In this document: positions 1-64,000 of the stretch, one piece after another
Layout: the number at the start of each line of letters is the position of its first letter
Position numbering within the stretch: the first letter of the stretch is position 1
NCBI GenBank assembly: GCA_035084275.1
Contig: CM068742.1
Span: 122,016,001 to 122,080,000 of the forward strand
Length of the DNA stretch: 64,000 bases
From: Hydrolagus colliei
Lineage: Eukaryota
Reading direction: 5' to 3'
Notes under the pieces: model-generated
Told to the model about the DNA's origin: nothing
Database searches by the model: none
Seen by the model: the letters and a program-made list of their open reading frames with translations, nothing else
Made by a program: the position numbers and the translations under genes

Positions 1-642
1 AGCGCTTAAAATAATAATATTAATAATAATTCTTGCATTTGATATAGCGCTTTTCACGTCTTCTAGACATCTCAAAGCGCTTCAAAGAATATAGTGTAAA
101 GTGAAATTGACTTATATTGGTGGGCGAAATGCTGTAGCCAATTGCGCACAGCAATGTCCCACAAACAGTCATGGGTTGATATGACAATTTTATTACAATA
201 TTGTGTTTTTTTTTGTAAAAGTAGAAGACATGCAGTTAAATTTCAACTCTTTTTAAAAGCTGTTTGGGTGAAAATCTACCTGGCTCCAGACTTACTCTGT
301 TTATTTAGAATTAGAGCATCCAGAATTAGGAACAGTATCAAATTTAGCCTTAATTTTGAGATTAGTTTTCTGACTTTATAAGAACTAACAGATAAACAAC
401 TTCAAAATTAAGGCTGTATTTAAGAATTTGCCAATTTAGGACATAATAAACTAAGTAAATCCCCTTTTGTATTGTGTTATGGGAGAATCCTCCATAATGG
501 AAGCTGCCAGATTTGTGAATATTATATACTATTAAAAAGAAAAGTTGAACTTCAGAATCAACAATTAAAAAAAGTCACCTGCAGCCCACATTTCTCCTTA
601 GCACCTAATTCCTGCTCTCACCAAATTCTCTTCTTGGCCCTA

Positions 643-912
643 TCATCTAGACATCTCAAATCACTTCACAGAATATACTGTAAAGTGAATAGACTGTATA
701 TTTGTGGGCGAAATGCGGCAGCAAATTGTGCACAGCAGTGTCCCACAAACAGTCATGGATTGAAGTGACCAATTTATTATTTTGATTTGAGGAATTATCA
801 TCAGGCATGTGGAGCAAGGAAACTTGCCCAAGGTTTTGCCTTGCTGGGAATCGAATCCAAACCTTTCGTTTGCAAGGCGGGTGCTCTAACCACTGAGCTA
901 CATGACTCCACA
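643..912 (-). mobile_element. tRNA-headed SINE with Deu-like body, 3' end clipped
   Basis: The - strand begins gtggagtcatgtagctcagtggttagagcac (A box) ... ggattcgattccc (B box). The body tgtgggacactgctgtg...gctgccgcatttcgccc recurs throughout the window. Confidence 0.85.
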
Positions 913-1127
913 TGATTTACTCTGTTATTAGTGTGGCTGTGATTACTGGGGCTGTTTTCACTAATAAATGTGTTAGGAATTCCTTTAGAAAGTTTATTGC
1001 TGACAGTGTGATTGCTAAGGACATATTTCTTTATATTGCATCAAGCCTATGGATTGATAGTTTGAGTTTTATAAAAATTAGAAGTACAGCTATCAAGCAT
1101 TGTGACAATGATGTTATTCATTTTCAG

Positions 1128-1182
1128 ATGCCAAAAATCAAATGCAACATATAATAAATGCTTGCGAGAGGCACAAGTTTGA
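1128..1182 (+). CDS. EPGN: Epigen-like gene, last coding exon (cytoplasmic tail); upstream exons lie outside the window
   Basis: Acceptor ttcattttcag|A, phase 2, reads (R)CQKSNATYNKCLREAQV*. This resembles the recalled human epigen tail RCLKLKSPYNVCSGERRPL. Its position directly upstream of EREG matches the EPGN-EREG-AREG order. Confidence 0.72.
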
Positions 1183-2810
1183 CTCTGCTCCCATCACGCT
1201 TCCCAAGACAGACGCTCATGATAAAGGCAAAGAGTTTTGTTGAAGCATTATTACTGAAGAACGTTGGGTCATGAAACACTCCAGGTACTGAGCACTGACC
1301 AGAACATGGGCCACGGAATTCAGCAGTTTCCGTGATACAACATCTTCTTTGAAATCATTGGACATTTTACTGCTTTGTGAAAAAAATTCCTGTTAGATTT
1401 TTTGAATTACCTGATGTATTCTCATTGAATTTGCCTTTTTCCCACTCTGTGCCACTTAAGATACCTTGTCCATTCTTCATGTGCGACCTCACAAGTGTCA
1501 GCAAACTATTGAACATCACAACCGAGTTCCTCTTCTTATCTGACCTCCAGCCTGTATAGTATAGTTAATTGGGTTGGATCCCTATTTGAGAGGGGATGCA
1601 TCATTCACTTTCTACTAGGGTCCGTCGATATGGAAATTTTCCGATTTAGATATATCGATGGGCTCATATCGAGATATACCGAAATATCGATATTTTTGGG
1701 TTTTTCGTACTGCGCATGCGCGCGCATTCGGGTGCGCATGCATTCGGGGTGTGCGCGCATTCGGGGCCTATCTCCTCAGGAGGTAAATATCTTTCTCTCT
1801 CTGTGTCTCTCACACTCACTCTCTCCATCTCTGTGTTATTCTGTCTGTGTCTCTCTCCTCTCTCACATCCCCCCCATCTCTATCTATCTGTATATTATCA
1901 CATCCACCCCGCAACCCCCCCCCCCCCCCCCCCCCCCGCCGTCTCTCTCCCCCTCCCATCCCTTGCCTACCTGTATATTGTATTCGAGCACTACGAATAC
2001 AATATGGCGGCTTTGCACCTCGGTCTGTGCATTGTGTATAGAGATGAGCATTCTGGGTCTTGTAGGTGTGCGGCATTCCGATTTTTTACCTCGATATATT
2101 GATTTTTCGATATATCGATATTTTTAAAATGCCTATATCGGCATATCGATAAGAAAATTATATCGGGTTTTAGCGATATATCGATATATCGCCGGACCCT
2201 ACTTTCTACCTTACCAATTAATTTCCTAATTTTAAATACCTTAGTCACACAATCCCTTAACCTCTTCAGCTCTAAGGAATAATAACCCATGTATATCCAG
2301 CTCCTTATCCTAGCCGAATCCCTTAATTCTTGGCATTAATCTATAAGTAGTTAATTCTCTCTGGACATCCTCCAATATTCTTCCTAAAACTGAACGCAAT
2401 ACTCCAAATGAGGCCTGACCAGAGCTTTATACAACTGGAACATCACATGCTTTTTTTTTATGTTCGGCTCCCACAAATGGAAATTTGCTTTCCCACATGT
2501 TAAATGTTGTTAACTGCAAAACAAAGGTTCCTGTGACCATCTCCTTTTCTGATTAGTTCAGTTCACATTCCTTTTACCTTAGTATTAAAACTTAATGAAA
2601 AGAACATGAAATTTACTTGTGTGTCTATGGTCAAAATACCCATTTTTAAAAATTGAGCAGTTTAAAACTTATGTATTTATTCTGAAAATCATGTTATTAT
2701 AAATAATTTATTTGTTTTTATCTAAAAACATATCCTGTAAAATGGCTGATTCGTGGTGCCGAGAGAATGCATTTCATATTTCTAATAAAAGTTTACAAAG
2801 CACCTTTTGA
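1183..2810 (+). other. EPGN: Putative EPGN 3'UTR with AU-rich stretch and polyadenylation signal
   Basis: ATTTA-containing tract at ~2670-2715; AATAAA at 2784-2789 followed by a GT/T-rich downstream element. The end point is inferred. Confidence 0.4.
1616..2201. mobile_element. Non-autonomous hAT-type DNA transposon (MITE)
   Basis: TIRs TAGGGTCCG(T/G)CGATAT; perfect 8-bp TSD CTTTCTAC at 1608-1615 and 2202-2209; many subterminal CGATAT/ATCGAT motifs; CpG-rich; internal poly-C tract. Confidence 0.9.
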
Positions 2811-5156
2811 GACACAGATTTTGTTATGTTTTTATGTGTGTTTAACTTTGCATGTCTACAATAAGAAGTACTGGATAATGGAGGTAGGTATGAGCCTAGC
2901 TCAATTGTAGCACTCCCTCTAAATCAGGATTAATATAGCTAATCTAGGATGCCACTTCAATGGAGTGCTTGGGGTATGTGGGTGGGTTGGTGAGTAGGGT
3001 CTGTATTGTCGGAGGTACCATCTGGATGACATATTAAACAGGTTCCATGTGTTTGTTCAAGTGGATGTTAAACATCCCAAGGCACTATTTGGAAAAAGAA
3101 GAGTTTCTCCTGGGCAACAATCCTCCAGACAAAATTGGTCAACATCTAGAGAGTAATAGTTACAGTATAATAACAATAATAATCCTTGCATTTGATAGAG
3201 ATTATTTTATCTCACTAGGACATCACATAGCTCTTCACAGGATTTGCTGTAAAATGGAATCACTATGTATTTTATGACTATAATAGCCAATTTGACATAG
3301 CAATTAACTAAATTAATTAGTTCTGATTAAAAGATGATTTGCATTCAATTTATGTAACTTTGTTGTTGCACTATCATAATTCATAAGTGTTTTGCTTTGC
3401 GATACTTTTGGCGCTCATGAAAATTAATGTGACCAGATTAATTAATTTCTCCTCGTTAAAGGCACCTCTAACAATAAAGCACACACTCAGCACCACATTA
3501 GAGTATCAGCTTTGACTTTAAGAGTTCCAACTCCTGACGTGGGGCTTGAACCCACAACCTTCTGACTCAAAAGAGTGAGCCAGGCTGACCCACAAATAGT
3601 GCTGATGAAGCATTAACAGCTCCATGGATTACTGTGGAGCTGTCTGTATTTTTGAGTAAGTTTGGCAGCATGGAAATCTTGTCTTTATTCTGCGTCTTAT
3701 CCTGACTACCCAATTGACGCTGTAACTGTGGTCAAAATAGAAAGAAAAAATCCTTATCCTTCATCTTAGTGAGTGCAAAGTATATTACAAAGAAAAACAT
3801 CTTAAGAATTCTGGCAGTGCATAGAAGTTGTTGTGCAACATATGTCAGATGCAGATAATCTTTTAATTGGAACTGAAAAGGCCACTCACTCCGTATGTGC
3901 TCTGACGTTTGTCTCCAGCTGTGAGATTTCAGCTGTCAGAAGCTGTTCCTACTAATAAATAGGCTTGCGTTGGAATCAAAGTACAGTATACACCAACAAC
4001 TAAAATTAGGCAAGCAATGAGAGTCTATTCCATTCACACGATTACAGGAGCAGTGACGTTTAAGTGTGCAAAACTGAAGTAGATCAATCTGCTGATAACT
4101 TGGTGACGCACATGGCTGAATCAGAAGCCTGGCAATCATATTGATTCACGAACATTAGGAGAGTCTATCTCTTGCTGTCTACTTCGATGACTACTGGAAC
4201 TGAAAAGGCCACTCACTCCATATGTCCTGAAGCGCTCTGAGCCACCGTCCAGCGTGGAGGACGCTATATAAATTGAAGTTGTTGTTGTTGTATTTTAATA
4301 TACTTTGATACAAAGAGCCAAGCTGAGGGTATTTGTCCATGTCTTAAAACTGTGATACTTCTGTGTAGATGAGGCAGTGACAAGAGTACATAGTTACATA
4401 TCCTGTCAAGCGCTTTGAGATGTCTCTATGATATCCAATGCAAGGATTATTATTTGGCTCTTCTTGTGATGGCCTTCTAAAGAGAGTTTAGATGAATTTG
4501 TTTCACTTAGAGAATTATTGGGAAGTTCAGTGCCCTGCCAATGTAGGTGGTAGAGGTTGAGTCCACTGAGGTTTGCAAGAGGGTAGTGAATAGGATATAG
4601 ATGAAAGACAAAGGCTTGAATTGGTATGGATATAAGACAGGGCACAGCGATTGAATGAATCTTACTCTGAGAGCCAGTGAAATGGTCTCCTTTGATATTC
4701 TTGTTGTGATTATTGGAACAATATTCACTTCTATCTAACCCTCTGGCACTATTCCAGGATCTGTGGAGCATCCTTTTAGCACCCGCCCAGAGAAGGCTAA
4801 CACTTACTCTGCATTGTGGGTAAACACCCAAGCCCCAATATTTAACTGTGCTCCTTATTTCATGAATGTGACAGACATATTTTCTACACCTATTTCCAAT
4901 TAATGTCAAGTTAAAGTAGTGCTGTGATTTTACCTATGTCCCCATTGTGGATTAAACTGATGCTGTTTGAGTATTTCAATTTGAGGAGAGGCGTTCTTCA
5001 TATTCCAGATTAAACTGGACTGAAAATCTTATCCAAAAGAGTAGTATTGTAACCAACTGAACGGACCATATTCTGGTGATCCTGAATTCTCTAAAGAATT
5101 AAATAGAGATATTTTGGTAATACTGTACAATAAAATGATCCAAACTCTGTGTTCTG

Positions 5157-5430
5157 GTGTGTCAGCCTGGCTCAGTTGGTAGCACTCTCATCCATCACTG
5201 AGTCATAGCTTGTCAGAACTTTGAACTCACATGGTCCTAACTAATATTCCAGTGCTGGGGATATGCTGCATTGTCAGAGATGTAGTCCTACAGATGAGAC
5301 ATTAAAGATTCCATGCCACTATTCAAAAATAAATGGTTGTTTCTCCCAGTGTCCCAGCCAACAATCCTACTGAATAAAACATGATCATTCACTTCATGGC
5401 ATAAATTGGCTGACAGGCCTGCCTAAAAAC
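5157..5430 (+). mobile_element. Old degenerate DeuSINE (SacSINE1-like) copy
   Basis: gtgtcagcctggctcagttggtagcactctc...gagtca...tgtcagag...gatgagacattaaa...ccatgccactatt...tctcccagtgtcccagccaaca. Related copies at ~2890-3130, 9780-10090(-), 27190-27470, 47975-48275(-), 56855-57330 and 61280-61800. Confidence 0.7.
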
Positions 5431-5571
5431 ATAAATGATTGATAACGTGGCTGCTACCATTTTAATTCATCATAGACCTAGATTGAAAACCACGATCCTC
5501 TGATTTGTATGGCAGTATTGCTTCAGGTGATTCTTTCACTACCAGGCCATCAGAGGTGCTGGATTGATATA

Positions 5572-5932
5572 CAGGTAGACCCCACTTTACGTTATTTTGT
5601 TATTACGTTGCTGATACACTGGGAACATATATTCATTTAAAGTTGCAATGTTTGCTATTACGTTGTTCGCGTGGATGGAAAGGGGCCACGATGACGCTAG
5701 GATTGAGCCAGGCTGGCAGCGAGTGAGATTGGCAGAGAGTGAGTGAGCCGGGCAGGCAGTCAGGGAGCAAGTGCTATGGTTTTTTAAGAAAATTTTGAGG
5801 AAAAATATCTAAAAGAACTTAACTTCAGTTTTTACATTCATTCTTATGGGAAAAGTGTATTCACTTAATGTCGTTTCACTTAAAGTCACACGTTTCAAGA
5901 ACCAAAATACGATGTTAAGCGGCGTCTGCCTG
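5572..5932. mobile_element. Tigger/pogo-like (Tc1-mariner) MITE
   Basis: Imperfect TIRs CAGGTAGACCCCACTTTACGTT / CAGGCAGACGCCGCTTAACATC, both flanked by TA. A second, left-truncated copy lies at ~20488-21138. Confidence 0.75.
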
Positions 5933-6721
5933 TATTAATTGATGAATGACTGATTAAATGAACCGGTCTTTTCTATCATGTATGAATGGCACATTGAAAT
6001 TTGGTCTGTAATTAGATTATACTTCTCTCACACCCCATTATAGGATGTTTGTGCTCAGCCAATTGCTGGGTTCACCACTTCACTGCTGATTTTTTTTTGC
6101 AATAATGACTCATTAACAAGTAAGCTCCCTTTGGGCGTGCCACTGAGGAATGATCGAGAGTTGAGGCATGTCAGCCAGATGCATGACTTTAAACAACGAC
6201 AACGTCCACGAAACTAATGGCTGTTTGTACTCTCTTCACTGCTATTGATTCCTTAGCTTATTCTTGGGGCTGTGGAATGCTCTGTCAAATAGGATTATAG
6301 ATGCTGAGTCCATTGTGGCTTTTAAGAGTGAAGTAGACAGTCATATGAAAGAGAAGGCTTGAAGGGGTATTGGGATAAATAGTGTGGTGAGAGTGAATTG
6401 ATTTCCTTACCCTGTGAGACAGTGCAGACTTGATGGACCAAATGGCTTCCTTTCTGCACAGTATATTTCTATTTTTCTATCTTACACAATAGGTGGTGTA
6501 GACAAAATGAACAAACCTGCCCCTCCCCCATCCCCAACCTTACTTACTGTGAGAGAATATAAACAAGTGCCGGATAATATTTAGCTCTAACATTTTCAGT
6601 GGGTTTCCAATGGAATTCCTCAATAAAAAGTCAGAGTCACGAAAATGGGCATTTTCTGATAACCGAATGTGCATCGATAGAATCTCAATCCACTGTGCTC
6701 TCAACGGAATTCCCACCTGTA

Positions 6722-7038
6722 CTAATAATAATCTTTGCATTTGATATAGCGCTTTTCACATCTTATCGATGTCTCAAAGCGCTTCACAGAATATACTGTA
6801 AAGTGAATTGACTGTACATTTGTAGGTGAAATGCGGCAGCCAATTGCACACATCAGTGTCCCGCAAATAGTCGTGGATTGAAATGACCAATTTTTATTAT
6901 TGTGTTTTTTTTGGGAATGGATTATTATTAGGCATGTGGAGTAAGAAACTTGACCAAGGTTTCGCACTGATTTGCTTGGATTCGAACACAGGTCTCATGC
7001 TTGTAACGCGAGTGCTCTAACCACTGAGCTACAGGAGC
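6722..7038 (-). mobile_element. Near full-length tRNA/Deu SINE
   Basis: (ATT)n tail, L2-like tail gtgaaaagcgctatatcaaatgcaa, Deu-like body and tRNA head. Confidence 0.85.
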
Positions 7039-8421
7039 AATGAAGTCAAAATGGCGGGGGTGCTCACTCAGCAGCTAATCACAGATTTCTTGTGAACTTC
7101 ATATAGGGAGCACCCAGATAAAATAATTTCCAGTCCCCAGGTTTGTCATACCAAGGCCAATATTTTCCTTTTATGTATTTTGAAATGTCAAAGTACAGAA
7201 TGTTAAAATATATCTAAATTAATAATACAAATCAATACGCTAAATTTTAGTCCTCCTCCTGGAATAATATTAGATTAAAGGGGAGATGTTGTTTAGCACA
7301 GACCTGGAATGGACATAAGTTTGCGCATGGCAAGCCTTGCTGGATTTTGCAATGACTTGCAGTAATTGGTTGTTGAAGCTGAATTACAGGATTTTAAAGG
7401 GAATTATATAATATTAACAATAATCCTTGCATTTAATATAGCATCTTATCACATCTCAAAGATGTCTCAAGTGTGCTTCACAGTATTTCGGGGCGAAATG
7501 GATAAAGACCTGAAAGAAAGTAATATTAAAGAATGGAATTCTGGGATAAGGATGAGAATGGTTAGCTCCAAAGGGGAAGCTAGGAATACAACAACAACAA
7601 CAACAAAATTACATTCATAGAGCGTCTTTCATGTAATGTCACTTCACTTTATCTTGTTGGGTGGCAGTACACAGTTAAATGCACACTTACTGTAAAGCAA
7701 TTGAATCAAACATTAGGCTGCTCTCTAAAAGAAAACAAGCTCCACACATCAGCTTAGTACAACTTAATACAACTTTGATGAAGCTCGGAGCCCAGCTTAC
7801 TTACTATTTCTTATAAAAAAGGATTACCACCCCCTGAAAAGCGATCTGCCGATTGACTAACAAATGGGATCCTATCTGCCTATGTAAATAAAGCATGTGT
7901 AGTAAGGAAACTTCCTAAAGTTTGGGGGAATCATACACTGATTGTCTTACTTGCGAGGTGGGTACTCTAACCAATATGCTACAGAACTCATAGTCAAGGC
8001 TGACACAAGGCTGAAAGTGCAGGGGATCACTGTCTTCGAATAAGACACTAAATCGATATCCTGTCCAGCTATTCAGATGGATCTACAGGTCCCACAGCAC
8101 TATTAGAAACGAGAAGAAAGTTTCCATCTGTGTCCTAGCAAACAATCTTCCAGGAAAATCAATCACTCACTTGATGGTATTGCTGTGTGTATATTGGCTG
8201 CCATGTTTGCCTCCAATTACATATCCACTACAATTCACAATAAATCTTTGAAGTGCTTTGAGATGTTTCGATGAAATGATGAGATGCTATATCAACTACA
8301 ATGATTATTATTGTTATTATTCTGCCCCAACAAATTTCCTCAGGAAACATCAAAACAGTGCCCTCTACTGGACAAATATGATACTTTCCATTTTCCACAT
8401 CTCTGAATGCTGGTGTATCTA

Positions 8422-9128
8422 AATAACAATAATAATAATCCTTGCATTTGATATAGCGCTTTTCACATCTTATCGACGTCCCAAAGCGCTTCACAGAATA
8501 TACTATAAAATGAATTGACTTTTTGTGGGCGAATCACGGCAGCCAATTGTGCACAGCAGTGACCCACAAACAGTCGTGGATTGAAATGACCAAGTTTATT
8601 TTTGTGTTTTTTTTGGACGGATTATTATTAGGTGTGTGGAGTGAGGAAACTTGTCCAAGGTTTCGCCCTGACCTGCCTGGATTCGACCACAGATCTCCCC
8701 AGCTTGGTCTTCCCAGTTTGCAAGACAAGTGTTTTAACCACTAAGCCACAGGAGCTCCACAGGAATCCAAATACCTGTAATAATAATTGTTGTATTTCAT
8801 ATGTATTATCACATCTTCTAGATGTCTCAGAATAATATTCTGTAAAGTGAATTGACTGTATATTTTGTTGGTGAAACTTGGCAGCCAATTGTGCCCAGCA
8901 GTGTCCACAAATGGATTGAATGACTACATTTGGGGAGGAGTTTTTTTAAAGGGATTATTACCCCCACAAAAGAGATCCACTAATTGACTAACAACTAGGT
9001 TTCTACTATCTGCTACGTAACCAGAGGCATGTGGAGTAAGAAACTTGTCCAATGCTTTGCCTTGCTGGGAAAACGATCCCAGGTCCTCTCATTTGCGAGG
9101 CAAGTGCTACTAAGCTGCAGGACTCTAA
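8422..9128 (-). mobile_element. Two adjacent head-to-tail tRNA/Deu SINEs (~8422-8760 and ~8778-9128) of different subfamilies
   Basis: Both have tail, body and head. The first carries the ~14-bp head duplication; the second carries the extra ~60-bp internal segment. Confidence 0.85.
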
Positions 9129-11844
9129 AGGAGGTTACTAATTGGTGCCAAATAAAAGCAGTTTTTATGCTAATAAAAATATCTATTATATTATTAGCAG
9201 AAAAACTGGCGATAGTAATTTATCAACAAGTTGTAAACACTTTGATATTGATGTAAAGAACAAGTGGTATGAACATCAACCAGGAAAAGGGAAATTGAAA
9301 AATAACAATCTGGGACTCGCAAGTACATGCAGATAGAATACTAATCTGTAACAAACCAGATACTGTCTTATCATAAAGAACAATATGGATTGTACATGTA
9401 TTATTGACGTGGCTAGCCCATGTAAGAACTAAGGGACTAAAGAAAATCAGGAAATATATTGATTGGCAAATTAAATCTATGTGGCAGTATAAAACAAACA
9501 AGGTCACTGTAATCATCAATGAAACTATGATAATACTGTAGTCAATAAGACTATTCAGAAATGTCTAGACAAAATACCTGGTGAACAAAATATCAATCTC
9601 CTACAAAAAGTAGCTATTTTAGAAAGTTCATATATGCTAAAAGAAGTAACTTCCATTCATAAATAATGTGGCAGTTTAATTGTTCTGGCTGACCCATCAG
9701 TGAAAACCACTTAGACGCCACCTCTCCCAAGTGATTTACACTGTAATAACAATAATAATAATCATCCTTGTATTTGTAGGATGTACAGCAATGTCCCGCA
9801 AAACAGCCAATGAAGTGAATGACCAATTTTATTTAGGAGATGGTTGGCCAGGATAGCAGGAGAAACTCCCTTCTCTTTTCAGATATTCACAAATGATCTT
9901 TAATATCCACCTAAATAAGTAGTCATGACTATAGTTTAACTTGTCATCCAAAGGATAACACCTTGGACATCATAGGTCTCCTGCAGCTCTTAGAGTATCA
10001 GCCTGGACTGTGAACTTAAAGTCCAAGATGGGGTTTGAATCCACATCTTTTGACTCAGAGGTCAGAGTGCTGCCAACTGAGCCAGCCTAACAAGAACGAA
10101 GAACCCACAGCTACAATGAACTAGGTTAAGAATGACCAACCTTAAAGCTCTGCTTTTGTTTAAATTTTGTTTTAATTACGGATAAAAGTGGGAGTTATAA
10201 TAATGATAATCCTTGGATTTTTATTGCGCTTGAACACATCATTGAGACCATCTAAAGAACAAGATTAGAAGACCAAAGACAACAGGTAAGTAGAGATTTA
10301 TGCATTTTATTTAGAAAACAAGAACAACAAAATGTTATTCATATAGCACGTTCAAATCAGGAGGACATTCCAAGGAGCTAGACAATCAGTTGTTTTTAAC
10401 CTGAGCTGGGGGTCGGGATCGAGGAGGTTGGAGGGCAGGAGAAGAAGGAGGATGACCAAAGACACCATCGAAGAGGTTGTAAGAAAAGAGAGATTATAAG
10501 GGATTGGATTGCTTAGGTAAAAATAATATACTGTAATAATAATAATCCTTGCATTTGATAAAGCGCTTATCACTTCTTCTATTCGTCTGAAACCACTTCA
10601 CAGAATATATTGTAAAGTGAATTGACTGTATATATGTGGGCGAAGCGGTAGTATTAAATGAGCAAAATTAAAGATAAAAAGGACAAAGGAGAAAGGAAAG
10701 GAAATGGGAACAAGAGACGGGAGAACATGGGTAAAAGGGCACAATTACTTTTGTTTTAATTCCTTAAAATTAGTAGCTATTTTAGAAGTTCAAAGTTAAT
10801 ATGAGTGACAACGTTTTTCCTAATAGTGTAACTTTGCAACCATGATAACACACTATATGATTTTCAGTTTCACTCTGTATGACATAAAACTGAACCAATT
10901 GTCACAGTGAGCCATTTCGAAGTCTAAAGTTTATAGCTGATATTCAGAAGAGAGGCTGGAGGAAGCATAACGTGTTCCAGTTCCAATCTAGCCAAATAAA
11001 AGGGAGTTTTTCCTGATGTACTGCCCAACAATCCTGCACATAAATTAGTCATTCACGTCATGGTTGTTTATGGGACCTTACAAAATTTATATTTGCCCTC
11101 ATAAATGTTGCCCTCATTTGCTATCGTTACGAATTTATAGGCAAATAACACTTGTCTACCAATATGCAGTGACAGCAAATTTCCTTTGAGACATTTCAAT
11201 GTTATTAGCATCTTATCAAAGGTAAGGGATTATTGACTGAATAGCTGAGAACCAAAAGCAGTAAATTAATCATAAGGCTGCCCAAATGAGTACATGTGCT
11301 AGTTAGTTCATAGTATTATTCAACACATTACAAAATCATAAAGCCAACCCCAATGGTTCTACCACCTGTGAGGAAAAACACCTGGTTTATATTGTCGTGT
11401 AATTCGTACCCATGGCAAGGAAACAAAGATGATGTCATCAGCCAAGACATTGCCTTAAATGGATGCTGCTCCCTTATCTATTGTGGTCATTGTCTGAATG
11501 CTTCAGGTGATATCCATTTGCCATCTTGCTCCTCTTGTGATTGCTCAAAGAGGCAAAATGGACTTTAATATTACGCATGCACCAGCACTCTGTAGTACAG
11601 CCACCAGAGAGAGCTGAACTCATTAACACAGGTCACCCAGTGCACCTCACCAACACTCACAGTGGTAGTGACTCTGAACGTGAGCACCTCTGTCATCAGT
11701 CAACATAAACTAAATTGAAGATGTAGTTTCATTTCTCCCTGCAGTTCAAAATTTCTGCAAGAGGAAATGAATAAAAGCTTAAGTTCACAGCTGTCAAGCT
11801 GTTATGTATTTTCAATTGAGAAGGTCACAGATCCTTGCAATGGC

Positions 11845-12199
11845 CACAACAACAACAATTTGCACATATATAGCTCCCTACATGAAGGGTAGCATCTCAG
11901 ATCGCTTAACAGTGGTAGAGCCTGACTCTCAGTTGGTGGGGAGGGGGCAGGTGGCCATAATCACGGTCAAAAAGGAAGATTTTCTGGCTAGACTTGAAGA
12001 AGGGGAGAGAGGGGGCAAAGTGAAGGGATTGAGGGAGACTGTTCCAGAGTTTTGGAGCATAGTGGCTGAGTGCGCAACTTACAATGGTAGAGTGCAAGCA
12101 AGGGACAAGCAGGAAGCCAGTGGTATTGGGTGGTGGATTGGGGGGTGAGAAGGTCAAAGAGGTAGGCAGTTGCCAGGGAGTGAAGGGATTTGGACACTA

Positions 12200-12231
<32 letters not shown>

Positions 12232-13010
12232 CCTTGCATTTGATATAGCGCTTTTCACATCTTATCGACGTCCCAAAGCACTTCACAGAATATATTGTAA
12301 AGTGAATTGATAGTATATTTGTGGCCGAATCGCGGCAGCCAATTACGCACAGCAGTGTCCCACAACCAGTCATGGATTGAAATGACTAATTTTATTTTTG
12401 TGGTTTTTTTGGATGGATTATTATTAGGCATGTGGAGTAAGAAGCTTGCCCAAGATTTCGCCCTGACCTGTCTGGATTCGAACATAGGTCTCCCCAGCTT
12501 GGTCTCCCCAGTCTGCAAGACCAGTGCTCTAACCACTAAGCCAAGGAGATCTAGTGTGAGTATCATGAAGTCAATCCGTTTGGTGATGGAGTGGAGCCTG
12601 GGCCGAACTGATGAGATGGGGATATGGAGTTTGGTCATGGTAAGTATGTGGACAGCAGAGTTTTAAATGACCTGGAATTTTGAATAATGGAGCTGGGGAG
12701 ACCTGCAAGGAGTGCATTTTAGTAAAGCAGGCAGATGGTGACAAACACATGCACAAGGGTGTCAGCTGCATTTGGGGTAAGGAATGTTCAGAGGAGGGCA
12801 ATGTGGTGGATGTGGAGGAAGACGGTCCTGGTCAGGGACCAGATGTCGGGAAGGAAGAACAGCTTGGGGTCGAAATGGATGCCTAGATTGTGCATTGGTT
12901 TGATGAGTCTGAGGGAGAACCTGGGGAGGTTGAGGAGTACAGATTCGTAGGACAGAGACATTGATGGGTGTCAAGGGTTATGGCTTCCATCTTGTCCACA
13001 CTCAGCTGTA
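11845..13010 (-). mobile_element. Degenerate L2 LINE 3' fragment interrupted by a SINE (~12202-12550)
   Basis: Minus-strand peptide remnants (APKLWNSLPQSL...FFKS). The SINE is bounded by an apparent 5-bp TSD CTAGT at 12197-12201 and 12551-12555. Confidence 0.8.
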
Positions 13011-14304
13011 GTAACAGTGCAGGAGTAAACACTAACATGTATTTCAAGGATCAAGGATTTTTTGGGGGTTAGTTAAGTGTTTGACACAAGCGACAAATCC
13101 ATTACCACATAAGCCACATGGAAATTCACATGTCTGACATGGAGATTTCCAATATGTGAAATGGAATGTGCCTTCTCTAATAGAAGAGATACACCCTACT
13201 TACATAATCCCAGAAAATGTTAAGCACACGTTGGCAATAAGACAAGGATAGAGGCCCCCTAAGGTGTGTGTTGGGGTACCTGCTGGAGTTTAATCAGCTA
13301 ACACCATCTAGAAGCAATCTCACTGCTTGTCCAGCTAGATCCACATTACCAATTAGAACTTTCATTTACAGGTTAACAGGAGACCGAGTGGGAAGAATTC
13401 CAGCCCCCAGTGATTGTATTGCCTTCCTAAGTTAATGACCTAGGCTGGCTGGATTGTCACCAGCAGTGCCTTGTAATACTGTAGACCTGCCTGGCTCAGG
13501 AGCTGTTCTGTCGAGACCGCCACAGAGGAATGACTTCCTTTTGCCGTTGAGTTGCCAAGCATTGGCTGCATCCTTTGAAGCACTTTGGAACATCCTCCCC
13601 ATGTGAAAGGTCCAATACAAAATACAAAGATTAGGGTGTTATTATTATTAACCTTAATTGATTGACATACACTTGATTACATTTATTAAGGAAACTCTCT
13701 GTGGATCCAATATAGTTGCATTTTTCTCTCAGCATTGCCCACTGGGGTTGTTTCTGCAACCAGTCAAGCAACATGCTGTGAGCCTAAACTGTTCTCGCTC
13801 ATTACAGTCATCTTGTAAAATGTGCTTCACACACCACCACACGAACGATCCCTCACAATCTCTCCCTGCTGATTAAATATACCATTCATTCATTCCTCAT
13901 CTTAAATGAGCACCGTCAGATCTAAGGATCTATTGCATGACTTCTATTGCATGAGGGTTATTGCTTTACAAAAGTGAGGTGTGATAACTTTTACCATAGA
14001 AATTCCTTTGTGTAAATTCAATCTCCAATCAATTTATGCAGAATGTGATTTGCATAACCTACATGGCTTCTATCAGTGGCCAAACCTTTAGTCACTACAT
14101 CCCTCAACTCACTTGCTCTATCCCTCTACCCCTCCCACTCCCACAAGCCTACCGGCCCAGCCATTCCTTTCGCTCAGTGAACTAGTATGCCTGCTTCATA
14201 AATAATAATCCTTTCATTTAATATAATCCTTTTCATGTACCTGAATTGTCCGATCTGCCCCACCAGAAAGTTGTCTCTCATCCAGGACTTGATGTCCTAC
14301 AAAC

Positions 14305-14750
14305 AGTCTGTAAGGACATCAGTTTTCCTTGAATCGAGGGTGGAGGCAGAGAGTTAGAGTTGGGTGTCATCCGTGTACATATGGAAGTTGACCCCATGTC
14401 AGCAGATGATTTCACCAAGAGGGAGCATGTAGATTTTGAAGACGACAATCCTCAGGAACATTGCACGAGATTGTGTGGGAGCTGAAAGAGAAACCGTTGG
14501 CGGAGACTAATTGGAAAGGGTGTGACAGATAAAAGTTGACCCATTTAAGGACAGAACCTTGACTGTTGAAGTGAGAGGAGATGTGGTGGAGGAAGATGGA
14601 GTGGTACATGGTATTGAAGTCAGCAGAAAGGTCGAAGAGAATAAGGAGGCAGAGGGAGCCCTGATCACAGATGGACAGGATGTCATTTGTGACCTTGACT
14701 AGCGCAGTTTCTGTGCTGCTTACAGCATGGAAACCTAATTGTCGGGGCTT
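14305..14750 (-). mobile_element. L2 LINE RT-domain fragment
   Basis: Clear similarity to 39090-39500 of the long L2 (gggtgtcatccg..tacat = MYxDDTQ; aggatgtcatttgtgaccttgac). Confidence 0.8.
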
Positions 14751-15281
14751 GTGATCAGAATTTTCAAATATGTATTAATGTAGAGAGTACATTAGAGAGT
14801 CTATATTAATTGGGACAAAGTACAAAAACGGTGCAAATGTCAGATCTGTGTCTGTGTGTGAGTGTGTGTGTGTGTGGGGGGGGGGGGGTTTCTTTGTTTC
14901 TGTGCATCTGTCTCTGTGTGTTTATGGAGGTGTCTCTATCTCCATGTCCATGAGTGCTTGTATTTCCTCCTTTCTAACCCTGCATTTACCTGGATCAGAT
15001 ATCCCTCCCTGGGGCTGCTCACAGGTATCTCAAACCTGCTGAGAGGTGCACAACTAAAACCAAATTGCTGACATTGCAGTCTGACTTTGTAGAGTTCTCA
15101 AGAGAATGAACGGATGTGCTGACAGTCAATGTGTGGTTACATGCCTTTCTGCTGCGATTAACAACTGTAACCAGTTAGTATAAAACTGATCATTCACTCC
15201 ATATTTGCATGTGGGACACTGATGTTCACCTATTGGCTGCTGTGGTTTATGGAAACACACACAGTCACACCACTTTACAGT

Positions 15282-15585
15282 TTATTCTGTGAAGCGCTTT
15301 GAGATACTAATAATAATAATACTTTCATTTGATATAGCTCTTCTAGGCGTCTCAAATAACTTCACAGATAATATAAAGTGAATTGACTCTATATTTGTGG
15401 GCGAAATGTGGCAGCCAATTGCGCACAGTATCCCACAAACAGTCATGGATTGAAATGACCAATTTATTGTATTTTTTTGAGGGATTATTATTAGGCGTGT
15501 GGAGTAAGGAAACTTGCCCAAAGTTTTGCCCGGCTTGGAATTGAACCAGGGTCACTCGCTTGTAAGGCGAGTGCTCTAATCATGG
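15282..15585 (-). mobile_element. tRNA/Deu SINE
   Basis: Same body and head consensus as 6722-7038. Confidence 0.8.
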
Positions 15586-16229
15586 CTCTAATTCTGGTTG
15601 GGGTGGATGTAAAGGGACCCTGGTGTTGCTATTTGAAAGAAATGTGGTTCTTCCAGTGAACCTGTTTGATGTTTCCCTCCTAATCCAGATTAATCCCCTT
15701 GAAAAAAAAATCTTTTTTTTAAAAAAAGAGACACTCCGGTCTCAGTTAAGAAACAAGTTGATGGGTGTAATACGAAGGCCGCACAGAAGGAAAGATACAC
15801 GGGTGCTGGGAGGAAGAGATCAAAAGGGTCTTTTTCATCTGAACGCTGGTTGTGTTATTGTGGTGGCGTGTTCTGATTCTCTCACTGCGTTTCTGATCAG
15901 CCACGCGCCAGTCAGTCAGCGCTGACCAAAGGCGCTCCGAGGCGCTGTCCGGCGTGGAGGGCGCTACATAAATCAAAGTTGTTGTCGTTGTTGTTGTTGT
16001 TGTTGTTGACCACTGACTTGCCTCCAGTACAGATATTCGCCCAAGTATCAGCTGACACCTTCCAACACACTGTACTACATAATCCCCCCATCCCAATCCC
16101 AGGCAACCCAGCCCAAAACACAACACTTCAGGCAGGGGTGGGGGGGGGGGGGGGGCTGCCCTTCCCTCCACTGTCTGTGTGTCTATGTGTGTGTCTATGT
16201 GTGTGTCTATATGTGTGTGTGTCTGTGCC

Positions 16230-16650
16230 TACGCAATAACACGTCAGCTCTCTTCAGAAAGGCATTAAGAAGCTTTTGGTCACATCCCCCTCAAACACGG
16301 CAAGGAATTGTCAGGTGTTTTTGCCAAGTGGGCGAATGCCATTCGCGTTGCCCGTCTCTCCCGTCACCACAGGGTGTTGGAGGCGGTGGTGACTGACATC
16401 GTCTGCGCGGCTGCGGGTTCCGGTTTTCTGATCACGTTGCGGTATATAAGGACGAGGCTCCAGCCGAGCCGGGAAGTGTCGCTGCGAGTCATCGAAACCG
16501 AGCAGGAACCCGCCCGAGGAAGATCGCCTCCCTCCCCTCCTCTCCTCTCCCCTCCGCCCGCCCGCCCGCACAGCCCGCTGCCCGCACAGCCCGCACAGCC
16601 CGGCCGCTCATCTCTCTCCTCGTCGCTCCGGGTGCCCAGCCAGCCTAGCC
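16230..16650 (+). promoter_or_regulatory. EREG: EREG promoter and 5'UTR within a CpG island
   Basis: TATATAA at 16443-16449; CRE half-site ACGTCA at 16241-16246; ETS-like TTCCGG/GGAAGT; high CpG density relative to the rest of the window; good Kozak gccATG at 16651. Confidence 0.75.
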
Positions 16651-16702
16651 ATGAGCGGCTCCAGGTGTGTGAAGGTTTGCAGCGCCTTCCTCGTCACTGT
16701 AG
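16651..16702 (+). CDS. EREG: Epiregulin exon 1 (start of signal peptide)
   Basis: MSGSRCVKVCSAFLVTV followed by a phase-1 donor G|gtgagt; downstream of the TATA box. Confidence 0.85.
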
Positions 16703-17199
16703 GTGAGTTCACGGAGAGAGGATCTCACTCTCAGCCCGGGATCACATGTAAAGCTACAGTATAAAGTACTGTATGTGCGTTTTAATTTTTTTTATAAATA
16801 AAATTAAATGACTTTCTGGTATAATTAAGACAGGGCGGGGGGGGGGCGGGGGGGGAGGTCCTGGTCATAGGCAGATTTATTGGAAGCACAGGGTGTTGCC
16901 TGCACAGTGAGAGAGAGTTTGAGGGAGGATTTATTCAGATGTATTAACGTTGGTGTGAACAGTTTTCCTGGAAGAAGGTGAGGCTGACACTGCGCCACAG
17001 CGCCTGGTGTCTGGGGGAGAGCTCCCGACCACAGGTCTGTGCATTCCTTCGGTTCAGATGTGGGAACGTGGACACGTTTCCCTGCTCAGATATATGCACC
17101 GTGTTGTCTGTCTCCCGTGTGAGGGCAGTTTCTCCCCGGTGTCCTGGCCAACATGAAACCATCCCTCCAGGACCAGTGACTGAGCTAAGCTGACAGTAG

Positions 17200-17940
17200 G
17201 GCTCTGCACTGATGGGTGTATGACATTGGTATTCCGGGAGCGAGAGATCAGATAGACCAAATTGACTTCCTTACGTGTCCCGAAGATGCCCAAGAACGTG
17301 ACGCACAATCCGCCAGCTCTAGTTATGTGTTTCGTCACGTCAAGACTCGACTGTGGAAACTCTCTCCTCGTCTGCCTTCCTGGCTCTGCCCTTCCCAAGC
17401 TGCAGATCATAGAATCAAAGGATTTTACAGCACAAAAGGAGGCCATTTGGCGCATCGAGTCTGTGCCGGCTCTTTGACAAGGGCTATTCAAAGTCAATCC
17501 CACTCCCTCTCCGCAACCCCCGTATACCCGTCCTCCCCAAATCATCCAGAACTCTGCAGCTCGTGTCCTTTCTCACACCAAGCTCCACGACCACATCACT
17601 CCCATCCTCGCCCGGCTCCATTGGCTCCCCAATCCCCCAGAGGATCGAATTCAAGATCCTAATTCTCACTTTCAAGGCCATTCATGACCTTGCTCCCTCT
17701 TATCTCTCTCTGACCTGCTGTCCCCAATGAATCTGCCCGGCCCCTCCGTTCAGTGGGCTCTGGTCTGGTACCTTTCAGGCTCTCTGCCCCCACACTCTGG
17801 AACTCCATCCCACAGCCCTTCATCGCACTTCCTCCCTTGCCTCCTTCAAGGCCGGTCACAAGACATTCCTCTTTGATCGTGCCTTCTTCCGCCATTCCAA
17901 CTCTCCCCCTCCCCCTTGCTTGGGTCCCGACCTAACTGGT
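17200..17940 (+). mobile_element. L2 3' fragment with a nested antisense CR1 3'-tail (~17411-17540)
   Basis: L2 remnants (FVTSRLDC, LSAPTLWNSIPQ). The nested CR1 tail is flanked by ATCAT at 17406-17410 and 17541-17545. Confidence 0.8.
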
Positions 17941-20487
17941 CGGGACCCAAGAGAGTGGGAGAAGAGTGGCCGAAAGCTCACCCACCAATAGTGAAGCAAC
18001 TCGGACATAGAACATGAAGATGTTTGCTGAGTGGAGGGAGTGGTTGGGGCACTAGGTCACAGGAAGGTGCAGCGATAAGTGGGGCAAAGGAGTGGAGTGG
18101 TTTGAAAGTGTGAACAAGGTTCTTGATTTGCTTCTACTGGGGGACAGAGAGCCAGGGGTTCTGAGCAAGAATGTGGATGAGGGATTTGTCAAGCTGCAGA
18201 GCTCTAAATACTCATATTCATCACTAATAATACATTTCTAAAATTAAAATGTGACAAAGTTTTCAATTCTCTTTCATGTGGTTAGTTAATCATCAACATA
18301 AAGATTGCTATCTGTCTTTAATGGGTGGCATCACGGGCTGAACCTGAGTCATATTTACACATTAGCTGGTTACTGAACTACATTATTTGGAGAATCGGTT
18401 CCCAGCTGTAGTTCTAATGTAACGCAGCTGAGGACTGAGATTAAATACAATCTTATTATCATTTATAGACAAATGATTAAACTGGAGTGATGAGACAGCC
18501 CCTCCCACTAAGCACCTGTAAAGCACTTTACAGATGTCTTGAAGTTATAGGCAACATAAAATATAAGGTTTCTAATTTACAGTACTTTGATTTATTTTAA
18601 TACTTTTACAAAAATATTGTAAATTTAGCAATCAATTCTGTTTTGTACCATTGGATTTTACGTATCTTCATGCCTGGTTGCATGTCCCAGATAATTACCG
18701 TACCGTTGTCTACCTAGAAACACCGTACATAATGCTGTCATTGCTACTGTTGGAATCTCTATCCTATGTTCATTCTGAATCAAATAATTTTGATTCAGAA
18801 TGGACTATCTGTCTAATTATCTGATCAGGAACAAAGTCTAAACAAAATGTAGCACAACATGTTTTTCTCTTGCCCTGAGATTCTACTGTGCTACGATTTG
18901 GATCTTTGCAGTTTAAAACTCTGCCCTGCTTTTCAAAAGTCAGGATCCACCTTGTACACAAGTGATCACTTGTCATTTGGGTTTCTATGTGGACACCATG
19001 AGTGATGTGAAAGCTATTGGAATGAGGTATGGGAGTGAGTGGCAGTCAGGAGTGGGAAGATATGACTTCTGCCAAAGAAACCTGGTTAAAACCATTGGTT
19101 CGCAACTAGGTTCAATATCTCACAGCAATGTGTTTTTCTTGATTGCACAATTTAGAGGAAAGTGTCTGTTGCACTAAATATTGGGGAAAGTGACCTATAA
19201 AATCTGTGTATTTATTTGTCATGCCTTTTTGTATATTCTGATGCAACACACACACAGCAAAATGAGCCTGAATAGGAACAGTATGAGAGAGAAGCTTCCT
19301 AGGTTAGAATCTCCTGCTGATTGTACAGTAACAAGGAAGAAAAGTGATGGCTTTATTGAGTGTGGAGACCGATTCAGTTTCTCCTTTTATTTCCAACCCC
19401 ATGCACAAAACAATCTGTTCAAGAATGCAGCCAACTATTTTTATCCCCTTAAGGACTATTTCTCTGAAGTTGTGCACTGATTCCATAGGTTCAGAAAGAG
19501 GTGAGTCAATCAAGCAAGATGTACGTTTTGTTTCTCTCCTAATTTTCACCCCTTGATCCTCCTCTCCTGAAACTGTTTCCTAATCCTTTCTTAAGCAAAA
19601 TGTTACATGTGAGGGCACATTTCAATGGGTTGTTGGAGCTCCTCGAGAACTATTGGTTATTCCATAAGAGCGAGCTGGTCTGTGGCGATTTAAATTATGG
19701 TAAACCACCATGACTGAATTTGTCTCCCATCCTTAACTTTCACCCATGCAAAGCACTTTCAGTAGGCATCAATGGACAGTGATCACAAGTGGGAAGTTTG
19801 CCTGATTATTTTCTGTTCTCTTGAGTGGGGAAAAACAACAACAAAATTATATTTGTACAGTGTCTTTCACATTGGGAGCATGTCAGACCAATCAATTGAT
19901 GTACCCTTACTGCCTTGCTGATTTGGCTAACTTAGCAGAGAGCAGAGCCTAAACATGGGGCCTTCCTTGCAAAACTAATTTCATTCTTAAATATTGGAGA
20001 TGTGCAAATAAAATTCACAGACCTTCACATCTCTGTGTGTTTACAGTTCACTGTACTCCACATTCTACTACAGTACTGCATATAACACAAGAAGACACTG
20101 TTAAATGTTCATGTATGAAAGCAATTCAATGACTGGTTAGTCAATCACTTTTACTTTCAACCCAATGGTTTTATCTCAGGTGAATTTACAAACACAAACT
20201 TTATGATCAGTAGATCAATATGTTTCTGTTTTGTAATTCCTGTTATTCTCTTATGAATTTATTAATTTTACCCATTAAAAAATTCCATCCATATCAACCA
20301 CACTTTCTTTGTCTTTGTTTATAAAGTCTCAATCTTTCCTGAGGAGTCCTGTAACTCCATCAGTGGTTGGAGAACTCACCTCGCAAGCGGGAGACCTGGG
20401 TTAAATTCCCACCTGGGCAAACGTTGGGCAAATTACTCCACATGCCTGATAATAATCCCTCAAGAAAAAAAACTGGTCACTTCAATC

Positions 20488-21138
20488 ACGTTGCTGATAC
20501 ATAGGGAATATACAGTATATCCATTTAACGTTGTGACATTCGCTATTATGTCATTCGTCAGCGGGTGGAAACAAACTACAGTACAGTACTGTACTAGGCT
20601 GCCGTCGGTATTCACGTTACCATTTTAAATTTGTGCGTGGGTGCGATATTGGTAATATTTTATCGTGATTTATTTATGCAATCCTCTAAAACATGAGGTC
20701 AAAATTGCCCAGGAAATGAAAGTTGTGAGTCTGGTAATAAAAACAAACAAACAAACAAGAAAACTATTATTCTCTAAATGAAATTAGATGTTTTAACCTG
20801 TTTTGATGCTGGAGAACAACAACAAAACTACACTTGTATAGCACCTTTCACGTCAGGACGATGTCCCAAGGAGCTGGACAGTCACTGTTTCAGACAGAAA
20901 GGGCAGTTGATATAAGTCGAGAGCTCCACCACTCGCCCCTCCACCCCAACCCACCTTTATAAGCAACCTCCACAACCATCTCAGGGAGTGTTATGAAATT
21001 TTTATGAAAAATGTCCAAGAGAACCTAACTCCAGTTTATACATTAATTCTTATGGGAAAAATGGGTTTGCTTAACACCGTTTTGCTTAAAGTCGCACTTT
21101 TCAAGAACACAACTACGAAGTTAAGTGAGGACTAATTG
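20488..21138. mobile_element. Second Tigger-like MITE copy; left end lost, L2 tail nested at ~20815-20890
   Basis: Shares acgttgctgatac...gggaa and cttatgggaaaa...cttaaagtc...gttaag blocks with 5572-5932; right TIR followed by TA. Confidence 0.65.
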
Positions 21139-22526
21139 TATAAATGTGAATCATTTTTAGTGGTGCAAATATGATGGACTCCTATGTCTGAAACATCAAT
21201 ACAGGTGCTTCTACATTCCACTTTTACAGAGAGAATAGTTAATCATTAATCATTAATTGAGAGAGTTCCAAAAGTTTTGGGGTGTAGTGGCCGAAAGCAA
21301 AATGGTCGATTGTGAAACAGAGGGAATATATTAGGATATATTAAGGGAAAGCTAGACATATATATAGTAGGATAAGTGGAGTGGCTGGAGATTCGTAGGG
21401 AGTATAAACAGTGGCATGGAATGGCAAGGATGAATGGCTGTTTCTGTATAAGTAAATCTATGTAAAATTTCGAGGGATAAAATCGTCAAATTTAAAAACA
21501 GAAAAATATTGGTCATGCCTTTTCCATTATCTGACGGATGTTGGTGAACTTTTTTTTTAGCTATATAATCTATGTGACACCCTACTTTTCTTTGTACATC
21601 CTTCTTTGGATTTTGATTCAATGCACATTATTTTTATTTGGATAGGTTAACACAGTGAAACAAATTGTTAGGCTCTGAGTATTATTATTTCAAGATGCTA
21701 GAATGAGATATGACAGTCAATCCCATGCACCTCTAACCCAGTGTTTTGAGAACATCTATTAAACATGTATTGTCTCTGGGAGGGTGTTCCTGTAAGCCGA
21801 TAAATGTACCTTTAACATAATTAACTTGCAAACCAAAGGAATCTTGGCTATCAGAATACTTTGCAGGCTGATTACATAATGAATTAATTAGAATTAATTA
21901 GAATTATAGAAATTTACAGTGTAGAAGGTCATTCGGCCCATCAAGTCTACACTTGCTCTCAGAACAAGCTATTCATTCAATCCTCCTGCCCTGCCTTATC
22001 CCCATACCTCTTCAAACTTCTATATTTTACACATCTGTCTGCTTCCTTCTTGAAATCTTCCATGGTATTCCACATTCCAACAACTATATAATTCTCGAGT
22101 TAAATTGCTTTATGTTTCTATGGAATCCAATTTATGTGAACTAGGATATTGCAAATGCCAGTACTGAAGGCAGGTTAAGTGCATGCTCTCAACCACCATG
22201 CCCTGAATTTCTGGAAATTCTTGCCTCAATCCCTTCACCTTGTTCCTCTTTGCCTATCGTCCATTCACACCTGAAGACTTTCCTCTTCAACCGTGCCTTT
22301 GATCACCTCTCCTCATGGCTTGGCATCAAACCACATTGCTGTTAACCTCTCTGATATGCTACCCACATGAAGGGCGCTTTCAACACAAGTTGCTGTTGTT
22401 GTTCAAACAGTAGTGCAGTATTGGACATTTACATCAGGACTTGGATGAGCAGCAAAGCTGGGCTGTGATGTTGGTCAAAACATTTTATTGTGTGCAAGCA
22501 GGTTACTAAACATATCACACAACGTA

Positions 22527-22824
22527 GACCTCTTATGAAATAGATAGCTCCATAAGATAGTTTAATAGATGTTCACAAAATAAAACTTCACAGTAGCTTT
22601 ACAGTCCACATCAGCAAGATAGTGATCTGAAGTGAAACTGTCTAGTTTTATGGAGGTGGTGGGGATGCTGTGGGGGACCTCTTATGAAATGGATAGCTCC
22701 ATCAGACAGTTTAATAGATGTTCACAAAATAAAACTTCACAGTAGTTTTACAGTCCACATCAGCAAGATAGTGATCTGAAGTGAAACTGTCTAGTTTTAT
22801 GGGGGTGGTAGGGATGCTGTGGGG
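22527..22824. repeat. 149-bp tandem duplication (2 copies)
   Basis: Copy 1 at 22527-22675 and copy 2 at 22676-22824, about 6 substitutions apart. Confidence 0.95.
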
Positions 22825-23477
22825 GAGAGTCAATTACTGCCATTCTTTGCTGATACGTAATGCTTTCAGCTTACTTTCTTTTTTTAAAAAAAAGTTTCCT
22901 TTTAGGAATGTACAGCCGCACCCAAGCTAACTATTCGCAAACATTTTATTGAGTTGAAAAACGTGCTTCAACAAAGAGAGGAGATGACACAGGGCTGAAC
23001 CAAACAAGGGTTGGTTAGGGCCATGTAATGACACAATAGTATACATAAGCAGACTTGGCAGGGAGTTATTTTGGATGACAAAATAAAAGGGATTGAATAG
23101 GTTTTAGGTATTGCTAAATACCTAAAACCTGAAAATGAGTGACACGAATGATGAAATTATGCCAATTGGCCAATATTTGATTATCACTCTGGCACATGTC
23201 AACAAGCAATTTTCGATTTAGACACAAATCACTGTCCTTAAGAATCTGCAAAGCAAAAGTTTGGGCCTCAAAACGTTATTGGTGAATATTTACCTCATTA
23301 ACAACCATAACAGCTGTCACTTCCCTCCCCTTTCTCTCTTGTGTTCTGCAATGCTATCCTATGTGAAGGACACAACAGTATACAAACTGCAGGGTGTTAG
23401 TTGTGTGTATGTGTGTGCATTTGTGTGTGGGTGCGTGTGTATAAAGTTTGAAAGGTATATAAGTGGGATCTAACTTG

Positions 23478-23823
23478 TGGAGTCCAGTAGCTCAATTGTT
23501 AGAACACTTGCCTTGCAAGCGAGAAACCTAGATTTGATTCCCTGCAGGGCAAAACCTCGGGCAAGTTTCCTCAATCCACATGTCTAATAAAATGCCTCAA
23601 GAAAAACCCCAATAATAAATTGGTGATTTCAGCTGTGTGACAACAGTAATTTGGTGACTCAATCCACGACTGTTTGTGGGACACTGCTTTGCACAATTGG
23701 CTGCCATGTTTTGGCCACAAAAATACAGTCAATTCACGTTACAGTATATTCTGTGAAGTGCTTTGAGACGTCTAGAAGACGTGAAAAGCACTGTATCAAA
23801 TGCAAGGATTATTTTATTATTAT
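23478..23823 (+). mobile_element. tRNA/Deu SINE, full length with a small internal insertion
   Basis: gtggagtccagtagctcaattgttagaacac head through the ...atcaaatgcaaggattatt tail. Confidence 0.85.
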
Positions 23824-24934
23824 TGATGTAAAGTTTAATAGAGGGCAGTTTGGTGGAAACATTCAGACAAAGTTAAACTTTTTTTTGGATCAGCCGGGTA
23901 TCTAACACTTAACAAGTTGGCAAGAGTTAAGCGTTGAAGACACCAGAGTGTACTTTGAGGTACTGTTGGACCTGTGCTCACAGTCAAGACTCATGTATGA
24001 AGAATGCCAACTTGGGCAAAGTTCCTTAAGGGGGAATGGTAGAAATGCAATCATAATTAATTTTGGTAAGTCTGGCCTTATGTGATGTGTGCCACATAAG
24101 ATTGAAATTCTGGGCAGCAGGAAACCTGGGCACATTTTATCTCTTCAAATATGTAGAGGAGCAAACTACGCCCATTTCCAAATATTCAGCATGCTTAGCA
24201 TTGTGGAATGCTTTCTGTGGCATTTGCTGAACTTTGACGAACCTAATTCCTTAAAATTGCCCTTTAATATCTTCACAAGCTTTTCTGTGGGTTCTGTAAT
24301 TGCTTGTGAATGGCAATGGCAATACATTTGTGAGTCTGTGCAAGCTAGAACATTTGTCCTTCTTGTGAATAACTAGCTGAACTGTATTTCAAAATTATGT
24401 GGTTTACTGGAAATGTCTGCCCGCTGCTTAGTGGCAACCCCGAAGGCCTGAGTAATCCTTGTGTGGTGTCTGACAGGATAAATTGGACTCTAATTTATCT
24501 GTGACACAATCTGATAAACATTAACAAAACCGCAAAATACTGCAGATGCTAGAAATCTGAAACAAAAACAGAAAGTGCTGGCAGCACTTAGCAGGTCAGG
24601 CAGCATCTATGAAGAAAGGAAAAGTGAATCAACGTGTCATGTCCACGACCCTTCGTCAGAACTCAAGTTAAATGTCCCACAAATAGTCGTGGATTGGGTG
24701 ACCAAATTATTATTTTCTTATTATTATCCCTAGAAAAGTGATCCACCAATCAACTAACAACCAGTTTCCTACTTACTGCTAGGTAAAGAGTTATGTGGAT
24801 AAAGGAAACTTGCCCAATATTTCACCCTGCCATGAATTGAAACCAAGCATCTGGCATGCGAGGCGATAGCTCTAATCACTGAGCTAAACTGGACAAGACA
24901 AGGATTTAGTTGTATACCATATTTAAAATAGTTT

Positions 24935-25200
24935 CTAAAAGAAGCAGAGGGGAGGTGAAGATAATTTTTTTTTACGCAGAGAGTTGTTTGAATCTGGAAT
25001 GCATTGCCTGAAAGGATGGTGGAGGCCACTTCGATAACAACTTTTAAAAGAGAGGTAGATGGTTAGTTGGGAAGGACGGCTTTGCAGGGTTATGGGGAGA
25101 GAGCCGGGGAATAGGACTGACTTTGAATAGATCTTTTCAAAGAGCCGGCACAGACACAATGGCCTCCTTTTGTGCTGTAAAATTTCATGATTCTATGATA
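24935..25200 (+). mobile_element. CR1-clade LINE 3' end
   Basis: FFTQRVV.IWNALPERMVEA-like remnant, 3'UTR caaagagccggcacagacac, and tail (atgattct)n. Related copies at 54575-54870(+), 49825-50050(-) and 62100-62240(+). Confidence 0.85.
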
Positions 25201-25443
25201 TGATCTTCAATCGTCTTCAAAGCTTCATTCTTTTCCCTCATGAAACTGTCCACAATGTCTGCCTCAGTAGTCAAACTATTCCAGATATAAAGTTATCAAA
25301 ACTGCTTGCACTTTTGCTGATTCATCTTGTGTTACCCAGTTTGTTTCTTTAATAAACAGGTCTATCACATTTCACAAGAGAAAAAGTCCTACATATAATT
25401 TATGATTAACATTTGTTACAACGTTTGTCCTTTCTATTCACAG

Positions 25444-25521
25444 AACTTTGCCTGTTTTATAGTGGCGAAAGTACAACTATATCCCCACGATGTGCCCCAG
25501 GACACGAATGCAACAGTTTGG
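25444..25521 (+). CDS. EREG: Epiregulin exon 2
   Basis: tttctattcacag|...G|gtaaat, 78 nt, phase 1-1. Reads (E)LCLFYSGESTTISPRCAPGHECNSL; compare human STTVIPSCIPGESSDNC. Confidence 0.85.
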
Positions 25522-27669
25522 GTAAATAGCATCTCTTGCAACATTTTATATTTTGGATTTTACTCCTTTCCCCGATTCATACAGTTATTTCCTTCAAATA
25601 GAATGGCCCAATATTCAAGTTTTCTTAATTCATGTGCCCGATAATAATACCTAGAAAAAAAACAATAATAAATTGATCATTTCAATTCATGACTGTTTGT
25701 GGGTCACTGCTGTGCGCAATTGGCTGTTTTTTTCCCTCACAAAATATACAGTCAATTCACTTTACAGCATACTCTGTGAAGCACTTTGAGATGTTTAGAA
25801 GATGTGAAAAGCCTATATCAAATGCAAGGATTCTTTTTCTTATTATTATCTAATGATAACACTTTTTATTATACCACGACATCCGATCCATTCTTGGTTG
25901 GTTATAACATTGTTGTACTTAGTCCCCTCTATATAGTACATCTGTCTAAATTATGTGGTGTTTGTATTATTATGTATAAAATATTCTAGAATGGTCTACT
26001 GATGTTTGTAAACCTGAATGGAAAATTTTGGGTGATCAGCTGAGAATGGTTGGTACGTTGAAGGAGTACGTATTTATCCTTTATGTCCCACATCTGTACT
26101 GGAATTTAAATACTATTCGCCAGCTTGATTTGTTGATTTATGCATTGAGATGTAACACATTATAGCAGGAATGAATGTCATATGTCATGCAATGAGAGCG
26201 AGGATCTGCATTGAGTAGAGATTAAATCATTAATCTCATAAGATTTGACCCTAATATTGTGAAACTGAGCTCACAGCATTCATTGTTCCATGCACTTCAG
26301 TGGTTTCTTGATGTCCCAGTATATTGTATGAGGGAAGTTTCTTGTTACCAGCTAAGACATAAAAGTATTTTTGTCCTTATTTTCATAAATGTAGGTGTGG
26401 ATATCCACACCCTGGCTCATACTTGTGACTGATGAAGGATTAATCAGGGTTTACTTTTGATTGTGTTAAATGCTCCAAGCACAATACAGAAATAAGTTAA
26501 GGATCCATTATTAGATTCCCTTTCAACTTCTTAAAAAGATATACATTGACTAAGGTAAATCCTAGCAATGACGAGAGAATCTGTGGATGACAATTCACCC
26601 AGCCTAGCTTGTCAGCAGGATTTAGAGGAATAGAAAGATCACTGGGACCAGGGATTCTTCCCACATGGTTCCTATTAGCTTTGGAAATCAAAAGCTAGTA
26701 GGATAGTCAGAAGTCACTCGTCAGTGTTGAAATGGTAAACTGCACAGTTTTAGATAGTTAAACTCCACCAGTGCTTACAAATATACATCTTGAGATTCAC
26801 AAGCCTTGCCTCTTTCAAATCTGTACCTAATCTTATCAAGGGCACAGTCACGTCAGTGTCCATAAACCAAGCTCTAAAAGTGTGGAGTGAATATTGTGTG
26901 ATTTTGCCAAAATGTTGTTTGTTCTAGGCATTGGGCTATGTAGTGTTGTGTTTGATCTTGACTCTTTGGAAATCACCTCACTTCAGTTTTGGAATGGGGA
27001 ATGCCATCTTAGTTTGGCTGTTAAAGTGAGACTGAAACACTGGATCTGGGTGAAACAAAGATCAAGTGTGTTGGTGACTTGCGCAACAACTACAACAACC
27101 ATTATTTGGGTGAAACAACAACAATTTTACTTATCTAATCCATTTGATATAACTTTAAATCATATAGTTGAAGTGCAGTGTTGAGTTTTCATCCTTCGAA
27201 TGAGACATTAAACTGAGGTCCTGCCAGCCTGTTCAGGTGGACGTTAAACATCCTATGGCATTATTGAAAAAGAGAAGGGAGTTTTTGTTGGTGTCTTGGC
27301 CAAAAATGTGGTCACTTACCACATGTTTGTGGGACATTGCTTGCGCAAACTGGCTCCCGCATTTCGCCCACAAATACACAGTCAATCCACTTTACAGTAT
27401 ATCTTGTGAAGTAGCTTGAGATGTCCCAATGTCATGAGGCGGTATATCAAATTGTAGGTTATTATTATTATAATGTCTCAATGCATTTTGTAGGGATGAT
27501 GTGGAAACCTGAGCACGGGTGGGGCAGTAGGGTGTTGAAAGAAATCACAAAAGATATGGATAAAGAGGTAGATTTTTTTTTAAAGGGTTATGGAGACAAG
27601 AATCATAGAATCCTAGAATCTTTAAAGTTTAATATAGTTCACTACATCCACTATCCATGGATATAGACT

Positions 27670-28390
27670 CCATCTTACTGAGTCGGTCTGGAACTTTGAA
27701 GTCTTGTTTGACCCTCAACTGTTTTTTCTATCCCACTTCCGTGCCATTCTCTGCCTTCCCCCACCTCCGCAACATTGCCTAACTCTGCCACTGCCTTTCC
27801 CGTTGGGCTACCAAAACTCTCATCCACACATTTATTACATTCAGCTAGACCAACTCTCTGCTTCGAACTTCACAACTCTTCCCTCCACAAGCTGCAGATC
27901 CAGAACTCTGCAGCTTGTGGCCCTTCCCACACCAGTCTCCATGACCTACCATCCCCATCCTCGCTTGGCTCCATTTGCTCCCCAAATCCTGGAGGATAGG
28001 ATCAAAATCTTTGTTCTTTCCTTCAAACCCCTCTCAAGGTCTTGCTCCTTCCTACTTCTGTGACATGCTTACGCCATATTAACCTGTTTGCTCCCTCCTC
28101 TGAGCCTGCTCCATGTCCCCCATCTGGCCTGCCGCACCACCAGCATCTCTGCCCCACCCTTTGGAACTCCATTCTACAGTTCCTTCACCTTGCCTTCTCC
28201 CTTGCCTCATTCAAGGCATGCCTCAAGACCCTTATCTTCGACCACACCTTGCCAACTCTCCTACCTCTTCCAGCCCTCCACCCCTTCTAATCCCAAACCC
28301 CTGCTCGGATCCAAATCCCTGAATATCCAATGCCCGAGGACGTATTCCTGACGTGGAAGGAGCTATACAAATGAAATTTGTTGTTGTTAA
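27670..28390 (+). mobile_element. Degenerate L2 3' fragment
   Basis: PTLWNSI...LASFKACLKTLIFD remnant ending in a gttgttgtt tail. Confidence 0.8.
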
Positions 28391-28517
28391 CAGTGTTTGA
28401 CAGTTCTATATTCCCAGATCATTCTCGACTCCAAATTCTGCACAAAATATTAAGAAAAGGCAAAATTCTAGATTCAAATGGACTCTCCCCACTAATATCC
28501 TTCACTTTTTTTTGCAG

Positions 28518-28644
28518 ACCCTACAACAGTTGAAATTCCTGAGGCTGCAAAGGTCATAGGATCAAAATGCCCTTTGGAAATGGAAACGTATTGTTATAAT
28601 GGAGAGTGCATACATATTGAAAGTGACAATATATCTTTCTGCAA
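28518..28644 (+). CDS. EREG: Epiregulin exon 3 (EGF domain C1-C4)
   Basis: ttttttttgcag|...AA|gtaagt, 127 nt. Reads (D)PTTVEIPEAAKVIGSKCPLEMETYCYNGECIHIESDNISFC(K), with CX7CX4CX10C spacing. Confidence 0.93.
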
Positions 28645-30118
28645 GTAAGTACACTCCTGCCTGTACTGCAATCATCTATAGGAGCTCTTTTAAACTGTTT
28701 GATGTATATGTCTGTGCAGTTCTCTTACATTGTGTGAGGGAGTTTCTCCTAAAATCGATCCATCCCACAGTCCCTTCCCTATACTTCACCCCCTCTGTTG
28801 CCGCCTTGAATGCCCAACTCAAGACCCTCTTGTTTCACCGAACCGTCGATTTCCCCCTCCCCACCCCCTCCCCCAGCTCCCTAACCACCCTATCCTTGCT
28901 GCCCTCCATTCCTACTGATCTAACCCCTTGCTCGGGTCCAAATCCCTGACTATCCACCGCCTTGGGATGACCTCCTGACCTGTCACTCATAATATGACTG
29001 TGGGACATTGCTATGTGCCACTGGCTTCTGCATATCTCACAAAAAAATACAATCTATCCACTTTACAGTATATCCTGTGAAGTTCTTCAAGACGTCTCAA
29101 TGACATAAGGCGCTATATCGAATGCTAGGATTAATATTATTTTTACATATACACATAACCTTTAGTATTGCATGTATTAGGATTACAGAATGTAATCATA
29201 TCACCTTTGCACAGAGATGTGCAAATCTCATTTTGAAGAATGAGTTGCGAAGATGCCTTCCTGACATCAGCGACATGGTATCCTCAAAGGATAGAAGATG
29301 TTCTCAGGAATGCCTTTGATAGAAACTAATTTTCTTATTATTTTTCCCCCCAAAGACTCCTTTTAATTTCATTGAGATGTAGAATCTGTGCGTACGTGTA
29401 TGTATAACCTATAGGAGATCCCCATTATAACACATGACTAAGGTTAATACAGTGACCACTGAATCCATAAATCCAAGGATAATAATAATAATTCTTACAT
29501 TTAGTCCTTTCATATTTGGAAAATGTCTGAAAGCACTTCACAGGATTGTACTGCAAAGTTGAGTGACTGTATTTTACAAGTGAACATGGCAGGCAATTTG
29601 CTCACAGCAGTGCCTCAGCTGCAAAATGTATGACCTAGGGAGAAATGTACTAGGGAGAAGGATGACAGTAATGGGAAGTGTTGGCTCAGACTCCACATCT
29701 TTCCACAGATGTTGGAGGCAACGTGTACTAAGGATGTTTTGTTGCAGATCAATGCTGTCTGTCCAGCTTATGACTGTGTGTGGTACTCATGGATCCAGAC
29801 ATCAGTGTATTAACCAGTGTATTAACCATGTTGGTGGGAAAATATTGTCCAAGATTCACTGGGGGTAAAATGTGCAGCATTTTTGTAGCATATGATGAAC
29901 ATGTTCCAAAATGTGTATGAACATGACATAAAAGATCACAAACTTCATCTCGCTGGATACCAACTGTTCTGCTGCCTTTCTGTGATACTACATCAGCACA
30001 GAACCCAATGGCTGCAAATCCCCAAACATGTTATTGGCGCTGGCAAAATGAGCATTTGTGGCATTGGTGTGACAGATGTCCATTCAGGCAACTACAACCC
30101 TGTATTTTGTTTCTCCAG

Positions 30119-30265
30119 GTGTGATAAAGGTTATTTTGGTAACAGGTGTATGCACATTGAACTGGTGAGGCAACCCCTGACTGAAGAGGATGTAGCGCTG
30201 GCTGTGGCTGTGTCCTTCCTGGTTCTAATTGGCGTATTGATTGCCACTTGGTTAATCTACATAAG
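30119..30265 (+). CDS. EREG: Epiregulin exon 4 (EGF C5-C6, stalk, transmembrane helix)
   Basis: ttctccag|G...AG|gtattt, 147 nt. Reads CDKGYFGNRCMHIELVRQPLTEEDVALAVAVSFLVLIGVLIATWLIYI(R); compare human QPLSKEYVALTV. Confidence 0.95.
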
Positions 30266-31104
30266 GTATTTAAATACAAATTTGCAATCTTCAAAATTTC
30301 AGAACATATTTATGTTTCTATTCAAAGTACTGTGAACAAGTTGATCCCATTATAAAAATGATGCATGTGTGTGTGTATATCTGGGTATATAAAAACATAA
30401 AAGTGCAATCTCTATAGAAACCTTGTTAAGTGATTGTTATGGTACTTTACTGCTATGTATTTGAATTTGAGGGTAAATTTGGATAAGGACAGGAGTATCA
30501 GACATGATAGCTGGAATGCTACAAAATAAAAAAAAACCTTTATCCAATTCTCTCAGAAACTTGGTTCAACATTTTGTTGTATCAATCCTTCATTGAGAAA
30601 ATATGAACCACTTTATAACCTTACTCGTCAGGTACAAATCCACTGACGACATGTCAACTAAATTCACTGATGATTTAAGTCAACTTATTTTGCTAAATAT
30701 ATGAATAGATATTGTATTAAAACCTACAAATGAAAAGGTAAGATTTTCAAAATGTTTGTATACCTGTTCCTCATCCAAATTTATGCTCAAATTCACATGG
30801 TTACTTGTCTCATTATTTATGAGATGTTTCCCGTGCAGATTAAGCTGCTTTCATGTAACAATATTGACTAACTTTTTGATACACGTTATTTTGTAAAGTG
30901 CTTCAAGCTGTTTGTTTTACATGAAAGACTCAATGTTGACACAAGTTACTTTTCTTATTATCCAGCACTGGACTGGTATGAGCAGGAGAAGAAGGGCTGG
31001 GTTGGGAGGCTCTTGCGCATTGTGATGGGTTCCAATGTGTGTCGGACACCTCACTGAACAACACAGAAATGAATGGTTAATTTATACAAAGTTTTACATT
31101 ACAG

Positions 31105-31228
31105 GTGCAAGAAGAGCAGATCGAAACCAGAATATACAGGAGTTACAACAACAACGTCAAATTGTATTTATATAGCTCCTATCAAATCGGGAGGGAATTC
31201 CAATGAAAACTGCCTGCTAAGTATCTGA
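31105..31228 (+). CDS. EREG: Epiregulin exon 5 coding part (cytoplasmic tail)
   Basis: ttacattacag|G, reads CKKSRSKPEYTGVTTTTSNCIYIAPIKSGGNSNENCLLSI*. The start resembles human RKSKEPKKEYERV. Spliced CDS totals 528 nt, 175 aa. Confidence 0.8.
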
Positions 31229-33460
31229 ATATACTGCAGATTTACTTCAAATTGAAGTCAAACTTTGGCAACCTTCACTCATCTCAAAAATGGTCATTGT
31301 GTTTAAAGTAATAATGATAACATGGGACTTGTTTAGCTAGGACCTCACTATCTGTTAGAGCTTTGGCTTGCAGGGCTGAGGATATATCTGCATTCAGTTT
31401 TGTCAGATATGTCTTTTCAGAGCTGCTTAATCTCAACAGGTCTTGCTTTAAACCTATATTTTGGACTCATTTAGACCATGGTTTAAGATCATTATATTAT
31501 CCTCAAAAAGGAGGATGGGCTGAGGGATATTGTGGCTCCAAATCAAGCAAAGGAGATGAAGATGATAAGAGTGCTGGTCAGGTTATGGTATAGACAAGTC
31601 AATACAGCACATGAAAAATGCTATTGAAGTAATAAAATATTTACACGTATATTAATTTGGCCTCAATATTGTTTGGATGGACATAACAGGGACAGAAATG
31701 GCCCATCAAGACTGCACTGGCGGAGTCATTCATTCATACCCGTGATTTATCTACATACCTCTGCCCTATCCCCAAACCACGTACCATATTCCTATGTGCC
31801 TTACCCTATCCCCTTGTCCCTTTTGGAGCCAAATGATTCATGTTAACTAACATTATCATGTAGGTTGAAAGCAGTAAAGTGCAACATTGCTCCTATTTGA
31901 AATCCGGCCCATTTGAAACTGTTATCCTGTAAAAACTCGAATCAATCTCATGAGTGGGTGATATAGCTAACAATACCCATGATATGTACTCATGAGCAAT
32001 CATATCCTTACACAAACTGAGTGGTAAAGCTGGTTACAGATTACTTTGCTCCTGCTACATATTGTATTAGATTTGACAAGTCCTATGTGCTTTGTAATTT
32101 AGTTTGTAACTGCTATCTGACAAGCTAAGTTAATATCAATGAGAAGGGAAAAAAATACCAAGTTCTTCTGTGAGGGGATCAGCTTGTACCATGGAAAATG
32201 TTTGTAACATATTTATTTATAGGAATATATTTATAAGGTTTAGTAGTAACTGTTTAAATTGCCTGCTTGTAATGGGAACACATGCGTTTTTGTCACAGAC
32301 ATGGACCCAGTAGAGGGCGATGTTTGACTGATCCTGTGACTAGCACAATAAAGCTTGTAGCCGGTAGAATATTCAGTTTGATTATATTTGGGATAAATCT
32401 CTACTATTTATGTTGGTTGTACTAAGTCACTTATCAGCTATAAGTTATAACTATTAAGTTGTATTCAGAGCCACTCAGAACCGTCAACTAAATCCAGTGC
32501 TCCCCTGAAGTGTACCGTGATATTTAAATGAATGATTGACAGTATAGGATATTTATAGGTCAATGCTAAGTGTGATTTAACTGCGGTGTTCTGGATAGGA
32601 TTAATTCACCGCACACATTACAAATACCACTAATTCTAAGACAAGTTCTTCCTCACAACGTTTTGCCATTTTATCAACTTTTTGGTAAGATTGGCAGCAG
32701 AATCTGTCCCTCACCAGAAAGGGCAATCAAACAGAAACAATATGCACTTAGATACCACTGTTTCAATATTAAAAATCTCTTAATTGGCAAGATGAGAGAC
32801 CTACATTTAAAAAATATTGTTTTATAGATATTAATAAAGGAAAAAAAAAGAGATTTTTGATAATACATCTGACGACTTTTGTATTTCAGAATTGTTTTTC
32901 TATTCATACATGTTACTATTTTCTATTGAAAAACAGTTTTCAGTTATTCTGGTTTAAAGCAGCAAAAGTATCCATGTAGAAATATGATGCCGCTATAGAA
33001 GTACGGTATATTGAAGAGGGAGAATAATGGAATAAAACTTTAATATAATGCCTTATCATGTCATTGAAACATCTCACAGTGTTTCACAGGACTTACTATA
33101 AAGTGTAATGACTGTCTTTGTAGTTGAATATATTGCTGGCTTTGCAGGAAGCAAAACTGGGCAGTTTCAGGATAGTTCAATAGAACATTGATATCCAGCC
33201 ATATTGCGCCTTATAGCAAAACAGCAGATTATTAGCAGAATATGGTAAAGCATTCTCGTATCTCATGTGCTTATTCAATCTGCTGCCCCAGAATCATTGG
33301 TCATTTCATTGTTATTGTGCTACCGATATATTGTTTGTCGGAGGATTTGACAGTGTATTATATGAATGGAGTGAATGGTAGATTTTCATGTTACAAAGTT
33401 TCTGAATTTGCATTTCACAACTTGAAACTGTTCAGCAATAAATCTGCTTATTATAAGATG
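31229..33460 (+). other. EREG: Putative long EREG 3'UTR with AU-rich elements and alternative poly(A) signals
   Basis: Repeat-poor AT-rich tract; ATTTATTTA near 32212; AATAAA at 32347, 33031 and 33437, the last followed by GT-rich sequence. Confidence 0.45.
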
Positions 33461-34889
33461 TCTGTTTGATGCTGTATGTTAAATACTGAACACAACCTTG
33501 GAGAGCACATACTGTGATGAGCAAAACGGTTGGATTAAGACTAAACCTGGTAAAACTCAGTGTTAAACATAAAGAACCTCAAAAGCAAGCAAAAGTGGTT
33601 AATGCAACCACTTTTGGAAGAACAAACAGATCACCTTTATTGAGCCAACAGCACAATAAAATAAATGCAACCATGTATAGATGGTACCCAGAGTAAGGGG
33701 TATCAGCTCCTCTCAAGGCTCAGTGTTCCTTCCTAGGTTACTCCCTAAAACCATCTTGCAGGCTTCCCCTTTGTGGTAGTGCCTGGATTTTCCCACTGTG
33801 AGTGTTCTCCAGGTTACTGAAGGATGATTGTTTTTGTTCTTCTCGGTGGAATCATAGCTCCTGTTAGTTGTGACTCTCAGATTCATGGATTGTCTTTGTA
33901 CAAGGTTTAACCAAACCCTTCCCCTCTCATACCCCCAACACATTACAATACTTTGGACACAGTTTCCATTCACTTATCTCTGGTACCTGAGTTTCAATTA
34001 ATGGCACAATAGTCTCTTTTGTTTGTTGTCGGGAGCCTACAGGAAAATAGTTTGGGCTGTCTCAAACGTTTTACAATGGGGGTGGTGGGAGGCAGGGGTA
34101 GGGGGTGGGGGGGATGTCCTGAATTTTGGATTAATTGATTATCTGAAACATAACTGATGCAGGAATTTTAAAAAACATCAAATGATTGCAATAGGATGTC
34201 CTGTTCTAAAAACATAATATATAGTTCACTATATATGATAGGCTCCAATGTTGCTTTTGGACTACCCAAAATACAATACAAATGTATATTCATACAGCAC
34301 CTTTCACATTGGGATAACATCCCTAAGCAATGAACAGCCTAAAGTTTGAATCTGAACTGGTGAAAGGTGGAGGATAAGAGAGTGTTGGAGAAGGGGAGCA
34401 GAATGCAGAGGAAGTCAAAGAGGAAGGGGAGGTGTTAGTACAAGGGATTCCATGATAGAGTTCCAGAGAGTGGGGGTAGATATTCTGGAAGCCCGACTAC
34501 CAATACCTAAATACCATAGAAACCACCCAAGGAATGTCAGGACATCTAGAGTTGTGGAATTGCAGAAACAAATATGAAATACACAGGCAACTATTATGAT
34601 GATATGATTTTCTATATTTTCTGAATTATTTGTCCGGAGGCAAGTGATTCAGAAAATATAGAAAATTATCAAAACATGAAGTTCACCCTCACACACTATC
34701 TCTTGGTGGAAGATTCTTAACAGCAGCTACCAATCCTCAAAGGTAAAGAAAATTAATTCACTCTAATATTGAAACCTGGCCTCTTTCCTTATACAAAATA
34801 CAGATGCCAATAGCATATACGACATATTATCCCATCAAGTGCATTTATTCATCTCATACTCACTGAACAAATGCACAATCTAAGTACAG

Positions 34890-37512
34890 TACAGTATTCT
34901 GTTCGATACCCGGCTCTTTTCACTCTCAGATCCAGTCCCTGACCAGGACCACCTTCTTCCACCTCTGCCACATTCCCCACCTCCGACTGTACCTAACCCC
35001 AAATGCAGTCGAATCTCTCATGCATTTGTTTGTAACCTTCCACTTGGATTACTCTAACACATTCCTCACCGGTCTCCCCAGTTCCACTATTCAGAGGATC
35101 CAGCTCATTCAGAACTCTGCCATCCACATACTGACCTGGACCGAACTCCATACCCACATCTCACAAGTTCTGTCCAGGCTCTACTGGCTCCTCATCAGCG
35201 AATGGATCGACATCAAGAACCTCACACTCATGTTCAAATCCACTCACATCCTGGCACATCCCTACCTCACTGACCTCCTCACTCCACAATCCTCCCTCCA
35301 CCTTGCACTTGACTGGCACCAGCCTCCTACTCATCCCTCGCACCCTACGCCCCAACATTGGAGGTCACGCTTTCAGCCATTTTACTCCAAAACTCTGGCA
35401 CACTCTCCCTCAATCCCTCCACGTTGCCCCCTCTCTCCCCTTTTTCAAGTCCCACCTGAAAACCTTCCTCTTCGGTCATCTCCACCACTGTGAAGTGCTT
35501 TGAGATGCAACCCTGCATGGCGGGTGCGATATAAGTGCAAGTAGATGTTGATGTGTCTGCACCAATCTCATCCTCCAATAGTAATTCCCAAAAAGTTAAT
35601 ATTCATTCCCTTTTTTGAAAGAGTTGATTGGTGCAGCATGAACTGCTTTTTGCTAAGTGTCTGTTCTGTAGGACAATAAAGTATGACTAGAAATTCCACC
35701 CAGCCATAGTTTAGTCTGTGAGACCTTGTGAATCTTCTAAATCTTCTAAATTGTAAACCTTGTAAATTGAATCTCAACTTTATACTTTTAAAAAAAGAAC
35801 TGAGGAAAACATGTTTCTATTTAAGGCTGAATTTTTGCAGACTTAGATTAATTTCAGCCTCTATCACCAGCTCTGGTTCAGATCTTTTAAGTTTAAACTT
35901 TGACCCATTGACACCCCCTTCCCTCTATTCCCACCCAATTCTGTCTCTCTGCCTCCAACCTCAATTCCAAGAAAACTGGTAGTCTGACAGGCTGTCAGAC
36001 ATCAAATCTTGAATGAGATCCAACCTTCTGCTGCTGAATATCAGCAAGACTGAGGCCCTCCTGATTGGCTCGTGCCAGCAGCACCGCACCTCAAGCACTG
36101 ATAGCATTCAGTATCCATGGATCCACACTCCACCTCACCTAAGCCAGCCATGAACCTGGGCATCTTGTTCGACCCACAACTGTTCTTTCTCCCATATATT
36201 CATGTTATGATCAGCATTACTTTCCACCACCTCTGCAATGTTGTCTGACTGCTACTGCCGCACCCCCCAGGCCGCTGTAACCCTCATACATGCATTTGTC
36301 ACCTCAAGGCTCAACTACTGAAACTCCCTCTTTGTCAACCAACCCAACGTTTCCCTCCACAAGCTGCAAATCATCCAGAACTATCCCAGGCTCTGTGACC
36401 CCATCACCCCCACTAGCTCGGCTCCATTGGCTCTCCATCCCTCAGAGGATAAAATCAAGATCCTTGTCCTCACTTTCAAGCCCTCCATGGCCTTGCCTCC
36501 TCCTACCTTTCTGACTTGCTGACCCACTATCAACCTGTCTGTTCCCTCCATTCAGCAGGCTCTGGCCTCCCTTGCCTCCTTCAAGTCACGACTCAAAACC
36601 CTTCTTTTTGACCATGACTTCAGCCGACCTCCTACTTCTCTACCCACCCTCAACCTGATCCTGACTGTTCAGTGCCTTGGGACATCCTTCCTACATAAAA
36701 AGCACTTTACAAATGTAATATTGTTGCTATTGTTTCCCCTACATACTCTGTCATCTAAATGCCTGTTCAGCACAATTTTTCTCTGAGAAGGCTATTGCCC
36801 TAAATGTGGGATGGATAAAGTTACAGCTAAAAGACTAGTAGATGTGCATGCATTTCACAGTGGTCAAGTCACTGGGAGAAACTCTACTCTTTTCCAGTAG
36901 TACCATGTGATCTTTGACATCTCCATGAACAGGCAGATGGAACCTCGATTTGATGTTTCATCCAAAATATTTGCTTTGGATTGCCCAGCCTCTTGAACCC
37001 CTCCTCACACAAGCTGGAGATAACCCAGAACTCTGACACGCATGCCTTCCTTAGCACCAACTTCACAAGTCTATCAACCCCATCCTTGCTTGTCTGCACT
37101 GGCTCCCCATTCTCCAGCAGATCAGATTCAACATCCTTGCACTCACATTCAAATCTCTACACAGCTTTGCTGCTCCCTATCTTTATGACTTACTGCAACC
37201 TTTTCACCCTGACTGCTCCCTTCAATCAGCAGTTCCAGCCTGCTTCGTGTCCCTTGTCTGAACGCCTCACCATCAATGGGGTGAACTTTCTGTCATTCTG
37301 TCACCACTTTCCATCCTGGATTTCCTCTGCCTTGCCCCCTCGCTTTAAAGGTAACTTGGAGATCTTACTGTTTGACCAAGCATTTGGACACTTGTTCCTC
37401 CCTCCTTCCTTCAATCATCGCACCCCAGTTTAGGCTTCCAGTTGGCTCTGTGGACTTTGAAACATCGTCCTGACATGACAAGCACTAATCAAGTTTAAAA
37501 TTGTTGTTGTTG
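34890..37512 (+). mobile_element. Cluster of three degenerate L2 3' fragments (~34890-35555, 35985-36730, 36975-37512)
   Basis: Remnant peptides HLFVTFHLDYSN...IQLIQNSA, RPNIGGHAFS...LKTFLF and HKLEITQNS; gttgttg tails. Confidence 0.8.
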
Positions 37513-38130
37513 TAACTCCATATACGTGCTATCCTCAGTCTCAGAGAGTACTTCTATTGCAAAAGTCTGGAATTTCTATTCCCACATCCTTGTGGCTCTC
37601 TTAAAAGAGGGTAATAGCCCATTTACTAGCAATTACTGATGAATAATGTACTTTGGATTCCTACCCACAAGAAACTATTTTGTAATGTCTAAACGCACAT
37701 CATACTAAACCCCTACAAAGGATAGAGAACCTTTCATCTCATTAATCTGGGCTGGATTATTTTTGTGGTAACTCAGGTCACCAATTGAGAGGACAGATGT
37801 TTATTTTCTTAATATCTGTGCAAAGGTACATAAACAAAGACAACAGGTTGACATTAAGAATTTACTTCTAGGTTGTCAGGAGATCTGAGAATTTTTTGCG
37901 ACCAAAGTATGGTGGAATGCAAAGGTCTATGAAAAAATAAATGAGTAAGAATTAAGAATTAAAGATTTTAAATCAACACAAAACATATTTTGGAGAATAA
38001 ATCCTCTCTCTTCATAATGTTTAAATAACTAGAAGACAGCAGAAAGAACTAGAAAAGATTATCATTCCTACATAGGTATTTCAACAAAGACCTTGAACAC
38101 TGTTAGCCTGATTATGAACTCATGTTACTA

Positions 38131-41100
38131 ACAATAACAACAACAACAATTTACATTTATATAGCGCCTTTCACGTCGGGAGGACGTCCCAAGGCGCTAA
38201 ACAAGAGGCGTGTGACCCGAGCTGGGAGGGGAGTGTTTGGGAAGGGGTGAAACACGAAGGGGAGGTAAAAGAGTTCGGGGTGAAACAAAAGGCACGATCG
38301 AAGAGGAAAGTCTTCAAATCGGCCTTGAAAGAGGAAAGGGAAGAGGTGAAACGGAGGGATTGAGGGATGGCATTCCATAGGGTGGGAGCGGAGAAACTGA
38401 AGGCCCGGCCTCCGATGGTGGGGCGGTTCGGGCGGGGGGCTTGGAGTAGGCCAAGTCCTGTTGAACGGAGGGCCCGGGTGGGCGTGTAGGGGGAGAGTAG
38501 ATCGGCTAGGTAGGATGGGGCAAGGCCGTGTAAGGCCTTGTAGGTGAGGACGAGGATCTTAAATTCGATCCTCTGGAGGATGGGGAGCCAGTGGAGACGG
38601 GCGAGGGTGGGGGTTATGTGGTCACGGAGGCGGGTGCGGGATAGTACACGGGCTGCAGAGTTTTGGATGGCCTGCAGCCTATGAATGGAGGAACTGGGGA
38701 GGCCGACTAGGAGAGAGTTTCCGTAGTCCAGCCGTGAGGTGATGTACGCGTGCACGAGTGTTTCGGCAGCGCGGGGGGTAAGATAGTTGCGGAGCCTGGC
38801 AATGTTGCGCAGATGGAAATAGGCGGTGCCGGTCAAGGCGCGGATGTGGGGGAGGAAGGAAAGTTTTTGATCGAACATGATGCCGAGGTTCCTGATTGGC
38901 TTTGTGAGGTGGAGAGTGCAGCCTTGGATGTTGAGGCTGGCAGCGCCCGATGTGCGGAGGCGCTGGCTTGAGCCAATCAGGAGGGCCTCGGTCTTACTCA
39001 CGTTCAATTGCAAAAAGTTGTCCCTCGTCCATGATTCGATGTCGGACAGACATGCTGTCAGAACATCGATCGTCTGGGGGTTGAGGGATGAGGCAGAAAG
39101 GTACAACTGGGTGTCATCCGCATACATGTGGAAATTTACCCCATGTTTGCAGATGACGTCGCCCAGAGGGAGCGTGTAAAGCGTGAAAAGAAGGAGACCA
39201 AGGACAGAGCCTTGAGGGACGCCGTGGGAAACTGTGCGGGGGTTTGATGAAAAGCCATTGGAAGAAACAAAATGTAAACGATGGGTCAAATAAGAGTGGA
39301 ACCAGTCAAGGACTGAGCCTTGAAGGTTGAGGTGGGAGGAAAGACGTTGAAGGAGGATGGTGTGATCGACTGTGTCGAACGCAGCAGACAGGTCAAGGAG
39401 GACGAGGAGGCAGAGGGAGCCCTGGTCACAGGCGGTTAGGATGTCATTTGTGACCTTGACCAGGGCAGTTTCTGTACTGTGGATAGGGCGGAAACCTGAT
39501 TGGAGGGGTTCAAAAAGTGAATGAGTTGAAAGGAAAGAGCGGAGCTGGGAGGCAACCACTCTTTCAAGGACCGTGGATAGAAACGGGAGGTTGGAGATGG
39601 GTCTATAACTTGATGGTTGCGACGCATCAAGGGAGGGTTTCTTCAGGATAGGGGTGATGGTGGCTGTTTTAAGGGAGGTAGGGACGGTTCCTGAGGAGAG
39701 GGAAAGGTTAATGGTGTCAGAAATGAGTGGGGCTAACAAATGGAGCTGGGTGCGGAGGAGGGGGTTGGGGATGGGGTCCAATGAGCACGTGGTGGGTTTC
39801 ATGGAGGTGATTGTTTTTGTGATTGAAAGCGGGGTGGTGGGGTTGAAAGTGTGAAATGGGGTTGAGTAGGGGTTGAGGTAACTGATGAGGGCGCTGAGGT
39901 GGAGGAGTGGTGGGGGGAGGAAACCGCAGAGCGGATTTTCTCAATTTTGGATTCGAGGAAATCCAGCATCTCTTCGCAACGAACGTTTGAGGAGAGGATC
40001 TGCGAGGTGAGGCGGGGGGGGGGCGGAGGAGCTGGTTGGTGGTGGCGAAGAGGAGGCGGTGGTTGTCCTTCGCTTCCAGGATTATCCTGGAGTAGAAGGC
40101 TGATTTTGGCGGTGGCTAGGGCGGAGCGGTAATTTTTGATGCGGTCCAGCCAGATTTGCCGGTGGACCGTGAGGCCAGATTTGAGCCAGGTGCGTTCAAC
40201 TGCTCTCACTTGGCTTTTGAGGGAGCGGAGGTGAGATGTGTACCACGGTGATGATCGGGAATGGGAGACGGTTTTGGAGGTGAGAGCGGCCAGGGTGTCA
40301 AGGGTAGTGGAGAGGGTGTTGTGGAGGGCGGTGGAGGCGGAGGATGGGTCTGTACAAAAAGAATGCCATTGTGGGAGGAGGTCGGAGGTTTCTAGGGCAG
40401 AGGTGAAAGTTTGAGGGGGAATCTTCTTCCAGGGCCGGTAGAAGATGGTGGTGGGTTTGGAAGTGGAGGGGGGAGGGATAGAGGTGTTGCAGGAAACGAA
40501 AAAATGGTCAGAAATGGCCTTGTCTGTGATGGTGACGCCAGAGACGTCGAGGCCTCGGGTGATCACCAGATCGAGAGGATGGCCGTGAGTGTGGGTGGCA
40601 GTGTTGATATGAAGGGAGAAGTTGAAAGACGAAAGTAAAGAGGAAAATTCAGAGGAAATGGGGCAGGAGGGGGTGAAATGGAGGTTGAAATCGCCAAGAA
40701 TAATAAGGCGATCAGAGGAGGCACAAAGGGAAACTAAAAGTGAAGAAAAGTCTGAAATGAAAGTGGGGGAGGGTTTGGGGGGGCGATAAACTAATAGGAT
40801 TTCGAAAGAACTGTGGGAGGAGTGAGAGAGGGTGAGATGTTCAAAAGAGGGGAAGGAGCCGGAGGAATAGGGGGATAGGGCGAGGGATGACTTTGAAATG
40901 AGGGCCACACCACCGCCACGACGGTTGGGTCGAGGAGCATGGTGGAATGTGGGTGGTGTGGCTTCAACGAGGGGGAAAGTGTCGCCTGGGGTGATCCAAG
41001 TCTCCGTCAGGGCCATGATGTCACCGTTCTCATCAAGGATGAGATCGTTGATGGCCAGGGTCTTGTTGCAGACAGAGTGGACATTTTGGAGACCGATGCG

Positions 41101-41227
41101 GAAAAAGCAGTTGGCCGAGGGGTGTGAGGGGGGGCTGGGATGGTCGGCGGGGAGGGTGGGGATTTCAATAAGGGAGGAGAGGTTGACCCCCCGGGTTTGT
41201 GTCCGGTGGGGCTGGCGGTGACGGTGA
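38131..41227 (-). mobile_element. Near-complete L2-clade LINE (APE endonuclease plus reverse transcriptase), frameshifted
   Basis: APE motifs GLQNVHS, ALTETW, GGGVA, VYRPP, LGDFN, GHPLDLV, ISDH; RT motifs YRPISNLPF, QSGFR, LLDLSAAFDTVDH, GVPQGS, MYADDTQLY; (TTG)n tail at 38131-38149; possible 5-bp TSD TACTA at 38126-38130 and 41228-41232. Confidence 0.95.
38171..39802 (-). CDS. L2 ORF2 RT portion (543-aa open frame, separated from the APE portion by frameshifts)
   Basis: ORF track; contains the YADD catalytic motif. The APE-containing frame runs from ~41220 to ~40105. Confidence 0.85.
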   Translation of the reverse strand: MKPTTCSLDPIPNPLLRTQLHLLAPLISDTINLSLSSGTVPTSLKTATITPILKKPSLDASQPSSYRPISNLPFLSTVLERVVASQLRSFLSTHSLFEPLQSGFRPIHSTETALVKVTNDILTACDQGSLCLLVLLDLSAAFDTVDHTILLQRLSSHLNLQGSVLDWFHSYLTHRLHFVSSNGFSSNPRTVSHGVPQGSVLGLLLFTLYTLPLGDVICKHGVNFHMYADDTQLYLSASSLNPQTIDVLTACLSDIESWTRDNFLQLNVSKTEALLIGSSQRLRTSGAASLNIQGCTLHLTKPIRNLGIMFDQKLSFLPHIRALTGTAYFHLRNIARLRNYLTPRAAETLVHAYITSRLDYGNSLLVGLPSSSIHRLQAIQNSAARVLSRTRLRDHITPTLARLHWLPILQRIEFKILVLTYKALHGLAPSYLADLLSPYTPTRALRSTGLGLLQAPRPNRPTIGGRAFSFSAPTLWNAIPQSLRFTSSLSSFKADLKTFLFDRAFCFTPNSFTSPSCFTPSQTLPSQLGSHASCLAPWDVLPT

Positions 41228-41804
41228 TACTACCCACTTTGTCTCATGTCTCAGTGGTTCAGGTAGTCTGGATCTTACCATCTGCTTAGCTTTATACACT
41301 TGATTCTCTTTAGTATATTGATAAAAGGCCTTTCCCCCCCATTGGCCATTTGCAATATTAGTAAATGTTAACTAGTGTTCTGTGTATGCTCTATTTGGGT
41401 AATTTTACAATTATTATCTATTAATTGTTTAAAATAAAATGGATGCTTTTTTTTGGTAGTTGTGTAGAAGTAACTGATGGAGTCTTACTTTGGAAACATC
41501 CCTTCATAATTAGTCATGATAATTTTTTCACACCCCTGTGCTGTGAGTCAGTGCGAGTTAGCCTCATAGTTTGGAGGTGAAGGAGGAGATCATTGGCCAC
41601 GATGATGGGATGTCTAGAGAATAGAACCACATCACAATCCTTGAAGACTAAAATAAAATTGGGGGTGGTGGGTTGGGGAGTATTAGTTACAACAACAGTT
41701 GGACTTAAATTAATGAGAATTTTAGATTTGGTATTAAAAATGGTCCACGTTTTGAGACTGTCTGCATTCTTTCAATGGGATTCAAAGATAGTGGTAAGGT
41801 TGTG

Positions 41805-42186
41805 TAATAATAATAATGATCATCCTTGCATTTCATATAGCACCTTATCATGTCTTCTAGATGTCTCAAAAAGCTTCACATAATATATTGTAACCTGAAT
41901 TTTTGTATATTTTGTGGGTGAAATGTGGCAGTAAATTGCGGGACACAGCAGTCCCACAAACTGTCATAGATTGAGTGACCCAATTTTTTTAAAGGAATTA
42001 TCATCCCCAGAAAAGTGACCCACCAATCAACTAACAACCAGTTTCCTACTTACTGCTAGGTAAACAGAGGCATGTGGAGTAAGGAAACTTGCCTTATTGG
42101 ACAAGCCCCAGCCTTGCCCGGGATTTGAATCCACACCCTCTTGTTTGCGAGGTGAGTGCTCTAACCACTGAACGACAGGAGTCCAC
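41805..42186 (-). mobile_element. tRNA/Deu SINE, long subfamily
   Basis: Contains the extra ccccagaaaagtga...ctaggtaaacag segment. Confidence 0.85.
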
Positions 42187-42348
42187 TTATTCAGAAATCA
42201 TCAATGACAACGTTGATATAGTGCCCTTCATTTGGTGAAGTGTCTTGGAGGGCTAAACAGAGACATATTGTAAGACAACTGCTCTTAACTTGTGTGAGGG
42301 AATCATAGCCATTGGATCAAATGATGGAACTGCCAGGCATTTCAAATG

Positions 42349-42733
42349 GACAACAACAACAATTTACATTTATAGAGCGCCTTTCACGTCGGGAGGACGT
42401 CCCAAGGCGCTGAACAGGAGGCGTGTGACCCGAGCTGGGAGGGGAATGTTCGGGAAGGGGTGAAACACGAAGGGGAGGTAAAAGAGTTTGGGGTGGAACA
42501 AAAGGCATGATCGAAGAGGAAAGTCTTCAAACCGGCCTTGAAAGAGGAAAGGGAAGAGACGAAACGGAGGGATTGAGGGATGGCATTCCATAAGGTGGGA
42601 GTGGAGAAACTGAAGGCCCGGCCTCCGATGGTGAGGCGGTTCGGGCGGGGGGCTTGGAGCAGGCCAAGTCCTGTTGAACGGAGGGTCCGGGTGGGCATGT
42701 AGGGGGAGAGTAGATCGGTTAAGTAGGATGTGG
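42349..42733 (-). mobile_element. Young 5'-truncated copy of the same L2 family as 38131-41227
   Basis: Highly similar to 38138-38522, with the same C-terminal peptide ...LGSHASC.APWDVLPT*. Confidence 0.95.
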
Positions 42734-44989
42734 CAATAGTGATCTAGTGCCAATAGTGGGGTCAAGTTACATAGGAAGATAGAAATTCCTGGATGTCAAA
42801 ATACCAAGGTCCATCTAGTCCCCCTTCTACCATTCTGATAATTACATGCTACAATAATGGAGATATTGATAGCAAGTAATTATTTGTGGATTAGTCCAGT
42901 GTAAAGCTTTGGGAACCTTAGATCCAAAGTTACCTAGTTCTTACACAATTTATCTCCAGTTTCAATGCACATTGGCTTTACGATTCTTTATGTCTGTGCT
43001 TGCAATGCTGCTATTTTTCTTTCTCACTATTTCCCTGATGTATATTCCCGGATTTGCTTCAAATCTCCTCCTTCCATATTCAAGACTGAGATTGATAGAT
43101 TTCTAAAGGATAGAGGGATTAAGGGATATGGGGATAGGGTGGAACATGGAATTAGGTTAGAAGTTCAGCCATTAAATGGCGGTGGGAGGCTCGATGGGCT
43201 GAATGGCGTACTCCTATTTCCTGTGTTCTTAAGTTTTTTTTTACGTGAAAACAGTATGAGCAAAGAGGTAGGAGTGGCATTAGCAGGATAGCTCTAGTGG
43301 GGCACCAGCATAGCAATGGTTGGCCGAAGACATGTTTTGTCATTTTGTACGATTTTCTAATATTTTAATGATACCTTCTGCAATATTATGACTGTCACCC
43401 ATAAATTTCTACCATGATTCTGGCTGTTAGATTATACATCCCATGTCAATGCTCAAAAAGAGATGGGAATTTCTCCCCTTGTTTTAGCCAATAATCTTCC
43501 TGATGAAGTAATCATTCACCTCCTTGCTGTTTGTAATGTAGTTCGATTTAATAGAAAACATCTGTTTATATGACTTGGATTGCTTATTAAGAAATTCCAT
43601 TAAGAAATTGCAGGATAACATTTGCAATGTTCCTAAATCCATTCCTTATGTTAAATTGCATAACCCTAACCTTAATGTATGAATGAGAATTGGCTAATTG
43701 GTTCCTTAATTTACACCAATGTTAACTCACCTCACAATCTACAATTAGAACACTGTGTTCATGCCCTCCCTCTAATCGTACTGCATCGAGTTAACAGAAA
43801 ACAGAGGAAATAGACTTGAAAAAGTCAGTTTCCTGATGGAAAACACTGGAATGCCCATTCTAAGGTTAAAATGATCTTCGAATTTGGGATTGCCTTGGAC
43901 TCTACTATTATCCTGAAACGCAGAAGCAGAGGTTGGCAGCTGCACTCCAATTACAGATAGTGAGTTAATACTAGACTGCACAATGGAACTGTTAATGTTT
44001 CTTTAATGCTTTCCTTATGCTATTTGATACAAAGGAATAGGTTAAGAAATATCACAAATTTTACCTACTTACCTCTCTGTGCTTTAAACTTTGAATGATT
44101 TCTAGAATGATTCATACACTTTAATGCAGATATGTACATCTGCTGTAGGATAAACCTTCCTCACCAGTGAACGTTATTGGGCTGTGGCTAGGTTTTAACA
44201 GTTGGGTTTGCCAAGAATTGTCCTTTACTGGAAGACTCCCCAGGAAGATAATAATGTGTCAGCACGGGTTTAAAGTCTGCACACATACATAGCTGGAACA
44301 CATACTAAATTCTGCAGCAGGGCCTCTCATTGCATGATACTCCACTGATGAGAAAGCCATTGATAACTCCGAGCACATCAGAGGATCAATGGTAATAATA
44401 TACCACTGTGGCCCACGCACACAATGCCCCACACACCTCAGAATGAAAGTCTGATGATTTCACCACTCTTCCTATTGCTGATGTTGAAAGCACTCGTCCT
44501 TCCCTCCTGGTCTTAATAGCTGCATGCCTAGTGATTCATACTGTACTGCAGCTGCTATTGAGGGAGCCGTCACATCAGCAAGTACAGCTACTATTGCTCA
44601 CTTTGAACTAAAACTTCAAAGATCCTTTAATATCCTTTTAATCCACTTTACCCTGAGACAGGTGGTTGGATCGGGAAGGGAAAATATGATTGAAAGTACA
44701 CTCAACCTGACAGTTCTTGATGTGCCTTGAAAGAGGGGAGGGAGAGAGCGAGTCAATGGGGACTCCAGGAGTGGAATCCCAGATAGAGGGGACAAAATGG
44801 CAATGATGGGGCAGATGGAGTGGGGGACATGGTGTTTGCTGGGAAAAGGGAATGGCTGGTTCGAGAGATAGCCCTCCACAACTCCTCATCCCAAACCACC
44901 AGCTCGGGTGCGGATCCTTGACTGTCCACGCCTTGGGAAATCCTCCTGACATGAAAGGTGCTAACAATTGTAACTTGTTGCTGTATTAA

Positions 44990-46680
44990 GAGGAATACAT
45001 GGTTGTGGATTCAGAATTGCCTGAAGAGAAAGAAGCCAAGGTTCTTTGTGAGAGGAACTAAATCAAAATGGGGAGAGATTTTAAATGGGGTGCCTCAGGG
45101 TTTGCACTGGGACGTTCCTCACACTCATCATATAGTGGAGCTCCTGTAGCTCAGCCTTACAAGTGTGAGATCTGTTTTTTGAATCCAGGCAGGTCAGGGC
45201 AAAACCTTGGGGAAGTTTTCTTACTCCACACACCTACTAATAATCCGTCCCCCAAAAAAACACAATAATAAAATTGGTCATTTCAATCCATGACTGTTTG
45301 TGGGACACTGCTGTGCGTAAATGGCTGCTGTATTTCGCCCACAAATATAATCAATTCACTTTACAGTATATTCTGTGAAGCACTTTGAGATGTCGATAAG
45401 ATGAAAAACGCTATATCAAATGCAAGAATTATTATTATTATTAATCCCTTTTCCTTGGATGTAGTATTTGCAGACACACTGCAGGATACAGCAATGATCA
45501 ATCATCACTCGAAGAAAAAATGGCTCGGTGATGAGTTATTTAAAGTGTCGAGTTAAATTAGCAGGTAACAGCACATTTAGAAGAACTGTGGATTCAGCAA
45601 AGATCCTACAAATAAAGCTTCACAGGATATACACATGGTCCAATATCTGGCAAATGAAATTAAATTCAGATAAATGCAGATAAGTATTCATAAGAAACTC
45701 AAATACTCATTCAATGGTGGAACAAAGCTTGCCAAGGGAAGATGAAAGAGATTAATGGGTGATACTTGGCTCATTGCTCATTATGTCAAAATAATGTGAG
45801 GCAGTAATAAATAATAGAAACAGAATACTGGGCTGTATTGCTAAATCAGTTGAGTTTGATCTCTAGACATCATTCTCAGGTTCTATAATGCTCTGGTCAG
45901 GTTATACCTTGAGTCCTGCATTGATTTTTAGTCACCATGACATAAAGGGGCAGCCTAGCACTTTGAGATGTCGCATAATCCTTGCATTTGATATAGTGCC
46001 TTATCTTGTCATCAAGATGTCTCAAAGCGCTTCACTGAATATACTGTGAAGTTAATTGACTGTACAGAATTATGTGGCAAAATGCGGCAGCCAGTCACAC
46101 ACAGCTGTGTGCCACAAAAAGCTGTGGATTAAATAACCAATTCATTATTATTATTGCTTTTTGAAGGAATTATTATCCCCGCAAAAGCGATCAGCCAATC
46201 GACCAACAACCAAGTTCCCACTTACTGCTAGGTAAACAGAGGCGTAGAGTGTAAGGATACTTGTCCAATGTTTCATCCTGCCGGGAATCAAACCCAGGTC
46301 TCTTGCTCGCAAGCAAGTGTTCTGATCACTGAGCTATGGGACTCCATAATCGCCAGAGTAGAGGAATAAGTTATGATTTGAGCTATGACTTGAGCAATGG
46401 TTAGACAAGCTAAGGCTCTACAGACTTAAAGAAAAATGGTTCAGAAGGGACTTCATGGAGGTGTCCAACATTTTAAATGACTGAAAAATTGAATCCAGGT
46501 TAATATTTCAGGATTCAAGAAGACAATAGAGCAAGAGAAGATAGGTTTAGTGTTACAAAGAACAATTTTGGGACAGATACCGGGATGTTTTTCTTTAATC
46601 AAGGGACAATGAACACTGGAAACTGATTGCCAGGTTGAGGCCAGGCCATTGGATTCATTAAAAAAACCAGCCCTTTACAG
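44990..46680 (+). mobile_element. Degenerate CR1 RT fragment interrupted by two SINEs (~45135-45443 +, ~45975-46346 -)
   Basis: WIQNCL...SKWGEILNGVPQG before the first SINE; WSNIWQMKLNSDKC-like and later CR1-type remnants after it. Confidence 0.75.
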
Positions 46681-46875
46681 CTAAAAACAGAATGATTTTT
46701 TAAACCTTGAAATCTTATGATCATTCCTTCTGTTATTTAACGAATGTTTGATAACTACCAGCAGGTGGAGCCTGTGTCTTCGTTATATATACTGCATTTC
46801 TATCCAGTAAACCTCACATAATTTGCATCAATTGGGACCATACATTTAATATCACTTATACTAAACTTGCAAATG

Positions 46876-47190
46876 AATAACAATAATAATAATCCTTCCA
46901 TTTGATGTAGTGTTTTTCCCATCTTCTGGACATCTCAAAGCGCTTCACAGAACGTACTGTAAAATGAATTGACTGTATATTTTGTGGGCGAAACACGGCA
47001 GCCAATTGCGCACAGCAGGTCTCTCATAAACAGTCATGCATAGAAGTGACCAATTTATTATTGGTACTTTTAAGGGATTATTATTAGGCGTCTGGAGTAA
47101 GGAAACCTGCCCAAGGTTTTGCCCTGACCTGGAATTGAACCCAGGTATCTCGCTTGCAAGGCAACTGCTCTTAACACTGAGCTGAATGGG
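46876..47190 (-). mobile_element. tRNA/Deu SINE
   Basis: Consensus tail, body and head. Confidence 0.85.
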
Positions 47191-48664
47191 CTGGTGGAAT
47201 TAAGGCAAGGTTTCTGTAGTGTGTTTACCCCAGGTATATTAAAGCCATGGTAGCCTATTCTTACCTCATGTGCAGAAAACATGTCCTGTCCAATGAATAG
47301 CACAACCAAACCTATTTAAAAAATAACTGTTTTAATAGAATATAAACTCTTGTCAAAATCTCGTCTTCCATATTTGTTCACGGTTCTGTACTGAGCGTAC
47401 AGATCTTTGGCATTGCAGCCAATATGTGCAAATGACAGGTCAGGACAGGTCAGAACATTATGTTTGCTGATTCAAGGCCGATCATTGCATACATGATGAA
47501 GGATCCTCTTCACTCACCACATGATCAGACATTTGTTGCACTCTCCATGTTATCTGGTGATGTTTTTTTCCTTTCTCAGCCACGCTCCATGCGCAAACAC
47601 ATTGATGTTCCTGCTCCAGGAGGGAGGGTACGGAGAGTGTCAGACTGGGAATATTCAGAGTTTTGTGGGAAAATACTTATGACATGGCAGCCAATAAGCG
47701 TGGTAGCTCGGTTACGAGTTGGAGGATTGCTAATACGATTAATGCAGATACATTTAAGTGTATATACTGTAATAGGAAATTCAATGGAACTTCGGCAGAT
47801 GTACATTGTACGCAATCACACAATTTATACGGATCAGACTTGTGTGTTTTACTGTAATATATAATAATCTCACTATTGATAATAACATCATCGTGACATC
47901 ACCAAACACATCACGGCTACACTTTGAACCACTGTAGTTGTATGTATTTTGTGAGTCAATGGTGTGAGTCAACTAATTTGCCCACAGCAAAGCCCCATAG
48001 ATAGCTATGAAGTGCATAACCTAATTAATCTGGGGATGGTTGGCCAGAAGAATCTCCCTTATCCTTTTGATTAGTGTCATGAGATCTTTAAAGTCCACCT
48101 GGACAAGCAGACAGGACTTCAGTTTATGTCCGAAGGACAGCATCTTCAACAATGCAGCAGCACTGTATTGGAGTGTCAGCTTAGACTATAAGGACTACAA
48201 GTCCCAATGTAGGGCTTGAGTCCACAACCTTCTGCCTCAGCGAGAGCCTGTTGTCAATTGAGCTGGATTGACACAACCTCTCACTTTCTTAACTCTAGGT
48301 AAATGCAATGGAGCTCTTCCAGTGCATCTAATGTCCCTTTAAAATATATATAATTCATTCATACTGAGATGACTTTCAACTGATTTTTCTCAGGGTAACT
48401 TTTATTAATAATAATAATAATCATCTTTGCATTTGATATAGCACTTTTCACATCTTATCAACATCTCAATGCACTTCACAGAATATACTGTAAAGTGAAT
48501 TGACTGTATATTTGAGCTCATGATCAAGACTGATACTCTCATGTAGCAATGGGGAATACTGCACTACCAGATGAGATATTCAAATGACAGTGTGTTAAGG
48601 TGGAAATTAATGATTTTATTCCAAAGAAATGGAGAATACATTTAGAATGCAATACAAATTTAAA

Positions 48665-49002
48665 TCTCATGTGGCTCAGTGGTTAGAGCACTTGTTTTGC
48701 AAGCTGGGGAGACCAAGCTGGAGAAACCTGTGATCGAATCCAAGCAGGTCAGGGCGAAACCTTGGGCAAGTTTCCTTCTCCACACGCCTAATATTAACCC
48801 CTCCAAAAAAAACCCACAATAATAAAATTGGTCATTTCAATCCACGACTGTGTGTGGGACACTGCTGTGCGCAATTGGTTGCCGCAATTTGCCCATAAAT
48901 ATACAGTCAATTCACTTTACAGTATATTCTGTGAAGCGCTTTGGGACGTCGATACGATGTGAAAAGTGCTATATCAAATGCAAGGATTATTATTTATTAT
49001 TA
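48665..49002 (+). mobile_element. tRNA/Deu SINE, head-duplication subfamily
   Basis: gtggctcagtggttagagcac...caagctggggagaccaagctggagaaacc...(att)n tail. Confidence 0.88.
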
Positions 49003-50939
49003 TCTTTGTAGCACCTTTCATTTTCTCCCGACGTGAAAGGCGCTCTATAAATATAATTTTGTTGTTGTTGTTGATGTCAGGAGGACATCCCAAGGCAAAA
49101 CACTCCACAAGTTTTTCACCCAAGCAAGGGTAGTGGATGATGGAATTGGGGCAAAAGTGGTAAGGGGGAAAAAAGATGTCCAGAAGCACAATCCAAGAGA
49201 AAGGCATGGAGGAGGACTGTGAAAAAGACAAGGGAAGAGTCGAGGTCAAAGATTCTGGGGGCAGATATTGTGAAAGCCTGACCACTGATGGTGGGGTGGG
49301 GAAAGATGAATCAGACGGGTGTCAGCAGAGCCCACATACCTTGAGGTTTCTAAGATGACTGAAGGAGACGCTACATACCAAGAAGGAAATGCTGCAGCCA
49401 GTAGCTCCCTCACTCAGACTTGTGTGTACATCATTCCAATCAATCCCAAATAAATTATGCTTGTTCTTCCCTTTCTTTAAAAATCTGAATCACTTTGAAC
49501 TTCTTGACTCCTCTTACTCAGTCTTCACAGATGTCTCATTCTTAATCACTAGACCACAGAGGTTTGTGTGGCTGGATTTCAAAATGAAGAACCAACTAGG
49601 TAGACTTTCACATTTAAGTGCAGACCAACCTGTTTTGACTACTTCTGAGGTACTGTACAGTCCTTGGCATCGAATAAATAACGGAAGAGATACACGAACA
49701 TGCTGACATCTTATGTCATTGATACATATCAAGTTACAGTTCATTTACACTTTCACTGATTGCCCCCAGTCTTTGACTTATAGAACTCATATTCTGACTC
49801 ACACATCATTCTCTCATCCTTGGGTATCATAGAATTGTACAGCACAGAAGGAGGTCATTCAGTCCATTGTGTCTGTGCAGGCTCAATGAAAAGAGCTGTC
49901 GAAATCAATCCCGCTCCCCCACTCTCTCCCCATAATCCTGCAAACTTGTCCTCTCCAAATAATTATCCAATTCTCTCTTAAAAGTTGTTTTCAAATCAGC
50001 TTCCACAACCCTTTCAGGCAACACATTACAGATTGGAACAACTCTCTGTTTGGAAAGACCGTTCCAGGATAGTTCAGTTTCAGCACCGAGCACAACACAC
50101 TGACCTCGCCGAGCTTGGCCCGGATCTGCTCCCTTTTGAGAATTCCCACCTATTGATGATGGTTTGTCTCCACCCACGATCAGCGCCTTGGGACGTCCTC
50201 CCGACGTGCAAGGCGCTCTATAAATATAGTTTTCGTTTTGTTATTGCTGTTAGACTCTGACGCTTCCTCTTGCTTCCCTGGGACTTGTCTATCCCGGTGG
50301 GGGGCAATTAATCCGCACCAGGTCCAGTGCTCTCTCGGAAATGTGGCGCAGTACTCCAGCGCACCCCCACTTCAGAAAAGCTTCAGCTATCCCACTCCTG
50401 AGATATCCTCCTGACATGAAACGAATTATATACTGTACATGTACATTTGTGTATCCCTATAATGGACTGTAGAGTATGAGCTCAGGTTGTACATCAGGAC
50501 ATACCCCCCCCCCAACCCCCACCCCCACACACACATAATGAAAGACTTCTTGGTCCCAACCCCAGACCAATCTCCTGATATTTACTCTCCAGCCTCCTCG
50601 CCTGGTCTCATTTCCCATCCTGTTCTAAGTTGCTTTTCCCAGCCCCAGCTCCCGTTCAGAAAGTTCTGTGTCTGCACACACATCTGTGCCTTGTGGTGTT
50701 GTAAGTTGTTGTATGTGTGTATCCAAAACATTTCATTCATAAAGCCGTGAGCCTCGCCTTGAGCTGCCTGTTTGTATTGCTAAAGACTGATCTTTGGAAT
50801 GACACGTCTTGTTGGCTCATGTTGCCCTCGGGGAATCATTGGGGATGTAATAAAGATCAATTAGCGGTCAGAGCCCAGCAAGCGTTAAGTCCGTCAGACA
50901 GAGCACTCAAGCCGGCTTGTCTACACTCGCCTCCCGAGC

Positions 50940-51232
50940 TTTCCACGTCCTGCTCCGACTAATATTTGCAGCGTGAGTCAGTGAGAGAGAGGGCGGGCTG
51001 GGCAGGGCTGGGCTGGGCTGGGAGTCAGTGATGGATGTAGAGGACGGGGATATAAAGAGGAGCGAGAGAGCAAACTCTCTCACACACACACACACACCTA
51101 CCTACCAGGCTGTGCCTCCACACTCACTCACTTTCACTCACTCACTGTCACACTGTGTAAAGCAGCACAAACACTCACACAAGGCAGAGCTGAAGCATTG
51201 GGCCACTCTGAGCAGTGACTTTCTCTTCAGAT
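50940..51232 (+). promoter_or_regulatory. AREG: AREG promoter and 5'UTR
   Basis: AP-1 site TGAGTCA at 50974-50980; GC box GGGCGG at 50991-50996; TATAAA at 51051-51056; (CA)n in the leader. Confidence 0.75.
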
Positions 51233-51278
51233 ATGCTGAAGGTGTACACCGTGCCTCTCCTCTTACTAATAGCTGCAG
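51233..51278 (+). CDS. AREG: Amphiregulin exon 1 (signal peptide)
   Basis: MLKVYTVPLLLLIAA followed by G|gtaatg, phase 1. Confidence 0.88.
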
Positions 51279-51793
51279 GTAATGAAACTCTCTCCTCACT
51301 GTTCTTTCAGTTGCTGGTAAAAGAAGCGTGAATTGTTTAAAGTTAGGTTTGATTATGAACAAGGATAAAGGGACATGTATTCTGTTGGCAGGTGGCATTC
51401 AGGTGGAATAGTTTGTACTCGATTATGGTTACTGATATTTACTGATAAACATTTGTAATTCTAGACATTTGGAAGGATTGTTTTCCGCTTGGTCAACCGT
51501 TTCTCCAAATTAGAAATTTATAGTTTCTTTTAAATTTTATGCGTTAACTTTTGTCTTAACTTTTTTGTGTGTAAACCGGATTAAGGGACACTTGCTGGCG
51601 TGAGGGGAGCTGTGTAAATGCTTGTGTTGTTGTCGTTGTCTTTTTAACTGTAAATTTTTAGATCCACATTTGGATTAAAAATACAAAATCAGACGGTGTT
51701 CTTGGTTATAACCATAGTTTCGGATTGGCCTGTTCAGCCTGTTCTGGATAAATGTTTACTTCCAAGTTTTAAATTGTTATTTTGCAATCACAG

Positions 51794-51994
51794 CCCATTG
51801 CTGGATAGGTTATGGCGCACGTATGGGTGAGAGTGACCATGGATTGTCAGAGTCTTCTGGGATTCCCACCCACAGTCCTGAACAGACCCAGCAGGTAACT
51901 GCAGTGCAATTCAGTGGCATCTATGTGGACAGTGATGACTACTATGAGGATGAAGATGAAGATTATGAACCATTGCTAATTGAAGACTTTCAAG
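51794..51994 (+). CDS. AREG: Amphiregulin exon 2 (acidic pro-region)
   Basis: tttgcaatcacag|...G|gtaagg, 201 nt. Reads ...YVDSDDYYEDEDEDYEPLLIEDFQ; compare human DYDYSEEYDNEPQI. Confidence 0.9.
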
Positions 51995-53648
51995 GTAAGG
52001 AGGCCATCACTTTGTTTCTTTCACATGTATATCATATGTGCGTACATCAGAAAGATATTGATGAGTATAGTCTTCCAAGATAAAATTTCAAAGCTTTCTT
52101 TCCACAATCTAATTCGTGTTCATTGGCTGATGTTTCCTTCATAAAACATTGAGAAGACTTGAAATAAGTTTAGCCAATTATAAATTTGTCATTACAGTTC
52201 GTTGTTGAGTAATAAACCAAGATTTGGGAATGGTATATACCAGTACGTCTTTAGTTTGTTAAGCAGAAAGGTCATCAGAAGGTGGCCAAGATGATAATTT
52301 CTAGAGATAAAATGGTACATCATGTGCCTCAGAAGCAAATAGTAGTGTCTCTAATCTATAATTCGGATACATTGAGTAAATCCATTTTTGGATGAAATGT
52401 TAAACATTGTCTCTCTGTTCAGATTGAAAGCTATTGTTCCCAAAGCACTATTCAAAAATAAAATGGAGTTTCTCTCGTCTTCAGTCCTGGCCAACGATTT
52501 CCCAGATAAAATTGATTATTCACTCCATGGTTCTTTGTTGGATATTGCAATGCAGTCACTGACTTTAAAAAAAAATTGTGTCTCATAGATTTAAATTCAT
52601 ACCACTTGGTCCTATAAAGTCAACCAATGCACTGACACAACAATGCCATGTGCAATATTTAGGAACGTTTCTAACTTGGTTGTTGTACAGGTGGATAAGG
52701 CAAAGTTTTCATGCAAACTATGCTGCATGGTAATTTTCATTGCCCAAAGTAGATTTTTAGACTGGTAGATTGACTGATCTGAACTTGAAAAGCATATACT
52801 GTATAAGGTATGCTTCTCACATCCAAGTACACCAATACTGACTGTGACAAAGAAATGAAAGTAGAAGTTAGGTTCAGAAGAAGCTTTATTGTCCTGGGCA
52901 GAAAATTCCCCAGATAAAAAAAATTGGTCACTCATTTCATGGCTGTTTGTGGGATATTGCTATACTCAAACTGGCTGCTGCATTTCACACACAAAATACA
53001 TAGTCTATTTTACAGTGCATCTTGTGAAATGGTGTGATACAGAGCAATATCAAATTCAATAATTAGTTTATTATTCATTGGCCACACCTATTGTTTTTAT
53101 TTGGCACTTGCAGTTTTTCTGAAACTAGAGGTTGCTGAGCCTTTAGTGGTGCCATGAACATGCACATGATTTAGCACGAAAACAATGTCTGGATATTGGA
53201 GATTACAATCAAACTTGTTCCTTTTTTTGTGCCATGATGCCTAAGTATACTTTGATATCAATTTGATGAATCAGCATTCATCAAAATATGCTGCCATAAA
53301 TGCTTCTCTGTTAAATAAACTTTAAGTTACGCAGCAATATTAACTACTCTACTTGCTTTTCACTGTAGAATGTGTTATTTTGTATCATTTTAAAAATTAC
53401 TGACATCTTAATAGTGTTTGTTTATTGTAAAATCATTATCTGAAAGGAACATGGTTTTACACTTCATTCCAATTGTTCAGTAACACTGGAACTCCTAATT
53501 TTCTTTGTCCATATAACATGAAAGAAGTCTTTTTGTTAAGATCCATTGGAAACTTAGTTCTAAAAGTTGCTTTGATATGTAGGGAAATGAATAGGAAGAT
53601 GTCGGAGTGCTCACGTATAAAATAATATATATCTGCTTGCATTATCAG

Positions 53649-53850
53649 TCCAGCCAGTTGTTAGACCAAGGAGTGGAGATGAAAATAAAAATAGTGAACC
53701 CAGAAAAGGAAGACGCAGAGGAAATAAAAAACGAAAGAGGACAAAACGAGGAAAGCGAAAACTCAAAGACTTGTGTAAAACTGTGTACAAGAATTATTGC
53801 ATTCATGGAACCTGCAAGTTCTTGAAGGAGCTCAATAAAACATCATGCAT
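53649..53850 (+). CDS. AREG: Amphiregulin exon 3 (basic heparin-binding region and EGF C1-C4)
   Basis: gcattatcag|...AT|gtaagt, 202 nt. Reads (V)QPVVRPRSGDENKNSEPRKGRRRGNKKRKRTKRGKRKLKDLCKTVYKNYCIHGTCKFLKELNKTSC(I). Confidence 0.93.
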
Positions 53851-54574
53851 GTAAGTGTATCTAAAGTTTCAATATACATTGAAATGATAACTGGTGAGGC
53901 TTATCTTGAAGCTTGTTTTCATTTAAAGGTTACATATTTTTGAGATTGGCATCTCATTTTGGTTTCCAGTACAAATACGGGCACACAATTTTTAAAAGTT
54001 TGTCCTTGTTTTTTTATCTTGAATAATTATGGTATACAGTATTTATATGAATCATGGCCCATATAAAAATGCGTTTCAATTCTGGACATAAATATCCGTG
54101 CAGGAAGTAGGATCCATTGGAAACTCCATTGGAAAGCAAAACACAATGGCATATACAGTATAGCATGCTTTGACAATGTACATTTATATTGGGGTTTGCC
54201 ACCAAAGGTGCACATCACCACATATAACACACTTACTGCCATAGGGAGCTTCCTCTCTAGCAGAAGAATATTATGGGGTTGGTTTTACAAGCAACAAGTT
54301 TCTGCACCTCCCTCAACAACAGCAAAATTACATTTGTATGGCGCCTTGCACATCGGGAGGACATCCCAATGTACACTTAGTACAAGCACATAGCATAGTA
54401 GCAGCTCAGGCTGGTGAAAGAGATTCAAAAGTACCAGAGTAATCCTTTTTAGCACTGGTGCACTCTAAGCACCAACAGCAACCTTCAGGTCTGGTATCTC
54501 AATTCATTATACAGTAGTTGGTCAGCCTTTCAGAATATGCTGAGGACGCTTGTGCAAAGCTCCATCAAATAGTG

Positions 54575-54870
54575 GGCGATTCAGTGACTCGTGGTCACAG
54601 ATTTAAAATAGTTTCAAAACGAAGCAGAGGGGAGCTGAGGAGAATTTTTTTCACTCAGCGGGTTGTTCGAATCTGGAATGCATTGCCTGAAAAGGTGGTG
54701 GAGGCAGATTCCATAACAGCTTTTAAAGGGAACTAGATCTTTATTTAGGAAGAGCAGGTCTGTTAGGTTATGGGGAGAAAGCTGGGCAGTGGGATTGACT
54801 TGCTCTGTTCAAAGAGCCGGCACAGACTAGATGGGCCAAATGGCCTCCTTTAGTGCTGTATGATTCTATG
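54575..54870 (+). mobile_element. CR1 LINE 3' end
   Basis: TRGHRFKI...FFTQRVVRIWNALPEKVVEADSITAFK remnant and tail tatgattctatg. Confidence 0.9.
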
Positions 54871-55335
54871 AATTAAATGGTACATGGTGCAAGTTAGTGT
54901 CAGTTGAATTCCAGTGGTGATCTTTATGTTAGCTTATCCATGTGCGTGTATTTATTCCACCTAAAAACTTGTGTGTTGAGAAACAAAATCTGAGTTAAAT
55001 ATCATCTTGAGTAAATTCCTTTACAAAATTCCTCATCACTCCAAAGGAAAAGGGCCCAGTGATGAATTATCTAGTGTGAGAAGTTATATGTATGCATAAA
55101 CAAATGCAGCTGGGAAATTGATAGCGTGATGATTTATGTGGAAATGTTAAGCCAAGATGGAGTTATCAGGAGTTTACTGTATATACTTACTAATATAAGG
55201 CATTCAATTTCACCCTGTCTTAGGAGACAAGGCCATTTTGTCTTAGAATATTGCATGTTATCTCCCCACCATATTTCATGAGGAAAAACATGGCAAAACC
55301 GATTACATTAACATTTAAATTTGATTTCTCTTCAG

Positions 55336-55491
55336 ATGCCATCCTGGGTACCAGAATGAACGCTGTGGCATTCAGGCATTGAGCACTGGAACTAGTGAGG
55401 AGAGCATTGATGGCCTCACAATTGCATTACTGCTCGTGGGAGCAATGCTCACGCTTGCTGCAATTAGTGTGGTTGCCACTGTGATACTGAG
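55336..55491 (+). CDS. AREG: Amphiregulin exon 4 (EGF C5-C6, stalk, transmembrane helix)
   Basis: tttctcttcag|A...AG|gtaagt, 156 nt. Reads CHPGYQNERCGIQALSTGTSEESIDGLTIALLLVGAMLTLAAISVVATVIL(R). Confidence 0.93.
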
Positions 55492-55669
55492 GTAAGTGCA
55501 ACTTTACAGTGAAACATTCTTGTCTTTCAGACTCGTATCTATGTATAAGTAAATCTTGCCTCTCTGTCATATGCTTATATCTGTTGCAGGAAAAGGTTAT
55601 CAAGGGTTGATGGGTTAGCAAAAAAAATCATCATTTGCCATTTACAGTATTCATATATATATATATATA

Positions 55670-56400
55670 CAGTAAAAACATGTTTATCCGGCACCCGTGG
55701 GACCTGTCCAGTGCCGGTTAAATTGTCTGCCGGATATTTGGGCGACCCATGGCCGAAAACCCTCTATAAAAAAAATTAAGTTCTTTTAACACACACCATA
55801 CACACCAGACTAAGTAATAACAATTAATAACAGAATATTATATCGGTACTTATTGTTAAAACTACTCTCTTGCGCTTCTCATATTTACTGATTGAGGTTT
55901 ACAGTCCAGCGATTAATTTTTAAATGGGGGGTGCCATGCTGGTGAAAAAAATGGCAGCGCGATTTTAAAGTCGCGCGACTTTAAAACCAGCGGCAAGCCG
56001 ATAACCTTAGGCTACTAGTGGCAAACTTAAATACTGCACCTGCGCGACAATGTGGGTTATTGGCTCACGTTATCGGCTTGCCGCTAGTATGGCTTTAAAG
56101 TCACGCTCCGTTTTTTTCACCCGCTTGGCATGCTCCATTTTAATCGCTGGACTATAAACCTCAACTGCAGCATCATGGCTTCAAGTGCAGCATCTACCAG
56201 CAAAGGTAAAAAGTGCAAGAAAGTTTTAACAATAAGTACCAATACAATATTTATTATTATGTTATTATTTATGTATTTACAAATGCTCCATTGCTATTGT
56301 TCTGGATGAGTTCCGGTTCATCGAATGGGGACTTTTTTTTGGCATGCCAGTTATACGGAAGTGCCGGCTCATCGAGTCACAGATAAACGGGTTTCTACCG
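55670..56400. mobile_element. Tigger-like foldback MITE inserted in a (TA)n tract
   Basis: Imperfect TIRs CAGTAAAAACATGTTTATCCG / CGGTAGAAACCCGTTTATCTG; nested internal inverted repeats; flanked by TA/TG microsatellites. Confidence 0.8.
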
Positions 56401-56710
56401 TGTGTGTGTATATATGTATGTTTTTATATATATATATATCTATATATATATATATATAGATAGTGAGAACAACTTAACTATTAAGCTACTTAATACTGTA
56501 ATAGGTTAAATTCCAACACCGAAAATAGCACTCTGAGATGCTATCCTATATGAAAAGTGCTTTGCCAGTGCAAATTGTTGTACGTGGGCAAGATTTCTTC
56601 ATTAACTCTTTTCCGACTGAAATTATATTATTTGCCGAACAATAAAAGTTACCGATCAGCTTGGTTTCCATGTCTCACATTTAGTAATAACAAATGTCTC
56701 CTTGTTTCAG

Positions 56711-56792
56711 GTGTAAGAAAAAGTTGAGAGATGCACGTGAGGTTGAAAGTGAAGAAAAGCAGAAACTCGGAGAAATTAGTCATGTGGTTTGA
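56711..56792 (+). CDS. AREG: Amphiregulin exon 5 (cytoplasmic tail and stop)
   Basis: cttgtttcag|G, reads CKKKLRDAREVESEEKQKLGEISHVV*. Donor AG|gtgaat at 56798/56799, 6 nt after the stop. Spliced CDS totals 687 nt, 228 aa. Confidence 0.9.
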
Positions 56793-58028
56793 AAAAAGGT
56801 GAATTAATTAATATTCTGAGCACCTTGTACTTACCTGTAGCTCAATTAAAATATTGTGTCAGCTTGGCTCAATGACAGAGTCAAGGGCCAAGCGCTTGAG
56901 TCAGAAGATTGTGGGTTCTAGCCCAAAGTGGGAACTTTGAATCATATACAACAAAAAAAAATTGCACTTATATAGCACCTTTCACATCGGGAGGCCATCC
57001 CAAAGCGCTTGAGACCGGCCTTGAAGGAGGAAAGGGAGGAAGCAAGGTGGAGGGGCTGCGGGATGGAGTTCCACAGTGTGGGAGCAGAGAGGCTGAAAGC
57101 TTGGCTGCCGATGGTTGGGCAGTCAGGGCGGTGGACGTGAAACATAGTCTAAACTGATCACCTGCTGCGTTGATAGAGGTGCGATACCTCTATCTTTGAA
57201 TGAGATGTTAAACTAAGGTTCTGTCTGCCTGTTCAGGTGAATGTTAAAGATCCCATGGTACTGTTTGAAAAGAGAAAGGAGTTTTTTTTTAAATCCTGGC
57301 AAATAAACAACAAATAAAATTGGTTGCTCATTTCATGGTGAGGCTCCAGAAATGGAGTTCCAAAGAATATGGGCAGAAACTTCTGGTGGTGTGGCGGACA
57401 GGGCCGGGGCATACAGACATTTCAATGTTATAGGTGATAGAAAAACATGAGTTGTATGTTCTTTACAAAAGATTGTTGGTTCTAAACCTGCTGTAGTCTG
57501 TCTGCATATGTGTTTCTGTCCTATTCAGCAACTTGGATGTAAAAAGGCATTTGAATAGATGATTTGCACTTATTTTAGTGGAACATTCAAACCTGGTCAT
57601 GTTTCTATAACAGCAACAACAAAATTACATTTGTAGTGCACCTTTCAAGTGAGGAGGACTTCCCAAGGCACTGAGTGTCTTGGAATTTTTTTAAAGATGT
57701 GAGATTCTGTTATTTCAATATAATCAAATGCAGAAAAGCTCATGAGAAGAGCCCAGCAAATTGTTGAGGTTCTGTTTCAAAGACAATATGTTGATACAAT
57801 TCCAGTCAAACATATTTGGATAAAAATGACGTGGTTTGCTATTTGCGGACCTGCCCATCAACACAATCTGCAACATTTCTACTCCGAAAGTGTCACACAC
57901 AGCACTAAAAGGATCTATTTGATGTGGTTTGACTGCAGAATGTATTTTAACTTCTGATTGAGTTGGTAGCTGCTATTGCGTGCTCTGTTGGTGAACACTG
58001 ATATTAACGATGTTAAACTTGTTTACAG

Positions 58029-58330
58029 GATGTCCTGGATCTGACACTTGAGAAACTGGAGAATCTGAAGACTAGTATCTGTAGCTACTACCGTGTATGA
58101 AGAGAAGAACAAAATCCTGACTTTCATCTGCATCTGTTATAGGATGCCTGTGTTTTTATTATGGGTTGCTTAAAGAATATACTAGTTTTGGTAGAAATAA
58201 TACTACTTAGCTGATTTGTTTATATTTATTTGATATTTAATATTATTTAATGTTTCTGTACATTTGTTACACTTGAATTAAAAATGTAAATAGAGTATCA
58301 AAAGTATTAAACAAAGGCTTGTATTAATCT
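58029..58330 (+). other. AREG: Probable AREG exon 6 (non-coding 3'UTR exon)
   Basis: Acceptor cttgtttacag|G; ATTTA-rich tract at 58222-58250; ATTAAA at 58277 and 58306. Matches the known 6-exon AREG/HBEGF layout with a UTR-only last exon. Confidence 0.65.
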
Positions 58331-60374
58331 TCTTGTTGCTTGCTTTGTTTATATAATGCGCACTACCTACCTGTATAAAGTTTTCATTCTTCCCTGAAAC
58401 CATTCATATCTCTGATTGCTCTGAATACTCTTCCATATGGTCATTGTTCCACAAAATATACAATAATTCACTTTATAGTAAATTCAAATCCATTCACTTC
58501 CTGGCACCTCCCTAACTCTCCGATCACCTCACTCCCTAATCCACCAACAGGTGCATCCATTGGACTGGCATTGGCCTCCTGCTCAACCCTTGCACCCTCC
58601 GCCCCACCATCGCTTTCAGCCATTACCTGCTAAAACTCTGGAACACTTGCCCTCAATCCGTCCATCTTGCCCCCCTTCTCCCCCTTTTTGAGTGCCGCCT
58701 GAAAACCCTCTCCTTTGACCGTGTTTCTGGACACCTCCCACCACCCCCCACCAGCTTGGAGTCAGGCTCCGCCACTGTTAAGTGCTCTGAGATGCTACCT
58801 GCCATGGAGGGTGCTATTTAAGAGCAAGTTATTGTGTTCTGTGAAGGACTTTGAGACATATTGAAAGCATGGTCAGGCTCTACATCAAATGTAAGGATTC
58901 TTATTATTGTTCATGTGTGAACCCCGACAGTGAGAGTTGAAGATGATATATCAGATGATAATCATTGCTTGTGTTAAACTGCTTGGGTATTATAGAACTA
59001 TAACTTGTTTAGAAACACATGGGAATTCCATATTCCAGTCTCTGAACTTTATAGGTTAGGGTGATCTGAATGATCCTAGCTGGGCAAGCAACGGGAAAGC
59101 TTGCCAGACATTGCTATGAATATTTGCATTTTTAGCTGGTTAGATTCCAGTAGTCTAACCAGACTCCAGTGTCAAGTACTCTCCAGAATTGGGTAAGCAG
59201 TGCACGAGTGCAGTTTCCATTCCAATACATGGGATTTCCCAATGGATAGGTGGAATGCATGGAGTGCATTTGTTTGCTTTGGATACTTGCAAAAACTGTG
59301 GGGGGATTCTGGATGTTTCGGACACTCAATCGACCAAAAACTGACACTGTACCCTGTGAAGCGCTTTGCGACATCCACCTAATATGGTGTGGATCCCAGA
59401 GTATCCTATAACATTTTATAGATTTTTATAGCAATCATAGAAGGAAAACATTGCTAACTCTGTAATTTTAAGATCTGTCTTTGGAACGGTTCAAAGACCG
59501 TGCCAATGAAGAAATTGTTGCTTACTGTTCCTCAGAATCAGATATAATAAAAATAATAATATTTCTTGCATTTCATACAGCGCTTTTCACGTCTTCTAGA
59601 TGTCTCAAAGCGCTTCACAGAATATACTGCATTAGGATATCATTGCAAGTGGGTTATATGGGAGCATTGTAAAGGGGTTAGAGTGTTCGCTTTGGAAGTA
59701 CGGAATCAATTCACTGTCCAGTCAATTCAATATATTCTGTGAAGGGCTTTGAGATTTCTTGAAGAGACTCTATATCAAAATGCAAGAATTCTTATTGTAT
59801 TAGATACTATTATAAAGGGGCTATATACGATACTATTGTAAACAACAGCAAAATTACATTTGTATAATGCTTTTCACACCGGGAGGACGTCCCAAGGTGC
59901 GGGACAGTCAGTATCAGACCCATGCTGGGGTAGGGGAGGGTGGAGGGAAAGGAGGAAAGTAAAGGGGCTATATAAGATAATATTGTAAAGGGTTTATATA
60001 GTAGAGAAAATTACAACGTGCAATGTATTATTATCATTAGTGATAATGAATACTTTGCAAGTGTCAATTTTCAGAGGAATTCTCAATCAGCTTTGGTTAT
60101 TTTGGTTCTTCAATAAATCTTTCACAAATACAGTACATTAATCTCAATTCCCCATGCTTTCATATGCTCTGTTTCTAAATGTTGTTTACTTTCTGGTGTG
60201 CTATCCTAACCATAATATTGGAGAAAAACGTAACCCAATTTTTTTTGTTGGAATTATTATGCAATCTAGTCTCATAATGTAAACCTTTCGGCCACCAGAC
60301 ATATTCACTGGTTTAGTAAATCTACACCCTTCCAAAGACAATATATCTTTGTACAAGACATTTTCTTATCTGAA

Positions 60375-60920
60375 ACAACCACAACATTGCATTTATCATA
60401 GCACCCTTCATGTAAAGTAAAGTCTTAGAGCACTTCACTGTAGCGCAGTTGGAACATAAGGCAAATGAGAAGAGGCAAGGGAAGCGACTGTAGGTATAGT
60501 TGAAGAGGTAGATTTTAAAGTGGGATTTAAAGTCAGATAGTGGTGGAAATAAAGCAGAGTGGTAGAGGCAGGTTATTGCACAGATTAGGAGCAAGGGTAG
60601 TGGCATAGAACGATAGGGGGATATCCAGCAGGAATGTGTTATCTGAACAGAGGTAGAGAGCAGAGGAGTGGGATACGAGCAGACCAGAGAGAGAGGCAGG
60701 TGCTAATTTGTAGAGGGATTTAAATGTAAGGGTATAAGGACCTTGAAGTCAATCCGTTCAGAGACAGTGCAACCTGATGTAAATTGTGGTGATGGAGGTG
60801 CAGAGGTAGGTCCAGGAGTGGACATGGGCAGTATTTAATTAGCTAGATCTTGTAAGTGATTAAACTCGGGAGATGCAATTGAGAAATCAAGGCGGGAGGT
60901 GTTAAAAGCTGCAAAGGGGT
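60375..60920 (-). mobile_element. Old degenerate L2 3' fragment
   Basis: FKSHFKIYLF remnant; tail gtgctatgataaatgcaatgttg. Confidence 0.65.
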
Positions 60921-62398
60921 CCAGCAAAGGCAATATTATGCTGTATGGTGTTACTGTTGTTTAGTAATTTCTCTGTGTAACACACAATGTGGTAAATCCC
61001 ATCCATATAATCTCCTTTCAATAAACCACAAGTTCAAAATGCTTCAGTTAAAGTGCATTATTATAAACCCATAGGGACTGACAAGTGCCTCTGGTTAGTA
61101 AAGGCTTACTTTTTCAGGTTTCAATGACGGTTATAATCTTATGATAATGGGAAGTTTGTACTGGTCTAATTAGTAAAAGGTCCAATTATATAATGATTGC
61201 ATGAACTTCAGGAAAATCATAATCAGCATGTTCAGTGTTTAATGCTGTAATTAAACATAAACTCTGCTGTTATTGCTCAGATGTCAGCCTGGCTCAATTT
61301 GAAGTACTGTACTAAGTCACAAGGCTGTGGGTTCAAGCCCCATATTTGGAATTTGAACTCACAGTCCTGCTGGATATACCATTACAGTACCGAGGGAGCC
61401 TTTCATTGTTGGAGGTGTTGTCCTTCAAATGAGACATTGAACCAAAGTCCCACCTGGCTCTACTGTATATGTGGATATTTCCTTACGGCACATGCCTGAT
61501 AATAATCCCTCAAGAAAAAAAATGTGGTCATTTTCAAATCCATGACTGTTTGTGGGATACCGCTGTACGCAGTTGACTGCTGCGTTTCACCCAAAAATAT
61601 ACAGTCAATCCACTTTGCAGTATATTCTGTGAAGCACTGTGTCAAGTGCAAGGTTTATTATTATTATTAAACATTCCTTGGCACTATTCAAAAAGAAAAG
61701 GGAGTTTCTCCTGAAGATTTTGCCAATAATTCCCCAAATGAAATTCTTAGTTTCTTATTTGTGGGACATCTCTGTGCAAAAATTGGCTGTTGTGTTTGCC
61801 TATAAAATTAGACAATCAAGATACAAAAATCATGTGATTCTTATGATACTGGATATTCAAAGAAGCGTGTGCAGGAAGCTGTGTAAAGATTTATTGCTGG
61901 AACAATCGTTTGATTATCTATGAGTTGAAGGTTCCAGTTCTGAAATCTGTTTCAAATTGATTCGCTTCCAAATGATGAGTAGAAGTTAAAAAGAAACGAA
62001 AAGTGTTATTACCAGCGTCACATAAAGATCTTGACATTTCTGCAGTGGAGGTGAATTCCAGCCCCACCTGGTTTGTGTGCTCACAGTTCTGAGCTCTAGC
62101 AGCAATGCACCTCCTGAAAGGGTGATGGAAACAGACTCAAAAATCACTTTGAAAACATATTTACTTGAAAGAAAAGAGTTGCAAGGCTAGGGAGAAAGAT
62201 GGGAAGTGGGCGAGTAGGACTAATTAGATAGGTTTTTCAAAGTCTCAAAATGTTTTGTTTATGAACCTGTCAAACATATGTTCCTAAAATTCTACCTAGT
62301 CTCAGCATGTGACACCACACTTAAGATCGCACAGATTATTGAAAATTCTCAGTTCAATCTTAAATTGAAGACTGGTTCTCTATAATTCTTTAAATGTA

Positions 62399-63111
62399 CC
62401 GTATATCTCCGCGTATAAGGCGCACTTTTTTGCACGTCGGAAGATCTCGAAAGTTGGGGGTGCGCCCTATACGCAGGTACAAGAAATTTTGAGCCTCGGA
62501 AATACAGTAAACAGGAGGGGCGGCCGGCGCGCTGTCAGCCGGGGATTGGTCAGTGTCCGGCGGGGGTTGGGGGGGAGCGGGTGACGGGGCTTCGGCCTCG
62601 GCCGCCCGGGCAGCGGCAGCAGCAGCGGACTTCAGTGCTGTGCCTGCTGCCTGCCTTCTGCCTAACCCAGTCTGCCTGCCTCACTCCCNNNNNNNNNNNN
62701 NNNNNNNNNNNNNNNNNNNNNNNNNNNNNNNNNNNNNNNNNNNNNNNNNNNNNNNNNNNNNNNNNNNNNNNNNNNNNNNNNNNNNNNNNNNNNNNNNNNN
62801 NNNNNNNNNNNNNNNNNNNNNNNNNNNNNNNNNNNNNNNNNNNNNNNNNNNNNNNNNNNNNNNNNNNNNNNNNCGGCCTGCCTCTCTCCCTCTCTCTCTG
62901 CCTGGCTGCCTGCCTCTCTCCCTCTCTCTCTCCCTGGCTGTCTCCCTGCCTGCCTGCCTCTCTCTCTCCCTACCTACCTGTCTCTCCTGTCTCTCCTCCC
63001 TTCTGCCGGCAATATCATTGAAAATGCTTCCGGTTTTTTTTCACCAAGAAAAGGTCAAAAGTGGGGGTTGCGCCTTACATGCGGGTGCGCCTTATACGCG
63101 GAGATATACGG
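62399..63111. mobile_element. Young Tc1/mariner (pogo/Tc2-like) non-autonomous element spanning an assembly gap
   Basis: Perfect 27-bp TIR CCGTATATCTCCGCGTATAAGGCGCAC with TA on both sides; subterminal repeat of the TIR core; CpG-rich. Confidence 0.92.
62689..62873. other. Assembly gap (185 N)
   Basis: Run of N flanked by low-complexity (ctgc/ctct)n sequence. Confidence 1.
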
Positions 63112-64000
63112 TATATTGGGTTCCAAATTAAGACTAAATTTTAAAAGGTTGTAAGATCATTTTTGGACAAAAATATATCACTGATGTAAATTACAGGACA
63201 TTTCAGGTCTCTTGTGGAAAATCTGCTCCATAGTTAATCAAATATATAATTAGGCACTAGCTATCAGAAATGCAATAATTGTTATCCTATTACTGTATTA
63301 TGATTTACTTGTTTTAATTGGAAGGAGTTCCCTGTGTGGCTTGGATTCCTTACTAAAGGATCTCATTCAACAGAATGCATTTTAGACCCATGCGTGAATG
63401 GAAAAGGCACATTCCATCTGAACAATGAGAAACAGTTTATTACATTGTTTGCACAATTTAACATGCAGATATGTAAGTGTGTCTGTGCTGGGTGGGTGTG
63501 GTGCCTGAATTAAGAGAAAATATTTAATCAGCTTCAAAAACAAAGATGATAATTGGAGTTGAGATATAAATCAACCATGATCTTGTCAAATGGTCAAGCA
63601 GAGTATTTGTCTGTGTATTTGAAAATTTGCCACATGCTCTAAAATGCTGTGTGCTGAAATGCTGAGACCCTGGTGGAATTTCTATCTTGGTATACCTCAA
63701 TCCATGTACTCATAACCAATAACACACCTCTGGGACTGGGTAGTAACTCAATTCCAGATATCTCTGGAGACTCGGAAGGCTGTAGGACCGGTCAACCACA
63801 TGGTACTTCCTGACAAAAGATAAAGACAATAAAGCAGGAGTTGCCTTTACTCAAAGAGTTGCAGGATCTGCTGCAGATGCAGTGAGATATAAGGATATTC
63901 TGTGACATGGCAGCAGGTATGGCACATCTCCTGCACACCCCAGTTTACCACAGAATATTGGAAGGATTAAGAAAGCCCTACTGACTGTGGGAGAAAAATA

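Follow-up and report, generated by a model that had tools for sequence, protein, structure and literature searches.

An old LINE end probably rewrote the epiregulin tail of chimaeras by frameshift

A stretch of the predicted last coding exon of epiregulin (EREG) in the chimaera Hydrolagus colliei resembles the end of a LINE, which raises the question of how a retroelement fragment came to lie within the reading frame of an EGFR ligand and what it did to the cytoplasmic tail of that protein. The window analyzed here is the whole stretch of 64,000 nt, and all positions refer to it. The first-pass annotation had proposed that the tail of epiregulin was reshaped by the 3' end of a LINE lying in antisense, and both the LINE match and the absence of the fragment from eight shark tails uphold this. 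We consider it probable that an old LINE end rewrote the chimaera epiregulin tail by frameshift and was fixed as a tolerated rather than a selected change.

EREG was modelled as five exons with GT-AG introns and one 175-aa frame comprising a signal peptide, a single EGF domain, a transmembrane (TM) helix and a short tail (Table 1). The top five PDB matches of the exon 3 EGF domain were all (pro)epiregulin, ahead of EGF, AREG and BTC; EREG exon identities to Callorhinchus milii were 69–90%, and exon 4 matches the proepiregulin of that species (XP_007890164, V9KZJ6) at 94% identity. The gene is, as predicted from these matches, the EREG orthologue of a holocephalan. A Pfam search of three single-exon peptides gave no domain match. 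EGF-ligand genes flank EREG upstream (L011 9042–9939) and, with a basic stretch, downstream (53654–55492). By their features, we take the upstream neighbour to be EPGN and the downstream one to be AREG. The flanking genes thus fit the EPGN-EREG-AREG cluster described in PMC5017282. Exon 5, when re-read, encodes CKKSRSKPEYTGV-TTTTSNCIYIAPIKSGGNSN-ENCLLSI and ends with a TGA at 31226–31228, in full agreement with the sequence, translation and stop claimed initially.

Table 1. Positions of the EREG exons, the parts of exon 5 and the reference LINE copy within the window
Feature	Positions	Strand	Evidence
EREG exon 1, coding part, signal peptide start	16651..16702	+	tblastn, weak, against 1-17 of proepiregulin from C. 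milii; donor GT and phase agree
EREG exon 2	25444..25521	+	tblastn 69% to P0004; AG/GT
EREG exon 3, EGF loops A-B	28518..28644	+	top five PDB matches (pro)epiregulin; 81% to P0004; exon 3-4 junction a loose end, 3 X4 reads
EREG exon 4, EGF loop C and transmembrane helix	30119..30265	+	94% identity with proepiregulin of C. milii
Exon 5 host part, CKKSRSKPEYTGV with YxxV motif	31105..31144	+	matches C. milii, Heptranchias and Pristiophorus tails; exon 4 junction inferred from homology
46-nt 3' end of an L2-type LINE (or tail-sharing SINE), encodes TTTTSNCIYIAPIKS on + strand	31145..31190	- (antisense to EREG)	BLAST, shuffles, position scoring
Junction zone fitting LINE and shark codons E-K-N-P-x; likely imperfect microhomology at 5' truncation	31191..31205	.	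7.3 versus 4.9 bits; mechanism inferred from the cases in PMC4245944
Ancestral-tail DNA, shark frame KTAC*VS, now shifted, ends ENCLLSI and TGA	31206..31228	+	shark profile: 216 of 527,960 sampled positions as high
EREG 3' UTR	31229..33350	+	stranded RNA reads at about 8-21x in X4; AATAAA at 33437; 12 ATTTA
Young long LINE copy, reference (endonuclease and RT, 3' stem-loop, short tandem tail)	38136..41229	-	Pfam RVT_1, Exo_endo_phos; stem-loop z -3.8

BLAST aligned 31147–31194 with 38136–38183 at 39 of 48 positions (81%). The local score of 51 was reached in none of 5000 dinucleotide shuffles (maximum 28), and the score of 39 obtained with the AAC run removed was likewise reached in none of 5000 (maximum 29). 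The L2 3'-end match originally placed at 31145–31205 therefore withstands shuffled controls. Among the matches listed for exon 5 in its own genome, all 39 others fall on this LINE-like stretch. The reference copy carries, over 38174–41229, the Pfam endonuclease (PF03372) and RT (PF00078) domains that are common to the whole CR1 group, and its 3' stem-loop of -23.6 kcal/mol (z -3.8) is followed by (UUG)n; the fragment in exon 5 no longer folds (z 0.6). A cluster search of the LINE RT returned generic RVT_1 clusters only, and the clade was left at L2-type; the label L2 is presumed from C-terminal motifs and from the tail type. Chondrichthyan L2 elements described in PMC13343379 belong to canonical L2 clade A. 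Within the 264 kb sampled (the 64-kb window and 20 sampled 10-kb loci), 94 repeat ends with two related tail types passed the filter out of 106 BLAST matches, and 70 of these 94 were AAC-tailed, the exon 5 copy included. The source of the fragment may be an L2-type LINE or a partner SINE with the same tail; the shared 3' tail of 46–60 nt, common to several families, fits both. The reference copy itself has frameshifts in ORF2, and a second copy at 42350–42736 is 95% identical to it over its 3' 387 nt.

How far the LINE sequence extends into the exon was assessed by position-by-position bit scores. The segment 31145–31190 fits the LINE only, with +21.5 bits over a 25-nt core (31166–31190); 31191–31205 is compatible with either source (LINE, +7.3 bits; shark epiregulin codons, +4.9 bits); and 31206–31226 fits the shark codons alone (+8.2 versus -11.0 bits for the LINE). 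LINE-derived residues may number up to 20, with 15–16 of them sure because the scores assign 31145–31190 to the LINE alone. The initial figure of about 20 LINE-encoded residues thus stands for 15–16 of them, while the rest are ambiguous between repeat and host. No codons are duplicated against the shark register, in keeping with the earlier remark that no target-site duplication (TSD) is evident.

The DNA beyond the insert resembles the tail that sharks still have. When the first 12 codons of eight shark tails, a length chosen after inspection, are back-translated into a profile, the best local score falls at 31191, a value reached by 2 of 127,930 window positions, by 6 of 527,930 sampled positions and by 0 of 69 repeat copies in the same register; when some 120 possible starts are allowed for, p is roughly 0.001–0.002. 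Shark prefixes of 7–13 codons gave per-position fractions of 3e-5 to 1e-4. With 31145–31190 taken out, the exon reads YTGV-EGIPMKTAC*VS against YIVV-EKNPAKTEC in Heptranchias (shark YIVV followed by EKNPAKTECKES), with no gap or duplication. At either boundary, 31191 or 31206, the net insert is +46 nt (3n+1), and the ancestral frame now carries a TAA at 31218–31220. Since shark-like codons resume after a net +46 nt, the LINE likely shifted the frame and displaced an older shark-type tail, rather than adding 20 aa in frame as had been supposed. The frameshift would leave a tail of 15 repeat residues, the junction zone, and last residues from host DNA read out of the old frame. The suspicion, voiced in the first-pass annotation, that the residues after the insert stand in a non-ancestral frame agrees with both the profile and the gap-free comparison. 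Shark tail codons 12–31 had no significant match past the insert (145 of 400 and 178 of 400 controls were as good), and a gapped alignment of 31 shark codons was not significant either (43 of 299 controls). A distal likeness of LNILQ to LNTLP was rejected, codons 12–31 not being significant.

A word-index search with C. milii EREG yielded that protein and no other, whereas HMMER and alignment searches for outgroups returned nine shark clusters, all outgroups being predicted proteins rather than DNA, and no ray or skate EREG. Eight of the nine have a colinear last exon and a conserved tail of 29–31 aa with no Thr run and no LINE residues, as in Heptranchias (QYIVV-EKNPAKTECKESF...ILYC); Chiloscyllium plagiosum (P0008/P0155) has another annotated last exon and was left out of the profile. 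The eight proepiregulins retained (Heptranchias, Pristiophorus, Heterodontus, Carcharodon, Mustelus, Scyliorhinus, Stegostoma and Chiloscyllium punctatum) are colinear with Hydrolagus up to the motif position, and their first 12 tail codons match the Hydrolagus DNA after the insert. They differ in lacking LINE residues, in ending mostly with Cys (7 of 8) and in having, in 6 of 8, no complete YxxPhi. Sharks conserve this long, Cys-ended tail, so its loss may not have been neutral. The sorting-motif Tyr is absent from five of the eight shark proteins (P0007, P0159–P0164, P0006) and the hydrophobic +3 residue from one more. Across vertebrates, the number of residues after the motif position ranges from 3 to 31: the tails of gar and bichir end three residues past the motif (YQEVQLA), and that of lungfish ends YAGLPTSIV. 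The NQ codons that precede PEY in C. milii and Heptranchias are absent from Hydrolagus exon 5 (31124–31130). Since Hydrolagus is without NQ and a full YxxPhi is retained in just 2 of the 8 sharks, the epiregulin tail looks labile and loosely constrained outside the chimaera insert also.

Callorhinchus milii bears on the age of the insertion. Its proepiregulin (XP_007890164, V9KZJ6) corresponds to that of Hydrolagus in gene, site and Thr-run-Asn-Cys start (TTTTTTNC), but it has kept the upstream NQ and ends EYTGVQTTTTTTNCV, with a stop where the repeat and Hydrolagus have a Tyr codon, so that 10 residues follow YTGV compared with 27 in Hydrolagus. The shared start and the early stop suggest that the event is old and that the read-through is not conserved; a single insertion before the Hydrolagus/Callorhinchus split, with a later stop in Callorhinchus, is the simplest reading. 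The proposal to date the insertion by aligning EREG last exons was carried through for C. milii and eight sharks, as proteins, though with no ray. If Hydrolagus lies outside Callorhinchidae, the insertion would be at least as old as the crown-holocephalan split. Dates given in PMC11521621 are 173 Ma for crown holocephalans on morphology, 201 Ma for the Chimaeridae-Rhinochimaeridae split on DNA, and 15 Ma for living Callorhinchus. The insertion is genuine and probably Mesozoic, and it was most likely tolerated.

It had been remarked that the fragment diverged from the young L2 without gaining a stop, as though the frame had been kept. We compared the insert with the other AAC-tailed copies, which were found by BLAST and assumed to be non-coding. 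Over the same 15 codons, 55 of these 69 copies are free of stops, including 30 of 41 at 85% identity or less and 16 of 24 at 82% or less, and over 27 codons 46 of 69 remain open. An antisense end of this repeat is thus open by default, so the open frame is what neutrality predicts and is no evidence of selection or exaptation, which serves as a caution; moreover, C. milii stops directly after NCV, and the frame is kept neither beyond the neutral expectation nor across species. The comparison of the insert with the LINE draws on one DNA sequence with about nine differences, and the two chimaera sequences carry no apparent sign of selection on the insert so far.

Protein P0019 has YERV at the position of human Y156 if residues are counted in what we take to be a 169-aa chain. 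The sorting signal of human pro-EREG described in PMC5017282, PMC8657471 and PMC10940456 is a basolateral YxxPhi at Y156. In Hydrolagus the aligned motif is present as YTGV, an unbroken YxxV that precedes the insert, and no YxxPhi is formed by the new Tyr (IYIAP), which has Pro at +3. The insert had been placed in the region that governs sorting, whereas the YxxPhi Tyr described for the human protein (PMC5017282, PMC8657471) aligns upstream of it. With YTGV untouched and no YxxPhi created, basolateral sorting can be expected with some confidence to be unchanged and the new tail, short and probably disordered, to be a tolerated passenger. Unlike in human pro-EREG, the sequence after the motif reads as LINE-derived and frameshifted.

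The main alternative grants the insertion but sees in it an exaptation: the Thr run and Asn-Cys of the LINE, kept in both chimaera lineages, would have taken over the role of the lost shark tail and come under selection, as a lipidated or PDZ-engaging Cys-bearing end or as a phosphorylated Thr patch. The T-run-N-C is indeed present in both species, 7 of 8 shark tails end with Cys and C. milii with NCV, and the RNA individual has no listed difference over 31105–31228. Yet slippage of an AAC microsatellite adds or removes 3 nt at a time and so preserves the Thr frame by itself; N-C/N-Y and I-Y-I-A-P are ordinary coding of family copies; C. milii has lost everything past NCV; and the IYIAP Tyr, with its Pro at +3, makes no YxxPhi. 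We regard this account as unlikely, and the same holds for its fullest form, in which a 46-nt LINE end replaced a shark-type EGFR-ligand tail at the base of living chimaeras and Thr-run-Asn-Cys was then selected as a new lipidation or trafficking element; if true, an L2 would have given rise to a signalling tail no younger than the crown-holocephalan split. A chance LINE match, or an independent origin of the C. milii tail, is very improbable. Ends of the repeat are very crowded, at 70 in 264 kb, and C. milii is known as protein only, but 0 of 5000 shuffles reach the score, and site, frame and N-C are identical in both species.

Whether the insert is read as coding sequence depends on the transcript. 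Three RNA runs from one sample, about 99% alike to unique parts of the EREG locus, gave 3, 6 and 73 reads on 30050–31549 at 94% likeness. X4 reads lie in a single orientation, consistent with + strand RNA, and cover 31100–31249 at 4.2, 4.8 and 10.5x; they list no difference in 31105–31228, and no joint removes the insert. The exon 3-4 junction was seen in three reads, and no exon 4-5 joint was found at a threshold of three reads (73 X4 reads on the stretch). Of what had been sought in RNA, sense coverage through 31228 was thus obtained, but not the 30265–31105 junction. X4 depth in intron 4 is 5–8x over 30265–30600 and 0 at 30650, with 4x over the 55 nt before the acceptor; with this coverage and the exon 4-5 joint missing, most reads across the insert may derive from unspliced RNA. 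The locus is transcribed across the insert, and inclusion in spliced mRNA is predicted. A DNA contig of X1, which may be the source sample, spans the insert site with 9 differences in 5.4 kb.

The same reads lend themselves to an account in which the insert is mostly non-coding, the main mRNA either reading into intron 4 and ending at about 30550–30600 (tail RYLNTNLQSSKFQNIFMFLFKVL) or using a cryptic AG at 31174–31175 (tail SSYQIGREFQ, without YTGV). It would explain the intron 4 coverage that falls to 0 at 30650 and the unlisted exon 4-5 joint, and there is an AATAAA at 30525 as well as an AG with a T-rich tract at 31175. Against it stand the 3' UTR past exon 5, covered at 8–21x to about 33350, and the conservation of exon 5, as far as YTGV, in C. 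milii and in sharks, both C. milii entries using a homologous acceptor; the 73 reads on the stretch come from one sample, and the A-run at 30524–30534 could prime internally. Intron reads are common in single-cell libraries. We judge this account improbable, at close to the level given to exaptation. Over 30266–30650, reads continue beyond exon 4 into the intron and stop near 30600, after the AATAAA at 30525 and the A-run; they possibly represent an intronic polyadenylation isoform with another 24-aa tail, or else pre-mRNA or internal priming. The repeat, in antisense, brings a T-rich tract and an AG at 31155–31175, a potential cryptic acceptor whose use would remove YTGV and was not seen in the RNA.

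Our preferred explanation, a tolerated frameshift, would have run as follows. A heavily 5'-truncated end of an L2-type LINE was inserted antisense into the predicted last coding exon, right after YTGV and likely before the split from Callorhinchus, presumably by a target-primed route in which annealing made the 5' junction and no TSD arose. Judging from the cases in PMC4245944, a truncated 5' end that annealed would leave behind a zone like this one of 15 nt, similar to both partners. The ZfL2-1 and ZfL2-2 inserts described there share with the Hydrolagus insert the 5' truncation, the flank-like junction of an annealing pathway and a TSD that is short or absent; they arose de novo in cultured cells, whereas the Hydrolagus insert is old and about 19% diverged from the young copy. 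The net +46 nt likely shifted the frame and with it removed the shark-type distal tail. Fixation likely reflects tolerance of residues past YxxV and not selection of the new ones, and near-neutral drift may afterwards have produced a stop at the Tyr codon in C. milii and read-through to 27 residues in Hydrolagus.

Last exons into which transposable elements (TEs) have inserted form a class described by Sela et al. 2010 (PMC2911107), where only 38–50% of exonized TEs in chicken, zebrafish and Ciona are given as divisible by three. Hydrolagus matches these cases in having a retroelement fragment, of a length other than 3n, in an existing terminal exon; it differs in that the insertions described in PMC2911107 usually affect the UTR, whereas this one lies in the coding part and changes the C-terminus. 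Here a TE fragment sits inside the reading frame of a predicted terminal exon and is absent from the outgroups. It falls outside classical exonisation, which depends on a splice site brought in by the TE, since the exon could do without a new one: the acceptor (31104) belongs to the host, lies 40 nt before the insert and is homologous to the exon start of C. milii and sharks, and the cryptic AG (31175) was not seen in use. Among the papers listed by full-text searches of a mainly open-access literature, none dealt with this LINE insertion in EREG. The locus is a clean example, and one that can be dated, of a LINE altering the C-terminal end of a signalling ligand among cartilaginous fishes, and the insert is a candidate presence/absence marker for holocephalans. 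It is also a natural experiment on the pro-EREG tail: chimaeras keep YxxV and have lost the distal tail, and 6 of 8 sharks show the reverse, with the distal tail kept and YxxPhi incomplete.

Some minor features of the window were recorded along the way. Another repeat end, at 37503–37519 (minus strand), shares with the exon copy (31139–31155) 17 letters across the flank and the start of the tail, by chance or through target preference. Intron 1 holds, by eye, a direct repeat of two copies of about 150 nt (about 22527–22826). A second dense repeat family, probably a SINE, whose tail is (AAT)n and whose 3' end is related, occurs at 8425, 12217, 23825, 46876, 48998, 59551 and other positions.
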